This document shows positions 1 through 18,780 of a stretch of DNA of 18,780 nucleotides, piece after piece. The notes under the pieces were generated by a model. The model saw only the letters and a list, made by a program, of their open reading frames with translations, was not told the DNA's origin and did not search any database. Numbering within the stretch: position 1 is the first letter of the stretch; each line of letters opens with the position of its first letter. The position numbers and the translations under genes were made by a program. Origin of the DNA: a virus; UHGV virus genome UHGV-1706803; one strand, written 5' to 3'.

Positions 1-110
1 TCCAGCCTTATGGCAAAAAAGATTCTTTGTGGTGGCGGACTGATGGAAAGACATCGGTTATTGCAGAGGCCATTCAATGAGTGGTCTCGACAATGGCTTA
101 TACCCTACAC

Positions 111-136
111 GGGATAACTTAACTGATATCCCTTTT
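111..136 (+). terminator. Weak terminator-like hairpin (GGGATA / 10-nt loop / TATCCC followed by TTTT) at the end of an upstream partial reading frame
   Basis: Inverted repeat gggata(111-116)/tatccc(127-132) followed by tttt(133-136), read directly from the sequence. The stem is short and AT-containing. Confidence 0.3.
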
Positions 137-157
137 AACGGATAAACGGAGCCAACA

Positions 158-400
158 ATGGCAGAGATTATTCCCATGACTGAAGAACAGAAATTCCAGT
201 TAGAGATTTACAAGCTGGTCATGAACCAGAACGCAGCCGCAGAGGAAGCGTTTCAATTCATTGGCACTGACGAGCTGAAGCTTGAGCTATTCAAAATTCA
301 CTTCCAGTCAGGTGGCGCTAATTCAGATATCACGATCCGCACATTTGAAGCGGTGCGTAAATCGAAGGAAGCGTTAGACCTGTTCACCGCTGGAGTGTGA
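158..400 (+). CDS. Hypothetical 80-aa protein in the late-region accessory slot
   Basis: Complete ORF with GGAG 8 nt upstream of the ATG; its stop is 1 nt from the next start (translational coupling). No recognisable motif. Confidence 0.65.
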   Translation: MAEIIPMTEEQKFQLEIYKLVMNQNAAAEEAFQFIGTDELKLELFKIHFQSGGANSDITIRTFEAVRKSKEALDLFTAGV

Positions 401-401
401 T

Positions 402-791
402 ATGGCTAAGGCCAAATGGCACAAACTCCCGGCGTTCACCATTCCGCTGTTTCAAAGTGCACATGTCTACTTCGCAACAACCAGAGAACAGTTTCAGCAC
501 GCTGATAAATACCTTGGCGGCAGCGGGGATGAGAAGCCATTCAATCTTGGGTTTGCAAGAAACTATGAAAACACTGATACGGGTGAGCGATGCTATCTGA
601 TTGGAGTATTCGATCAGCAGATCGCTACGCTCGTTCATGAGTGCGCCCACGTCTGCTTTTACGTTTGCTCTGATGTCGGCGTGACGACAAGGCCTGAAGA
701 TGCCAACGAGACGTACTGTTACATGCTGGACAGGATGGTTAATCACTTCCTGCCATTCATTCAGGAGAAACAAGATGTATCACTGGAATAA
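402..791 (+). CDS. Hypothetical 129-aa protein with an HExxH motif (LVHECAHV); candidate minimal zinc metallopeptidase-like protein
   Basis: ORF with GGAG upstream and coupled to the preceding ORF. HECAH is preceded by a hydrophobic strand (CYLIGVF) and followed by acidic residues about 19 aa downstream, a zincin-like arrangement. No homology search was possible. Confidence 0.65.
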   Translation: MAKAKWHKLPAFTIPLFQSAHVYFATTREQFQHADKYLGGSGDEKPFNLGFARNYENTDTGERCYLIGVFDQQIATLVHECAHVCFYVCSDVGVTTRPEDANETYCYMLDRMVNHFLPFIQEKQDVSLE

Positions 792-969
792 TCAATCCCC
801 TTATTGCCAATGCCAACGCTGCCCGTGCTGCGGGAAGATTGTTAACCAATTTACTGGCAACAATTTCTTCAAGACTGGTTATGGATATGGTGTTGCGGGT
901 AGCGTTAATTGCTCTGGGGCTGCTGCTGAAACGACATCAAACACAGGCAAGCAGAAAGGAGCTAAGTAA
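775..969 (+). CDS. Small Cys-rich ORF of 64 aa (CQCQRCPCC cluster), possible metal-binding mini-protein
   Basis: ATG at 775 with aGGAGaaacaag upstream; overlaps the end of the preceding ORF; its TAA stop overlaps the ATG of the next tiny ORF (TAATG). A competing ORF in another frame (839..1030) makes this uncertain. Confidence 0.3.
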   Translation: MYHWNNQSPYCQCQRCPCCGKIVNQFTGNNFFKTGYGYGVAGSVNCSGAAAETTSNTGKQKGAK

Positions 970-1058
970 TGGTAATCAAAGTTTGTTCAGGCTCTCAGGG
1001 CTTCGACAACCCATCCAAATTCCGCGATGAATGGGATAAGCAAGCAGAAGGGAAATAA
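969..1058 (+). CDS. Tiny 29-aa ORF with a strong Shine-Dalgarno (AAAGGAG, 7-nt spacer), immediately upstream of the small terminase
   Basis: ATG at 969 in a TAATG overlap with the upstream ORF; strong RBS; ends 5 nt before the small terminase start. It could be a leader or regulatory peptide, or not a gene. Confidence 0.2.
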
Positions 1059-1063
1059 TCAAT

Positions 1064-1552
1064 ATGGCAGCACCAAAGGGCAACCGATTTTGGGAGGCCC
1101 GCAGTAGTCATGGGCGAAACCCTAAATTCGAATCGCCTGAGGAGCTGTGGGCTGCTTGTTGTGAATACTTCGAGTGGGTGGAAGCTAACCCGCTATGGGA
1201 GATGAAGGCGTTCTCGTATCAGGGTGAAGTGATACAAGAGCCTATCGCCAAGATGCGAGCGATGACCATTACCGGCCTCACTCTGTTCATTGATGTGACG
1301 CTTGAAACATGGCGCACATATCGCCTGCGAGAAGATTTATCTGAAGTCGTTACGCGAGCAGAGCAGGTCATCTACGACCAGAAATTCTCTGGCGCAGCCG
1401 CTGACCTTCTCAACGCTAACATCATCGCCCGTGATTTGGGCCTCAAAGAGCAGTCGCAAGTTGAAGACGTGACACCTGATAAGGGAGATCGCGATAAGCG
1501 GCGCTCTCGTATCAAGGAGCTATTCAACCGTGGAACTGGACGCGATTCTTGA
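1064..1552 (+). CDS. 3: Terminase small subunit (P22 gp3-like), 162 aa
   Basis: Length and N-terminus ([26 protein letters not shown]...) agree with my recollection of P22 gp3. It overlaps the start of the large terminase by 23 nt, as in P22, and contains the pac-like sequence. Confidence 0.93.
1331..1358 (+). other. pac: pac site (headful packaging initiation) inside the small terminase gene
   Basis: The sequence gaagatttatctgaagtcgttacgcgag matches the P22 pac site as I recall it, at the expected position in gene 3 (gp3 residues around 90-99). Confidence 0.55.
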
Positions 1553-3029
1553 TAACCTGAGCGACGAAGAGCAAATCGAATTGCTCGAGCTACTCGAAGA
1601 AGAAGAGAACTACCGGAACACACACCTGCTATATGAATTTACGCCATACAGCAAACAGCGTGAGTTCATCGACGCCGGACATGACTATCCAGAGCGATGT
1701 TTTATGGCTGGTAACCAGCTTGGTAAGTCATTTACTGGTGCTGCTGAAGTCGCGTTTCACCTTACAGGGCGTTACCCGGGCACAAAAGGCTATCCTGCTG
1801 ATGGTAAATATGGCGGTGAGTGGAAAGGTAAGCGTTTCTATGAGCCTGTTGTCTTCTGGATTGGTGGCGAGACAAACGAGACTGTAACCAAAACGACTCA
1901 ACGCATCCTGTGCGGTCGTATCGAAGAGAATGATGAGCCTGGCTACGGTTCCATACCGAAAGAAGACATCATTAGCTGGAAGAAGTCTCCTTTCTTTCCG
2001 AACCTTGTTGATCATCTTCTGGTTAAGCATCACACGGCTGATGGCGTTGAAGATGGCATTTCAATCTGCTACTTCAAGCCATACTCGCAAGGCCGTGCTC
2101 GCTGGCAGGGTGACACAATCCACGGCGTGTGGTTTGACGAAGAGCCACCATACAGCATTTATGGCGAAGGTCTTACCCGTACCAACAAATACGGGCAATT
2201 CTCAATTCTGACGTTTACCCCGCTGATGGGGATGTCTGACGTTGTTACCAAGTTCCTGAAGAATCCCAGCAAGTCGCAGAAAGTGGTCAACATGACTATA
2301 TACGACGCTGAGCACTACACAGACGAGCAGAAAGAGCAAATCATCGCATCCTATCCCGAGCATGAGAGAGAGGCGCGTGCTCGCGGTATTCCTACGATGG
2401 GTAGTGGTCGAATCTTCCAGATACCGGAAGAGACGATTAAGTGTCAGCCGTTCGAGTGTCCTGATCACTTCTACGTAATTGGCGGGATGGATTTCGGATG
2501 GGATCACCCACAGGCGCAGGTTCAGCTTTGGTGGGATAAGGACGCAGACACAATCTACGTTTCACGCGTGTGGAAGGCGAAAGAAAAAACAGCTGTTCAG
2601 GCATGGGGAGCTGTTAAATCATGGGCGCATAAAGTGCCAACCGCATGGCCTCATGACGGAAACCAGCATGAGAAGGGCGGCGGTGAGCAGCTCAAAGGGC
2701 AGTATGCAGACGCTGGTTTTATGATGTTGCAGGAGCATGCGACATGGCCTGATGGCGGTAATGCTGTGGAGCCTGGCATCACTGAATTGCGCGACATGAT
2801 GCTCGATGGACGCTTCAAAGTATTCAACACCTGTGAGCCATTCTTTGAGGAGTTCCGCCTCTATCACCGTGATGAAAACGGGAAGATCGTCAAGCTTAAC
2901 GACGACGTTCTCTCAGCCGTTCGCTATGCATACATGATGCGCCGCTTCGCCAAAATGATGCGCGACATCAAAAAACCAAAAGAGAAAAAGATACCAGCCC
3001 CAATCAGGCCCATCGCACGGAGAACTTAA
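1530..3029 (+). CDS. 2: Terminase large subunit (P22 gp2-like), 499 aa
   Basis: 499-aa ORF directly after gp3. An acidic N-terminus ([14 protein letters not shown]) is followed by an ATPase-type region and a C-terminal nuclease-type region typical of large terminases. Length equals P22 gp2. Confidence 0.93.
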
Positions 3030-5195
3030 ATGGCCGACGAAAACAGACTCAATTCCATTCTGTGTAAGTTTGACGCAGACTGGATGGCGAGCGATGAAGC
3101 CAGAACCGAGGCGACAAATGACCTGTATTTTAGCCGAGTGTCGCAATGGGATGACTGGCTATCAAACTACACCACCCTGCAATATCGCGGACAATTCGAT
3201 GTTGTCCGCCCGGTGGTCAGGAAACTGGTCGCAGAGATGCGCCGGAACCCTATCGACGTTCTCTTCCGACCCAAAGACGGTGCTAATCCTGATGCAGCCG
3301 ATGTGTTGATGGGGATGTATCGTACTGATATGCGCCATAACACGGCAAAGATTGCCGTTAACGTTGGCGTTCGTGAGCAGATAGAGTCCGGCGTTGGTGC
3401 ATGGCGTCTGGTCACGCAGTACGAAGACAACGACCCAACAAGCAACAATCAGGTAATCCGACGCCTTCCAATCCATGAAGCCTGCTCACACGTCATATGG
3501 GACGCCAATAGCAAGCAGATGGATAAGAGCGACGCTAAGCACTGCACGGTGATTAACGCTTTGTCACGCAATGGCTGGAAAGAGTTCGCAGAGGATTACG
3601 GTATTGATCCTGACACCTTGCCATCTTTCCAGAATCCGAACGATACATGGCTGTTTCCGTGGGTATCGAATGATGTCGTCTACGTCGCTGAGTATTACGA
3701 GGTCGAAGAGAAGAAAGAGAAAGTCTTCATCTACCGCGACCCGCTGACAGGTGATCCGGTCAGCTATTACCAGCAGGATATCAAAGACGTCATCGACGAC
3801 CTGGCTAATCGTGGATTCATTAAGGTAGCAGAGCGTAAGGTCAAGCGTCGGCGTGTGTATAAGTCGATCATCACCTGCACGCAGATACTGAAAGACCGCG
3901 AGAAGATAGCTGGAGAGCATATCCCAATCGTTCCAGTGTATGGCGAATGGTCATTCGCTGGTGACAAGGAGTGCTACGAAGGAGTGGTAAGGCTGACGAA
4001 AGACGGTCAACGCCTTCGTAACATGATCATGTCATTCAACGCCGATATTGTTGCTCGTTCACCGAAGAAGAAACCGACCTTCTTCCCTGAGCAAATCGAA
4101 GGCTACGAATACATGTACGGTGGAAATGATGACTATCCGTACTATCTGCAGAACAGGACCGATGAAAACGGTAACGACCTGCCGATTGGTCCAATCTCCT
4201 ACATGGAAAACCCTGAAGTGCCGCAAGCCAACGCTTATATGCTTGAGGCTGCCACCAACGCAGTGAAAGAGGTGGCTAGTCTTGGCGTGGATGCGCAGGC
4301 AGCAAACTCTCAGGTCGCTTTCGATACCGTTAATCAACTGAACATGCGGGCAGACCTTGAGACATACGTGTTTCAGGATAACCTGGCTACCGCAATGCGA
4401 CGTGATGGCGAGATTTATGCCTCAATGGTCAACGATATTTATGACGTTCCTCGTCATGTAACGCTGACACTTGAAGATGGTAGCGAGAAAGACGTTCAAC
4501 TCTACGCGCAAGTTGTCGATTATCAGTCCGGCAATGTGGTCACACTCAACGACATTCGCGGTCGCTATGAGTGCTATACGGACGTTGGGCCATCCTTCCA
4601 GAGCATGAAGGAACAGAACCGCGCAGAGATTCAGGAATTGCTCACCAAGGTTCCGCAAGGTACTCCAGAGTTCCAGATGCTGATGCTGCAATACTTCACG
4701 CTCCTTGACGGTAAAGGCGTCGAGATGATGCGAGAGTACGCGAACAAGCAACTGGTGATGATGGGGCTGAAGAAGCCAGAAACACCTGAAGAGATGGAGA
4801 TGGTACAGCAGGCTCAACAGCAGCCGCAGCAGCCATCAGCAGAGCAAATTCAGGCGCAGGGTATCCTTCTGCAAGGTCAGGCTGAATTGCTCAAGGCAGA
4901 GAACCAACAGGCGCAGATTCAGGTTGAAGCCGCCAAGGTTGAAGCCCAAAACCAACTCAACGCCGCGAAGATTGCAGAAATCTTCAACAATATGGACCTC
5001 GACAAGCAGGCAGAACTGCGTGAGTACCTCAAGCTCGTAGGTCAATTCCAGCAACAGCGCAGCAAGGACGCTCGTGCTAACGCTGAGCTGCTTCTTAAAG
5101 ATGCAGACCAGACTCATTCACAACGCATGGATTTCGCGAATCTTATGCGTCAAGTTCAAATCCCCTCCGGCGGAGTAGCCGAGACACCTCAATAA
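3030..5195 (+). CDS. 1: Portal protein (P22 gp1-like), 721 aa
   Basis: Position after the large terminase; size close to P22 portal (about 725 aa); Q/A/E-rich helical C-terminal tail consistent with the P22 portal barrel. Confidence 0.93.
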
Positions 5196-5208
5196 GAGAG
5201 AGTTAATC

Positions 5209-6120
5209 ATGGACCAAACCACCGACATTCAGGCTTCTGAAGAATTAACCCTGCCCGGCAATCATGCAGCGGCATCTGCTGATGGCTTAGTTGTCGATAA
5301 TGCCAACGACAACGCAGGTCAGGAAGAAGGCTTCGAGATTGTCCTGAAAGACGATGAGAAACCAAAACAAGACCCGGCAACTAATGCTGAATTTGCCCGT
5401 CGCCGCATCGAACGCAAACGCCAGCGTGAGCTTGAGCAGCAGATGGAAGCGGTTAAGCGTGGAGAGTTGCCGGAGCACCTGCGGGTGAACCCTGAGTTAC
5501 CAAAACAACCAGACCCTAACGATTATCTTTCCGAAGACGCACTGGCTAAGTACGACTATGACCAGAGCCGCGCACTGGCTGCCTTCCAGCAGGCAAACAG
5601 TGAATGGCAGATCAAGGCTATGGACGCACGAAGCCAGGCTGTAGCCGAGCAGGGCCGCAAAACTCAGGAGTTCACCCAGCAATCAGCGCAATACGTCGAG
5701 GCAGCCCGTAAGCACTACGACGCAGCGGAAAAGCTCAATATCCCTGACTATCAGGAGAAAGAGGACGTATTCATGCAACTGGTTCCGCCAGCAGTCGGTG
5801 CCGACATCATGCGCCTCTTCCCGGAGAAATCCGCTGCTCTCATGTATCACCTTGGTGCTAATCCTGAGAAAACACGCCAGTTGCTGGCGATGGACGGGCA
5901 ATCCGCGCTGATTGAACTCACTCGACTGTCAGAACGTTTAACTCTCAAGCCTCGAGCCAAGTCTGTTTCAGAAGCCCCGTTACCTGATGAACCCATTCAG
6001 GGACATGCTGTTGCTGCAAATATCTCTGCGATTGAAAAGCAGATGGAGGCGGCAGCAAACAAAGGGGATGTAGAGACGTACCGCAAGCTCAAGGCGCAAC
6101 TGAATAAAGGAATTCGATAA
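5209..6120 (+). CDS. 8: Scaffolding protein (P22 gp8-like), 303 aa
   Basis: 303 aa, matching P22 gp8; charged, helical, low-complexity composition; located between portal and coat. Confidence 0.9.
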
Positions 6121-7415
6121 TGGCATTAAATGAAGGTCAACTGGTCACGTATGCTCTGGATGAAATCATCGAAACCGTCCAGAACCTGACGCCAATGGCG
6201 TCAAAAGTGACAAAATACACCCCTCCGGCAGAATCCATGCAGCGTTCAAGCAACACCGTGTGGATGCCTGTTGAGCAGGAAGCGCCAACCCAGACTGGCT
6301 GGGATTTAACTGGCAACGCAACCGGGATTCTGGAACTCTCCGTGAAATGCAACATGGGCGATCCGGATAACGATTTCTTCGAGCTTCGTGCAGATGACCT
6401 GCGTGATGAACGTTCTTACCGTCGCCGCATCCAGGCATCCGCCAAAAAACTGGCGAATAACATTGAGTCAGCAATTGCCAAACAGGCAACCGAAATGGGC
6501 TCACTTGTTGTTCACGATACCCGCGCAATTGGTCCATCTACTGGCCTGTCTGGCTGGGATTTTGTGTCTGATGCAGAGCGCCTGATGTTCTCCCGTGAGC
6601 TAAACCGCGATATGGGCATCAGTTACTTCCTGAACCCTGACGATTACCGCAAAGCAGGCCGCAACCTGGTAGATGGTGACATCTTTGGGCGCGTTCCTGA
6701 AGACGCGTATCGCAACGGTACTATTCAGCGTCAGATTGCTGGCTTTGATGAAATTCTTCGCTCACCGAAACTTCCGGCAGTTACCAAGTCAACCGCTACT
6801 GGTGTAACTGTTTCTGGTGCGCAGAAGTTTAAGCCGCAGGCATACACCCTTGATACCGATGGTAACAAAGAGAACGTCGATAACCGTGTTGCAACGGTGA
6901 CCGTATCCTCCACCACCGGATTTAAGCGCGGCGACAAAATCAGCTTCACTGGTGTGAAATTCCTGTCTCAGATGGCGAAGAACGTGCTGACTGATGATGC
7001 GACTTTCTCAATCACCCGTGTGATCGATGGTACTCACATCGAAATCACGCCGAAGCCGATTGCGCTGGATGACGCGTCACTGACAAAAGAAGAGAAGGCT
7101 TACGCTAACGTAAACACCTCTCTTGCTGATACCACTCCGGTAAACGTTCTGAACGTGGCAACAACCACCGCTAACGTGTTCTGGGCTGATGACTCAATCC
7201 GCCTGCTGTCTCAGCCGATTCCGGTAACCCATGAACTGTTTGCTGGCATGAAAACTTCTTCCTTCAGCATTCCAGGTATTGGTGTTAACGGCATCTTCGC
7301 AACGCAGGGGGATATCAACACTCTGTCTGGCAAGTGCCGTATTGCTGTGTGGTATTCAGCATGTGCTGTACGACCAGAGGCAATTGGTGTTGGTCTGCCT
7401 AACCAGACCGCGTGA
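6120..7415 (+). CDS. 5: Major coat protein (P22 gp5-like), 431 aa
   Basis: Position and size (P22 coat is about 430 aa); ATG overlaps the scaffold stop (TAATG); followed by a strong intrinsic terminator. Confidence 0.93.
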
Positions 7416-7422
7416 TAACCAG

Positions 7423-7446
7423 AGGGAGCTTCGGCTCCCTTTTTTA
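7423..7446 (+). terminator. Rho-independent terminator after the coat gene
   Basis: 7-bp GC-rich stem (AGGGAGC/GCTCCCT) with a TTCG tetraloop, followed by a run of six T, beginning 8 nt after the coat stop. Confidence 0.65.
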
Positions 7447-7459
7447 TCTGGAGACAAGC

Positions 7460-7702
7460 ATGACACACATGATCTTTCGTCATGGAGACATGAAGAAGTG
7501 GAAAGGCGTTGGATACGACTTTGAAATCGTGAAAGCCGAAGAGCTTCAGGAATATCTGGATGCTGGCTGGTTTGCACATCCTGATGATCTTCTGAAGGAT
7601 GTTGCCGAGCCAGAGCCAGAGCCAGAGCCAGAAGAAAAACAGCGTAAAAAGCCTGGTCGAAAACCTAAGGCGGCAGCAGATGAACCTGACAACGAAGGGT
7701 GA
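7460..7702 (+). CDS. Hypothetical 80-aa protein between coat and gp4, with a (PE)n repeat and a basic KKPGRKPK tail
   Basis: ATG at 7460 preceded by GGAG; lies directly after the terminator; the 3' end overlaps the gp4 start in another frame. It contains a GAGCCA x4 tandem repeat. Confidence 0.5.
7608..7631 (+). repeat. Hexanucleotide tandem repeat (GAGCCA) x4 encoding PEPEPEPE
   Basis: gagccagagccagagccagagcca read directly from the sequence, inside the 7460..7702 ORF. Confidence 0.8.
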
Positions 7703-8180
7703 TTTAGTCCTTGCAGCATTACGTAAGCTCGGTGTTGCATCAAATGCCACGTTAACCGATGTCGAACCGCAGTCTATGGAAGACGGCGTCAACGACCTTG
7801 AAATGATGATGGCTGAATGGCTTGGCGGTGATGCGTCACCTGGTATCAACGTTGGCTACATTTTCGCTGAAGCAGATGTCGCTCCAGATCCGGGCGATGA
7901 GCACGGTTTATCAAATAACGCTATCAATGCTGTCATTTTCAACCTTGCCTGCCGCATTGCTCCGGATTATGCGCTGGAAGCACCTGCAAAACTTATAACT
8001 ACTGCCAGATACGGGAAAGAGCGACTCGTCAAACCGTCTGCAATGGACAGAGCAAAAGCCGCCAAATGTAAGTCCGGTTATCCAAACCGTATGCCTGTTG
8101 GTAGCGGTAATCAGTTGGCGAAGTGGAACGGTTGGAATTACTTCCACCGGAAGGAACCTTGCGATAACGGGAGCGAATAA
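7680..8180 (+). CDS. 4: Head completion / tail adaptor protein (P22 gp4-like), 166 aa
   Basis: Internal ATG at 7680 gives 166 aa, the P22 gp4 length; N-terminus [33 protein letters not shown] resembles gp4 as I recall it. The upstream ORF extension (7599..7679) is probably not translated. Confidence 0.88.
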
Positions 8181-9599
8181 ATGCCGATTCAGCAACTTCC
8201 GCTTATGAAAGGTGTCGGCAAAGACTTTCGAAACGCCGACTATATCGACTATCTGCCAGTGAATATGTTGGCTACACCCAAAGAAATCCTTAACAGCAGC
8301 GGATATCTTCGTTCATTCCCTGGCATTGCCAAACGTTCTGATGTGAATGGTGTATCGCGCGGTGTCGAGTACAACATGGCGCAGAGTGCTGTTTATCGCG
8401 TGTGTGGTGGGAAGCTCTACAAAGGCGAGAGCGAAGTCGGTGACGTCGCTGGAAGTGGTCGCGTATCAATGGCGCATGGTCGGACATCACAGGCGGTAGG
8501 CGTTAATGGTCAACTGGTCGAGTATCGTTATGATGGCACGGTTAAAACCGTCTCAAACTGGCCTACAGACAGCGGATTAACTCAGTATGAGTTAGGTTCA
8601 GTCCGCGACATTACACGCTTACGTGGGCGTTATGCGTGGTCAAAAGACGGCACGGATTCATGGTTTATCACTGACCTTGAAGACGAATCGCACCCTGACC
8701 GATACAGCGCACAATATCGCGCAGAATCGCAGCCTGACGGCATCATCGGCATCGGAACATGGCGAGACTTCATCGTCTGCTTTGGTTCATCGACGATTGA
8801 ATATTTCTCCCTGACAGGTGCAACCACCGTTGGTGCCGCTTTGTATGTCGCACAGCCATCACTGATGGTGCAGAAAGGTATTGCCGGGACTTACTGCAAA
8901 ACGCCGTTTGCTGATTCTTATGCGTTCATCAGCAATCCGGCAACAGGTGCGCCGTCTGTGTATATCATCGGCTCCGGTCAGGTGTCACCAATCGCCAGCG
9001 CGAGCATTGAGAAAATTCTCCGCTCCTACACTGCTGATGAACTGGCTGATGGCGTGATGGAGTCTCTGCGATTTGATGCGCATGAGCTGCTGATTATCCA
9101 TCTTCCGCGCCATGTCCTCGTATACGACGCATCTTCAAGCGCCAATGGTCCGCAATGGTGTGTGCTGAAAACAGGACTGTATGACGATGTGTACCGCGCT
9201 ATCGACTTCATTTACGAAGGCAATCAGATAACGTGCGGCGATAAGCTGGAGTCCGTGACCGGGAAATTGCAGTTCGATATCAGCAGCCAGTACGACAGGC
9301 AACAGGAACACCTGCTGTTTACTCCGTTGTTCAAAGCTGAGAACGCCAGAGTTTTCGACTTTGAGGTTGAATCTTCAACTGGCGTTGCGCAGTACGCTGA
9401 CCGCCTTTTTCTCTCTGCAACCACTGACGGCATAAATTACGGTCGTGAGCAGATGATTGAACAGAATGAACCGTTCGTTTACGACAAACGCGTTTTGTGG
9501 AAGCGTGTCGGGCGAATCAGGAAAAATGTCGGCTTCAAATTGCGCGTTATCACCAAATCACCAGTAACACTATCCGGGTGTCAAATTCGTCTGGAGTAA
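8181..9599 (+). CDS. 10: Tail hub / head completion protein (P22 gp10-like), 472 aa
   Basis: 472 aa, the P22 gp10 length; located between gp4 and the tail needle. Confidence 0.9.
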   Translation: MPIQQLPLMKGVGKDFRNADYIDYLPVNMLATPKEILNSSGYLRSFPGIAKRSDVNGVSRGVEYNMAQSAVYRVCGGKLYKGESEVGDVAGSGRVSMAHGRTSQAVGVNGQLVEYRYDGTVKTVSNWPTDSGLTQYELGSVRDITRLRGRYAWSKDGTDSWFITDLEDESHPDRYSAQYRAESQPDGIIGIGTWRDFIVCFGSSTIEYFSLTGATTVGAALYVAQPSLMVQKGIAGTYCKTPFADSYAFISNPATGAPSVYIIGSGQVSPIASASIEKILRSYTADELADGVMESLRFDAHELLIIHLPRHVLVYDASSSANGPQWCVLKTGLYDDVYRAIDFIYEGNQITCGDKLESVTGKLQFDISSQYDRQQEHLLFTPLFKAENARVFDFEVESSTGVAQYADRLFLSATTDGINYGREQMIEQNEPFVYDKRVLWKRVGRIRKNVGFKLRVITKSPVTLSGCQIRLE

Positions 9600-9602
9600 C
9601 AT

Positions 9603-10241
9603 ATGGCAGACCCGTCACTTAATAAGCCTGTCGTGGTTCAGGCTACACGCATTGATGCATCTATTCTCCCTCGCAACATATTCAGTCAGTCTTACCTTCT
9701 GTATGTCATAAATCAGGGTACTGATGTTGGCTCCATTGCAGAAAAGGCAAATCAGGCAGGAGGCGGTGCTTATGTTGCGCAGGTCAGAAATGATGAGCAG
9801 GATTTAATTCTTGATGAGCACGAAAAAAGAATTGCAAAAACAGAAGAGGATATTTCAGGAATAAAAGTAAAGCTTCTTGAAATAGAGAATGATGTTAATG
9901 GCCTGAAAATAAAAGTTCAGGATATCGACGGTAAGGTATCAGATATAATCGTTGATTATGTTTCACTCAGCAGAACAGGAACTCAAACTCTTGCCTCATC
10001 CATTAACGTATCAGGAAGTTATTTTGTTAACGGTGCAAAAGTTGTTGGCGCTCGCCAGACTGGATGGACCGCGGCAACAGGTACGGCGAATAAAGGCGCA
10101 TTCAATGCTGACCTGACATTCACCGTTAGCGATACTTACACGCAATCTGAAATCCAGGCTATAGCCAATGCTCTAATTGCTGAGCGTCGGCGCACTAAGG
10201 CTTTGGAAGACGCCTTGCGTGCACATGGGCTGATTGATTAA
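9603..10241 (+). CDS. 26: Tail needle / cell-puncturing protein (P22 gp26-like), 212 aa, with a shortened central coiled coil
   Basis: N-terminus [25 protein letters not shown] and C-terminus ...[27 protein letters not shown] match P22 gp26 as recalled. The central heptad-repeat segment is AT-rich and the protein is about 21 aa shorter than P22 gp26 (233 aa). Confidence 0.9.
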
Positions 10242-10696
10242 TGATTACATTCATTCCAACACGAAACATCGACCTGATAGAAACTGTCGGCAACCATCCC
10301 GACATCATCGCCGGGAGCAACAACGGTGATGGATACGACTACAAATCTGAATGCCGTTACTTTGAGGTTAACGTGCACGGTCAGTTTGGCGGCATTGTTT
10401 ACTATCAGGAAATTCAGCCGCTTACATTCGATTGCCACGCAATGTACCTGCCAGAGATTCGCGGCTTCAGCAAGGAAATCGGGCTGGCGTTCTGGCGATA
10501 CATTCTGACTAACACCACCGTTCAGTGCGTCACATCGTTCGCCGCACGCAAATTCCGCCACGGGCAGATTTACTGCGCAATGATTGGCCTTAAGCGTGTC
10601 GGAACCATCAAGAAATACTTTAAAGGCGTGGATGACGTGACTTTTTACAGCGCCACACGCGAAGAACTAATCGACTTCCTGAATCACGGGAGATAG
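10241..10696 (+). CDS. 14: gp14-like virion / ejection-associated protein, 151 aa
   Basis: Called by position between gp26 and gp7; ATG overlaps the gp26 stop (TAATG). I do not recognise the sequence itself. Confidence 0.65.
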   Translation: MITFIPTRNIDLIETVGNHPDIIAGSNNGDGYDYKSECRYFEVNVHGQFGGIVYYQEIQPLTFDCHAMYLPEIRGFSKEIGLAFWRYILTNTTVQCVTSFAARKFRHGQIYCAMIGLKRVGTIKKYFKGVDDVTFYSATREELIDFLNHGR

Positions 10697-10698
10697 CC

Positions 10699-11391
10699 AT
10701 GTTATATGCATTTAAGCTGGGCAGAAAACTGCGCGGCGAGGAACCTTGGTGCCCTGAAAAAGGCGGGAAAGGTGGCAGCTCTGATAAAAGCGCAAAGTAT
10801 GCAGCAGAAGCTCAGAAGTATGCCGCAGACCTGCAAAATCAGCAGTGGCAGACGATCATGAAAAACCTTGCTCCTTTCACGCCGCTTGCGGAGCAGTATG
10901 TTAACCAGCTTCAGAATCTTTCCAGTTTAGAAGGACAGGGTCAGGCACTTAATCAGTATTACAACTCTCAGCAGTATAAAGACCTTGCAGGTCAGGCGCG
11001 TTACCAGAGTCTTGCTGCTGCGGAGGCGACGGGTGGACTTGGTTCGACAGCCACAAGCAATCAACTGGCTACGATCGCGCCGACACTCGGTCAGTCTTGG
11101 TTATCAAATCAGATGAGCAACTACAACAATCTGGCAAACGTTGGGCTTGGTGCGCTGCAAGGTCAGGCAAACGCCGGGCAGACGTACGCCAACAACATGA
11201 GCAGCATTGCACAGCAAAGCGCAGCACTTGCCGCTGCTAATGCCAATAAACCATCAAGTCTTCAGACTGCAATTAGCGGCGGCACGTCTGGTGCGATTGC
11301 CGGTGCAGGTCTTGCCAGCCTTTTGGGAACATCAACGCCTTGGGGCGCTGGCATTGGTGCTGGTATCGGATTGCTTGGCTCGTTGTTTTAA
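10699..11391 (+). CDS. 7: Ejection (injection) protein gp7-like, 230 aa
   Basis: Position and size (P22 gp7 about 229 aa); Q/N/A-rich with a glycine-zipper hydrophobic C-terminus (GAIAGAGLASLLG...GAGIGAGIGLLGSLF). Confidence 0.85.
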   Translation: MLYAFKLGRKLRGEEPWCPEKGGKGGSSDKSAKYAAEAQKYAADLQNQQWQTIMKNLAPFTPLAEQYVNQLQNLSSLEGQGQALNQYYNSQQYKDLAGQARYQSLAAAEATGGLGSTATSNQLATIAPTLGQSWLSNQMSNYNNLANVGLGALQGQANAGQTYANNMSSIAQQSAALAAANANKPSSLQTAISGGTSGAIAGAGLASLLGTSTPWGAGIGAGIGLLGSLF

Positions 11392-11400
11392 GGGGTAATC

Positions 11401-12789
11401 ATGGCTACTTGGCAAGGAACAAACGGCGGATTGTTGGCTGGTATCGGCGGCGTCAACTCAAACGCTCCGAGCGTAAATGACATCGGCAATACGCTTCAGC
11501 TTATCAGGCAGAACAATGATATTGAGCGTTCAGGCGCTAACAATGTTGGGCTGACTGCTTTGCAAGGCCTTTCAGGTATTGCGGGGGTGTTTCAGCAGGA
11601 AAAGCAGGCTCAGCGGCAGAAAGAATTTCAGCAGGCATACGCTAATGCTTATGCGTCTGGTGATCGCGGTGCTTTGCGTCAGTTGGCTACTCAATATCCA
11701 GACCAGATTGAATCCGTTCGTAAAGGCATGGGATTCATTGATGAAGACCAGCGTAATTCTATCGGCACCTTAGCGGCTGGCGCACGCCTTGCGTCATCGT
11801 CTCCAGAAGCAATGCAATCATGGCTGCAAAACAACGCCAAGGAACTGACTCGCGTCGGTGTTTACCCTAACAGCGTTGCTCAGATGTATCAGCAGAATCC
11901 TTCAGGATTTGGTGAGTTTGTTGATCACCTTGGGATGGCTGCTCTTGGTCCGATTGATTACTTCAATGTTCAGGACAAGATGGCTGGTCGTGAAATTGAC
12001 CGAGGCAGGCTGGCAGAGACAATCCGCAGCAATCAGGCTGGCGAGGCACTAACAGCACGAGGTCAGAACATCACGATGCGCGGTCAGGACTTATCTGCTT
12101 CTACTGCGCGACGAGGTCAGGATTTGGCAATGCAGCGAGCGTCAACAAGACGAATCGCTGGGAATGATGAGCGTACAGTTCAGTTATCAGATGGCAGAAC
12201 TGTAACGGTAGGCGGGAAGCTTCACGGCGCTGGAGCTAATGCGTTCTACGAAGGCATCGACAACGAGGGGAATATGGTTCGCGTTCCTGCCAGTTCAATC
12301 GCAGCGCCTGCAACATCGTCTGCATCAGCACAAAACTATGCCATGAAGAAGGATATCGACGCGATCGCAAATGCAGACGCTTCTGCTCTCGATTTCATGA
12401 CAGGAATGACAGGCGGTGCAGGTAATCCAGCAATTGGTGCTGATGTTCGCAGCCGATTAACAGGAAAAGAGCAGCGCCAGTTATATAACTCAGCACAACG
12501 TATTCAGGGCAGAATGCAGAATCAGGGTGTGGCGGCAGCAAGGGACATGGGTGCCAGTGGTATTAACACCGTTGCAGAAGCGAAGATGTATTTTCAGGGG
12601 ATGCCGCAGGTTGACTATTCAAGCCCGGAGGCTATGCAGCAGTCGATTCGTGAGATTCAGGAATACACCAACAATTACAACCAACAATATAACGTTAATG
12701 TTGGTAAATCTCAGCGGCAGCAATCTCAACCTGCACAGGTATCACAGCCAGCAGCCAGCAGTAACTTTTCTTCACTATGGGGTGATTAA
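11401..12789 (+). CDS. 20: Ejection protein gp20-like, 462 aa
   Basis: Position and size (P22 gp20 about 471 aa); low-complexity Q/A/G-rich composition. Confidence 0.85.
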
Positions 12790-14786
12790 TGGCTAAAGCA
12801 TGGAAAGATGTTATCGCCTCCCCACAGTATCAGGCGTTAGCACCAGAACAAAAAGCGCAGGCTCAGGAGCAATACTTCAATGAAGTCGTGGCCCCGCAAG
12901 CCGGAGAAAATGCAGAGCAGGCTAAGCAAGCTTTCTATGCTGCCTATCCATTGCCATCTGTGCAGCCAGTGGAGACACAACAACCAGTAGCACAGCAACA
13001 ACCACAGCAAAGTGGATTTATGTCTGATCTTGGTGAAGCAGTAAAAGAGACTGGTCGTGGACTGGTGCAGGCTGGCGTGAACGTGGCAAACATACCTGCA
13101 TCAGTTGCCGATGCTGTAACAAGCGCGGCGGCTTGGGCTGGCGGTAAACTCGGCATCGGCGATGGTACATATCAACCAGCACCACGAGTAACAACGCAGG
13201 GATTAGAGCAGGACTTTGGCCTTCAGCAAGGTGCGCTGACTCCACAAACGACAGAGGGAAGGGTATTTGCTGAAGCATTGCCTTACCTCACTCCTGCTGG
13301 CGTTGAGAGAGCGGCGGTACAGGCACCAACACTTGCTGGTCGAATTGCTCAGGGGGCAACTCGCCTTCTAGCAGAAAACGCAGTTGGATCACTTGCTGCA
13401 AATAGTGCGAAAGATGATGCGGAAGCACTCGCCACCGATTTAGGCGTTGGTGTACTTGCTGGCGGTGCTATTAACGCTGCCGGGCGTGGATTAGGTGCTG
13501 CTTATCGTGGCGTTCGTGGTGCTATTGCGCCAGAAGCGCAGCAGGCTATCAGATTTGCAGAGCGTGAAGGTGTTCCTCTGCACACCACAGACCTGTTACA
13601 ACCCACTTCCCGCGTCGGAAAAATGGCGCAAACGACAGCAGAAAATATCCCCCTGGCTGGCACAAGCGGAATGAGAGCAACGCAACAGGAAGCGAGAAGC
13701 CAGTTGGTGCAGAGATTTGCTGATAAATTCGGTGAGTATGATCCAGCGGTTGTTATTGACAGCCTTAAAGCGAAAACATCAGGAATTCGTCGCGCTGCAG
13801 GAAATCGACTGGAGCAGGTTCAGAATGCTATGGCGGGAATAAACATTCAGCCTGCAAGAGCAATTCAGCAGATTGATACAGAAATATCTAACCTGCAGAA
13901 GCTTGGTAAGGTTGCTGATAACGAGACTATTTCAAAACTTCAGTCCTATCGTGATGAGCTTGTTCGCAATGCTGGTCCTGATGGTCCGGTCAATCTGGAT
14001 TTGAAGCAATTAAGCGATCTGCGCAGCCAGTTCAGAATGGACGTGAAGGGTGAGCGACCAGTGTTACCAAACCGTTCCGATGCTGCCATTCAGCGAGTTT
14101 ACAAGGCGATGACCGACGATATCAATGGTGCCATTGGTCAGAATCTTGGCAATGATACTCTTCGTAAATATCAGCAGGCCAATGCCGTCTACGCTGACGA
14201 AGCGGCGAAACTAAAGAATACCAGGCTGAAGAATGTTCTCATGAAAGGCGACCTGACGCCGGAAGTTGTCAACAACATGCTATTCAGCAAGAACAAATCG
14301 GAAATTAAGACTCTGTATAACTCAGTTGGTCGTGTTGGCAGGGCGCAAATGCGCAATGGCATCATTGGAAAGGCGATGGAGAAATCAGGTGGTTCCCCTG
14401 ACCAGTTCCTTCGGCAGCTTAATATCCTGCAAAACCAGACTGGCATCACATTTAAAGGTCAGGAAGCCGCTTATCTGAAAGGATTGAAAAACTACCTGCA
14501 ATCCACGCAGCAGGCTGCAAAAGCGGCAGTAACAACACCAACAGGGCAGCAAACCATCCCGTTCATTATCGGGTATGGGACGGCAATGAACCCGGCGACA
14601 ACTGGCGCAGCGGTAAGCTACGGACTTCTTACTCGCGCCTATGAGAGCGAGCCATTCAGAAATGCAATGCTCCGAATGGCAAACACCCCACGCGGATCAA
14701 CAGCGTTTGAGAAAGCCATGCAGCAGGCGCAAAAGGCCATTAACGCCCTGACTCAAGGTGCCAAGTCTGATGCGTTGTCAGAATAG
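12789..14786 (+). CDS. 16: Ejection protein gp16-like, 665 aa
   Basis: Position; start overlaps the gp20 stop (TAATG). Longer than P22 gp16 (about 609 aa as recalled), with a Q-rich N-terminal segment. Confidence 0.85.
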   Translation: MAKAWKDVIASPQYQALAPEQKAQAQEQYFNEVVAPQAGENAEQAKQAFYAAYPLPSVQPVETQQPVAQQQPQQSGFMSDLGEAVKETGRGLVQAGVNVANIPASVADAVTSAAAWAGGKLGIGDGTYQPAPRVTTQGLEQDFGLQQGALTPQTTEGRVFAEALPYLTPAGVERAAVQAPTLAGRIAQGATRLLAENAVGSLAANSAKDDAEALATDLGVGVLAGGAINAAGRGLGAAYRGVRGAIAPEAQQAIRFAEREGVPLHTTDLLQPTSRVGKMAQTTAENIPLAGTSGMRATQQEARSQLVQRFADKFGEYDPAVVIDSLKAKTSGIRRAAGNRLEQVQNAMAGINIQPARAIQQIDTEISNLQKLGKVADNETISKLQSYRDELVRNAGPDGPVNLDLKQLSDLRSQFRMDVKGERPVLPNRSDAAIQRVYKAMTDDINGAIGQNLGNDTLRKYQQANAVYADEAAKLKNTRLKNVLMKGDLTPEVVNNMLFSKNKSEIKTLYNSVGRVGRAQMRNGIIGKAMEKSGGSPDQFLRQLNILQNQTGITFKGQEAAYLKGLKNYLQSTQQAAKAAVTTPTGQQTIPFIIGYGTAMNPATTGAAVSYGLLTRAYESEPFRNAMLRMANTPRGSTAFEKAMQQAQKAINALTQGAKSDALSE

Positions 14787-14875
14787 CTTCGCAAACACCA
14801 GGAACGTGCAAAAACCAAATATGTAGAACGCAATATTCAGCATATCTCTTTGCATAAATCCTCCGTAACTGATAG

Positions 14876-15136
14876 TTAGCTGCTGTCTTTTTTATATAGC
14901 TCTTTGAGCGTATCAAAGACAATTTTCTTAACCATATCAGATTGTTGTTCTGCCATACGCTCTGCATCGTCAATGTAAACTGATGCAGAGCTTTGTTTAG
15001 CCAATTATTCTTCAATCGCTGCAATTATCTCTGAGTTCAGAGACCTGTTATTCATCTTCGCACGCTGTTTAATTTTCGCGTGGAGTTCATGCGGAAGTCT
15101 TAAGTGAAACTGCGCCTCGTCGTATTTGCTGTACAT
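14876..15136 (-). pseudogene. mnt: Mnt-like ribbon-helix-helix repressor gene interrupted by an in-frame TAA (43-codon N-terminal RHH, then stop, then 42 in-frame codons matching the Mnt C-terminal domain)
   Basis: Minus-strand translation from ATG at 15136: MYSKYDEAQFHLRLPHELHAKIKQRAKMNNRSLNSEIIAAIEE, then TAA (15005-15007), then LAKQSSASVYIDDAERMAEQQSDMVKKIVFDTLKELYKKDSS and a final stop at 14876-14878. The N-terminus carries the Arc/Mnt signature (QF.LR.P ... NGRS.NSE) and the C-terminus closely resembles P22 Mnt (...AERLADEQSELVKKMVFDTLKDLYKKTT, recalled). GAGG lies 8 nt upstream of the ATG. Confidence 0.75.
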
Positions 15137-15209
15137 CCTTGATGCCTCACCAGTTGGGTGGAATGGCATCGTAACCTACTGGATAAATACTCAATAGTAC
15201 CATTTCGGT

Positions 15210-15232
15210 ATGCAATCACATCATGGTTGCAT
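15210..15232. promoter_or_regulatory. Candidate operator: inverted repeat ATGCAA-N11-TTGCAT in the mnt-tailspike intergenic region
   Basis: 6-bp perfect inverted arms read from the sequence, about 26 bp upstream of the tailspike start and inside the 121-bp divergent region. Assignment as an Mnt operator is inference only. Confidence 0.25.
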
Positions 15233-15257
15233 CATATCATTCGTCTGGAGCAATGAA

Positions 15258-17120
15258 ATGTCAGATATCACCGCAAATGTTGTGGTAAGCATGCCTTCGC
15301 AACTCTTCACTATGGCTCGTTCTTTTAAAGCCGTAGCCAATGGCAAAATTTATATCGGTAAAATTGACACTGACCCGGTAAATCCTGAAAACCAGATTCA
15401 GGTTTATGTAGAGAACGAAGACGGCTCTCACGTTCCTGTATCGCAACCAATCATCATTAACGCTGCTGGATATCCGGTATATAACGGACAGATTGCCAAG
15501 TTCGTAACTGTACAGGGCCATTCTATGGCTGTTTATGATGCGTATGGTGCACAGCAGTTTTATTTTCCTAATGTGCTGAAGTATGACCCAGATCAACTCG
15601 AACAGCGACTTTCGTCAAATACTGGCGCATCTTTGATAGGAACCGAATCAGGAAAAACAGTCCAGGAAGAGATAGATAATATCAAGAATGAGGGTTTATT
15701 TACCGAATTTGATAATTTTTCTGACGCAAAGGCGGCGGAGATACAAAACAGAACAATTAGTATAAAATTCAAGTATGGGACAATTAATTATATTAGAAAT
15801 AATACTACAGGGACGGCATCAAGCGGAGACGCTTATGAATTCTTTGATGCCAGTGGTAACGGTTATATCATAGACGAAAAGCAACTAACGAAAAACACAT
15901 CTGGATTGATAAGTCACACGGAGATTTGGGCAGGAGAGGATCTTGATCCAACATATCTTAATAAGGCAAAAGACCTTGGTATAAGTACTTTTGTTGCGTA
16001 TACGTGGAAAGGTAATGCGTACTCATATCATGAGCACTTCCTTGATTTATGTCAGTTATACGGCATTGACGTTATTTTGCAGGCGGTTCCTAATCAACAA
16101 TACACGACAGATCTTGATGCGGATTTTTCATGGCTATCTTCGCTATTTACCCACCCGGCAGTTATTGGTCTATATCTGCTAGATGAACCTGATTTAACAC
16201 TCTACCCGTTAACCCGTCAGGGACAGATCATAGACAAGGCACGCACAATTTCGACATTGCCCCTTTATGCTGCAACTAATGCAGAAGCCAATGGAGAGGC
16301 ATTGCCTCTTCATATGAATTTTGATTACATATTTGCGTCGAACTATGGTCACTTTATCGGTGGTATTGGTATACGAAGATATTCTGCAACAACATGGGCC
16401 TCATTTGAAGAGGAGGGCTTAAGGAAGGGGCGGGTTATTCCACTTTTAACTGCATACTGGTATGAGAACGAAACTCCAACATTAAATACGGCACAGATCA
16501 GAGACGTAAACGATTATTTATCCAGGTCATATAGCAGGCTTGGCATGTGGCAGTTTTGGGGTAATAGAAGTGTAGAAGATGGATATCACTATATTGAAAA
16601 TGATGCTCAGATTTACGATTTGGTTAAAAGCTCTATCGCGTTACGGAAAGGTTTGGTGAAAAAGCCGTCCTTAGTAAGGACTTTTTTTAGAGCCGCATCA
16701 TTACCAGCAAATTGCTACAAGTATCTAACCAAACCAGCGTATCCAGCTAACATCCCTTGGTTAGACCCCTCATCCGCATCAACATGGAATGAGGCGGCGG
16801 TTCTGCGCATCAAGGCTGGAGAGAGATTTGTTGTAAACTTTGGCTCTCCAGTTAAATTAGAGTCAGTAGTTATGACGTTAAAGGACAATAACGGATTGTC
16901 TAATACTGCAACGTTAGCTCTCATCTATAACCCTCTTGTTAGTGGGGGCCAGCAGCATGCAACAACAAAAACCTTAACTGGCGGCGGGGCGCTTGAGTGG
17001 ATTTTCCCTGGAGATGGAACCCCTTCGCACTTGGTCACTACCATTGGGATAAAATGCCTTCGTAGCACAGGAACAGACTACCTCATTGTTGAGCGACTGG
17101 GCTTTGCAATTACGGGCTAA
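15258..17120 (+). CDS. 9: Tailspike protein: P22 gp9-like N-terminal head-binding domain fused to a divergent receptor-binding / putative glycanase domain, 620 aa
   Basis: ATG at 15258 with GGAG 7 nt upstream. The N-terminal 115 aa or so ([59 protein letters not shown]...NVLKYDPDQ) are the conserved P22-family head-binding domain. The remainder is AT-rich and unlike the P22 beta-helix; it includes an LLDEPD motif and alternating hydrophobic strand/helix patterns suggestive of a TIM-barrel hydrolase. Confidence 0.85.
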
Positions 17121-17132
17121 GTTAATGTATAT

Positions 17133-17150
17133 GCGGAAATGGATTTCCGC
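17133..17150 (+). terminator. Stem-loop immediately downstream of the tailspike (GCGGAAA-TGGA-TTTCCGC); possible terminator or binding site
   Basis: 7-8 bp perfect inverted repeat 13 nt after the tailspike stop. No clear U-tract follows, so terminator function is uncertain. Confidence 0.35.
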
Positions 17151-17158
17151 ACAAACGT

Positions 17159-17187
17159 TTGATAACAGCTCTCTTTATGGTTAACAT
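17159..17187 (+). promoter_or_regulatory. Candidate sigma70 promoter for the acyltransferase gene (TTGATA-N17-TAACAT)
   Basis: -35 and -10 like hexamers with 17-nt spacing, read from the sequence, about 35 nt upstream of the ATG at 17222. Confidence 0.3.
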
Positions 17188-17221
17188 TGGTGACATTACT
17201 AATTAATGTTAAATTATATAC

Positions 17222-18262
17222 ATGAAAAACAGAAACATACAGATGCTGAGAGGGGTTTCTATAATCCTCGTCCTCATTGCTCATGCAGATACAGTGTATT
17301 GGGAAGAATTGAAAAGTATAAAAAAATATATAGACCCAACCATTGGTGTGGATTTGTTTTTTATAATTTCTGGTTATCTAATGGGGGCAACCTTCATCAG
17401 AAAGGTATTATTTGACATTAACCTTAAACACACCATTTCATTTTATATCAAAAGGCTAAACAGGCTTTTCGTTCCGTGCCTATTCTGGTCTTTCATTGTA
17501 TTTGCTCTATTTGACTACTGGCACCTTGCCGGTTTTATAAAAACGCAAGAACAGGCTTTTAAGATATTTATATCTTCAGCGACATTTACTGGTAATATAT
17601 ATAATAGCATCAAGCCTAGTGGCTTCGGGTACTTCTGGTCATTAGGTGTTGAGTTCCAGTTTTATCTAATACTTCCGCTTATTCTATTAATATGCAAAGA
17701 CATGAAGTCATTAATTATCCTGCTTGTCATAATGCTTGGCTTCTACACCTGTGTTTTGAGTTTATTCCCTGAGTCATGGCAATACAGAGCAAATGCACTT
17801 TATATCGGACTTTTGATTTGGTGCGTTACTCAGAGTGAAGGCTATCACGAAATCAAGAAATCTATAAATAATAACGGATGTGTATATATTTGTTTTATCG
17901 TCGGCGCACTCATTCTTGCTGCCTTATGCTTATCCCCTGCATTATATAAAGTGCACGGAGTTAGCTTTACGGCTATATCTATTTTATTGGGATTGGCCTT
18001 CTTTATTTGTGTATGCATGGACAAACCAATAGCTGCATTTATATCAAAACCAATTGAGTTTATTGGTGATATATCTTTTTCCTTATACCTGTGCAACATT
18101 CCTGTTTATATTTTTGTGTCGAGAGAAATGTTTACGCGCGGAATGGGAAAGCCGGAAACTATGATTGTTTCTGTCGTATTAAGTATTGCGGTTGCAACTG
18201 CAAGCCGTTACACATTAGAAAAAATAGATTTTATAAAGTTAAATAAAAATCTAGTTAGGTGA
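17222..18262 (+). CDS. Integral-membrane acyltransferase family 3 protein, probable O-antigen O-acetyltransferase (Oac/OafA-like lysogenic conversion gene), 346 aa
   Basis: N-terminal MLRGVSIILVLIAHA and GVDLFFIISGYLMG motifs are characteristic of the acyltransferase_3 family; multiple hydrophobic helices; AT-rich composition; location downstream of the tailspike, as for oac in Sf6. Confidence 0.85.
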   Translation: MKNRNIQMLRGVSIILVLIAHADTVYWEELKSIKKYIDPTIGVDLFFIISGYLMGATFIRKVLFDINLKHTISFYIKRLNRLFVPCLFWSFIVFALFDYWHLAGFIKTQEQAFKIFISSATFTGNIYNSIKPSGFGYFWSLGVEFQFYLILPLILLICKDMKSLIILLVIMLGFYTCVLSLFPESWQYRANALYIGLLIWCVTQSEGYHEIKKSINNNGCVYICFIVGALILAALCLSPALYKVHGVSFTAISILLGLAFFICVCMDKPIAAFISKPIEFIGDISFSLYLCNIPVYIFVSREMFTRGMGKPETMIVSVVLSIAVATASRYTLEKIDFIKLNKNLVR

Positions 18263-18301
18263 AGGAAGAATTACCAGCAAGGAAACTAGTGATATGGGCA
18301 C

Positions 18302-18334
18302 TAGCGCAAGACTGACAGCTACGGTCTTGCGCTA
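18302..18334. repeat. Perfect 11-bp inverted repeat (TAGCGCAAGAC / GTCTTGCGCTA) with an 11-nt loop
   Basis: Read directly from the sequence, about 40 nt downstream of the acyltransferase stop. No U-tract follows. Confidence 0.5.
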
Positions 18335-18408
18335 ATCCCTCACACTATCTCATCAAGCCAGTCTGCCCACCACTGCATCATTTCTCTGCGCTTAATGTAG
18401 CGGATGCC

Positions 18409-18425
18409 TCACTATCACATAGTGA
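18409..18425. repeat. Palindrome TCACTAT-CAC-ATAGTGA
   Basis: 7-bp inverted arms read from the sequence. TCACTAT resembles the core of lambda-type Int arm-site consensus (recalled). Confidence 0.4.
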
Positions 18426-18651
18426 TGGTTCATTACTGCTTTGTAGAATGGATAGAGAACTGAGGATAAAAAGATATCCCAAAACCCAAAAATCTCATCT
18501 TTAGGATTTGCAGAAAGGGAGACGTGAACAGATACCTGCGCATGAAGACGGAACTAGTCCAGATGTGATATTTGTGGTGATCACATACATCATCAACGAT
18601 GCTCGTTATGGTGAGCTTGATGACTACCCGCTGAAGTGAAAATTGTGTTGT

Positions 18652-18671
18652 GTACCAAATTGCGTACCAAA
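18652..18671. repeat. Direct repeat GTACCAAA x2 with 12-bp periodicity
   Basis: gtaccaaattgcgtaccaaa read from the sequence, in the non-coding region at the 3' end of the window. Confidence 0.4.
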
Positions 18672-18780
18672 CTAAAATCACAAATCATGAAACCCTGGTT
18701 CATGGCGGTTCTCAGGGGTGTTGCGCGTAATCGTGAAACAAAAAGGTAGATTGTTGCTTACCGTCATTCATCATTAGGTT

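Follow-up and report, generated by a model that had tools for sequence, protein, structure and literature searches.

Tail Needles of P22-like Phages

The tail needles of P22-like phages have been described with respect to their function, the types of their tips, the number of their heptads and their horizontal exchange (PMC3741392). In the P22 virion, gp26 is the plug of the channel and is released at infection, and the heptad counts, which are 11 in both P22 and Sf6, range from 11 to 16 (PMC3741392). Coiled-coil shafts with a varying number of heptads are also found in the needles of the Sf6/HS1 group (PMC3741392). The product of gene 26 in the reference record of P22 is 233 aa long. Work by Olia et al. 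in 2007 reportedly gave the P22 needle a length of roughly 240 Å, defined the domain boundaries of gp26 and recognized the IxxLxxxV octads of its core.

The DNA analyzed here, hereafter the window, is a stretch of 18,780 nt of the UHGV virus genome UHGV-1706803. Its positions 9603-10241 very probably encode the tail needle of an E. coli prophage of the P22-like group (Lederbergvirus), in the form of the catalogued 212-aa "ST64T/L/Sf101-type" allele, with a gp26-like function and with two layers of mosaic history, namely a recent cassette exchange and an older replacement of the shaft.

Identity and Position of the Needle Gene

The gene is placed between the homologues of gene 10 and gene 14, as in the virion module of P22-like phages:

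8181-9599, + strand: gene 10 homologue (tail hub, head closure), upstream of the needle gene; PF11134, E = 1e-298; nucleotide identity to IME10 of 88-100% until about 9540
9603-10241, + strand: tail needle gene (gene 26 homologue), 212 aa, ST64T/L/Sf101-type allele; full-length nucleotide identity of 97.5-98.7% to 22 phage records; PHROG 1219
10241-10696, + strand: gene 14 homologue (DUF2824), downstream of the needle gene; PF11039, E = 3e-52; IME10-like from about 10330

The 212-aa protein, taken from the ORF list (ORF 9603-10241, + strand), matches phrog_1219 of PHROGs, "tail needle protein", with E = 4e-99, and it owes its name to PHROGs only, as Pfam and NCBIfam searches assigned no family. 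Its best solved relatives are P22 gp26 (2POH, 3C9I), with E about 1e-82, and the HK620 needle (5BU5); the homology to gp26 covers the whole length and the order of the domains is common to both proteins. Another PHROG profile, "tail needle knob", matches the N-terminal 114 residues only. These matches, along with the gp10-gp14 synteny, bear out the original prediction of a tail needle. The host follows from a prophage locus (L013) that equals the window at 100% over the compared region 7600-12800, displays the complete P22-like gene order and adjoins the E. coli gene dacD (99.9% identity), indicating that the needle gene belongs to a P22-like E. coli prophage.

Distribution of the Allele

The 22 phage records that contain the 639-nt gene include SI8, Sf101, ST64T, ST160, L, PM43 and two records named P22 (AB362338 and AB426868, the latter being P22 ATCC 19585-B1). 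Over the 639 nt, the identity is 98.7% to SI8 and 98.0% to ST64T, ST160, L and P22 ATCC. The exact 212-aa protein is present on 43 contigs, which bear the names Salmonella enterica and E. coli, and in 88 blocks of the collection, while two related 212-aa clusters, with 651 and 198 members, are mostly from Salmonella. The AT-rich shaft of the needle (described below) was found in 6 of 5426 complete E. coli genomes, and the flanking P22-like genes were matched in 938 genomes. An assembly or sequencing artefact was considered and rejected, since the same allele recurs in the 22 records and the protein on the 43 contigs.

A reading of the feature as a peculiarity of this DNA did not hold: the whole gene is a known allele, the one of ST64T, L, Sf101, SI8 and P22 ATCC 19585-B1. 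The needle is thus a real but ordinary, already catalogued mosaic, and the discovery value is small, because the allele has been present in sequenced phages since ST64T and mosaic needles with variable coil length have been published (PMC3741392).

Domains and Comparison with P22 gp26

The alignment to gp26 divides the protein into four parts:

9603-9779, + strand: N-terminal plug domain, aa 1-59; amino acid identities of 81% (P22 gp26) and 84% (IME10); GC 0.47, GC3 0.39-0.40; would bind the gp10 hub, judging from P22 gp26 (PMC3741392)
9780-9965, + strand: AT-rich, predicted coiled-coil shaft of 59 aa (63-121), from the NDEQD motif to DYVS, the counterpart being 80 aa in P22 and IME10; GC 0.32, GC2 0.15, GC3 0.24-0.27
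9966-10037, + strand: region homologous to the gp26 triple beta-helix, aa 122-145, in which the divergent AT-rich block continues; GC3 0.22-0.23; 50% aa identity to P22; aligns to 2POH up to residue 165
10038-10241, + strand: C-terminal tip of the P22 type, aa 146-212, starting at a conserved 15-residue motif; 96.6% nucleotide identity to reference P22 over gene nt 436-639; 94% aa identity

The plug domain is also matched by 8eap_B (62 residues, "Tail needle protein gp26"), which covers needle residues 3-64 with E = 7e-27. Identity to P22 gp26 is far from uniform, amounting to 81% for aa 1-59, 33% for aa 60-119, 50% for aa 120-145 and 94% for aa 146-212. In sliding windows of nucleotide identity, the N-terminal part gives 70-82%, the centre 31-60% and the C-terminal part 95-98%. 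The tip is therefore of the P22 type and not an Sf6-type knob. The alignment has gaps of 14 and 7 residues, which make up exactly the three heptads by which 212 aa differ from 233 aa.

The GC content in 120-nt windows drops to 0.317-0.333 at 9780-9979, versus 0.45-0.53 on both sides. The 180-nt window that starts at 9780 has a GC of 0.328 and falls within the lowest 0.6% of all such windows, and in the structural genes (1-14800) this needle stretch is the only place where the GC of 180-nt windows goes below 0.36. Further stretches below 0.36 occur in the window, at 15608-15750, inside the tailspike gene, and at 17072-18111, in the gene after it, which corresponds to an Acyl_transf_3 protein in the matching prophage and may be an O-antigen acetylase.

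These data agree with the original prediction as to the AT-rich centre, the shortening by three heptads and an identity to P22 that varies by segment along with a shift in composition. Its other statements need qualification. P22-like ends were claimed, and the C-terminus is indeed close to P22; the N-terminus is P22-like as a protein, but its DNA is not P22-identical. A replacement of the central coiled coil was suggested, and the centre does have an ancestry different from that of the ends, but the block exceeds the coiled coil and enters the triple beta-helix region, ending at about aa 145 (about nt 10030). Nor was the centre exchanged for unrelated sequence: it retains homology, though diverged, to the helical core of P22, and when searched by itself it hits 2POH 85-165 with E = 5e-7.

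Recent Exchange of a Needle Cassette

The junctions of the needle region were placed by using the sites at which IME10 and ST64T differ, and the identity in sliding windows agrees with this placement:

9549-10329, + strand: recombinant ST64T-type cassette in an IME10/HK620-like backbone; left junction at 9548-9554, right junction at 10297-10330

The backbone is IME10/HK620-like, with 88-100% identity on the left as far as about 9540 and on the right beyond about 10320. Between the junctions, the identity is 90-100% (mostly 97-100%) to ST64T and SI8 versus 26-88% to IME10. The cassette measures about 0.75 kb (about 9550-10300); it starts 50 nt before the end of gene 10, includes the whole of gene 26 and reaches 60-90 nt into gene 14. 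Like the window, other genomes combine this gene with different surroundings: the needle gene is 100% identical at the nucleotide level in four prophages of which the flanks are only 76-92% identical.

A second case is provided by two records of P22 itself. AB426868 (P22 ATCC 19585-B1) and NC_002371 (reference P22) are identical at 5000-8151 and 9172-12063 and differ only in one patch of about 1 kb, 8152-9171, in which the ATCC stock has the 212-aa allele and the reference the 233-aa allele. Taken together with the junction positions, this patch indicates that the moving unit is a cassette of about 0.75-1 kb that is exchanged via its conserved flanks. The suggestion that the central coil alone had been swapped within a P22 gene does not fit this result, since the recent recombination moved the entire gene.

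The proposed course of the recent layer is that the cassette would have passed from the Salmonella phage pool to an HK620/IME10-like E. coli prophage by homologous recombination at the conserved flanks. We infer the direction, from Salmonella to E. coli, from frequency alone, namely the 6 of 5426 E. coli genomes against the Salmonella-named clusters of 651 and 198 members. The presence of an identical cassette in Salmonella and E. coli prophages makes it a clean case of a single virion gene exchanged across genera.

The gp10 C-terminus might have been transferred together with the needle, to which it would be co-adapted; this idea was rejected because the last 45 residues of gp10 are near-identical in all types, with one I/L difference versus IME10. 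In two related prophages, an HNH/NUMOD4 homing-endonuclease gene is located between gene 4 and gene 10 (L006 7609-8334, from E. coli ET490, and L016 8047-8631). Its neighbor in ET490 is a fragment with the annotation of an incomplete packaged-DNA stabilization protein. The window lacks this gene. An element of this kind could favor gene conversion near genes 10 and 26.

A further explanation deals with the reason for the exchange: the cassette would spread by allowing escape from host or prophage defenses that recognize the needle, such as the Tai systems, and needle length would be incidental. TaiEcC blocks the assembly of both P22 and HK620, and escape mutations have been reported in the C-terminal region of gp26 (PMC11364771), which is, however, the part that this allele has in common with P22. 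The identical cassette in divergent backbones would fit such a pressure, and so would the preponderance of non-synonymous changes between ST64T-type alleles (6 aa out of 8 nt versus SI8 and 11 aa out of 13 nt versus ST64T), but these counts are too small for a dN/dS above 1 to be claimed. Defense escape is regarded as a plausible, though not a likely, driver; because it addresses the spread of the gene and not its identity, it is compatible with the assignment of the locus as a P22-like needle gene of two mosaic layers.

A Probable Older Mosaic Inside the Allele

The mosaic nature of the needle is not limited to the recent transfer. The block formed by the shaft and the beta-helix region (aa 63-148) has a GC3 of 0.22-0.24, compared with about 0.40-0.47 at the ends of the gene and 0.53-0.62 in the neighboring genes. 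Outside the ST64T type, the nearest shaft is that of P0120, the needle of an APSE-like contig (L009, from Logan SRR26425455), with 65% identity and the same length of 59 aa. This contig has a GC of 35.6% and a P22-type virion module; its needle is 216 aa long and the GC3 of the shaft is 0.20. The 3.5 kb around its needle gene are 76-78% identical at the nucleotide level to the APSE phages of insect symbionts. At its ends, the window needle is 35% (N-terminus) and 67% (tip) identical to P0120, while the order is reversed versus P22, with 81% and 94% at the ends and 33% in the shaft.

The same shaft type, again of 59 aa, occurs in another needle (P0114, 55% identity) at a GC3 of 0.64, on a contig with 53% GC, indicating that the protein sequence does not force a low GC. 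Both the composition shift and the breaks in identity fall at two conserved islands, AQV(K/R)NDEQD and a second one that begins with KV(V/I) and continues for 12 residues. In two further needles (P0013 and P0016) an N-terminus and shaft of the ST64T type are joined to a non-P22 tip, which marks the second island as an active junction.

On this evidence, aa 63-148 would stem from P22-like phages of a low-GC lineage akin to the APSE-like phages, and this shaft block would have been joined to P22-like ends at the two conserved islands. At 65% identity, the nearest low-GC shaft is too distant to be taken for the actual donor, and when the 86-aa central segment was used by itself as the query of a protein search, only 4 fragments and no donor came back. 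Scans of the AT-rich stretch and its surroundings for Rfam families, promoters, terminators and tandem repeats, on both strands, returned nothing, which speaks against the presence of an RNA, a promoter or a DNA-level repeat there. The internal recombinational replacement of the original prediction is thus upheld for the older layer, by the 33% identity to P22 against 65% to an APSE-like shaft and by the GC3 of 0.24, but it is not the recent event of the window.

One might argue instead that the AT-rich centre is not foreign: its low GC would reflect a coil with many Lys, Ile, Glu, Asp and Asn residues, in an allele that arose in situ by divergence from a P22-like ancestor and had three heptads deleted. 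The amino acid composition does contribute, as the GC2 of aa 60-119 is 0.15, but GC3 is low as well (0.22-0.27, well under the values of the gene ends and the neighboring genes), and the homologous 59-aa shaft on the GC-rich contig shows that a GC3 of 0.64 is attainable. In P22, 14 residues are repeated within the protein (DHEARIKQLRIDVD / DHESRITANTKAIT), and since the needle of the window can be aligned to the one copy as well as to the other, a simple two-heptad deletion or duplication is plausible; moreover, whole-heptad indels occur at several positions in the needle family. The identities of the segments are nevertheless incongruent, the shaft being nearer to an APSE-like phage and the ends nearer to P22, and divergence in place is considered improbable. 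The older replacement of a block that is joined to P22-like ends is retained as the preferred reading.

Register, Fold and Length of the Shaft

The heptad scan places an "a" position at residue 77 and at every seventh residue thereafter, the last being the conserved Tyr of DYVS (Y119 here and Y140 in P22). The register has the same phase in the window needle and in P22 and is unbroken at aa 77-119; the needle is three heptads shorter with the phase of P22 retained. The rise along a coiled coil is about 1.5 Å per residue, and with 21 in-phase residues missing, the needle is predicted to be about 31 Å shorter than that of P22. The 212-aa class would have about 8 heptads; as an 8-heptad needle is absent from the published range of 11-16, the short class may lack explicit discussion.

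Heptads are also the unit in which the family varies. The full-length needle proteins are 212, 219, 226, 233 or 240 aa long, in steps of 7 residues (128 of the 131 fetched), so natural needle lengths change by whole heptads. Such whole-heptad indels would be tolerable to a coiled coil. Among the homologues, heptad indels are located at differing positions, and the 212-aa needles fall into two or more unrelated classes.

The AlphaFold2 monomer model of the window needle has a helix at 29-85, followed by strands at 90-97, 100-106 and 112-118 with a pLDDT of 66-73. The P22-type control, run with the same 45 aligned sequences, is a single helix at 29-142 with a pLDDT of 93-98. Because the helix is discontinuous in the monomer model, the coiled coil of the distal shaft is drawn from just two sources, homology and the heptad pattern. 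The strands at 90-118 are likely an artefact of modelling a monomer, compounded by the likely training of AlphaFold on P22 gp26; this is suggested by the unbroken a/d pattern and by the alignment of these residues with a core that is helical in the crystal structure.

If taken at face value, the model would mean that the triple beta-helix is prolonged by beta structure in the distal shaft (aa about 86-119), with a change of architecture and not of length alone, and the short allele would then be a needle architecture of its own, beyond gp26 minus three heptads. In addition to the contrast with the confidently helical control, this segment has an i/i+2 hydrophobic alternation with NG/DG turns, and 9858-9956 (aa 86-118) weakly matched N-terminal GFP strands (E = 0.016-1.5), a 14-residue string being paired with LVELDGDVNGHKFSV, which we take to be a GFP string. 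A beta shaft is nonetheless very improbable: the GFP matches are at chance level; the pLDDT of the beta segment is low and the model is that of a monomer, whereas the protein is an obligate trimer; the control is biased, since P22 gp26 was probably in the AlphaFold training set; the a/d sites are hydrophobic at 12 of 13 positions over aa 77-119, without a break (register read by eye); the alignment with the helical core of 2POH pairs the segment residue by residue and takes in both the conserved DG and the DYVS at the end; and the i/i+2 pattern reportedly belongs to the IxxLxxxV octads of the gp26 core.

Function and Needle Length

With a coiled-coil shaft, the protein probably works like gp26, to judge from its sequence, with a shorter coiled coil. 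By homology to gp26 (PMC3741392), the needle would be a trimeric fiber, of which residues 1-60 would plug the gp10 channel and retain the DNA in the head. The three-stranded coiled coil would form the shaft and project past the tailspikes; the short triple beta-helix and the P22-type helical tip would constitute the distal end and make the first contact with the outer membrane, and the needle would be lost upon DNA ejection.

As for the role of length, the ATCC stock of P22 carries the short allele and is otherwise identical over 7 kb to the reference, which argues that needle length is not critical on the same host. Further, the short allele is combined with several tailspikes and hosts (Salmonella, Shigella and E. 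coli), which argues against a strong host-specific role of length. No discussion of the needle difference between the P22 stocks was found in the literature searched. The ATCC and reference versions of P22 represent a natural near-isogenic pair of short and long needles, with which questions about the kinetics of DNA delivery can be asked.

Comparison with Known Needles

The closest needles are those of ST64T, ST160, L, SI8, Sf101, P22 ATCC 19585-B1 and AB362338, which have in common with the window needle the length of 212 aa, 94.8-97.2% aa identity and the position between genes 10 and 14. Of these phages, Sf101 is collinear with the window across 8160-11700, with 82-100% identity (mostly at least 90%). 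The window needle differs from these ST64T-type needles by 6-11 aa substitutions and by its setting, as the allele sits here in an HK620/IME10-like E. coli prophage. Most differences from the closest alleles are within aa 109-166. At position 58, the window needle has V, where at least 90% of 45 aligned homologues have D.

Reference P22 gp26 (233 aa; 2POH, 3C9I) has the same domain order, the same heptad phase and a near-identical tip (94% aa). The window needle is three heptads shorter, its AT-rich shaft is only 33% identical and its N-terminus 81%. The needle of HK620/IME10 (233 aa; 5BU5) comes from phages that share the backbone of the window, and its N-terminal domain is homologous (84%), but the overall aa identity is 55%, its shaft is longer by 21 residues and its tip is of another type (64%).

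The APSE-like/Sodalis phage needles (P30 of APSE and the needle of L009) resemble the window needle in the shaft, which in L009 has the same 59 aa, 65% identity and an equally low GC3. Short needles are usual in this branch, with tblastn matches of about 510-528 nt. These phages infect insect symbionts with low-GC genomes, and, as given above for L009, the identity is only 35% in the N-terminus and 67% in the tip. Finally, the knob-type needles of Sf6/HS1 are homologous to the window needle in the N-terminal 114 residues (52% aa) and end in an unrelated TNF-like knob (PMC3741392), while the window needle ends in a P22-type tip.

Follow-up and report, generated by a model that had tools for sequence, protein, structure and literature searches.

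An mnt-only ant moron with a truncated repressor gene at the gene-16/tailspike junction of virus genome UHGV-1706803

The junction between gene 16 and the tailspike gene

[quoted passage not shown] The tailspike gene (15258..17120, plus strand) encodes 620 aa. It has a conserved head-binding domain (Pfam Head_binding, residues 1-113, E 2e-67) at an N terminus that agrees with those of P22-like tailspikes, and a divergent receptor-binding part. Between the end of the gene-16 homologue at 14786 and the tailspike ATG at 15258 there is a single gene, an mnt homologue of 86 codons on the minus strand (14876-15136). As the preliminary description of this DNA reported, the mnt and tailspike start codons are 121 bp apart, and the control region of mnt is shared with the tailspike leader.

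The immI region of P22 is found at the same place, between gene 16 and gene 9, and contains the sieA, mnt, arc and ant genes listed in that description as well as orf59a and sar. In contrast to P22, the window lacks arc, sar, ant, sieA, orf59a and Oarc, and Pant has been lost. When the whole window was searched by tblastn with P22 SieA, orf59a, Arc and Ant, CUS-3 Ant, and JEP4 KilA and Rha, the sole match was to Mnt (E 3e-25), and nothing else fell below E 0.2. The antirepressor queries (P22 Ant, CUS-3 Ant, JEP4 KilA and Rha) gave nothing in the window below E 0.4. The Arc query gave E 8, and there was no Arc-like small open reading frame. An Rfam scan of the window returned zero families at gathering score, sar among those not found, and a tRNA scan of the window was empty. 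The absence of sieA, arc and ant therefore stands, with no intact ant or arc having been overlooked, and the broken mnt is indeed the only immI gene left. None of the features of a complete immI region (ant; arc with sar; a strong rightward Pant over Pmnt) was found in the window.

The limits of this remnant were fixed by comparison with Sf6, HK620 and CUS-3. The sequence directly past the gene-16 stop (14787..14856, plus strand) matches the beginning of the Sf6 13-14 intergenic region at 94% identity over 70 nt. This is backbone sequence common to the moron-less Sf6, and it forms the left cassette boundary. By these alignments, the interval is a minimal mnt cassette of ~385 bp (roughly 14857-15242) set within an Sf6-like gene-16/tailspike junction. 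The cassette is an mnt-only version of the P22-like 'ant moron'.

The mnt homologue is 49% identical to P22 Mnt and has the same architecture, a ribbon-helix-helix (RHH) domain and a tetramerisation domain. The intact form found in relatives matches the Pfam families Arc (PF03869, E 7.5e-15) and Repressor_Mnt (PF11423, E 3e-14) and the structures 1MNT (E 3e-19) and 1QEY (E 2e-8). In the window, alignment with the intact 86-aa relatives revealed a premature, in-frame TAA at codon 44 (15005..15007, minus strand, read from 15007 to 15005), which leaves a translatable product of 43 aa. The break is one substitution, TCA (Ser44) to TAA, or G to T at 15006 on the plus strand, relative to E. coli ET665, E. 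coli W and Sf101; P22 mnt likewise has no such nonsense mutation. The 43-aa fragment matches Arc alone (E 2e-12, model positions 3-40 of 50). The PF11423 and 1QEY matches cover residues 56-84 of the intact relative, and in the window those codons follow the TAA. As judged from these matches, the window gene belongs to the Mnt family and its product is truncated, with the N-terminal RHH domain present and the C-terminal tetramerisation coil missing from the translated product.

The stop codon is private to this window. The exact stop allele was absent from the 255 E. coli genomes that carry this mnt, the best match being 98.8% (1 mismatch in 81 nt), and it had no exact match in IMG/VR. The TAA could in principle be a sequencing error. 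Other, independent null alleles do occur (S32* in L045 and Y5* in Citrobacter), which indicates that mnt loss is survivable. The repressor is almost certainly inactive in this window, because, with a stop in place of Ser44, the protein would end before helix B is complete and would have no tetramerisation domain. Its loss is presumably tolerable here because no antirepressor is left to unleash.

Distribution and selection of mnt genes without ant

The layout of the junction is already published and common, and is not special to the window; only the broken mnt is. Ant morons containing mnt alone have been described in ST64T, ST104, Para1 and L (PMC2629481, PMC8022706). Among 5426 complete E. 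coli genomes, 255 have the mnt class of the window, which also occurs in phages Sf101 and IME10 and was in every case intact there. The whole 851-bp query was recovered from 141 complete E. coli genomes. An intact 86-aa gene with an identical 121-bp spacer was found in 66 of the 76 loci that were fetched. Essentially the same cassette is carried by Sf101, by IME10 and by several prophages, those of E. coli W and ET665 among them, which have the identical spacer and are 97-99% identical to the window over mnt and the start of the tailspike gene. They differ from the window in having an intact, 86-aa mnt, in the receptor-binding domains of the tailspike, and in the downstream O-antigen genes. 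In the annotation of Sf101, mnt is given a longer start and wrongly named a 'partition protein ATPase'.

We distinguished three classes of Mnt. Class A, to which the window belongs (84 loci), and class B (63 loci) were orphans facing the tailspike gene in the loci inspected, and P22-class mnt mostly has arc alongside. Class B is found in ST64T, ST104, Para1, L, ST160/SE1 and Gally. As in the window, mnt is the sole immI gene of these phages and is divergent from the tailspike gene, 135-146 bp from its ATG. However, morons of the ST64T type usually have an extra small open reading frame between gene 16 and mnt, and the window has none.

The intact orphan mnt genes are under purifying selection. 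The pN/pS ratio of intact class A mnt was 0.14 overall and 0.036 in the N-terminal DNA-binding domain. It was 0.12 both for class B mnt and for P22-type mnt, which still controls ant. Nucleotide diversity in the intergenic region was 0.0135, compared to 0.040 at four-fold degenerate sites. These values bear on the suggestion that the cassette has no function, either in the window or in its relatives, and is a remnant of a deleted immI region in the course of being lost. In support of decay, mnt is broken in the window, two further nonsense alleles arose independently, and the authors of the phage L genome raised decay as a possibility for its mnt-only moron (PMC8022706). We nevertheless think decay very unlikely as a general account, given a pN/pS equal to that of functional P22 mnt, a spacer diversity one third of that at four-fold degenerate sites, candidate operator arms (below) that are invariant across genera, and retention of the cassette mnt in 255 E. 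coli genomes, none of which (0/255) has the stop allele of the window.

Promoters, operator and hairpins in the 121-bp spacer

Promoters were predicted with a position-weight scan, which was checked on the annotated P22 promoters and scored Pant at 16.0 bits and Pmnt at 13.6 bits. In the window, the scan placed a leftward Pmnt at 15168..15194 (minus strand), with a -35 of TTGAGT (15194..15189), a 15-nt spacer and a -10 of TACGAT (15173..15168). Its score of 8.0 bits is reached by ~1.1 equally good sites per kb, and the site is homologous to the annotated P22 Pmnt. Homologues were found in all of the orphans (ST160, 9.8 bits; Gally, 11.0 bits; VSe13, 8.5 bits), with a 17-nt spacer in the ST64T-type morons as opposed to the 15-nt spacer of the window. 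A simple consensus scan of the 121-bp spacer found no promoter pair. In the rightward direction, the position-weight scan gave no candidate above background in the orphan spacers. The best rightward candidate in the window spacer scored 6.2 bits (~4 equally good sites per kb), and the hexamers at the place homologous to Pant are GAATGG and TAAATA. The in silico scan thus indicates that leftward Pmnt has been kept and that a Pant-like promoter towards the tailspike gene is undetectable; a weak or non-consensus rightward promoter is conceivable.

The preliminary description had correctly read the recognition strand of the window Mnt as QFHLRLP, different from those of P22 Mnt (HFNFRMP) and Arc (QFNLRWP), and had expected operator specificity to differ from that of P22. 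Comparison of the spacers supports this expectation, since the palindrome at the position of Omnt changes along with the recognition strand. The best candidate operator in the window, which we call O2 (AGTACCATTTCGGTATG, 15196-15212, no strand assigned), aligns with the annotated P22 mnt operator, directly past a common CAATA motif and at the same distance from Pmnt. Its arms, TACC-N5-GGTA (15198-15210), take the place of the GTCCAC/GTGGAC arms of P22 (GGTCCAC-N-GTGGACC). The counterpart in class B, whose recognition strand is QFNLRLP, is AGACCAC-N-GTGGTCT. The arms at this position covary with the recognition strand over the three Mnt classes, as seen by comparison, and a contig scan of genomes gave 5 loci, yet was the most informative set for this covariation. 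Across genera, the O2 arms are invariant and the ends of the spacer are variable.

O2 occurs once in the window and once in the Sf101 genome, and the class B operator is likewise single in the ST160 genome. The O2 pattern had at least 120 matches in IMG/VR. Among those listed, 98 were in the same context, 22 were in unrelated coding sequence, and none adjoined an ant gene. We rejected a role for orphan Mnt in trans-immunity, in which it would repress ant of incoming phages, as no ant-linked class A or class B operator was found in ~230 Mnt loci and the at least 120 IMG/VR matches.

A different operator had been proposed in the preliminary description, in which the Mnt fragment (or intact Mnt) would bind the inverted repeat ATGCAA-N11-TTGCAT at 15210-15232 and repress a tailspike promoter in the spacer. 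The repeat exists. It extends to 9-nt arms (ATGCAATCA and TGGTTGCAT, 8/9 complementary) with 5 nt between them, it ends 26 nt ahead of the tailspike ATG, and its left arm abuts O2. A repeat of this quality is expected by chance in 121 bp about 0.1-0.4 times (an estimate), so its reality rests on comparative data and not on its presence alone. In Escherichia sp. E1V33, the repeat is maintained with one compensatory change, G-C to U-A. It is missing, however, from VSe13, JEP4 and the Buttiauxella, Serratia and Citrobacter prophages, which have the same recognition strand and the same sequence across 15137-15212.

We conclude from these comparisons that the repeat is a hairpin of the tailspike leader (H2, 15210..15232, plus sense), formed by AUGCAAUCA-CAUCA-UGGUUGCAU with 9 pairs including one U.G. 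P22-type phages, Sf6 and BTP1 have hairpins unrelated in sequence that end 20-27 nt ahead of the tailspike ATG, and wobbles are numerous in the P22-type hairpin, which is 94.9% paired. This match in position between unrelated hairpins and the wobble pairs, which are functional in plus-sense RNA only, argue for a leader hairpin. The class (hairpins ending ~20-27 nt before the ATG) was defined in this analysis and corresponds to no curated family; the window fits it, with a hairpin different from that of the ST64T-type morons. Folding energy alone was uninformative, with z-scores of -0.12 for the post-mnt region, -1.36 for the mnt leader and -0.39 for the tailspike leader. Downstream of H2, the tailspike Shine-Dalgarno sequence is GGAG (15247..15250, plus strand, 7 nt ahead of the ATG), and the CTGGAGCAA motif there is conserved in all P22-like relatives.

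The repeat is therefore a poor operator candidate compared with O2, and the proposed repression of a tailspike promoter fits the data badly. Sf6 and BTP1 have hairpins analogous to H2 but no mnt, and P22 has one although its Omnt is 1.4 kb distant. The scan that recovers P22 Pant at 16 bits shows a leftward Pmnt homologue (8-11 bits) and nothing rightward, and the 43-aa fragment is without a tetramerisation domain. We see only the slimmest chance that this arrangement operates.

The spacer contains a second palindrome, H1 (15141..15170, plus strand), found by inverted repeat search. This 30-bp imperfect palindrome or hairpin (GATGCC UCACC AGUUG GGUGG AAU GGCAUC) overlaps the predicted Pmnt -10, the predicted start site and the mnt Shine-Dalgarno sequence. 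It is present in Mnt classes A and B, where H1, Pmnt and a single operator occur in the same order, and is absent from P22. H1 was more stable in the plus sense than in the minus sense in 17 of 18 variants, and 97.2% of cells were paired in the plus sense. Its diversity (pi 0.0089) is the lowest within the intergenic region, and no other element of the spacer is as conserved. H1 is confined to the orphan classes, and the explanation that we favor does not account for it. The comparison of leaders thus reveals two conserved plus-sense hairpins ahead of the tailspike gene.

Two possible functions of H1 were considered and not adopted. One was that H1 folds in the mnt mRNA and masks its Shine-Dalgarno sequence; this was rejected, as the predicted transcript from Pmnt would begin within H1 and the wobbles favor the plus sense. 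The inner CACC-N5-GGTG of H1 (15148-15160) shares ACC-N5-GGT with O2 and could have been a second Mnt operator; the window contains the shared pattern 6 times, with 2 of these copies in the spacer. It was set aside as the main reading because the homologous H1 of class B has no copy of the class B half-sites, and because the H1 stem of Buttiauxella is GTCC/GGAC while QFHLRLP and O2 are kept.

Possible roles of Mnt in the absence of an antirepressor

The explanation that we consider probable, if by no means assured, is that the junction holds an mnt-only cassette in which Mnt regulates its own synthesis from O2, that the tailspike gene is expressed by late read-through, and that the copy in the window is dead. 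In intact relatives, the product is a true Mnt-family repressor, with an N-terminal ribbon-helix-helix domain and a C-terminal tetramerisation coil. The gene would be transcribed leftward from the predicted Pmnt, and Mnt is expected to bind the single operator O2. O2 is ~43-45 bp upstream of the predicted Pmnt start, a geometry like that of Omnt and Pmnt in P22, and autoregulation from this site is the most likely role of orphan Mnt. The strong rightward Pant, which is the target of Mnt in P22, appears to have been lost along with arc, sar and ant, so transcription of the tailspike gene most likely comes from late-operon read-through alone, across the antisense mnt. Any effect of Mnt on the tailspike would then be indirect, through a protein roadblock 54 bp ahead of the tailspike ATG or through convergent transcription there. 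The promoters and the binding in this account are all in silico predictions, and Pmnt, at 8 bits, has an unusual 15-nt spacer. In addition, autoregulation alone gives mnt no selective reason to persist despite clear purifying selection; therefore, the real target or benefit of orphan Mnt is still missing from the account. Rare further O2 targets could exist beyond the IMG/VR matches listed (at least 120).

One alternative is that selection acts on the leftward Pmnt transcript itself, which would continue past mnt and be antisense to the 3' end of gene 16, with Mnt merely regulating its promoter. The model for such an RNA is STnc6030 of BTP1, a P22-like phage, a prophage-expressed leftward transcript over the gene-16/tailspike junction (Owen et al. 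2020, PMC7067206). It is antisense to the junction and excludes superinfecting BTP1, and the mutations that escape it lie at the 3' end of the gene-16 homologue (PMC7067206). In the window, no intrinsic terminator was predicted between the mnt stop and gene 16, and Pmnt is conserved throughout the orphan classes. On the other side, the protein itself matters, as its DNA-binding domain is strongly constrained (pN/pS 0.036), and the post-mnt region folds no better than shuffled sequence. Unlike the window, BTP1 has no mnt and just 155 bp between its gene-16 homologue and tailspike gene. STnc6030 is non-coding, has no sequence relation to the cassette, and starts inside the tailspike gene; it is therefore not homologous to the Pmnt transcript. 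An antisense RNA as the selected product thus seems to us highly improbable.

Control of the tailspike by the repressor is possible solely as a putative roadblock on late read-through. Mnt made by a prophage and bound to O2, and perhaps also to H1, would hinder late polymerases on their way to the tailspike gene. The effect could be to adjust the amount of tailspike made after induction, or to disable any superinfecting relative with the same operator. The phage genome has no operator other than O2, which late transcription must cross, and purifying selection implies that mnt has some function. Late polymerases under antitermination are generally difficult to stop, though, and after induction a prophage would also impede expression of its own tailspike. 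Null mnt alleles recur without obvious compensation. In its favor, the epsilon34 paper remarked that the frequency with which late polymerases arrive at the tailspike gene is affected by the P22 ant moron, possibly with participation of Mnt and Arc (PMC2629481), and the exclusion RNA of BTP1 is a precedent for a prophage function at the same junction (PMC7067206). We regard a roadblock of either kind as rather unlikely. If it were true, orphan Mnt would be a maintained regulator and no mere remnant, the protein counterpart of STnc6030, and the window would be a natural null mutant of the gate.

The window itself matters little, being a published, common ant-moron variant whose repressor copy is a private pseudogene. 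The wider interest is in orphan mnt, which is under the same selection as P22 mnt and has kept a promoter and one matched operator while the Mnt-repressed promoter has been lost. The authors of the phage L study left its purpose open (PMC8022706). A selected, operator-bearing mnt without Pant makes the role of Mnt without Ant a well-posed, testable question.

The three natural repressor/operator classes, which differ in H or Q at position 1 and N or H at position 3, also provide a data set for the rules of ribbon-helix-helix recognition. P22 Arc can be placed beside them. It has the RHH fold and the same N-terminal length, with Gln9 and Arg13 in register, but it is without the tetramerisation coil, and its 21-bp operator is between the -35 and -10 of Pant. 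Class B Mnt shares the Q-N-R recognition residues of Arc.

Layout and distribution of the cassette

The window derives from a P22-like (Lederbergvirus) prophage of the E. coli type and covers its late region. The tailspike gene, whose product has a Pfam Head_binding domain in residues 1-113, starts at 15258, after a gene-16 homologue that ends at 14786. Between them (14787-15257) the sole gene is an mnt homologue, located at 14876-15136 on the minus strand. Searches of the window by tblastn with SieA, orf59a, Arc and Ant (P22), CUS-3 Ant, and JEP4 KilA and Rha matched Mnt only, and neither sar nor any other Rfam family was found at threshold, in agreement with the preliminary description, which had reported no sieA, arc or ant. 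The 121-bp spacer between mnt and the tailspike gene, the three recognition strands, and the inverted repeat ATGCAA-N11-TTGCAT at 15210-15232 were also confirmed as described there.

The window and the moron-free phage Sf6 share the 70 nt that follow gene 16 (14787-14856), and likeness resumes at about 15242. Because the flanks on both sides are common with Sf6, the insert amounts to a compact cassette, about 385 bp long. The 14787-14856 stretch is 94% identical to Sf6; a long imperfect hairpin is possible on its minus strand (GCAAAGAGAUAUG...CAUAUUUGGUUUUUGC), which is not a canonical terminator, and the stretch folds no better than shuffled sequence. Downstream of the tailspike gene is an acyltransferase gene (Acyl_transf_3; 17222-18262, plus strand; GC about 0.35) that shares its strand with the late operon; E. 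coli W and Sf101 carry their O-acetyltransferase gene on the other strand. Tailspike read-through into this lysogenic-conversion gene would be possible in the window.

The layout of the cassette is not unusual. Among 5426 complete E. coli genomes, 141 hold the entire 851-bp stretch around it and 255 the same mnt class, and IMG/VR has at least 228 relatives. The spacer was exactly 121 bp, facing the tailspike gene, in 66 of the 76 fetched loci. "Ant morons" that contain only mnt have already been published for ST64T, ST104 and Para1 (PMC2629481) and for phage L (PMC8022706), and the window cassette is a further Mnt specificity class within this arrangement.

Mnt classes, candidate operator and predicted promoter

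Intact Mnt consists of an Arc-like RHH domain (PF03869, E = 7.5e-15) and a tetramerisation coil (PF11423, E = 3e-14), and matches the solved structures 1MNT and 1QEY. When the fetched Mnt genes, about 230 in all, were grouped by recognition strand, three classes emerged: class A (QFHLRL[P/T/S]; 84 loci), which includes the window; class B (QFNLRLP; 63 loci), which includes Gally and ST160; and class C (HFNFRMP; 80 loci), which includes P22. In the inspected loci of classes A and B, mnt was an orphan facing the tailspike gene, and in most class C loci arc came after it. The pN/pS ratio was 0.14 for class A (0.036 in the DNA-binding domain) and 0.12 for each of classes B and C, and diversity in the 121-bp spacer was three times lower than at four-fold degenerate sites of the same loci (0.0135 versus 0.040). 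These low values indicate that selection maintains both mnt and its control region. By the usual tests, orphan Mnt in general is a functional gene, and its maintenance persists although the known target of Mnt is gone.

VSe13 (L004) and JEP4 (L086) are near-identical to the window in the operator region and the first 45 codons of mnt (15005-15136 compared), but their C-terminal half of Mnt (...SKPSPVRGYRDEEERLASLISEQVKEVAADILRKEKTRS) differs. This match to the N-terminal half only indicates a recombination joint between the DNA-binding and tetramerisation domains.

The annotated mnt operator of P22 lies directly after the motif CTCAATA (...CTCAATAGGTCCACGGTGGACCTGTAT). At this position class C has GGTCCAC-N-GTGGACC, class B has CAATAAGACCAC-N-GTGGTCT, with a free central base, and class A has CAATAGTACCATTTCGGTATG, which in the window is the candidate operator O2 (15196-15212). 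The class A arms TACC/GGTA are invariant from E. coli to Buttiauxella and Serratia, with variable spacer ends (A/G; C/A/T), and the Buttiauxella site is a perfect palindrome, GTACC-ATTTT-GGTAC. Because the arms vary with the recognition strand across classes and the CC-N5-GG core and its position are unchanged, the system behaves as a repressor/operator specificity module. O2 is present in a single copy in the window and in the entire Sf101 genome, as is the class B site in ST160. The IMG/VR matches listed for the class A pattern comprised 98 in canonical contexts and 22 in unrelated coding regions, and none of those listed had an ant gene beside it.

A built-in consensus promoter scan gave nothing convincing, so we used a position-weight scan, with the annotated P22 promoters as controls. 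Both controls were recovered (rightward Pant, 16.0 bits; leftward Pmnt, 13.6 bits), and a leftward promoter was predicted at the Pmnt-homologous place in every orphan type (Gally, 11.0; ST160, 9.8; VSe13, 8.5; window, 8.0 bits). The predicted promoter of the window has a -35 element TTGAGT (15194..15189), a 15-nt spacer and a -10 element TACGAT (15173..15168). In the window, and equally in ST160 and P22, O2 has its centre ~43-45 bp upstream of the start of Pmnt, taking the usual 7-nt distance between start and -10 element. There was no rightward promoter above background: the best site in the window scored 6.2 bits, with ~4 equally good sites per kb, and the Pant-homologous hexamers read GAATGG and TAAATA. 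From the scan and these positions we infer that the retained module would comprise Pmnt, the operator and mnt, with Pant gone. A second leftward promoter-like site, CTGACA-17-AATGAT (15236-15264, minus strand), lies over the tailspike start codon; with 8.1 bits it is as good as the predicted Pmnt, and it is found in the E. coli-type leader only.

On the best-supported reading, the cassette is probably an autoregulated Mnt module without its former target, which either stayed behind in the gene-16/tailspike junction or was moved there, and the tailspike would be expressed by read-through from the late operon. Repressor control of the tailspike, as first proposed, holds only in a weaker form: the candidate operator is within the tailspike leader, so Mnt bound there could hinder read-through. 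This reading seems unlikely, although a remark in PMC2629481 is in line with it and BTP1 offers a precedent with its antisense RNA at that junction (PMC7067206).

The interrupted mnt copy of the window

An uninterrupted mnt of 86 aa (WP_000287053.1) is present in E. coli ET665, E. coli W, and phages Sf101 and IME10. The window translation reads MYSKYDEAQFHLRLPHELHAKIKQRAKMNNRSLNSEIIAAIEE*LAKQ...KKDSS*, and its interruption relative to the intact copies comes down to one base, G to T at 15006 (plus strand), which changes TCA (Ser44) to TAA. This stop codon is peculiar to the window, being found in 0 of the 255 E. coli genomes with this mnt class and in no IMG/VR contig. The resulting 43-aa product stops short of the RHH end (the Arc alignment reaches residue 49; the Pfam match ends at position 40 of the 50-position model) and is without the entire tetramerisation coil. 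Dimeric N-terminal fragments of Mnt bind the operator far more weakly than the tetramer does. The best-supported reading is that the Mnt module of the window is dead. Separate null alleles occur elsewhere (S32* in one IMG/VR contig and Y5* in a Citrobacter prophage), so loss of Mnt is tolerated, as expected where the antirepressor is absent.

An upstream ATG at 15169 would give a 54-aa mnt ORF, a long form annotated in Sf101, and an in-frame ATG at 15210 gives a spurious 636-aa tailspike ORF (extension 15210-15257). The short starts of both genes are favoured because conserved regulatory elements lie inside the extensions.

Spacer palindromes and rearranged relatives

The inverted repeat at 15210-15232 (H2) had been put forward as a candidate Mnt operator, a role that the relatives argue against. 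VSe13, JEP4, and the prophages of Buttiauxella, Serratia and Citrobacter have the same recognition strand and a segment almost identical to 15137-15212, and carry other sequence at the place of H2. H2 forms a perfect 9-pair stem in plus-sense RNA only, as one of its pairs is U.G. Other phages have hairpins, unrelated in sequence, that end 20-27 nt short of the tailspike ATG. The P22-type leader hairpin (CCGUAGC-NNN-GCUGCGG) is 94.9% paired over 31 variants, which include many wobble pairs and two double changes; that of Sf6 has a folding energy of -22.8 kcal/mol, BTP1 has one too, and Escherichia sp. E1V33 has a diverged H2 with a compensatory G-C to U-A change. Because the P22 hairpin is 1.4 kb from the P22 Mnt operator, and Sf6 and BTP1 have theirs without mnt, H2 belongs to the tailspike leader and not to the repressor system. 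It perhaps has a role in message stability or processing.

The best-conserved portion of the spacer is a second palindrome, H1 (15141-15170; GATGCC-UCACC-AGUUG-GGUGG-AAU-GGCAUC), which is common to both orphan classes, is not in P22, and overlaps the -10 element and start site of the predicted Pmnt and the mnt Shine-Dalgarno sequence. Its loop is hypervariable, and in the types of Gally, Serratia and Buttiauxella the stem differs by wobble or compensatory substitutions. The plus-sense fold was stabler than the minus-sense fold in 17 of 18 variants. H1 could be a plus-sense RNA structure of the late transcript, or a DNA palindrome with a protein bound at Pmnt.

Several relatives are rearranged nearby. 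In L239 (E. coli SCPM-O-B-8794), L062, L071, L077 and E. coli 23CRST042 (hit H33), the tailspike frame is broken after the fifth codon (ATGTCAGATATCACC|TACCATGATT...) by an insert of ~0.6 kb, whose 179-aa product RefSeq annotates as an HNH endonuclease, and a second, complete tailspike start comes after it; this looks like a homing-endonuclease insertion at the start of the tailspike gene. In L348 (an IMGVR_UViG contig), the sequence just past the O2 homologue, after GGTATG, becomes TGGATTTGCCCCTATATTTCCAGACATCTG..., which resembles an IS2 end; this would be an insertion immediately right of the operator, parting mnt from the tailspike gene. CUS-3 (L236, 2953-3991) has two tandem mnt-like genes: one is P22-type and without its own operator region, and the other encodes a different RHH repressor (QVNLRLP) and faces a promoter, TTGACT/TACTAT, that has repeated ATGCGTACC boxes. 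Upstream of the CUS-3 ant, a small RHH ORF (MKVKTLRMPEKLEKILEEKAKEE...) that is not annotated could be the arc noted as 'missing' (PMC2629481). Between mnt and the tailspike gene, JEP4 keeps a P22-type tailspike leader and first codons (ATGACAGATATTATAAATAGG), followed by ~190 bp of AT-rich sequence and a tailspike gene with an unrelated N-terminus (MNRRLFFKT...); on the far side of its mnt are genes for Rha and KilA together with a C2-like repressor.

Follow-up and report, generated by a model that had tools for sequence, protein, structure and literature searches.

The stretch of DNA analyzed here (the window, 18,780 nt in full, UHGV virus genome UHGV-1706803) covers the late region of an E. 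coli prophage of the P22-like (Lederbergvirus) type. Its best phage matches are IME10 and other P22-like phages of E. coli, at ∼95% identity, and long ORFs, labeled with Pfam, run uninterrupted through this 18.8-kb late region from the terminase genes to the homolog of gene 16. The gp16 homolog ends at 14786 and the tailspike gene begins at 15258, with mnt between them, which is the location typical of Mnt-type genes. The tailspike gene (gene 9 homolog, 620 aa, 15258..17120, plus strand) is the divergent neighbor of mnt; its Pfam Head_binding match was obtained on the identical gene in four contigs (L089–L092) and its N-terminus aligns with the head-binding domains of relatives. Downstream from the tailspike gene, an ORF for an acyltransferase (17222–18262, plus strand) lies on the late-operon strand, unlike gtr in P22. 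The segment past the tailspike stop (17133–17221) contains a 7-bp hairpin (GCGGAAA tgga TTTCCGC) without a T-run, and two promoter-like sites (TTGATA-17-TAACAT and GTGACA-16-AATTAT) are found ahead of the acyltransferase gene.

The junction between prophage and host is near 18755. There, the related contig L089 diverges into an integrase gene, whereas the window and L090 continue into host DNA (junction region at ∼18739–18780 of the window, L089:1-2414, and L090:1-715, with the host side next to a Peptidase_S11 gene). The end of the window matches 5419 of 5426 complete E. coli genomes. In L089, the acyltransferase gene is joined to the integrase gene, which is the gene order of the excised or virion form. 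With the virion order in L089 and the integrated order in the window and L090, the phage carrying the mutant allele described below therefore lysogenizes and is also found unintegrated.

On the minus strand, positions 14876–15136 translate into MYSKYDEAQFHLRLPHELHAKIKQRAKMNNRSLNSEIIAAIEE, a stop, LAKQSSASVYIDDAERMAEQQSDMVKKIVFDTLKELYKKDSS, and a second stop, i.e., 43 codons, TAA, 42 codons, and TAA. Codons 1–43 (15008..15136) correspond to the ribbon-helix-helix DNA-binding domain (Pfam Arc) and end inside helix B. Codon 44 (15005..15007) is a premature ochre TAA, where relatives have a TCA serine codon, and the next base is T (UAAU). Codons 45–86 (14879..15004) continue in frame past the stop with a linker and the Mnt C-terminal tetramerization coiled coil, up to the original TAA (14876..14878), an end point shared with the intact relatives. 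The N-terminal half matches Pfam Arc (PF03869, E = 2.1e-12, above the family cut-off) over profile positions 3–40 of 50 before the stop, and the match extends to position 46 when serine is restored. The C-terminal half matches Pfam Repressor_Mnt (PF11423, E = 7.4e-15). Both halves fall in a single PHROG family, phrog_795 (profile positions 1–53 and 56–97). With X at the stop, the sequence retrieves from the PDB the Mnt(1-76) structure 1mnt (E = 4.4e-19) and the Mnt tetramerization domain 1qey (E = 1.6e-8, with 19 of 29 residues identical). In an ungapped alignment of 80 residues, the Ser-restored protein and P22 Mnt share 49% identity. Arc residues 8–49 align as well with the Ser-restored N-terminal domain, and Arc residues 8–43 with the truncated 43-aa product. 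By these sequence comparisons, Mnt homology is confirmed for both halves, far above the chance level. The two domains, which in the Mnt family share one frame and one uninterrupted ORF, are thus still encoded in the same frame in the window DNA, with the C-terminal domain after the stop, but the single ORF over both is interrupted at codon 44. The first-pass annotation, made from the letters of the sequence, had described precisely this arrangement of 43 codons, a TAA, and 42 in-frame Mnt-like codons; the translation and the Pfam, PHROG, and PDB matches bear it out, as does the alignment with P22 mnt that it had proposed as a check, and the possibility it had raised that the downstream codons might lack similarity to Mnt does not hold.

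That annotation had also mentioned a spurious out-of-frame ORF over the region. Such an ORF exists (94 aa, 14740–15024, minus strand), and it has no family match in Pfam and PHROG searches. Gene callers place the start of the N-terminal half at an upstream ATG (15169), which gives a product of 54 aa. In distant relatives, this ATG is not conserved as a start (L162 and L206 have it in another frame, and in ST160 an in-frame stop comes after it), and it sits within the −10 hexamer aligned with that of P22 Pmnt; for both reasons the start at 15136, with its 43-aa product, is preferred. In phrog_795 and in the RefSeq phage records NC_002371 (P22 mnt), NC_027398 (Sf101 gp14), and NC_011976, the Mnt homologs are named "partition protein ATPase," a misleading name for a ribbon-helix-helix repressor of 83–97 aa.

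The intergenic control region between mnt and the tailspike gene has 121 nt (15137..15257) and was aligned with P22 Pmnt/O_mnt, ST160, and VSe13. Going upstream from the mnt ATG at 15136, one finds a Shine–Dalgarno GAGG (15145–15148, 8 nt before the ATG), a −10-like TACGAT (15168–15173) aligned with the P22 Pmnt −10 (TATCAT), and, after a 15-nt spacer, a −35-like TTGAGT (15189–15194) aligned with the Pmnt −35. Across relatives, the −10 hexamer is TACGAT, TATGAT, or TATCAT. These Pmnt-like sites are below the threshold of the consensus promoter scan and are, therefore, assigned by homology only. On the plus strand of the intergenic region, the scan gave no site above threshold; on the minus strand, its sole site (CTGACA-17-AATGAT, 15264–15236) is not conserved in VSe13 and was rejected. 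The P22 Pant homolog appears, by eye, degenerate in the window. The E. coli copies are 2 nt shorter than VSe13 at window positions 15174–15188 (L004 was compared), with a spacer of 15 instead of 17 nt, a deletion that should weaken both the Pmnt and the Pant homologs. The invariant 45-nt leader (15137–15175) can form a hairpin (z = −2.5); we do not count it as an established RNA element and credit its conservation to the −10, the leader, and the Shine–Dalgarno.

At the position of P22 O_mnt, the minus strand contains ATACCGAAATGGTAC (15197..15211), with the dyad TACC-N5-GGTA, a candidate Mnt operator judging from its placement in the alignment. It has the same symmetry axis as GGTCCACCGTGGACC of P22 and AGACCACGGTGGTCT of ST160, it is unique within the window, and its dyad is partial (4/7 positions symmetric). 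In VSe13, the arms are retained and the spacer is changed, and the site is conserved along with Mnt N-terminal domains of the window type. A near-palindrome, ATGCAATCA-N5-TGGTTGCAT (15210–15232), with perfect arms in IME10 and one mismatch in the window, lies on the tailspike side of the candidate operator, before the ribosome-binding site of that gene. As an operator, this near-palindrome was rejected because VSe13, with the same recognition strand in its Mnt, does not conserve it.

In 76 of the 86 related loci, 87–101 nt separate the mnt leader from the start of the tailspike gene; the other 10 have an inserted HNH gene. The HNH endonuclease insert in the mnt/tailspike gap is ∼0.5–0.6 kb long (L006:4409-4867, L024, L028, L030, L031, L069, L072, L085, L095, and L216) and resembles a mobile homing-type insertion into an intergenic control region. 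On the other side of mnt, downstream from it, a GGAGG ribosome-binding site precedes a 25-codon hydrophobic ORF, MQRDMLNIAFYIFGFCTFLVFAKLF (14778..14855, minus strand), which shares 9 nt with the end of gene 16, convergent to it. About 59 related loci keep this ORF open and unchanged in length; its substitutions are mostly conservative, and Pfam and PHROG searches gave no family match for it. It is probably cotranscribed with mnt; it may be a small membrane peptide, and the nonsense mutation may have a polar effect on it.

The "ant moron" of Villafane et al. (PMC2629481) is the variable interval that separates gene 16 from the tailspike gene 9, and the window has its mnt-only form. In tblastn searches with P22 Ant and Arc, neither arc nor ant was found in the window or in close relatives, and the divergent arc-ant operon under a Pant-overlapping operator, a feature of the P22 Mnt type, is absent from the window. 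The window mnt is thus in the orphan configuration, without arc or ant. Ant morons with an orphan mnt have been described for ST64T, ST104, and L (PMC2629481, PMC8022706).

In the alignment, codon 44 is TCA or TCG (Ser) in IME10, Sf101, ECO26.1, and VSe13, versus TAA in the window. Since every related copy from the allele-blind scans has serine at codon 44, the stop results from one C>A substitution in the coding strand (G>T at 15006 on the plus strand). The comparison set, assembled blind to the allele, is made up of 233 complete E. coli records and ∼160 contigs from phages and metagenomes, all with serine (TCA, sometimes TCG). Codon-44 stops occur in 0/82 allele-blind loci of IMG/VR, in 0/41 metagenome contigs (39 TCA and 2 TCG), in 0/233 complete E. 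coli records (in a 61-mer test, none at ≥99% identity), and in 0/157 loci of a full-context pattern scan, a tally that leaves out the loci recovered via the truncated product. In RefSeq, E. coli prophages encode the intact 86-aa protein (WP_000287053.1, annotated as Arc family DNA-binding protein), which is recorded on at least 1000 contigs. The ancestral gene was, as had been proposed, intact and of about 86 aa: it has 86 codons, with serine at codon 44 in the four phages above and in all allele-blind loci.

In a 390-nt comparison, only two changes, the nonsense change and one synonymous change, separate the window haplotype from the closest intact one, and the nonsense mutation is, therefore, recent. 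No further lesions have accumulated in mnt of the window lineage. The window mnt thus carries a disabling change relative to intact orthologs under purifying selection. The codon-44 TAA allele is rare in the population, yet it is carried by a circulating prophage lineage.

Carriers were looked up by exact match to the truncated product, taken as the 54 aa that the gene callers predict, and the contigs come from ENA and Logan assemblies. The look-up returned 21 contigs, an upper bound for the carriers because one of them (L095) has the intact TCA allele, with the gene cut off where the contig ends, and was rejected as a false positive. Among the contigs of the window lineage, L090 matches the window at 100% identity across 9.8 kb, and L089, L091, L092, L096, L097, and L098 match it at 99.8–99.98%. 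They represent at least five distinct SNP profiles (L089 and L091 have one in common and are probably from the same sample), and all have the TAA and the unaltered downstream frame. The sources are ERZ27229851 and ERZ28600570 in ENA and SRR27186959, SRR27389505, ERR4405757, and ERR5982208 in Logan. As a single-base difference from all relatives in curated collections, the TAA could be suspected of being a sequencing or assembly error in an intact gene, the objection foreseen in the first-pass annotation. The identical allele is, however, present across projects and assemblers, in several independent assemblies that differ at other SNP positions; the stop is, therefore, not a sequencing error, and an error of either kind is extremely improbable. 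A scan of GTDB genomes with a 19-nt pattern of the stop allele gave six exact matches, which are due to chance; they are in unrelated MAGs, and, these MAGs being without any BLAST similarity to the window, we dropped contamination as a reading of the matches.

Outside the window lineage, codon 44 is TAA in L094 (95% identical, with an L051-like haplotype) and TAG in L093 (about 93% identical), the latter on a background that has TCG in L139. The stops in L094 and L093 are probably independent events. With the window lineage, codon-44 stops thus occur on at least three haplotype backgrounds, and the downstream frame is open in all the carriers. These facts agree with a truncation that is functional and possibly selected, in which the 43-aa fragment would be a stand-alone Arc-like dimeric repressor, with its behavior altered and not abolished, and in which the C-terminal coiled-coil peptide might be made separately by reinitiation at a TTG codon immediately 3′ of the TAA. 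P22 Arc, with 53 aa, is indeed a stand-alone ribbon-helix-helix repressor. On the other hand, the loci with codon-44 stops were recovered by a look-up of the exact truncated product, which returns stops at codon 44 only, so the recurrence is not evidence for selection. The allele-blind samples have no codon-44 stop and instead show disruptions elsewhere (a codon-32 stop in L044, L115, and L160, frameshifts, and replaced C-termini), disrupted copies making up ∼3%–6% of the mnt copies. Further, mnt offers 41 possible single-base nonsense changes and the intact allele is on at least 1000 contigs, so that a few repeat hits per site are expected. The truncated product also loses Pfam Arc profile positions 41–46, including the residue aligned with Arc Phe45; there is no Shine–Dalgarno ahead of the TTG; and the C-terminal domain is under purifying selection within the fused protein (pN/pS 0.23). 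A functional truncation is, on balance, unlikely.

It is less likely still that the codon-44 stop is a recurrent, selected change by which the tetrameric gene-9-adjacent Mnt is converted into an Arc-like module or abolished. If it were selected, the change would alter a function of the orphan Mnt unrelated to ant, for example the blocking of transcription into the tailspike gene in lysogens or, alternatively, trans-immunity against the antirepressors of superinfecting phages.

Some features of the disrupted copies may be recorded here. The codon-32 stop in L044, L115, and L160 is a TCG>TAG change at Ser32, with additional decay in L160. Further disruptions of the same mnt type, with L144 and L143 as the loci, are a frameshift near the C-terminus and replaced C-termini. 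All the nonsense alleles seen, at codons 32 and 44, are C>A changes within serine codons of the form TCR, and none is a transition from CAA or CAG to a stop; the numbers are too small to interpret.

The 42 downstream codons are intact and in frame, and the allele persists in a lineage that has gained a few SNPs elsewhere. Both observations would be accounted for if a full-length repressor were still made, through an ochre suppressor tRNA of the host or through readthrough of the stop codon. The intact downstream frame is, however, explained by how recent the mutation is. The context of the stop is UAAU, which is the most efficient termination signal in E. coli (Poole/Tate). Scans for tRNA genes found none in the window or in six related contigs. 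In programmed recoding sites, the stop is conserved and its context leaky; codon 44 of the window does not have this combination, and its stop is present in no allele-blind relative. Suppression or readthrough is, accordingly, very doubtful. In this analysis, we found no evidence of recoding or of selection at codon 44.

Among the intact relatives (34 haplotypes), pN/pS is 0.15 over the whole of mnt and 0.056 in the N-terminal domain. By the usual test, orphan mnt is under purifying selection and functional in relatives of the E. coli clade, and its function is, therefore, probably independent of a linked antirepressor. A 21-nt motif upstream of mnt goes together with the window-type N-terminal domain, whichever of several C-terminal types follows. 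In L004 and L152–L216, compared with window positions 15008–14879, hardly any variation occurs in the N-terminal domain or in the upstream motif, and there are at least five unrelated-looking versions of the C-terminal domain (ending in KELYKKDSS, TMYSNNKKET, ADILRKEKTRS, ERLSEHYRKK, and TAMYSEKNKP) and a mosaic joint within mnt near codons 45–70. In two loci, L191 and L216, the gene-9-adjacent mnt is accompanied, on its other side, by a separate complete Mnt-like/Arc-like/Ant-like module, an arrangement from which we infer that the role of the gene-9-adjacent mnt is probably not tied to a linked ant. This second module (L191:2447-4916 and L216:5154-7789) lies between gene 16 and the gene-9-adjacent mnt, is convergent with the latter, and consists of a Mnt-like gene (99–106 aa) divergent from an Arc-like gene (57–63 aa), followed by two Ant-like genes of ∼240 aa; such ant morons have two Mnt-like repressors.

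The position of the stop corresponds to Ala41 in mature P22 Mnt and to Ser44 in Arc. It falls within helix B of the ribbon-helix-helix fold and not cleanly between the domains. By the alignments, it removes the last turn of helix B, including the Leu aligned with Arc Phe45, a core residue. The whole C-terminal coiled coil is lost as well from the truncated product. [quoted passage not shown]

The most likely reading, in which we have considerable confidence, is that of a recent, tolerated mnt allele that is null or strongly hypomorphic. The change of Ser44 from TCA to TAA is a natural nonsense mutation in the orphan mnt of a P22-like E. coli prophage, and its product is a 43-residue fragment lacking the last turn of helix B and the tetramerization coiled coil. 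Such a fragment is expected to lack stability or to bind DNA very weakly at best, which would make the allele null or a strong hypomorph; the fragment might keep some dimerization and DNA binding. The allele would be tolerated because the phage has no cis-linked antirepressor to derepress; the mutation is recent, and the carrier phage still circulates. Both the loss of function and its tolerance through the lack of ant are inferred here. P22 with mnt-ant deleted is viable and lysogenizes (PMC11016777). In the downstream half, there has been too little time yet for relaxed constraint to show. Of the outcomes put forward at the first pass, a truncated DNA-binding domain or a pseudogene, both stand as the two live readings.

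The codon-44 stop allele is, thus, something ordinary, most probably a loss of function in an accessory gene that is known, within a genome arrangement that is known as well, and alleles of this kind are already on record. Its significance is small beyond correct annotation: the locus should be labeled as an mnt-family gene with a premature stop (pseudogene or truncated allele) and not as two short ORFs or as a 94-aa ORF. Natural null alleles in an otherwise intact, circulating phage are, nevertheless, ready-made material for finding the function of orphan Mnt.

The closest model is P22 Mnt (immI; PDB 1MNT, 1QEY), with which the window mnt shares an N-terminal ribbon-helix-helix and a C-terminal tetramerization coiled coil, the location between gene 16 and gene 9, and the aligned positions of the leader, the Shine–Dalgarno, the −10, and the candidate operator dyad. 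The differences from P22 are the stop within the ORF at codon 44, the absence of a divergent arc-ant operon, and the degenerate state of the Pant homolog. At the operator position, the dyad is TACC-N5-GGTA in the window versus GGTCCAC-C-GTGGACC in P22. The residues His6, Asn8, and Arg10 of P22 Mnt, which contact the DNA, are Gln, His, and Arg at the aligned positions of the window. With P22 Arc (53 aa), the resemblance is one of size, the 43-aa product being similar in length and aligned to Arc residues 8–43; the window product, however, stops before the residue aligned with Phe45, with helix B incomplete, and comes from the truncation of a fused gene, whereas Arc is encoded by an independent gene. 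The orphan mnt genes of ST64T, ST104, L, SE1/ST160, Sf101, and IME10 have the same organization as the window, with mnt and one small ORF in the interval between gene 16 and the tailspike gene and mnt transcribed divergently from gene 9 (PMC2629481, PMC8022706). The Mnt proteins of Sf101 and IME10 are 97%–99% identical to the restored window protein; the gene is intact in all these phages, whereas the window has the ochre codon. The authors of the phage L work left undecided whether an orphan mnt has a function or is just a remnant; in the E. coli clade analyzed here, orphan mnt is under purifying selection.

What the first reader, a model, noticed from the sequence alone, without database searches (positions are those of the whole stretch)
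17222..18262. O-antigen acyltransferase conversion gene in the same AT-rich block as the tailspike receptor domain
This is an acyltransferase_3 family membrane protein, the family of Oac and OafA O-antigen acetylases. It sits directly downstream of the tailspike in an AT-rich block that begins inside the tailspike gene. This suggests the receptor-recognition domain and the enzyme that modifies the same surface polysaccharide were acquired together, pairing adsorption specificity with serotype conversion or superinfection exclusion. The gene has no obvious Shine-Dalgarno and may have its own promoter (TTGATA-N17-TAACAT).
Basis: partly seen in the sequence, partly recalled or inferred. Interest (0 to 1): 0.55.

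Follow-up and report, generated by a model that had tools for sequence, protein, structure and literature searches.

The report
Prophage tailspike-linked O-antigen acyltransferase gene
An E. coli prophage carries an intact membrane acyltransferase gene right after its tailspike gene, and the tailspike's sugar-recognising half and this enzyme occur as a matched pair in unrelated temperate phages, which fits the well-known trick of a prophage chemically altering its own surface receptor.

Summary
The ORF at 17222-18262 is a real, intact, standalone AT3 acyltransferase (PF01757, E 3.7e-29). Its R-X10-H and RXXR motifs are present, and it is under purifying selection (dN/dS about 0.11). It sits 101 nt downstream of a P22-type tailspike, at the right end of a prophage integrated in sbcB. 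This is the classical serotype-conversion locus of Sf6, Sf101 and BTP1.

Compared with Sf101, the window has replaced exactly the tailspike receptor domain plus the acetylase (15596-18349). A 2.33-kb block covering receptor domain, spacer and AT3 is about 87% identical to an unrelated temperate podophage. A second receptor-domain/AT3 type, about 50% identical in both genes, occurs in two further backbones. Seven lytic-looking phage types and one P2-like myophage with the same receptor domain have no AT3 nearby.

More distant AT3 relatives lie in chromosomal O-antigen loci, and a distant receptor-domain relative is followed by gtrABC. O-antigen acylation that blocks the phage's own tailspike is therefore the best explanation, but it is inferred and not shown.

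This is a new, rare member of a known kind. It is absent from 5,426 complete E. coli genomes and 50,697 phage records. Interest is moderate to low.

The parts
15258..15595 (+). Tailspike N-terminal head-binding (virion anchor) domain. The ORF opens at 15210 but the probable start is 15258 (MSDITANVV...).
   Evidence: Pfam Head_binding E 2.2e-67 at aa 17-129 of the 636-aa ORF. NCBI homolog is 620 aa. 94% DNA identity to Sf101 up to 15595.
15596..17120 (+). Tailspike receptor-binding/enzymatic domain (RBD). Predicted as a TIM-barrel glycosidase-like domain plus a C-terminal beta-sandwich, not a beta-helix.
   Evidence: Homology to other P22-like phages stops at 15595. AlphaFold model pLDDT 83. 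Foldseek hits are GH5/GH39/GH66/GH2 enzymes and CBM32 modules. 51-80% identical RBDs sit on other anchors.
15596..18349 (+). Segment exchanged relative to phage Sf101: RBD, spacer, AT3 and 87 nt. The flanks on both sides are 92-94% identical to Sf101, which carries a different RBD and a convergent oac in the same place.
   Evidence: blastn window vs L010 (Sf101): 14868-15595 at 94%, 18350-18755 at 92%. Sf101 annotation.
15917..18243 (+). Contiguous 2,328-bp block shared with an unrelated temperate podophage (L095). Identity is a uniform 81-92% through the RBD, the spacer and AT3.
   Evidence: blastn 86.7% over 2,328 bp. Sliding identity profile shows no internal breakpoint. L095 backbone has an integrase and a different tailspike anchor.
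17124..17159 (+). Hairpin just after the tailspike stop codon (core GCGGAAAT-GG-ATTTCCGC, 17133-17150). Possibly the end of the late operon; the T-run is weak.
   Evidence: Inverted repeat I2. RNA fold -12.8 kcal/mol, z -2.6. Conserved in L095 but not in the type B copies.
17159..17187 (+). Promoter-like TTGATA-N17-TAACAT upstream of AT3. A candidate only.
   Evidence: Found by the scan, 9 of 12 matches, but site density is not above shuffles. TTGAT(A/C) plus a TAnnnT hexamer 17 nt downstream is positionally retained in all four cassette copies.
17222..18262 (+). Standalone AT3 (acyltransferase-3) integral membrane acyltransferase, 346 aa. Putative O-antigen O-acetyltransferase (lysogenic conversion gene).
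   Evidence: Pfam PF01757 E 3.7e-29 and PHROG O-acetyltransferase. R10-X10-H21 and R78-x-x-R81 are invariant. Model pLDDT 88 with about 10 long helices. dN/dS 0.11.
18296..18339 (+). Strong stem-loop 34 nt after the AT3 stop codon. Terminator-like but without a U tract.
   Evidence: Inverted repeat I3. RNA fold -25.4 kcal/mol, z -6.4, 0 of 200 shuffles fold as well.
18348..18394 (-). Remnant of the 3' end of an IntS/Sf6-type integrase gene, marking the right edge of the exchanged segment.
   Evidence: 95.7% identical to Sf6 at the int 3' end, also present in Sf101, with a 20-nt core in C. freundii prophage L003. Matches intS in an E. coli record.
18726..18780 (.). Host sbcB 3' end, marking the attR junction region. 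The prophage is integrated in sbcB like Sf101 and phage 2851.
   Evidence: 100% match to sbcB in nearly all E. coli genomes. Annotated as the attP type 2851 / insertion duplication in phage records. L001 continues into dacD-sbmC-yeeA-yeeX.

Best explanation
The window is the right end of a P22-like (Lederbergvirus-type) prophage integrated in E. coli sbcB. Its last gene encodes a standalone AT3 membrane acyltransferase.

By analogy with Sf6 Oac and BTP1 OafB, the enzyme would take an acyl group (most likely acetyl, from acetyl-CoA) across the inner membrane through its 10-helix pore. The TMH1 Arg-X10-His and TMH3 RXXR motifs would serve this step. It would then put the acyl group on a sugar hydroxyl of the O-antigen repeat unit.

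That O-antigen is the glycan that the phage's own tailspike binds and cleaves, using a TIM-barrel glycosidase-like receptor domain. The lysogen's receptor would no longer fit, giving serotype conversion and exclusion of the same or similar phages.

Both proteins must match the same glycan. The receptor domain, spacer and AT3 therefore behave as a specificity-matched cassette of about 2.3-2.75 kb that recombines between unrelated temperate phages. The exchange points are the junction after the tailspike anchor domain and the conversion-locus edge next to attP.

What is shown and what is inferred:
- Shown: gene integrity, family motifs, selective constraint, location, cassette-level co-inheritance, and restriction of the pairing to temperate backbones.
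- Inferred: O-antigen as substrate, acetyl as the group transferred, expression in the lysogen, and blocking of the tailspike.
For: AT3 identity and integrity:
- Family matches.
- R10...H21 and R78xxR81 are invariant in relatives and align with Sf6 Oac, Sf101 Oac and BTP1 GtrC. These motifs are the ones defined in PMC9833829.
- Confident all-helical model. It matches a 637-aa viral protein at TM 0.71.
- dN/dS is 0.107 and 0.134.

Locus:
- The gene lies between the tailspike and attR/sbcB.
- This is the same locus that holds oac in Sf6 and Sf101 and gtrC in BTP1.
- Another P22-like contig (L015) holds a 36%-identical AT3 there.

Cassette:
- Allelic replacement of RBD plus acetylase relative to Sf101.
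- A uniform 87% block spans the RBD, spacer and AT3 with podophage L095.
- Identities track each other. Window-L095: RBD 80.5%, AT3 88.9%. L003-L005: RBD 84%, AT3 73.7%. Between the two types: RBD 51-52%, AT3 47-50%.
- Between-type dN is equal: AT3 0.44, RBD 0.42-0.44.
- Backbones cross-cut cassette types. L005 and L095 share a backbone but carry different types.
- Seven lytic-looking phage types and one P2-like myophage with the same RBD family have no AT3 nearby.

O-antigen:
- AT3 relatives at 38-39% identity lie between ugd and wzz/his beside O-antigen genes.
- A 32%-identical RBD relative in a C. freundii prophage is followed by gtrA-gtrB-gtr(type).
- The RBD is glycosidase-like.
- Blocking of the phage's own tailspike by phage-encoded O-acetylation is documented for Sf6 and BTP1 (PMC9558356).
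Against: - There is no biochemical or phenotypic evidence. The substrate and the acyl group cannot be read from sequence, and AT3 substrates are very diverse.
- Identity to characterised O-antigen acetylases is only 26-27%, no closer than those are to each other.
- NCBIfam gives no named equivalog.
- The promoter-like site is not statistically distinguishable from chance, and there is no Shine-Dalgarno sequence.
- The gene is co-oriented with the late operon, unlike oac and gtrC in Sf6, Sf101 and BTP1, so expression in the lysogen is unproven.
- In the L003-L005 pair the RBD and spacer are 93-98% identical but AT3 only 65-81%. The two genes can therefore be separated by recombination.
- A P2-like phage carries the RBD without an adjacent AT3.
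- Only four independent cassette loci were available.
- One 40%-identical relative sits in a flagellar region, not an O-antigen locus.
Confidence: 0.6

Rival explanations
1. The AT3 acylates a different surface glycan (a K-antigen capsule, enterobacterial common antigen, colanic acid or similar) rather than the O-antigen. The tailspike would then be a depolymerase for that glycan. The logic of receptor masking would be the same.
For: AT3 proteins act on capsules, ECA, peptidoglycan and other glycans (PMC9558356). PHROG 8280, annotated as colanic-acid-degrading tailspike, matches the tailspike, though only over aa 17-250. Prophage acetyltransferases associate with capsule type in Klebsiella (PMC13123978). 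From my own knowledge, the P22-like phage CUS-3 pairs a K1-capsule tailspike with a capsule O-acetyltransferase. The ugd-wzz region also borders group 1/4 capsule loci.
Against: Chromosomal relatives sit beside wzz and O-antigen-type glycosyltransferase genes. A distant RBD relative is paired with gtrABC, a system known for O-antigen glucosylation. The hosts are E. coli, Shigella dysenteriae and C. freundii.
Confidence: 0.15
2. The adjacency is positional only. The end of the late operon next to attP is a general hot spot for accessory genes, and the AT3 and the receptor domain were acquired independently and are not functionally coupled.
For: Conversion genes are known to be highly mobile between phage types (PMC2629481). 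GC differs between RBD (42%) and AT3 (35%). The L003-L005 pair has a breakpoint at the AT3 start.
Against: Two rare families (19 RBD clusters, and about 21 close AT3 clusters, in 5.8 billion proteins) are adjacent in four loci on three unrelated backbones. In the siphophage L003 the tailspike is not a P22-type gene. One uniform block spans both genes. The types match in all four loci and between-type dN is equal. Even after the breakpoint in type B, the AT3 is still type B.
Confidence: 0.1
3. The AT3 creates or tunes the receptor rather than destroying it. The tailspike would prefer the acylated glycan, or the modification would mainly serve the bacterium (immune evasion, serum resistance) with no effect on this phage.
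For: The gene is co-oriented with the late operon, so read-through in lytic growth is possible. Some phages require a prior conversion; epsilon34 needs an epsilon15 lysogen (PMC2629481). O-acetylation affects antibody recognition (abstracts).
Against: The lytic-looking phages with the same RBD family lack the AT3. This argues that the RBD does not need an AT3 of its own and that the gene is useful only in lysogeny. The characterised precedents block the cognate tailspike.
Confidence: 0.1
4. The gene is a decaying passenger without function in this prophage.
For: Some E. coli assemblies carry the gene split into two fragments. The neighbouring mnt-like repressor has an in-frame stop in this window. 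There is no recognisable ribosome-binding site.
Against: The reading frame is full length with every invariant residue, dN/dS is 0.11-0.13, and the start region is conserved.
Confidence: 0.04

Closest known systems
Oac of Shigella phage Sf6 (standalone AT3 O-antigen O-acetyltransferase)
   Same: Same architecture: AT3 only, about 333-346 aa, 10 predicted helices. Same motifs (R-X10-H, FFxISGY, RXXR, WxLxxE). Same phage type (P22-like) and same locus between the tailspike and attP/int. Sf6 Oac blocks the Sf6 tailspike.
   Different: Only 26.5% identity over 181 aa. Sf6 oac is convergent to the tailspike gene, whereas this gene is co-oriented. The Sf6 tailspike is a beta-helix endorhamnosidase (my own knowledge); here the receptor domain is predicted to be TIM-barrel-like. 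The target glycan is unknown.
Oac of phage Sf101 (serotype 7a/1b-type O-acetyltransferase)
   Same: Closest backbone. The flanks on both sides of the cassette are 92-94% identical, the integration site (sbcB region) is the same, and an RBD plus acetylase occupies exactly the same slot.
   Different: Both the RBD and the acetylase are unrelated alleles: AT3 27% identity, opposite orientation, 390 aa.
GtrC(BTP1)/OafB and OafA of Salmonella (AT3-SGNH O-antigen acetyltransferases)
   Same: Best-scoring characterised relative (26% over 352 aa, E 4e-19). Prophage-borne next to the tailspike in BTP1, where it protects against the BTP1 tailspike.
   Different: Those proteins carry an 11th helix and a periplasmic SGNH domain (640 aa). 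This one lacks both and must complete the transfer alone or with an unknown partner.
Phage gtrABC O-antigen glucosylation clusters (P22, epsilon34, SfV and others)
   Same: Same biological role and the same locus. They are known to move between phage types. A distant member of this RBD family is paired with gtrABC in a C. freundii prophage.
   Different: Different chemistry (glucosylation through three proteins) and no sequence relationship.

Membership tests
Acyltransferase-3 (AT3, PF01757) | Match to the family profile above the curated threshold over the whole domain | tested here: met
   102.3 bits against a cut-off of 31, E 3.7e-29, profile positions 3-322 of 326.
Acyltransferase-3 (AT3, PF01757) | R-X10-H motif in TMH1 (Arg14/His25 in OafB) | tested here: met
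   R10 and H21 with ten residues between them. Invariant in 20 relatives and aligned with Sf6 Oac and BTP1 GtrC. Motif definition from PMC9833829.
Acyltransferase-3 (AT3, PF01757) | RXXR motif at the cytoplasmic face of TMH3 | tested here: met
   R78-L-N-R81, invariant. Aligns with KRARRIF in Sf6 and RRILRIF in BTP1.
Acyltransferase-3 (AT3, PF01757) | Ten transmembrane helices forming the AT3 fold | tested here: met
   AlphaFold model pLDDT 88, pTM 0.88, all-helical with about 10 long helices. TM 0.71 to a 637-aa viral protein. Hydropathy is consistent. No solved AT3 structure is available for comparison. This is a prediction only.
Acyltransferase-3 (AT3, PF01757) | Acyl-CoA-dependent O-acylation of an extracytoplasmic carbohydrate | not testable with these tools
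   Needs biochemistry.
Phage serotype-converting O-antigen acetyltransferases (Oac / OafB class) | Encoded in a temperate phage at the conversion locus between the tailspike and attP/int | tested here: met
   Tailspike at 15258-17120, AT3 at 17222-18262, sbcB junction at 18726. Same slot as oac/gtrC in Sf6, Sf101 and BTP1.
Phage serotype-converting O-antigen acetyltransferases (Oac / OafB class) | Orthology (close sequence relationship) to a characterised O-antigen acetylase | tested here: not met
   26-27% identity to Sf6 Oac, Sf101 Oac and BTP1 GtrC, no closer than these are to each other. No NCBIfam equivalog. Best phage-database hit is 28%.
Phage serotype-converting O-antigen acetyltransferases (Oac / OafB class) | O-antigen is the acceptor and lysogens change serotype or phage adsorption | not testable with these tools
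   Indirect support only: relatives in O-antigen loci and an RBD relative paired with gtrABC.
Phage serotype-converting O-antigen acetyltransferases (Oac / OafB class) | Expression from the repressed prophage (own promoter) | tested here: inconclusive
   The promoter-like site is positionally conserved in four copies but not above chance in the scan. A hairpin lies upstream.
OafA/OafB-type AT3-SGNH fusion | C-terminal periplasmic SGNH domain after an 11th helix | tested here: not met
   The protein ends at residue 346 and only the AT3 domain is found. It has Oac-like standalone architecture.

The most novel reading that the evidence does not exclude
The tailspike receptor domain and the AT3 form a portable, specificity-matched 'key plus lock-changer' cassette. 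It moves between podophage and siphophage backbones in E. coli, Shigella and Citrobacter. Selection keeps the AT3 type matched to the receptor-domain type even when recombination separates them. The cassette is built around a non-beta-helix, TIM-barrel glycosidase tailspike family that has not been characterised. If this is general, the adjacent modifier could be used to predict which glycan a temperate phage's receptor domain recognises.
Probability: 0.45. Interest if true: 0.5.

Novelty: new member of a known kind. Interest (0 to 1): 0.35.

Why it matters
Phage-borne O-antigen modification drives serotype diversity, vaccine escape and phage resistance in enteric bacteria. This gene is a rare, uncharacterised allele in E. 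coli and Shigella. It would add an unrecognised O-acyl variant to some O-serogroup and make lysogens resistant to phages that use this tailspike type.

The comparative result is the more useful part. The receptor-recognition domain and its cognate modifier are inherited and kept as a matched pair across unrelated temperate phages, while the lytic-looking relatives (and one P2-like myophage) have no modifier nearby. This gives a concrete, testable example of offence and defence specificity being packaged together. It also flags an unstudied TIM-barrel-type tailspike enzyme.

Tried and rejected
- PDB sequence search and Foldseek against PDB for the AT3 found nothing significant. No solved AT3 structure is recognisable.
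- NCBIfam gave no named family and PADLOC gave no defence-system match.
- Megablast and blastn against 5,426 complete E. coli genomes found only the flanks, with no copy of the AT3 or the RBD. The host O-type therefore could not be read from a complete genome.
- Phage-database DNA search found only the flanks.
- Scans of IMG/VR and of the GTDB species genomes for the RBD gave one locus each. One of these (L013) ends at the contig edge and is uninformative.
- Literature searches for phage LSB-1, for TIM-barrel O-antigen tailspikes and for a described RBD-plus-acetylase cassette found nothing specific. This is not proof of novelty, because subscription journals are not searched.
- Base composition was rejected as evidence of co-acquisition.
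- The promoter claim could not be raised above chance.
- I considered that the 82-aa ORF at 18433-18681 (minus strand) might be an S24/HumD remnant, as annotated in some records. It has no Pfam, PHROG or PADLOC match.
Full report
**What is there**

The window is the late-gene end of a P22-like prophage. Gene 16-type DNA-transfer protein (12789-14786) matches PHROG 770. It is followed by a short low-GC region with an Arc/Mnt-type repressor gene. Next comes a tailspike whose N-terminus is the P22 head-binding domain (Pfam E 2.2e-67). The ORF of the finding then runs from 17222 to 18262.

After that ORF there are about 460 nt of phage DNA shared with Sf101, mEp234 and Stx phages of the '2851' attachment type. 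The last 55 nt (18726-18780) are the 3' end of the host gene sbcB, present in nearly every E. coli genome. The same prophage end in a draft E. coli genome continues into dacD-sbmC-yeeA-yeeX (L001). The gene is therefore the last gene of the prophage, lying between the tailspike and attR.

**The gene is real and intact**

- It matches Pfam Acyl_transf_3 nearly end to end (E 3.7e-29). It also matches PHROG families annotated as O-acetyltransferase and O-antigen acetylase.
- In an alignment of 20 relatives, R10, H21, D44, F46, F47, S50, G51, R78, R81, W139, S140 and E144 are invariant.
- R10-X10-H21 and R78-x-x-R81 are the two motifs that define AT3 domains and are essential in OafB and Oac (PMC9833829). 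They align with the corresponding residues of Sf6 Oac, Sf101 Oac and BTP1 GtrC.
- The AlphaFold model is confident (pLDDT 88) and consists of about ten long helices. It superposes on a 637-aa viral protein at TM 0.71. No solved structure matches, which agrees with the literature.
- The protein has no SGNH domain, so it is a standalone AT3 like Oac rather than like OafA or OafB.
NCBI's start at Met8 is probably too short.
- Comparison of the two closest pairs of copies gives dN/dS of 0.107 and 0.134, so the gene is under purifying selection.

**Which details of the observation do not hold**

- GC content is 50.4% in the structural genes. It drops to about 41% at 14787, upstream of the tailspike.
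- The head-binding part (42.5%) and the receptor part (42.2%) of the tailspike do not differ. The spacer is 30.7% and the AT3 gene 35.4%.
- The boundary inside the tailspike is a homology boundary, not a compositional one.
- TTGATA-N17-TAACAT is present (17159-17187). The scan finds no more promoter-like sites than in shuffled sequence, 9 against 12.3.
- In favour of the promoter, TTGAT(A/C) followed 17 nt later by TAnnnT is retained at the same place in all four cassette copies, although the spacer is otherwise diverged.
- None of the copies has a Shine-Dalgarno sequence.
- A modest hairpin follows the tailspike stop codon (-12.8 kcal/mol, z -2.6). A strong hairpin follows the AT3 stop codon (-25.4 kcal/mol, z -6.4), but neither has a proper U tract.

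**Co-inheritance with the receptor domain**

1. *Comparison with Sf101.* The window is 94% identical to the closest backbone, phage Sf101, up to 15595, which is the end of the head-binding domain. It is 92% identical again from 18350. Between these points Sf101 has an unrelated receptor domain and a convergent oac. The unit that differs is exactly 'receptor domain plus acetylase'.
2. *Nearest relatives of the AT3.* In 5.8 billion proteins these are few, and they sit directly downstream of tailspike genes in other temperate phages:
   - L095, a podophage-like contig with integrase. AT3 is 88.9% identical.
   - L005, the same backbone family. AT3 is 49-50% identical.
   - L003, a lambdoid siphophage prophage of Citrobacter freundii. 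AT3 is 50% identical.
3. *Shared receptor domain.* The tailspikes next to these genes share the window's receptor domain but not its anchor. Identities are 80.5%, 51% and 52% respectively.
4. *Two cassette types.* The four loci fall into type A (window, L095) and type B (L003, L005). Receptor-domain type and AT3 type coincide in all four. Between-type nonsynonymous divergence is the same in both genes: AT3 0.44, receptor domain 0.42-0.44.
5. *Backbones cut across the types.* L005 and L095 share about 79% identical backbone DNA but carry different cassette types.
6. *DNA level.* Window 15917-18243 is one uninterrupted 2,328-bp alignment with L095 at 86.7% identity. It is uniformly 81-92% identical through the receptor domain, spacer and AT3.
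7. *A breakpoint in the type B pair.* L003 and L005 also align as one 2,343-bp block. The profile shows 93-98% identity in the receptor domain and spacer but 65-81% in the AT3. A breakpoint therefore lies at the AT3 start. The genes can be separated, yet the AT3 that is present is still type B. This fits selection for a matched pair rather than simple hitch-hiking.

**Restriction to temperate backbones**

The receptor-domain family has only 19 clusters. It is fused to at least four anchor types: Head_binding, Tail_spike_N, the T7 tail-fibre N-terminus, and an unnamed podophage anchor.

Loci with this receptor domain but no AT3 nearby:

- a siphophage next to replication genes (L096-98)
- T7-like phages (L100/101; LSB-1)
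- an Ackermannviridae phage (vB_EcoM-ZQ1)
- a multi-tailspike phage (L103)
- another siphophage (L104/105)
- a P2-like myophage (L099)

**Substrate**

Nothing here shows the substrate directly. Three lines of context point to the O-antigen:

- AT3 relatives at 38-39% identity lie, as tandem pairs, between ugd and wzz/his next to glycosyltransferase genes. This is the enterobacterial O-antigen locus.
- A 32%-identical member of the receptor-domain family in a C. freundii prophage is followed by a convergent gtrA-gtrB-gtr(type) cluster, the other classical O-antigen modification system.
- The receptor domain is predicted to be a TIM-barrel glycosidase-like domain with a C-terminal carbohydrate-binding-type beta-sandwich (pLDDT 83). 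Foldseek hits are GH5, GH39, GH66 and GH2 enzymes and CBM32 modules, at low TM scores. It has an invariant D-E-P that resembles the acid/base motif of clan GH-A (the comparison is my inference).

One relative at 40% identity sits in a flagellar region, so context is not uniform.

The precedents for the mechanism are Sf6 Oac and BTP1 OafB, whose acetylation sterically blocks the phage's own tailspike (PMC9558356).

**Comparison with known systems**

- The protein works like Oac: a standalone AT3 at the same locus in the same phage type. It is not an orthologue of any characterised acetylase. Identity is 26-27%, there is no NCBIfam equivalog, and the best hit among 50,697 phage records is 28%.
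- It differs from Sf6, Sf101 and BTP1 in being co-oriented with the tailspike rather than convergent.
- It is rare. It is absent from all 5,426 complete E. coli genomes even at distant sensitivity. The 90% cluster occurs on roughly 100 contigs of E. coli and Shigella dysenteriae, and in some of these the gene is split into fragments.
- Mobility of conversion genes between phage types is already known for gtrABC (PMC2629481).
- I found no description of a joint receptor-domain-plus-acetylase cassette or of this tailspike fold in the searchable library. That library is incomplete.

**Verdict**

It describes a new, rare member of a well-known kind of system: phage-encoded O-antigen modification for serotype conversion and superinfection exclusion. 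The added value is clear evidence that the modifier and the receptor-recognition domain are kept as a matched pair across unrelated temperate phages. Function remains inferred. Interest is moderate to low.

Noticed in passing
window 15596-17120: The tailspike receptor domain is predicted to be a TIM-barrel glycosidase-like domain plus a C-terminal CBM-like beta-sandwich, not the usual beta-helix. It has an invariant D-E-P motif. The family has only 19 clusters in 5.8 billion proteins, yet is fused to at least four different virion anchors in podo-, sipho- and myophages.
   Followed up: partly
window 14876-15169 (minus strand): The Arc/Mnt-type repressor gene upstream of the tailspike has an in-frame TAA stop at 15005-15007. 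The copy in the related E. coli contig L001 (1317-1583) is an intact 88-aa gene. In this window it is truncated after the ribbon-helix-helix part or is a pseudogene.
   Followed up: partly
window 18348-18394: A 47-nt remnant of the 3' end of an IntS/Sf6-type integrase gene lies exactly at the right edge of the exchanged segment. The same stretch borders the conversion module in Sf6 (inside the int 3' end) and in Sf101. A 20-nt core follows the conversion genes of C. freundii prophage L003. It may be a recombination boundary sequence.
   Followed up: partly
window 18296-18339: A very stable stem-loop (13-bp GC-rich stem, -25.4 kcal/mol, z -6.4) lies 34 nt after the AT3 stop codon and has no U tract. 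Its function is unknown; it could be a terminator or a protein-binding site near attR.
   Followed up: partly
window 17222 vs 17243; 15210 vs 15258: Start codons in public annotation are inconsistent. NCBI starts the AT3 at Met8 (339 aa), although MKNRNIQ is conserved in relatives. The tailspike ORF opens at 15210, but the conserved P22-type start MSDITANVV is at 15258 (620 aa).
   Followed up: yes
L003 8685-11024 vs L005 8661-10997: In the second cassette type, the receptor domain and spacer are 93-98% identical between a Citrobacter siphophage prophage and a podophage contig, but the AT3 is only 65-81% identical. This indicates a recent recombination breakpoint at the AT3 start, with the AT3 type retained.
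   Followed up: yes
L003 11123-12193 (minus strand); L007 6688-9044; L009 6700-9047: AT3 genes often come in pairs. The C. freundii prophage has a second, unrelated AT3 convergent to the first. The chromosomal O-antigen-locus relatives occur as tandem AT3 pairs between ugd and wzz.
   Followed up: no
protein cluster of P0001: In several E. coli assemblies the same AT3 is annotated as two adjacent fragments of 114-176 aa. This suggests frameshift or nonsense inactivation in some lysogens.
   Followed up: no
window 18433-18681 (minus strand): An 82-aa ORF conserved with Sf101 gp17 (hypothetical protein) lies between the cassette and attR. It has no Pfam, PHROG, NCBIfam or PADLOC match. Some E. 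coli records annotate an S24/HumD-type gene in this area.
   Followed up: partly

Follow-up and report, generated by a model that had tools for sequence, protein, structure and literature searches.

What kind of element closes this stretch of P22-like phage DNA, and does it mark the point at which the phage joins the chromosome of its host? The window, by which we mean the whole stretch of 18,780 nucleotides that was analysed, carries on its + strand a late operon of the P22 type encoding the small and large terminase subunits, portal, scaffold, coat and ejection proteins and the tailspike (15210-17120), followed by a gene for an acyltransferase of the Acyl_transf_3 family (17222-18262, + strand); the region studied here is the last 518 bases, 18263-18780. 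A sequence-only reading had noticed three motifs in this region, namely, a hairpin, a palindrome and a pair of direct repeats, and had proposed that they belong to an attP-like attachment region, with the core and the integrase gene possibly lying beyond the end of the window. All three motifs are present (18302-18334, 18409-18425 and 18652-18671, respectively). The accompanying statement that the region lacks convincing open reading frames stands insofar as 18263-18780 contains no intact gene, but the region does hold a relic of intS, a UmuD-like pseudogene, an 82-amino acid antisense open reading frame (ORF) and the first 49 nucleotides of sbcB.

Comparison with phage and bacterial genomes assigns 18263-18780, with high confidence, to attR, the right-hand junction of a P22-like prophage, in the Escherichia coli sbcB gene, the integrase being of the type found in phages 2851, Sf101 and mEp234, that is, a heterobivalent tyrosine recombinase. 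The insertion point can be placed, with equally high confidence, in codons 13-17 of sbcB, which encodes exonuclease I. The host bacterium is either E. coli or Shigella. The attachment site of phage 2851 was reportedly first described by Strauch et al. in 2008. For the Stx2c phage 2851 and the Shigella phage Sf101, a 13-bp core, CGTAATCGTGAAA, has been published (PMC4159516; our account of phage 2851 is taken from this paper on Sf101), and an exact match to it occupies positions 18726-18738 of the window. This common core, which is also identical to the annotated features of mEp234 and Stx phage 1717 and is taken as the crossover region, corresponds to sbcB nucleotides 37-49 (minus strand).

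The sequence to the left of the core is phage DNA of the same type. In a BLAST search against phage records, 18350-18755 is 92-98% identical to annotated attachment stretches of mEp234 and Stx phage 1717, which are labeled 'prophage attachment site (type 2851)' in the former and 'duplication due to insertion' in the latter. The P arm block itself (18350-18725, + strand) matches the mEp234 and Sf101 attP sites at this level of identity, as it does the attR of Stx phage 1717 and those of many E. coli prophages. In a multiple alignment (A1), the window, the free attP sites of mEp234 and Sf101, and attR of Stx phage 1717 all agree through CGTAATCGTGAAA, that is, up to position 18738. Past the core, the free phages continue with GAGGAAGGTAGG toward int, whereas the window and the 1717 attR continue with CAAAAAGGTAGATTG, which is sbcB sequence; thus, from 18739 on, the window departs from every free-phage attP, and the core is where phage-like sequence gives way to host-like sequence. 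It is this switch to sbcB and the 1717 attR after the core that gives the site the attR form, P arm, core and host B' side.

The host side is short, with its identity resting on the 42 bp that follow the core within the window and on a sibling contig described below. Positions 18726-18780 are 100% identical to the start of sbcB, both in BL21 and in the majority of 5,419 E. coli genomes (from a collection of 5,426 complete genomes), and represent sbcB nucleotides 49-1 plus 6 nucleotides of leader. In the orientation of the window, the BL21 gene lies on the minus strand with its ATG corresponding to position 18774, so that host DNA comprising codons 1-12 of sbcB and the 6-nucleotide 5' leader occupies 18739-18780 (minus strand, ATG at 18774-18772), as judged from identity to BL21 and most E. 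coli. Core, junction with the sbcB 5' end and homology of the phage arm are thus all found together, as in the type 2851/Sf101 site. The proposal of an attachment region is borne out, and the comparison with bacterial genomes that had been suggested for locating the prophage-host junction found it; the site is attR, not attP, and the core, CGTAATCGTGAAA, is inside the window and not beyond it. The window accordingly represents an integrated prophage, the right boundary of which can be placed to the base by means of the core. The attachment-site type, the core and the sbcB target have all been published already and the site is essentially ordinary, sbcB being a standard insertion locus of Stx prophages.

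The arrangement originally envisaged, a free-phage attP with the core, possibly tRNA-derived, and a tyrosine integrase gene just past the end of the window, as in P22 and Sf6, has a genuine parallel within this attachment-site type: in the free phages mEp234, Sf101, APC_JM3.2 and HK140, int lies on the + strand, begins some 215 bp after the core and encodes a protein of 392 amino acids. For the window, we regard this arrangement as highly improbable, given the core at 18726-18738, the perfect match to host sbcB from 18739 on and the sequence found downstream in a sibling prophage. The sibling contig (L018), which was found through the acyltransferase protein, matches the window at 99.1% identity across 11.5 kb running to base 18780. 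Past the core, it remains collinear with BL21 across the sbcB 5' end, dacD, sbmC and yeeA; in this contig, the sequence that corresponds to the extension recommended in search of an integrase consists of host genes, and no integrase gene is present downstream of the core. That no tRNA 3' end could be recognized was correct, ARAGORN finding no tRNA in the window or in the sibling contig, because the target is the protein-coding gene sbcB; the expectation of a tRNA-derived core of the kind used by P22 (thrW) or Sf6 (argW) fails for the same reason. An Rfam scan of 18100-18780 (E ≤ 1) returned nothing.

Under the attR assignment, the position of int in the free phages implies that, in a lysogen, int sits at attL, and the integrase gene of this prophage would be about 40 kb upstream, at that end, outside both the window and the 10-kb flank of L018. 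Joining the B side of BL21 to the core and the P' arm of mEp234 gave a predicted attL. A full-length match to this construct is present in 582 of the 5,426 complete E. coli genomes, where the sequence beneath it is annotated 'sbcB | tyrosine-type recombinase', and in Ecol_AZ146, a lysogen of a P22-like phage, attR and the int-containing attL are about 41 kb apart. The cognate integrase, of about 392 amino acids, is 99% identical among 2851, Sf101 and mEp234, and that of mEp234 matches the Pfam Arm-DNA-bind_3 (PF13356) and Phage_integrase domains.

Of the three motifs, the direct repeats are the ones that very probably take part in recombination. The octamer GTACCAAA occurs at 18652-18659 and 18664-18671, in direct orientation with a spacing of 12 bp; the repeat extends leftward as TTG[T/C] followed by GTACCAAA, that is, TTGYGTACCAAA. 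Motif scanning, attP comparison and conservation delimit two candidate arm-type integrase sites on the + strand of the P arm, the first at 18650-18659 (GTGTACCAAA) and the second at 18662-18671 (GCGTACCAAA), 55-76 bp from the core. Two copies of the same 8-mer within 20 nucleotides turn up in 113 of 1000 shuffled sequences, so that such a repetition is not rare by itself; the weight of these repeats comes from comparison with related loci. The pattern GYGTACCARA matches only these two positions in the whole 18.8-kb window, against 0.07 matches expected, and none of 200 shuffles reaches two. The free attP sites of mEp234, Sf101, APC_JM3.2 and HK140 each contain five direct copies, two in the P arm and three in the P' arm, the third P' site ending about 8 nucleotides before the int ATG in these four phages, and attR junctions retain only the two P-arm copies. 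As in lambda, a repeated motif on both arms is accompanied by an integrase with an arm-binding domain.

Both octamers are invariant in 15 distinct homologues in which the adjoining bases vary, although most of these homologues are 92-98% identical, which limits the power of such conservation tests; the octamers are unchanged even in a P arm that is 83% identical (contig L021). A more informative relative (L048), with an integrase 73% identical, carries ATGTACAAAA and GTGTACATAA, of the GTACA type, in its P arm at the same distance from the core, and GTACAAAG, GTACAGAA and again GTACAGAA in its P' arm; the motif has thus changed on both arms together, co-varying with the integrase. In relatives with as little as 53% identity, some of them beside argW, three GTAC-type repeats hold their position upstream of int.

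Arm sites and relics being found side by side, it has to be asked whether the region is the scar of a dead, cryptic prophage in which the attachment sequences persist through recent common descent and not through function. Two gene relics (intS and the UmuD-like fragment) lie in the region, many E. coli prophages at the sbcB site are remnants disrupted by insertion sequences (also PMC4159516), and the close similarity of most homologues leaves conservation tests with little power. We nevertheless consider it quite improbable: the P22-like late operon of the window looks complete, neither the core nor either arm site is damaged, the octamers are invariant even in the diverged P arm, and the repeats co-vary with the integrase.

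The GTACCAAA repeats could instead bind the excisionase or another accessory factor, since their assignment to the integrase comes from comparison and the KplE1 excisionase, TorI, recognizes GTTCG-like short direct repeats located in the int-proximal arm (PMC2951348). This alternative seems to us rather improbable. The P' arm contains a second, separate repeat family, GT(T/C)CA, which is located farther from int, resembles the TorI motif of KplE1 and is the better candidate for excisionase sites; the layout of two plus three sites, the position of the last site against the int start and the arm-binding domain of the integrase all fit arm-type sites. Hence the suggestion that repeats in this region may be integrase arm-type or accessory-factor sites holds for the GTACCAAA pair, very probably as arm-type sites, and fails for the hairpin and the palindrome, which are not components of the attachment site.

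Other elements that might be expected around a core were less evident. In lambda-like sites, core-type inverted repeats flank an overlap region of 6-8 bp. The attB sequence reads GTTTC-GTAATCGT-GAAAC, a 5-bp dyad; the phage side has no matching dyad, nor is any clear core-type inverted repeat visible there. The IHF consensus WATCAANNNNTTR, allowing at most one mismatch, has no match in 18263-18780, a weak negative, the consensus being loose. An 11-nucleotide repeat, AATCATGAAAC/AATCGTGAAAC (18683 and 18729), was considered as a second core-like site and set aside, about one such pair being expected by chance, according to our estimate, in a region as large as this.

The remainder of the P arm is gene debris. 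On the minus strand, 18340-18394 (55 nucleotides) is the 3' end of an intS gene of the KplE1/IntS type, recognizable from its translation, which ends in KRREMMQWWADWLDEIV followed by the stop codon at 18342-18340; it is 97.8% identical to the IME10 intS 3' end, and the C-terminus of K-12 IntS reads KRREMMQWWADWL. In three other contigs (L013, L014 and L017), a full-length intS extends from the position of the relic, the window departing from the intS sequence exactly at 18394/18395. To the right lies the C-terminal fragment of a UmuD-like protein of the S24 peptidase family (18403-18638, + strand), a pseudogene with an in-frame stop at 18502-18504 ahead of its natural stop at 18636-18638. Pfam gave no hit for this fragment. 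In a pairwise comparison, it aligns at 53% identity (E = 3e-25) with residues 51-129 of a UmuD-like protein that is intact in HK140, where it is encoded just upstream of attP and itself matches Pfam Peptidase_S24; in PGAP annotation, the homologous stretch appears as an S24 pseudogene. The 82-amino acid ORF (18433-18681, minus strand), antisense to this relic, is probably spurious: it matches no Pfam family, suffers a 1-nucleotide deletion and hence a frameshift in Stx phage 1717, and has been annotated, as a hypothetical protein, in no phage but Sf101.

The palindrome, TCACTAT-CAC-ATAGTGA (18409-18425), is located inside the UmuD-like pseudogene, in codons for SLSHSD, and is a chance-level feature that is not conserved. 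A perfect 7-bp inverted repeat with a loop of 3-5 nucleotides occurs in 96 of 1000 shuffles, the fold has z = -2.1, the right arm (18420-18421) is altered in 4 of about 10 homologues, and the palindrome is broken in Stx phage 1717.

The hairpin is another matter. Its left arm, TAGCGCAAGAC (18302-18312), pairs perfectly with GTCTTGCGCTA (18324-18334) to form an 11-bp stem closed by an 11-nucleotide loop; it folds at -25.4 kcal/mol (z = -6.4), none of 200 shuffles folding as well, and among 1000 dinucleotide shuffles of 18263-18780 a single one contains a perfect stem of at least 11 bp. The hairpin is not a chance structure. It stands between the acyltransferase gene and the intS relic, beginning 5 nucleotides past the stop codon of the latter on the int-sense strand. 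The pattern TAGCGCAAG..CTTGCGCTA recurs at lambda 27545-27576, and two contigs (L015 and L016) carry it in their lambda-type attR; the stem halves TAGCGCAAG and CTTGCGCTAAT are common to the window hairpin and lambda 27545-27576. The lambda hairpin, located 155-186 bp left of the lambda core and oriented relative to int as the window hairpin is, we take to be the tI terminator/sib retroregulator, the lambda record carrying no annotation of it. The T tract that follows the stem on the int-sense strand is kept in lambda and in a longer-loop variant from strains 14EC033 and 100416 and is lost in the window; here the minus strand reads GTGCCCAT after the stem, in place of the T tract of an intrinsic terminator, and a terminator and promoter scan of 17000-18780 returned no terminator-like site anywhere and no promoter-like site inside 18263-18780. 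An origin from an integron attC-like element or an insertion sequence end had been considered for the hairpin and was dropped after the lambda stem match.

Could the hairpin or the palindrome nevertheless be a functional part of the attachment site, for example, a binding site for an accessory factor? Both lie in the non-coding stretch adjoining the site, and the hairpin is highly significant. Even so, such a role is very hard to credit, since homology to the type 2851 attP starts only past the right end of the hairpin, at about 18336-18350, the hairpin moves into argW and att-lambda contexts, and the palindrome is, as we have seen, a variable, chance-level sequence in a pseudogene, about 300 bp from the core. 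The hairpin is instead assigned by these comparisons to the acyltransferase/intS-relic module with which it travels, outside the attachment block. The three motifs are therefore mutually unrelated, and only one of them is a component of the attachment site.

An identical acyltransferase protein, the hairpin and the intS 3' end are found together in P22-like prophages at three sites: beside argW (L013, L014 and L017), where intS is full-length, its stop codon is 5 nucleotides from the hairpin and tRNA-Arg(CCU) lies just upstream of int; at the lambda attachment site (L015 and L016), where the core GCTTTTTTATACTAA is followed by ybhB-bioA; and in sbcB (L018 and the window). The 3' flank of the acyltransferase gene (18263-18301, + strand), which we count as part of this cargo cassette, is identical in seven cassette copies across the three integration contexts. 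Sensitive blastn of 18255-18352 against complete E. coli genomes and blastn of 17130-18352 against the phage collection gave no match, and exact-pattern scans for the acyltransferase-hairpin junction in genomes and viral contigs returned nothing. A serotype-conversion-type acyltransferase occupies the classic cargo slot beside the attachment site. In our reading of these comparisons, the hairpin would be an inherited int-distal terminator hairpin, now caught between the acyltransferase gene and an int relic, where it may stabilize the 3' end of the acyltransferase mRNA or impede transcription from the orphaned sbcB promoter.

Insertion into codons 13-17 raises the question of what becomes of sbcB. 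Codons 1-16 and the native promoter stay behind at attR, where they run into phage DNA and form a stub of 20 codons, MMNDGKQQSTFLFHDYAQHP followed by a stop (18712-18774, minus strand), identified by comparing the translation with native SbcB. At attL, the sbcB frame is rebuilt with an in-frame ATG and about 11 codons from the P' arm, and in a lysogen sbcB is annotated as intact, 474 amino acids long, with the N-terminus MTDTDKQPTFLFHDYETFG compared with the native MMNDGKQQSTFLFHDYETFG. The replacement start, which is ATG, GTG or TTG and leads into a sequence of the form Q(P)TFLFHDY, is present with its approximately 11 codons in the P' arm of all integrase relatives, from 100% down to 59% identity, 215-217 nucleotides from the int ATG. 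Its retention in every relative across this range argues for selection that keeps sbcB whole. A scan of the attL P' arm for a sigma-70 consensus promoter of the rebuilt gene found none; that rebuilt sbcB is expressed from attL is what we infer.

A farther-reaching possibility, which we consider unlikely as a whole, is that integration may rewire sbcB. Exonuclease I would then be made from a phage promoter and start within the P' arm, at levels tracking the recombination proteins; the orphan sbcB promoter would fire antisense to the acyltransferase gene, with the hairpin at 18302-18334 as an insulator; and the GTAC(C/A) motif would co-vary with the N-terminal domain of the integrase. Were this so, the sbcB promoter and start would lie among the proposed integrase sites and candidate excisionase sites and the host exonuclease would follow prophage proteins, and the co-variation of GTAC(C/A) across sbcB- and argW-targeting relatives would amount to a readable recognition code.

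These features suggest the following mechanism. The N-terminal arm-binding domain of the integrase would engage the GTACCAAA sites while the catalytic domain exchanges strands inside the 13-bp core; excision would draw on the two attR sites, the three P' sites at attL and an AlpA/HTH_17-type excisionase encoded beside int. The P' sites lie directly against the start of int, which would therefore probably be autoregulated as in KplE1. In the literature on this attachment-site type, so far as accessible, we found no binding or recombination experiment on the arm sites of this integrase, and no description of the layout of two plus three arm sites, of the conserved phage-borne sbcB start or of one cargo cassette on three integration modules; these three points are modest additions.

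The closest known systems are the sites of 2851, Sf101 and mEp234, which have the same core, CGTAATCGTGAAA, a P arm 92-98% identical over 18350-18738 and the same insertion point at the 5' end of sbcB. The window differs from them in being the integrated attR form and in the cargo on its left, where the intS relic and the hairpin, with a stem like that of lambda, accompany a new acyltransferase. Like Sf101, it has a virion module of the P22 type and not a siphoviral or Stx-type one.

The recombination module of KplE1 (CPS-53), HK620 and Sf6 (Panis et al. 2010, PMC2951348), for which a TAAA-containing IntS arm motif has been mapped experimentally, is similar in organization: the int start codon abuts the attachment site, the arm-type sites overlap the int promoter region, int faces away from the site, and the excisionase gene is not co-transcribed with int. 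With arm sites over the int promoter region and the excisionase gene set apart from int, autoregulation is to be expected here as it is in KplE1. The integrase of the 2851 type is, however, only 21% identical to K-12 IntS, its motif is GTACC as against the TAAA-containing one, and its target is a protein-coding gene and not argW; given the low identity and the different motif, the KplE1 IntS arm sites were unsuitable for validating GTACC. By this comparison, the site is not of the IntS family, the sole IntS sequence in the window being the 55-nucleotide 3' relic.

Lambda attP follows the same heterobivalent-integrase logic, with two P-arm and three P'-arm sites. It differs in that here all five arm sites are direct, int is transcribed away from the attachment site and no IHF consensus was found; unlike its lambda counterpart, the window hairpin directly follows the int stop codon, with no attachment site between them, and has lost the T tract.

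Finally, phage 21 and e14 integrate within icd and carry a replacement for the displaced end of the gene. As there, a diverged copy of the displaced gene end resides on the phage arm and the reading frame is rebuilt; the difference is that in sbcB it is the 5' end with the start codon that is replaced, so that the phage must supply signals for transcription and translation as well.

All integrase relatives that target sbcB (59-100% identity) have retained, in the P' arm of their attachment sites, an in-frame start codon followed by about 11 codons, and these rebuild the N-terminus of sbcB at attL, where the P' arm comes to lie in the lysogen (L001 3390-3603; L019 2215-2247; P' arms of L021-L064). 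The crossover position in sbcB falls at the FHDYE codons, a segment of the product that we take to hold catalytic residues of exonuclease I. About 11% of complete E. coli genomes (582 of 5,426) have the type-2851 attL junction at sbcB.

On the phage side of the core, the P arm contains AATCATGAAAC (18683-18693), 10 of the 11 bases of which are the same in the core-spanning AATCGTGAAAC (18729-18739). We estimate that chance alone would give roughly one pair of this kind, and the likeness may therefore mean nothing. Directly upstream of their P arms, HK140 (L009 1182-1571) and the relative with a 73% identical integrase (L048, about -600 to -320 from int) both have an intact UmuD'-like gene, which seems to be an ancestral partner of the att/int module; in HK140, dinI is also nearby. 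In the window, mEp234 and Sf101, the UmuD-like sequence is present only as a pseudogene. The "hypothetical protein" Sf101_0017 (3084-3332 in the Sf101 record L002, equivalent to 18433-18681 of the window, minus strand) is encoded antisense to this relic, is frameshifted in Stx phage 1717, and is probably an annotation artefact.

From the tailspike gene onwards, nucleotide matches in 50,697 phage records and 5,426 complete E. coli genomes were confined to the head-binding domain of the tailspike and to the att block; the sequence in between (about 15630-18349), which encodes the tailspike's receptor-binding part and the acyltransferase, had none. The acyltransferase protein is present in 9 draft-genome contigs. 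An identical 346-aa acyltransferase, followed by the hairpin and the 3' end of intS, is carried by P22-like prophages at three chromosomal sites, namely, argW, att-lambda and sbcB (17222-18394 in the window; 10001-11173 in each of the contigs L013-L018). The argW copies include full intS, and those at att-lambda are located on the ybhB-bioA side. The integration modules beside this cassette appear to have been exchanged through recombination that took place at the 3' end of intS or close to it.

The cargo adjacent to attR at sbcB differs among strains: some carry acyltransferases there, some a gtr-like glucosylation cluster, and others no cargo. Strains 14EC033 and 100416 (L005 3955-4030; L010) harbor a non-P22 prophage with another, 26% identical acyltransferase in the same slot adjoining the sbcB attR. 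This gene is followed by a canonical terminator of its own and then by a hairpin whose stem is the same lambda-like one, whose loop is 30 nt long and whose T tract is intact.

Beyond sbcB, integrases that share 53-57% identity with the sbcB-type Int directly adjoin tRNA-Arg(CCU) (argW) in three loci (L069, L077 and L078), all with three GTACA-type repeats upstream of int, in conserved positions, and a GTTCA repeat family further out. A single lineage of integrases thus has both a tRNA gene and a protein-coding gene among its targets.
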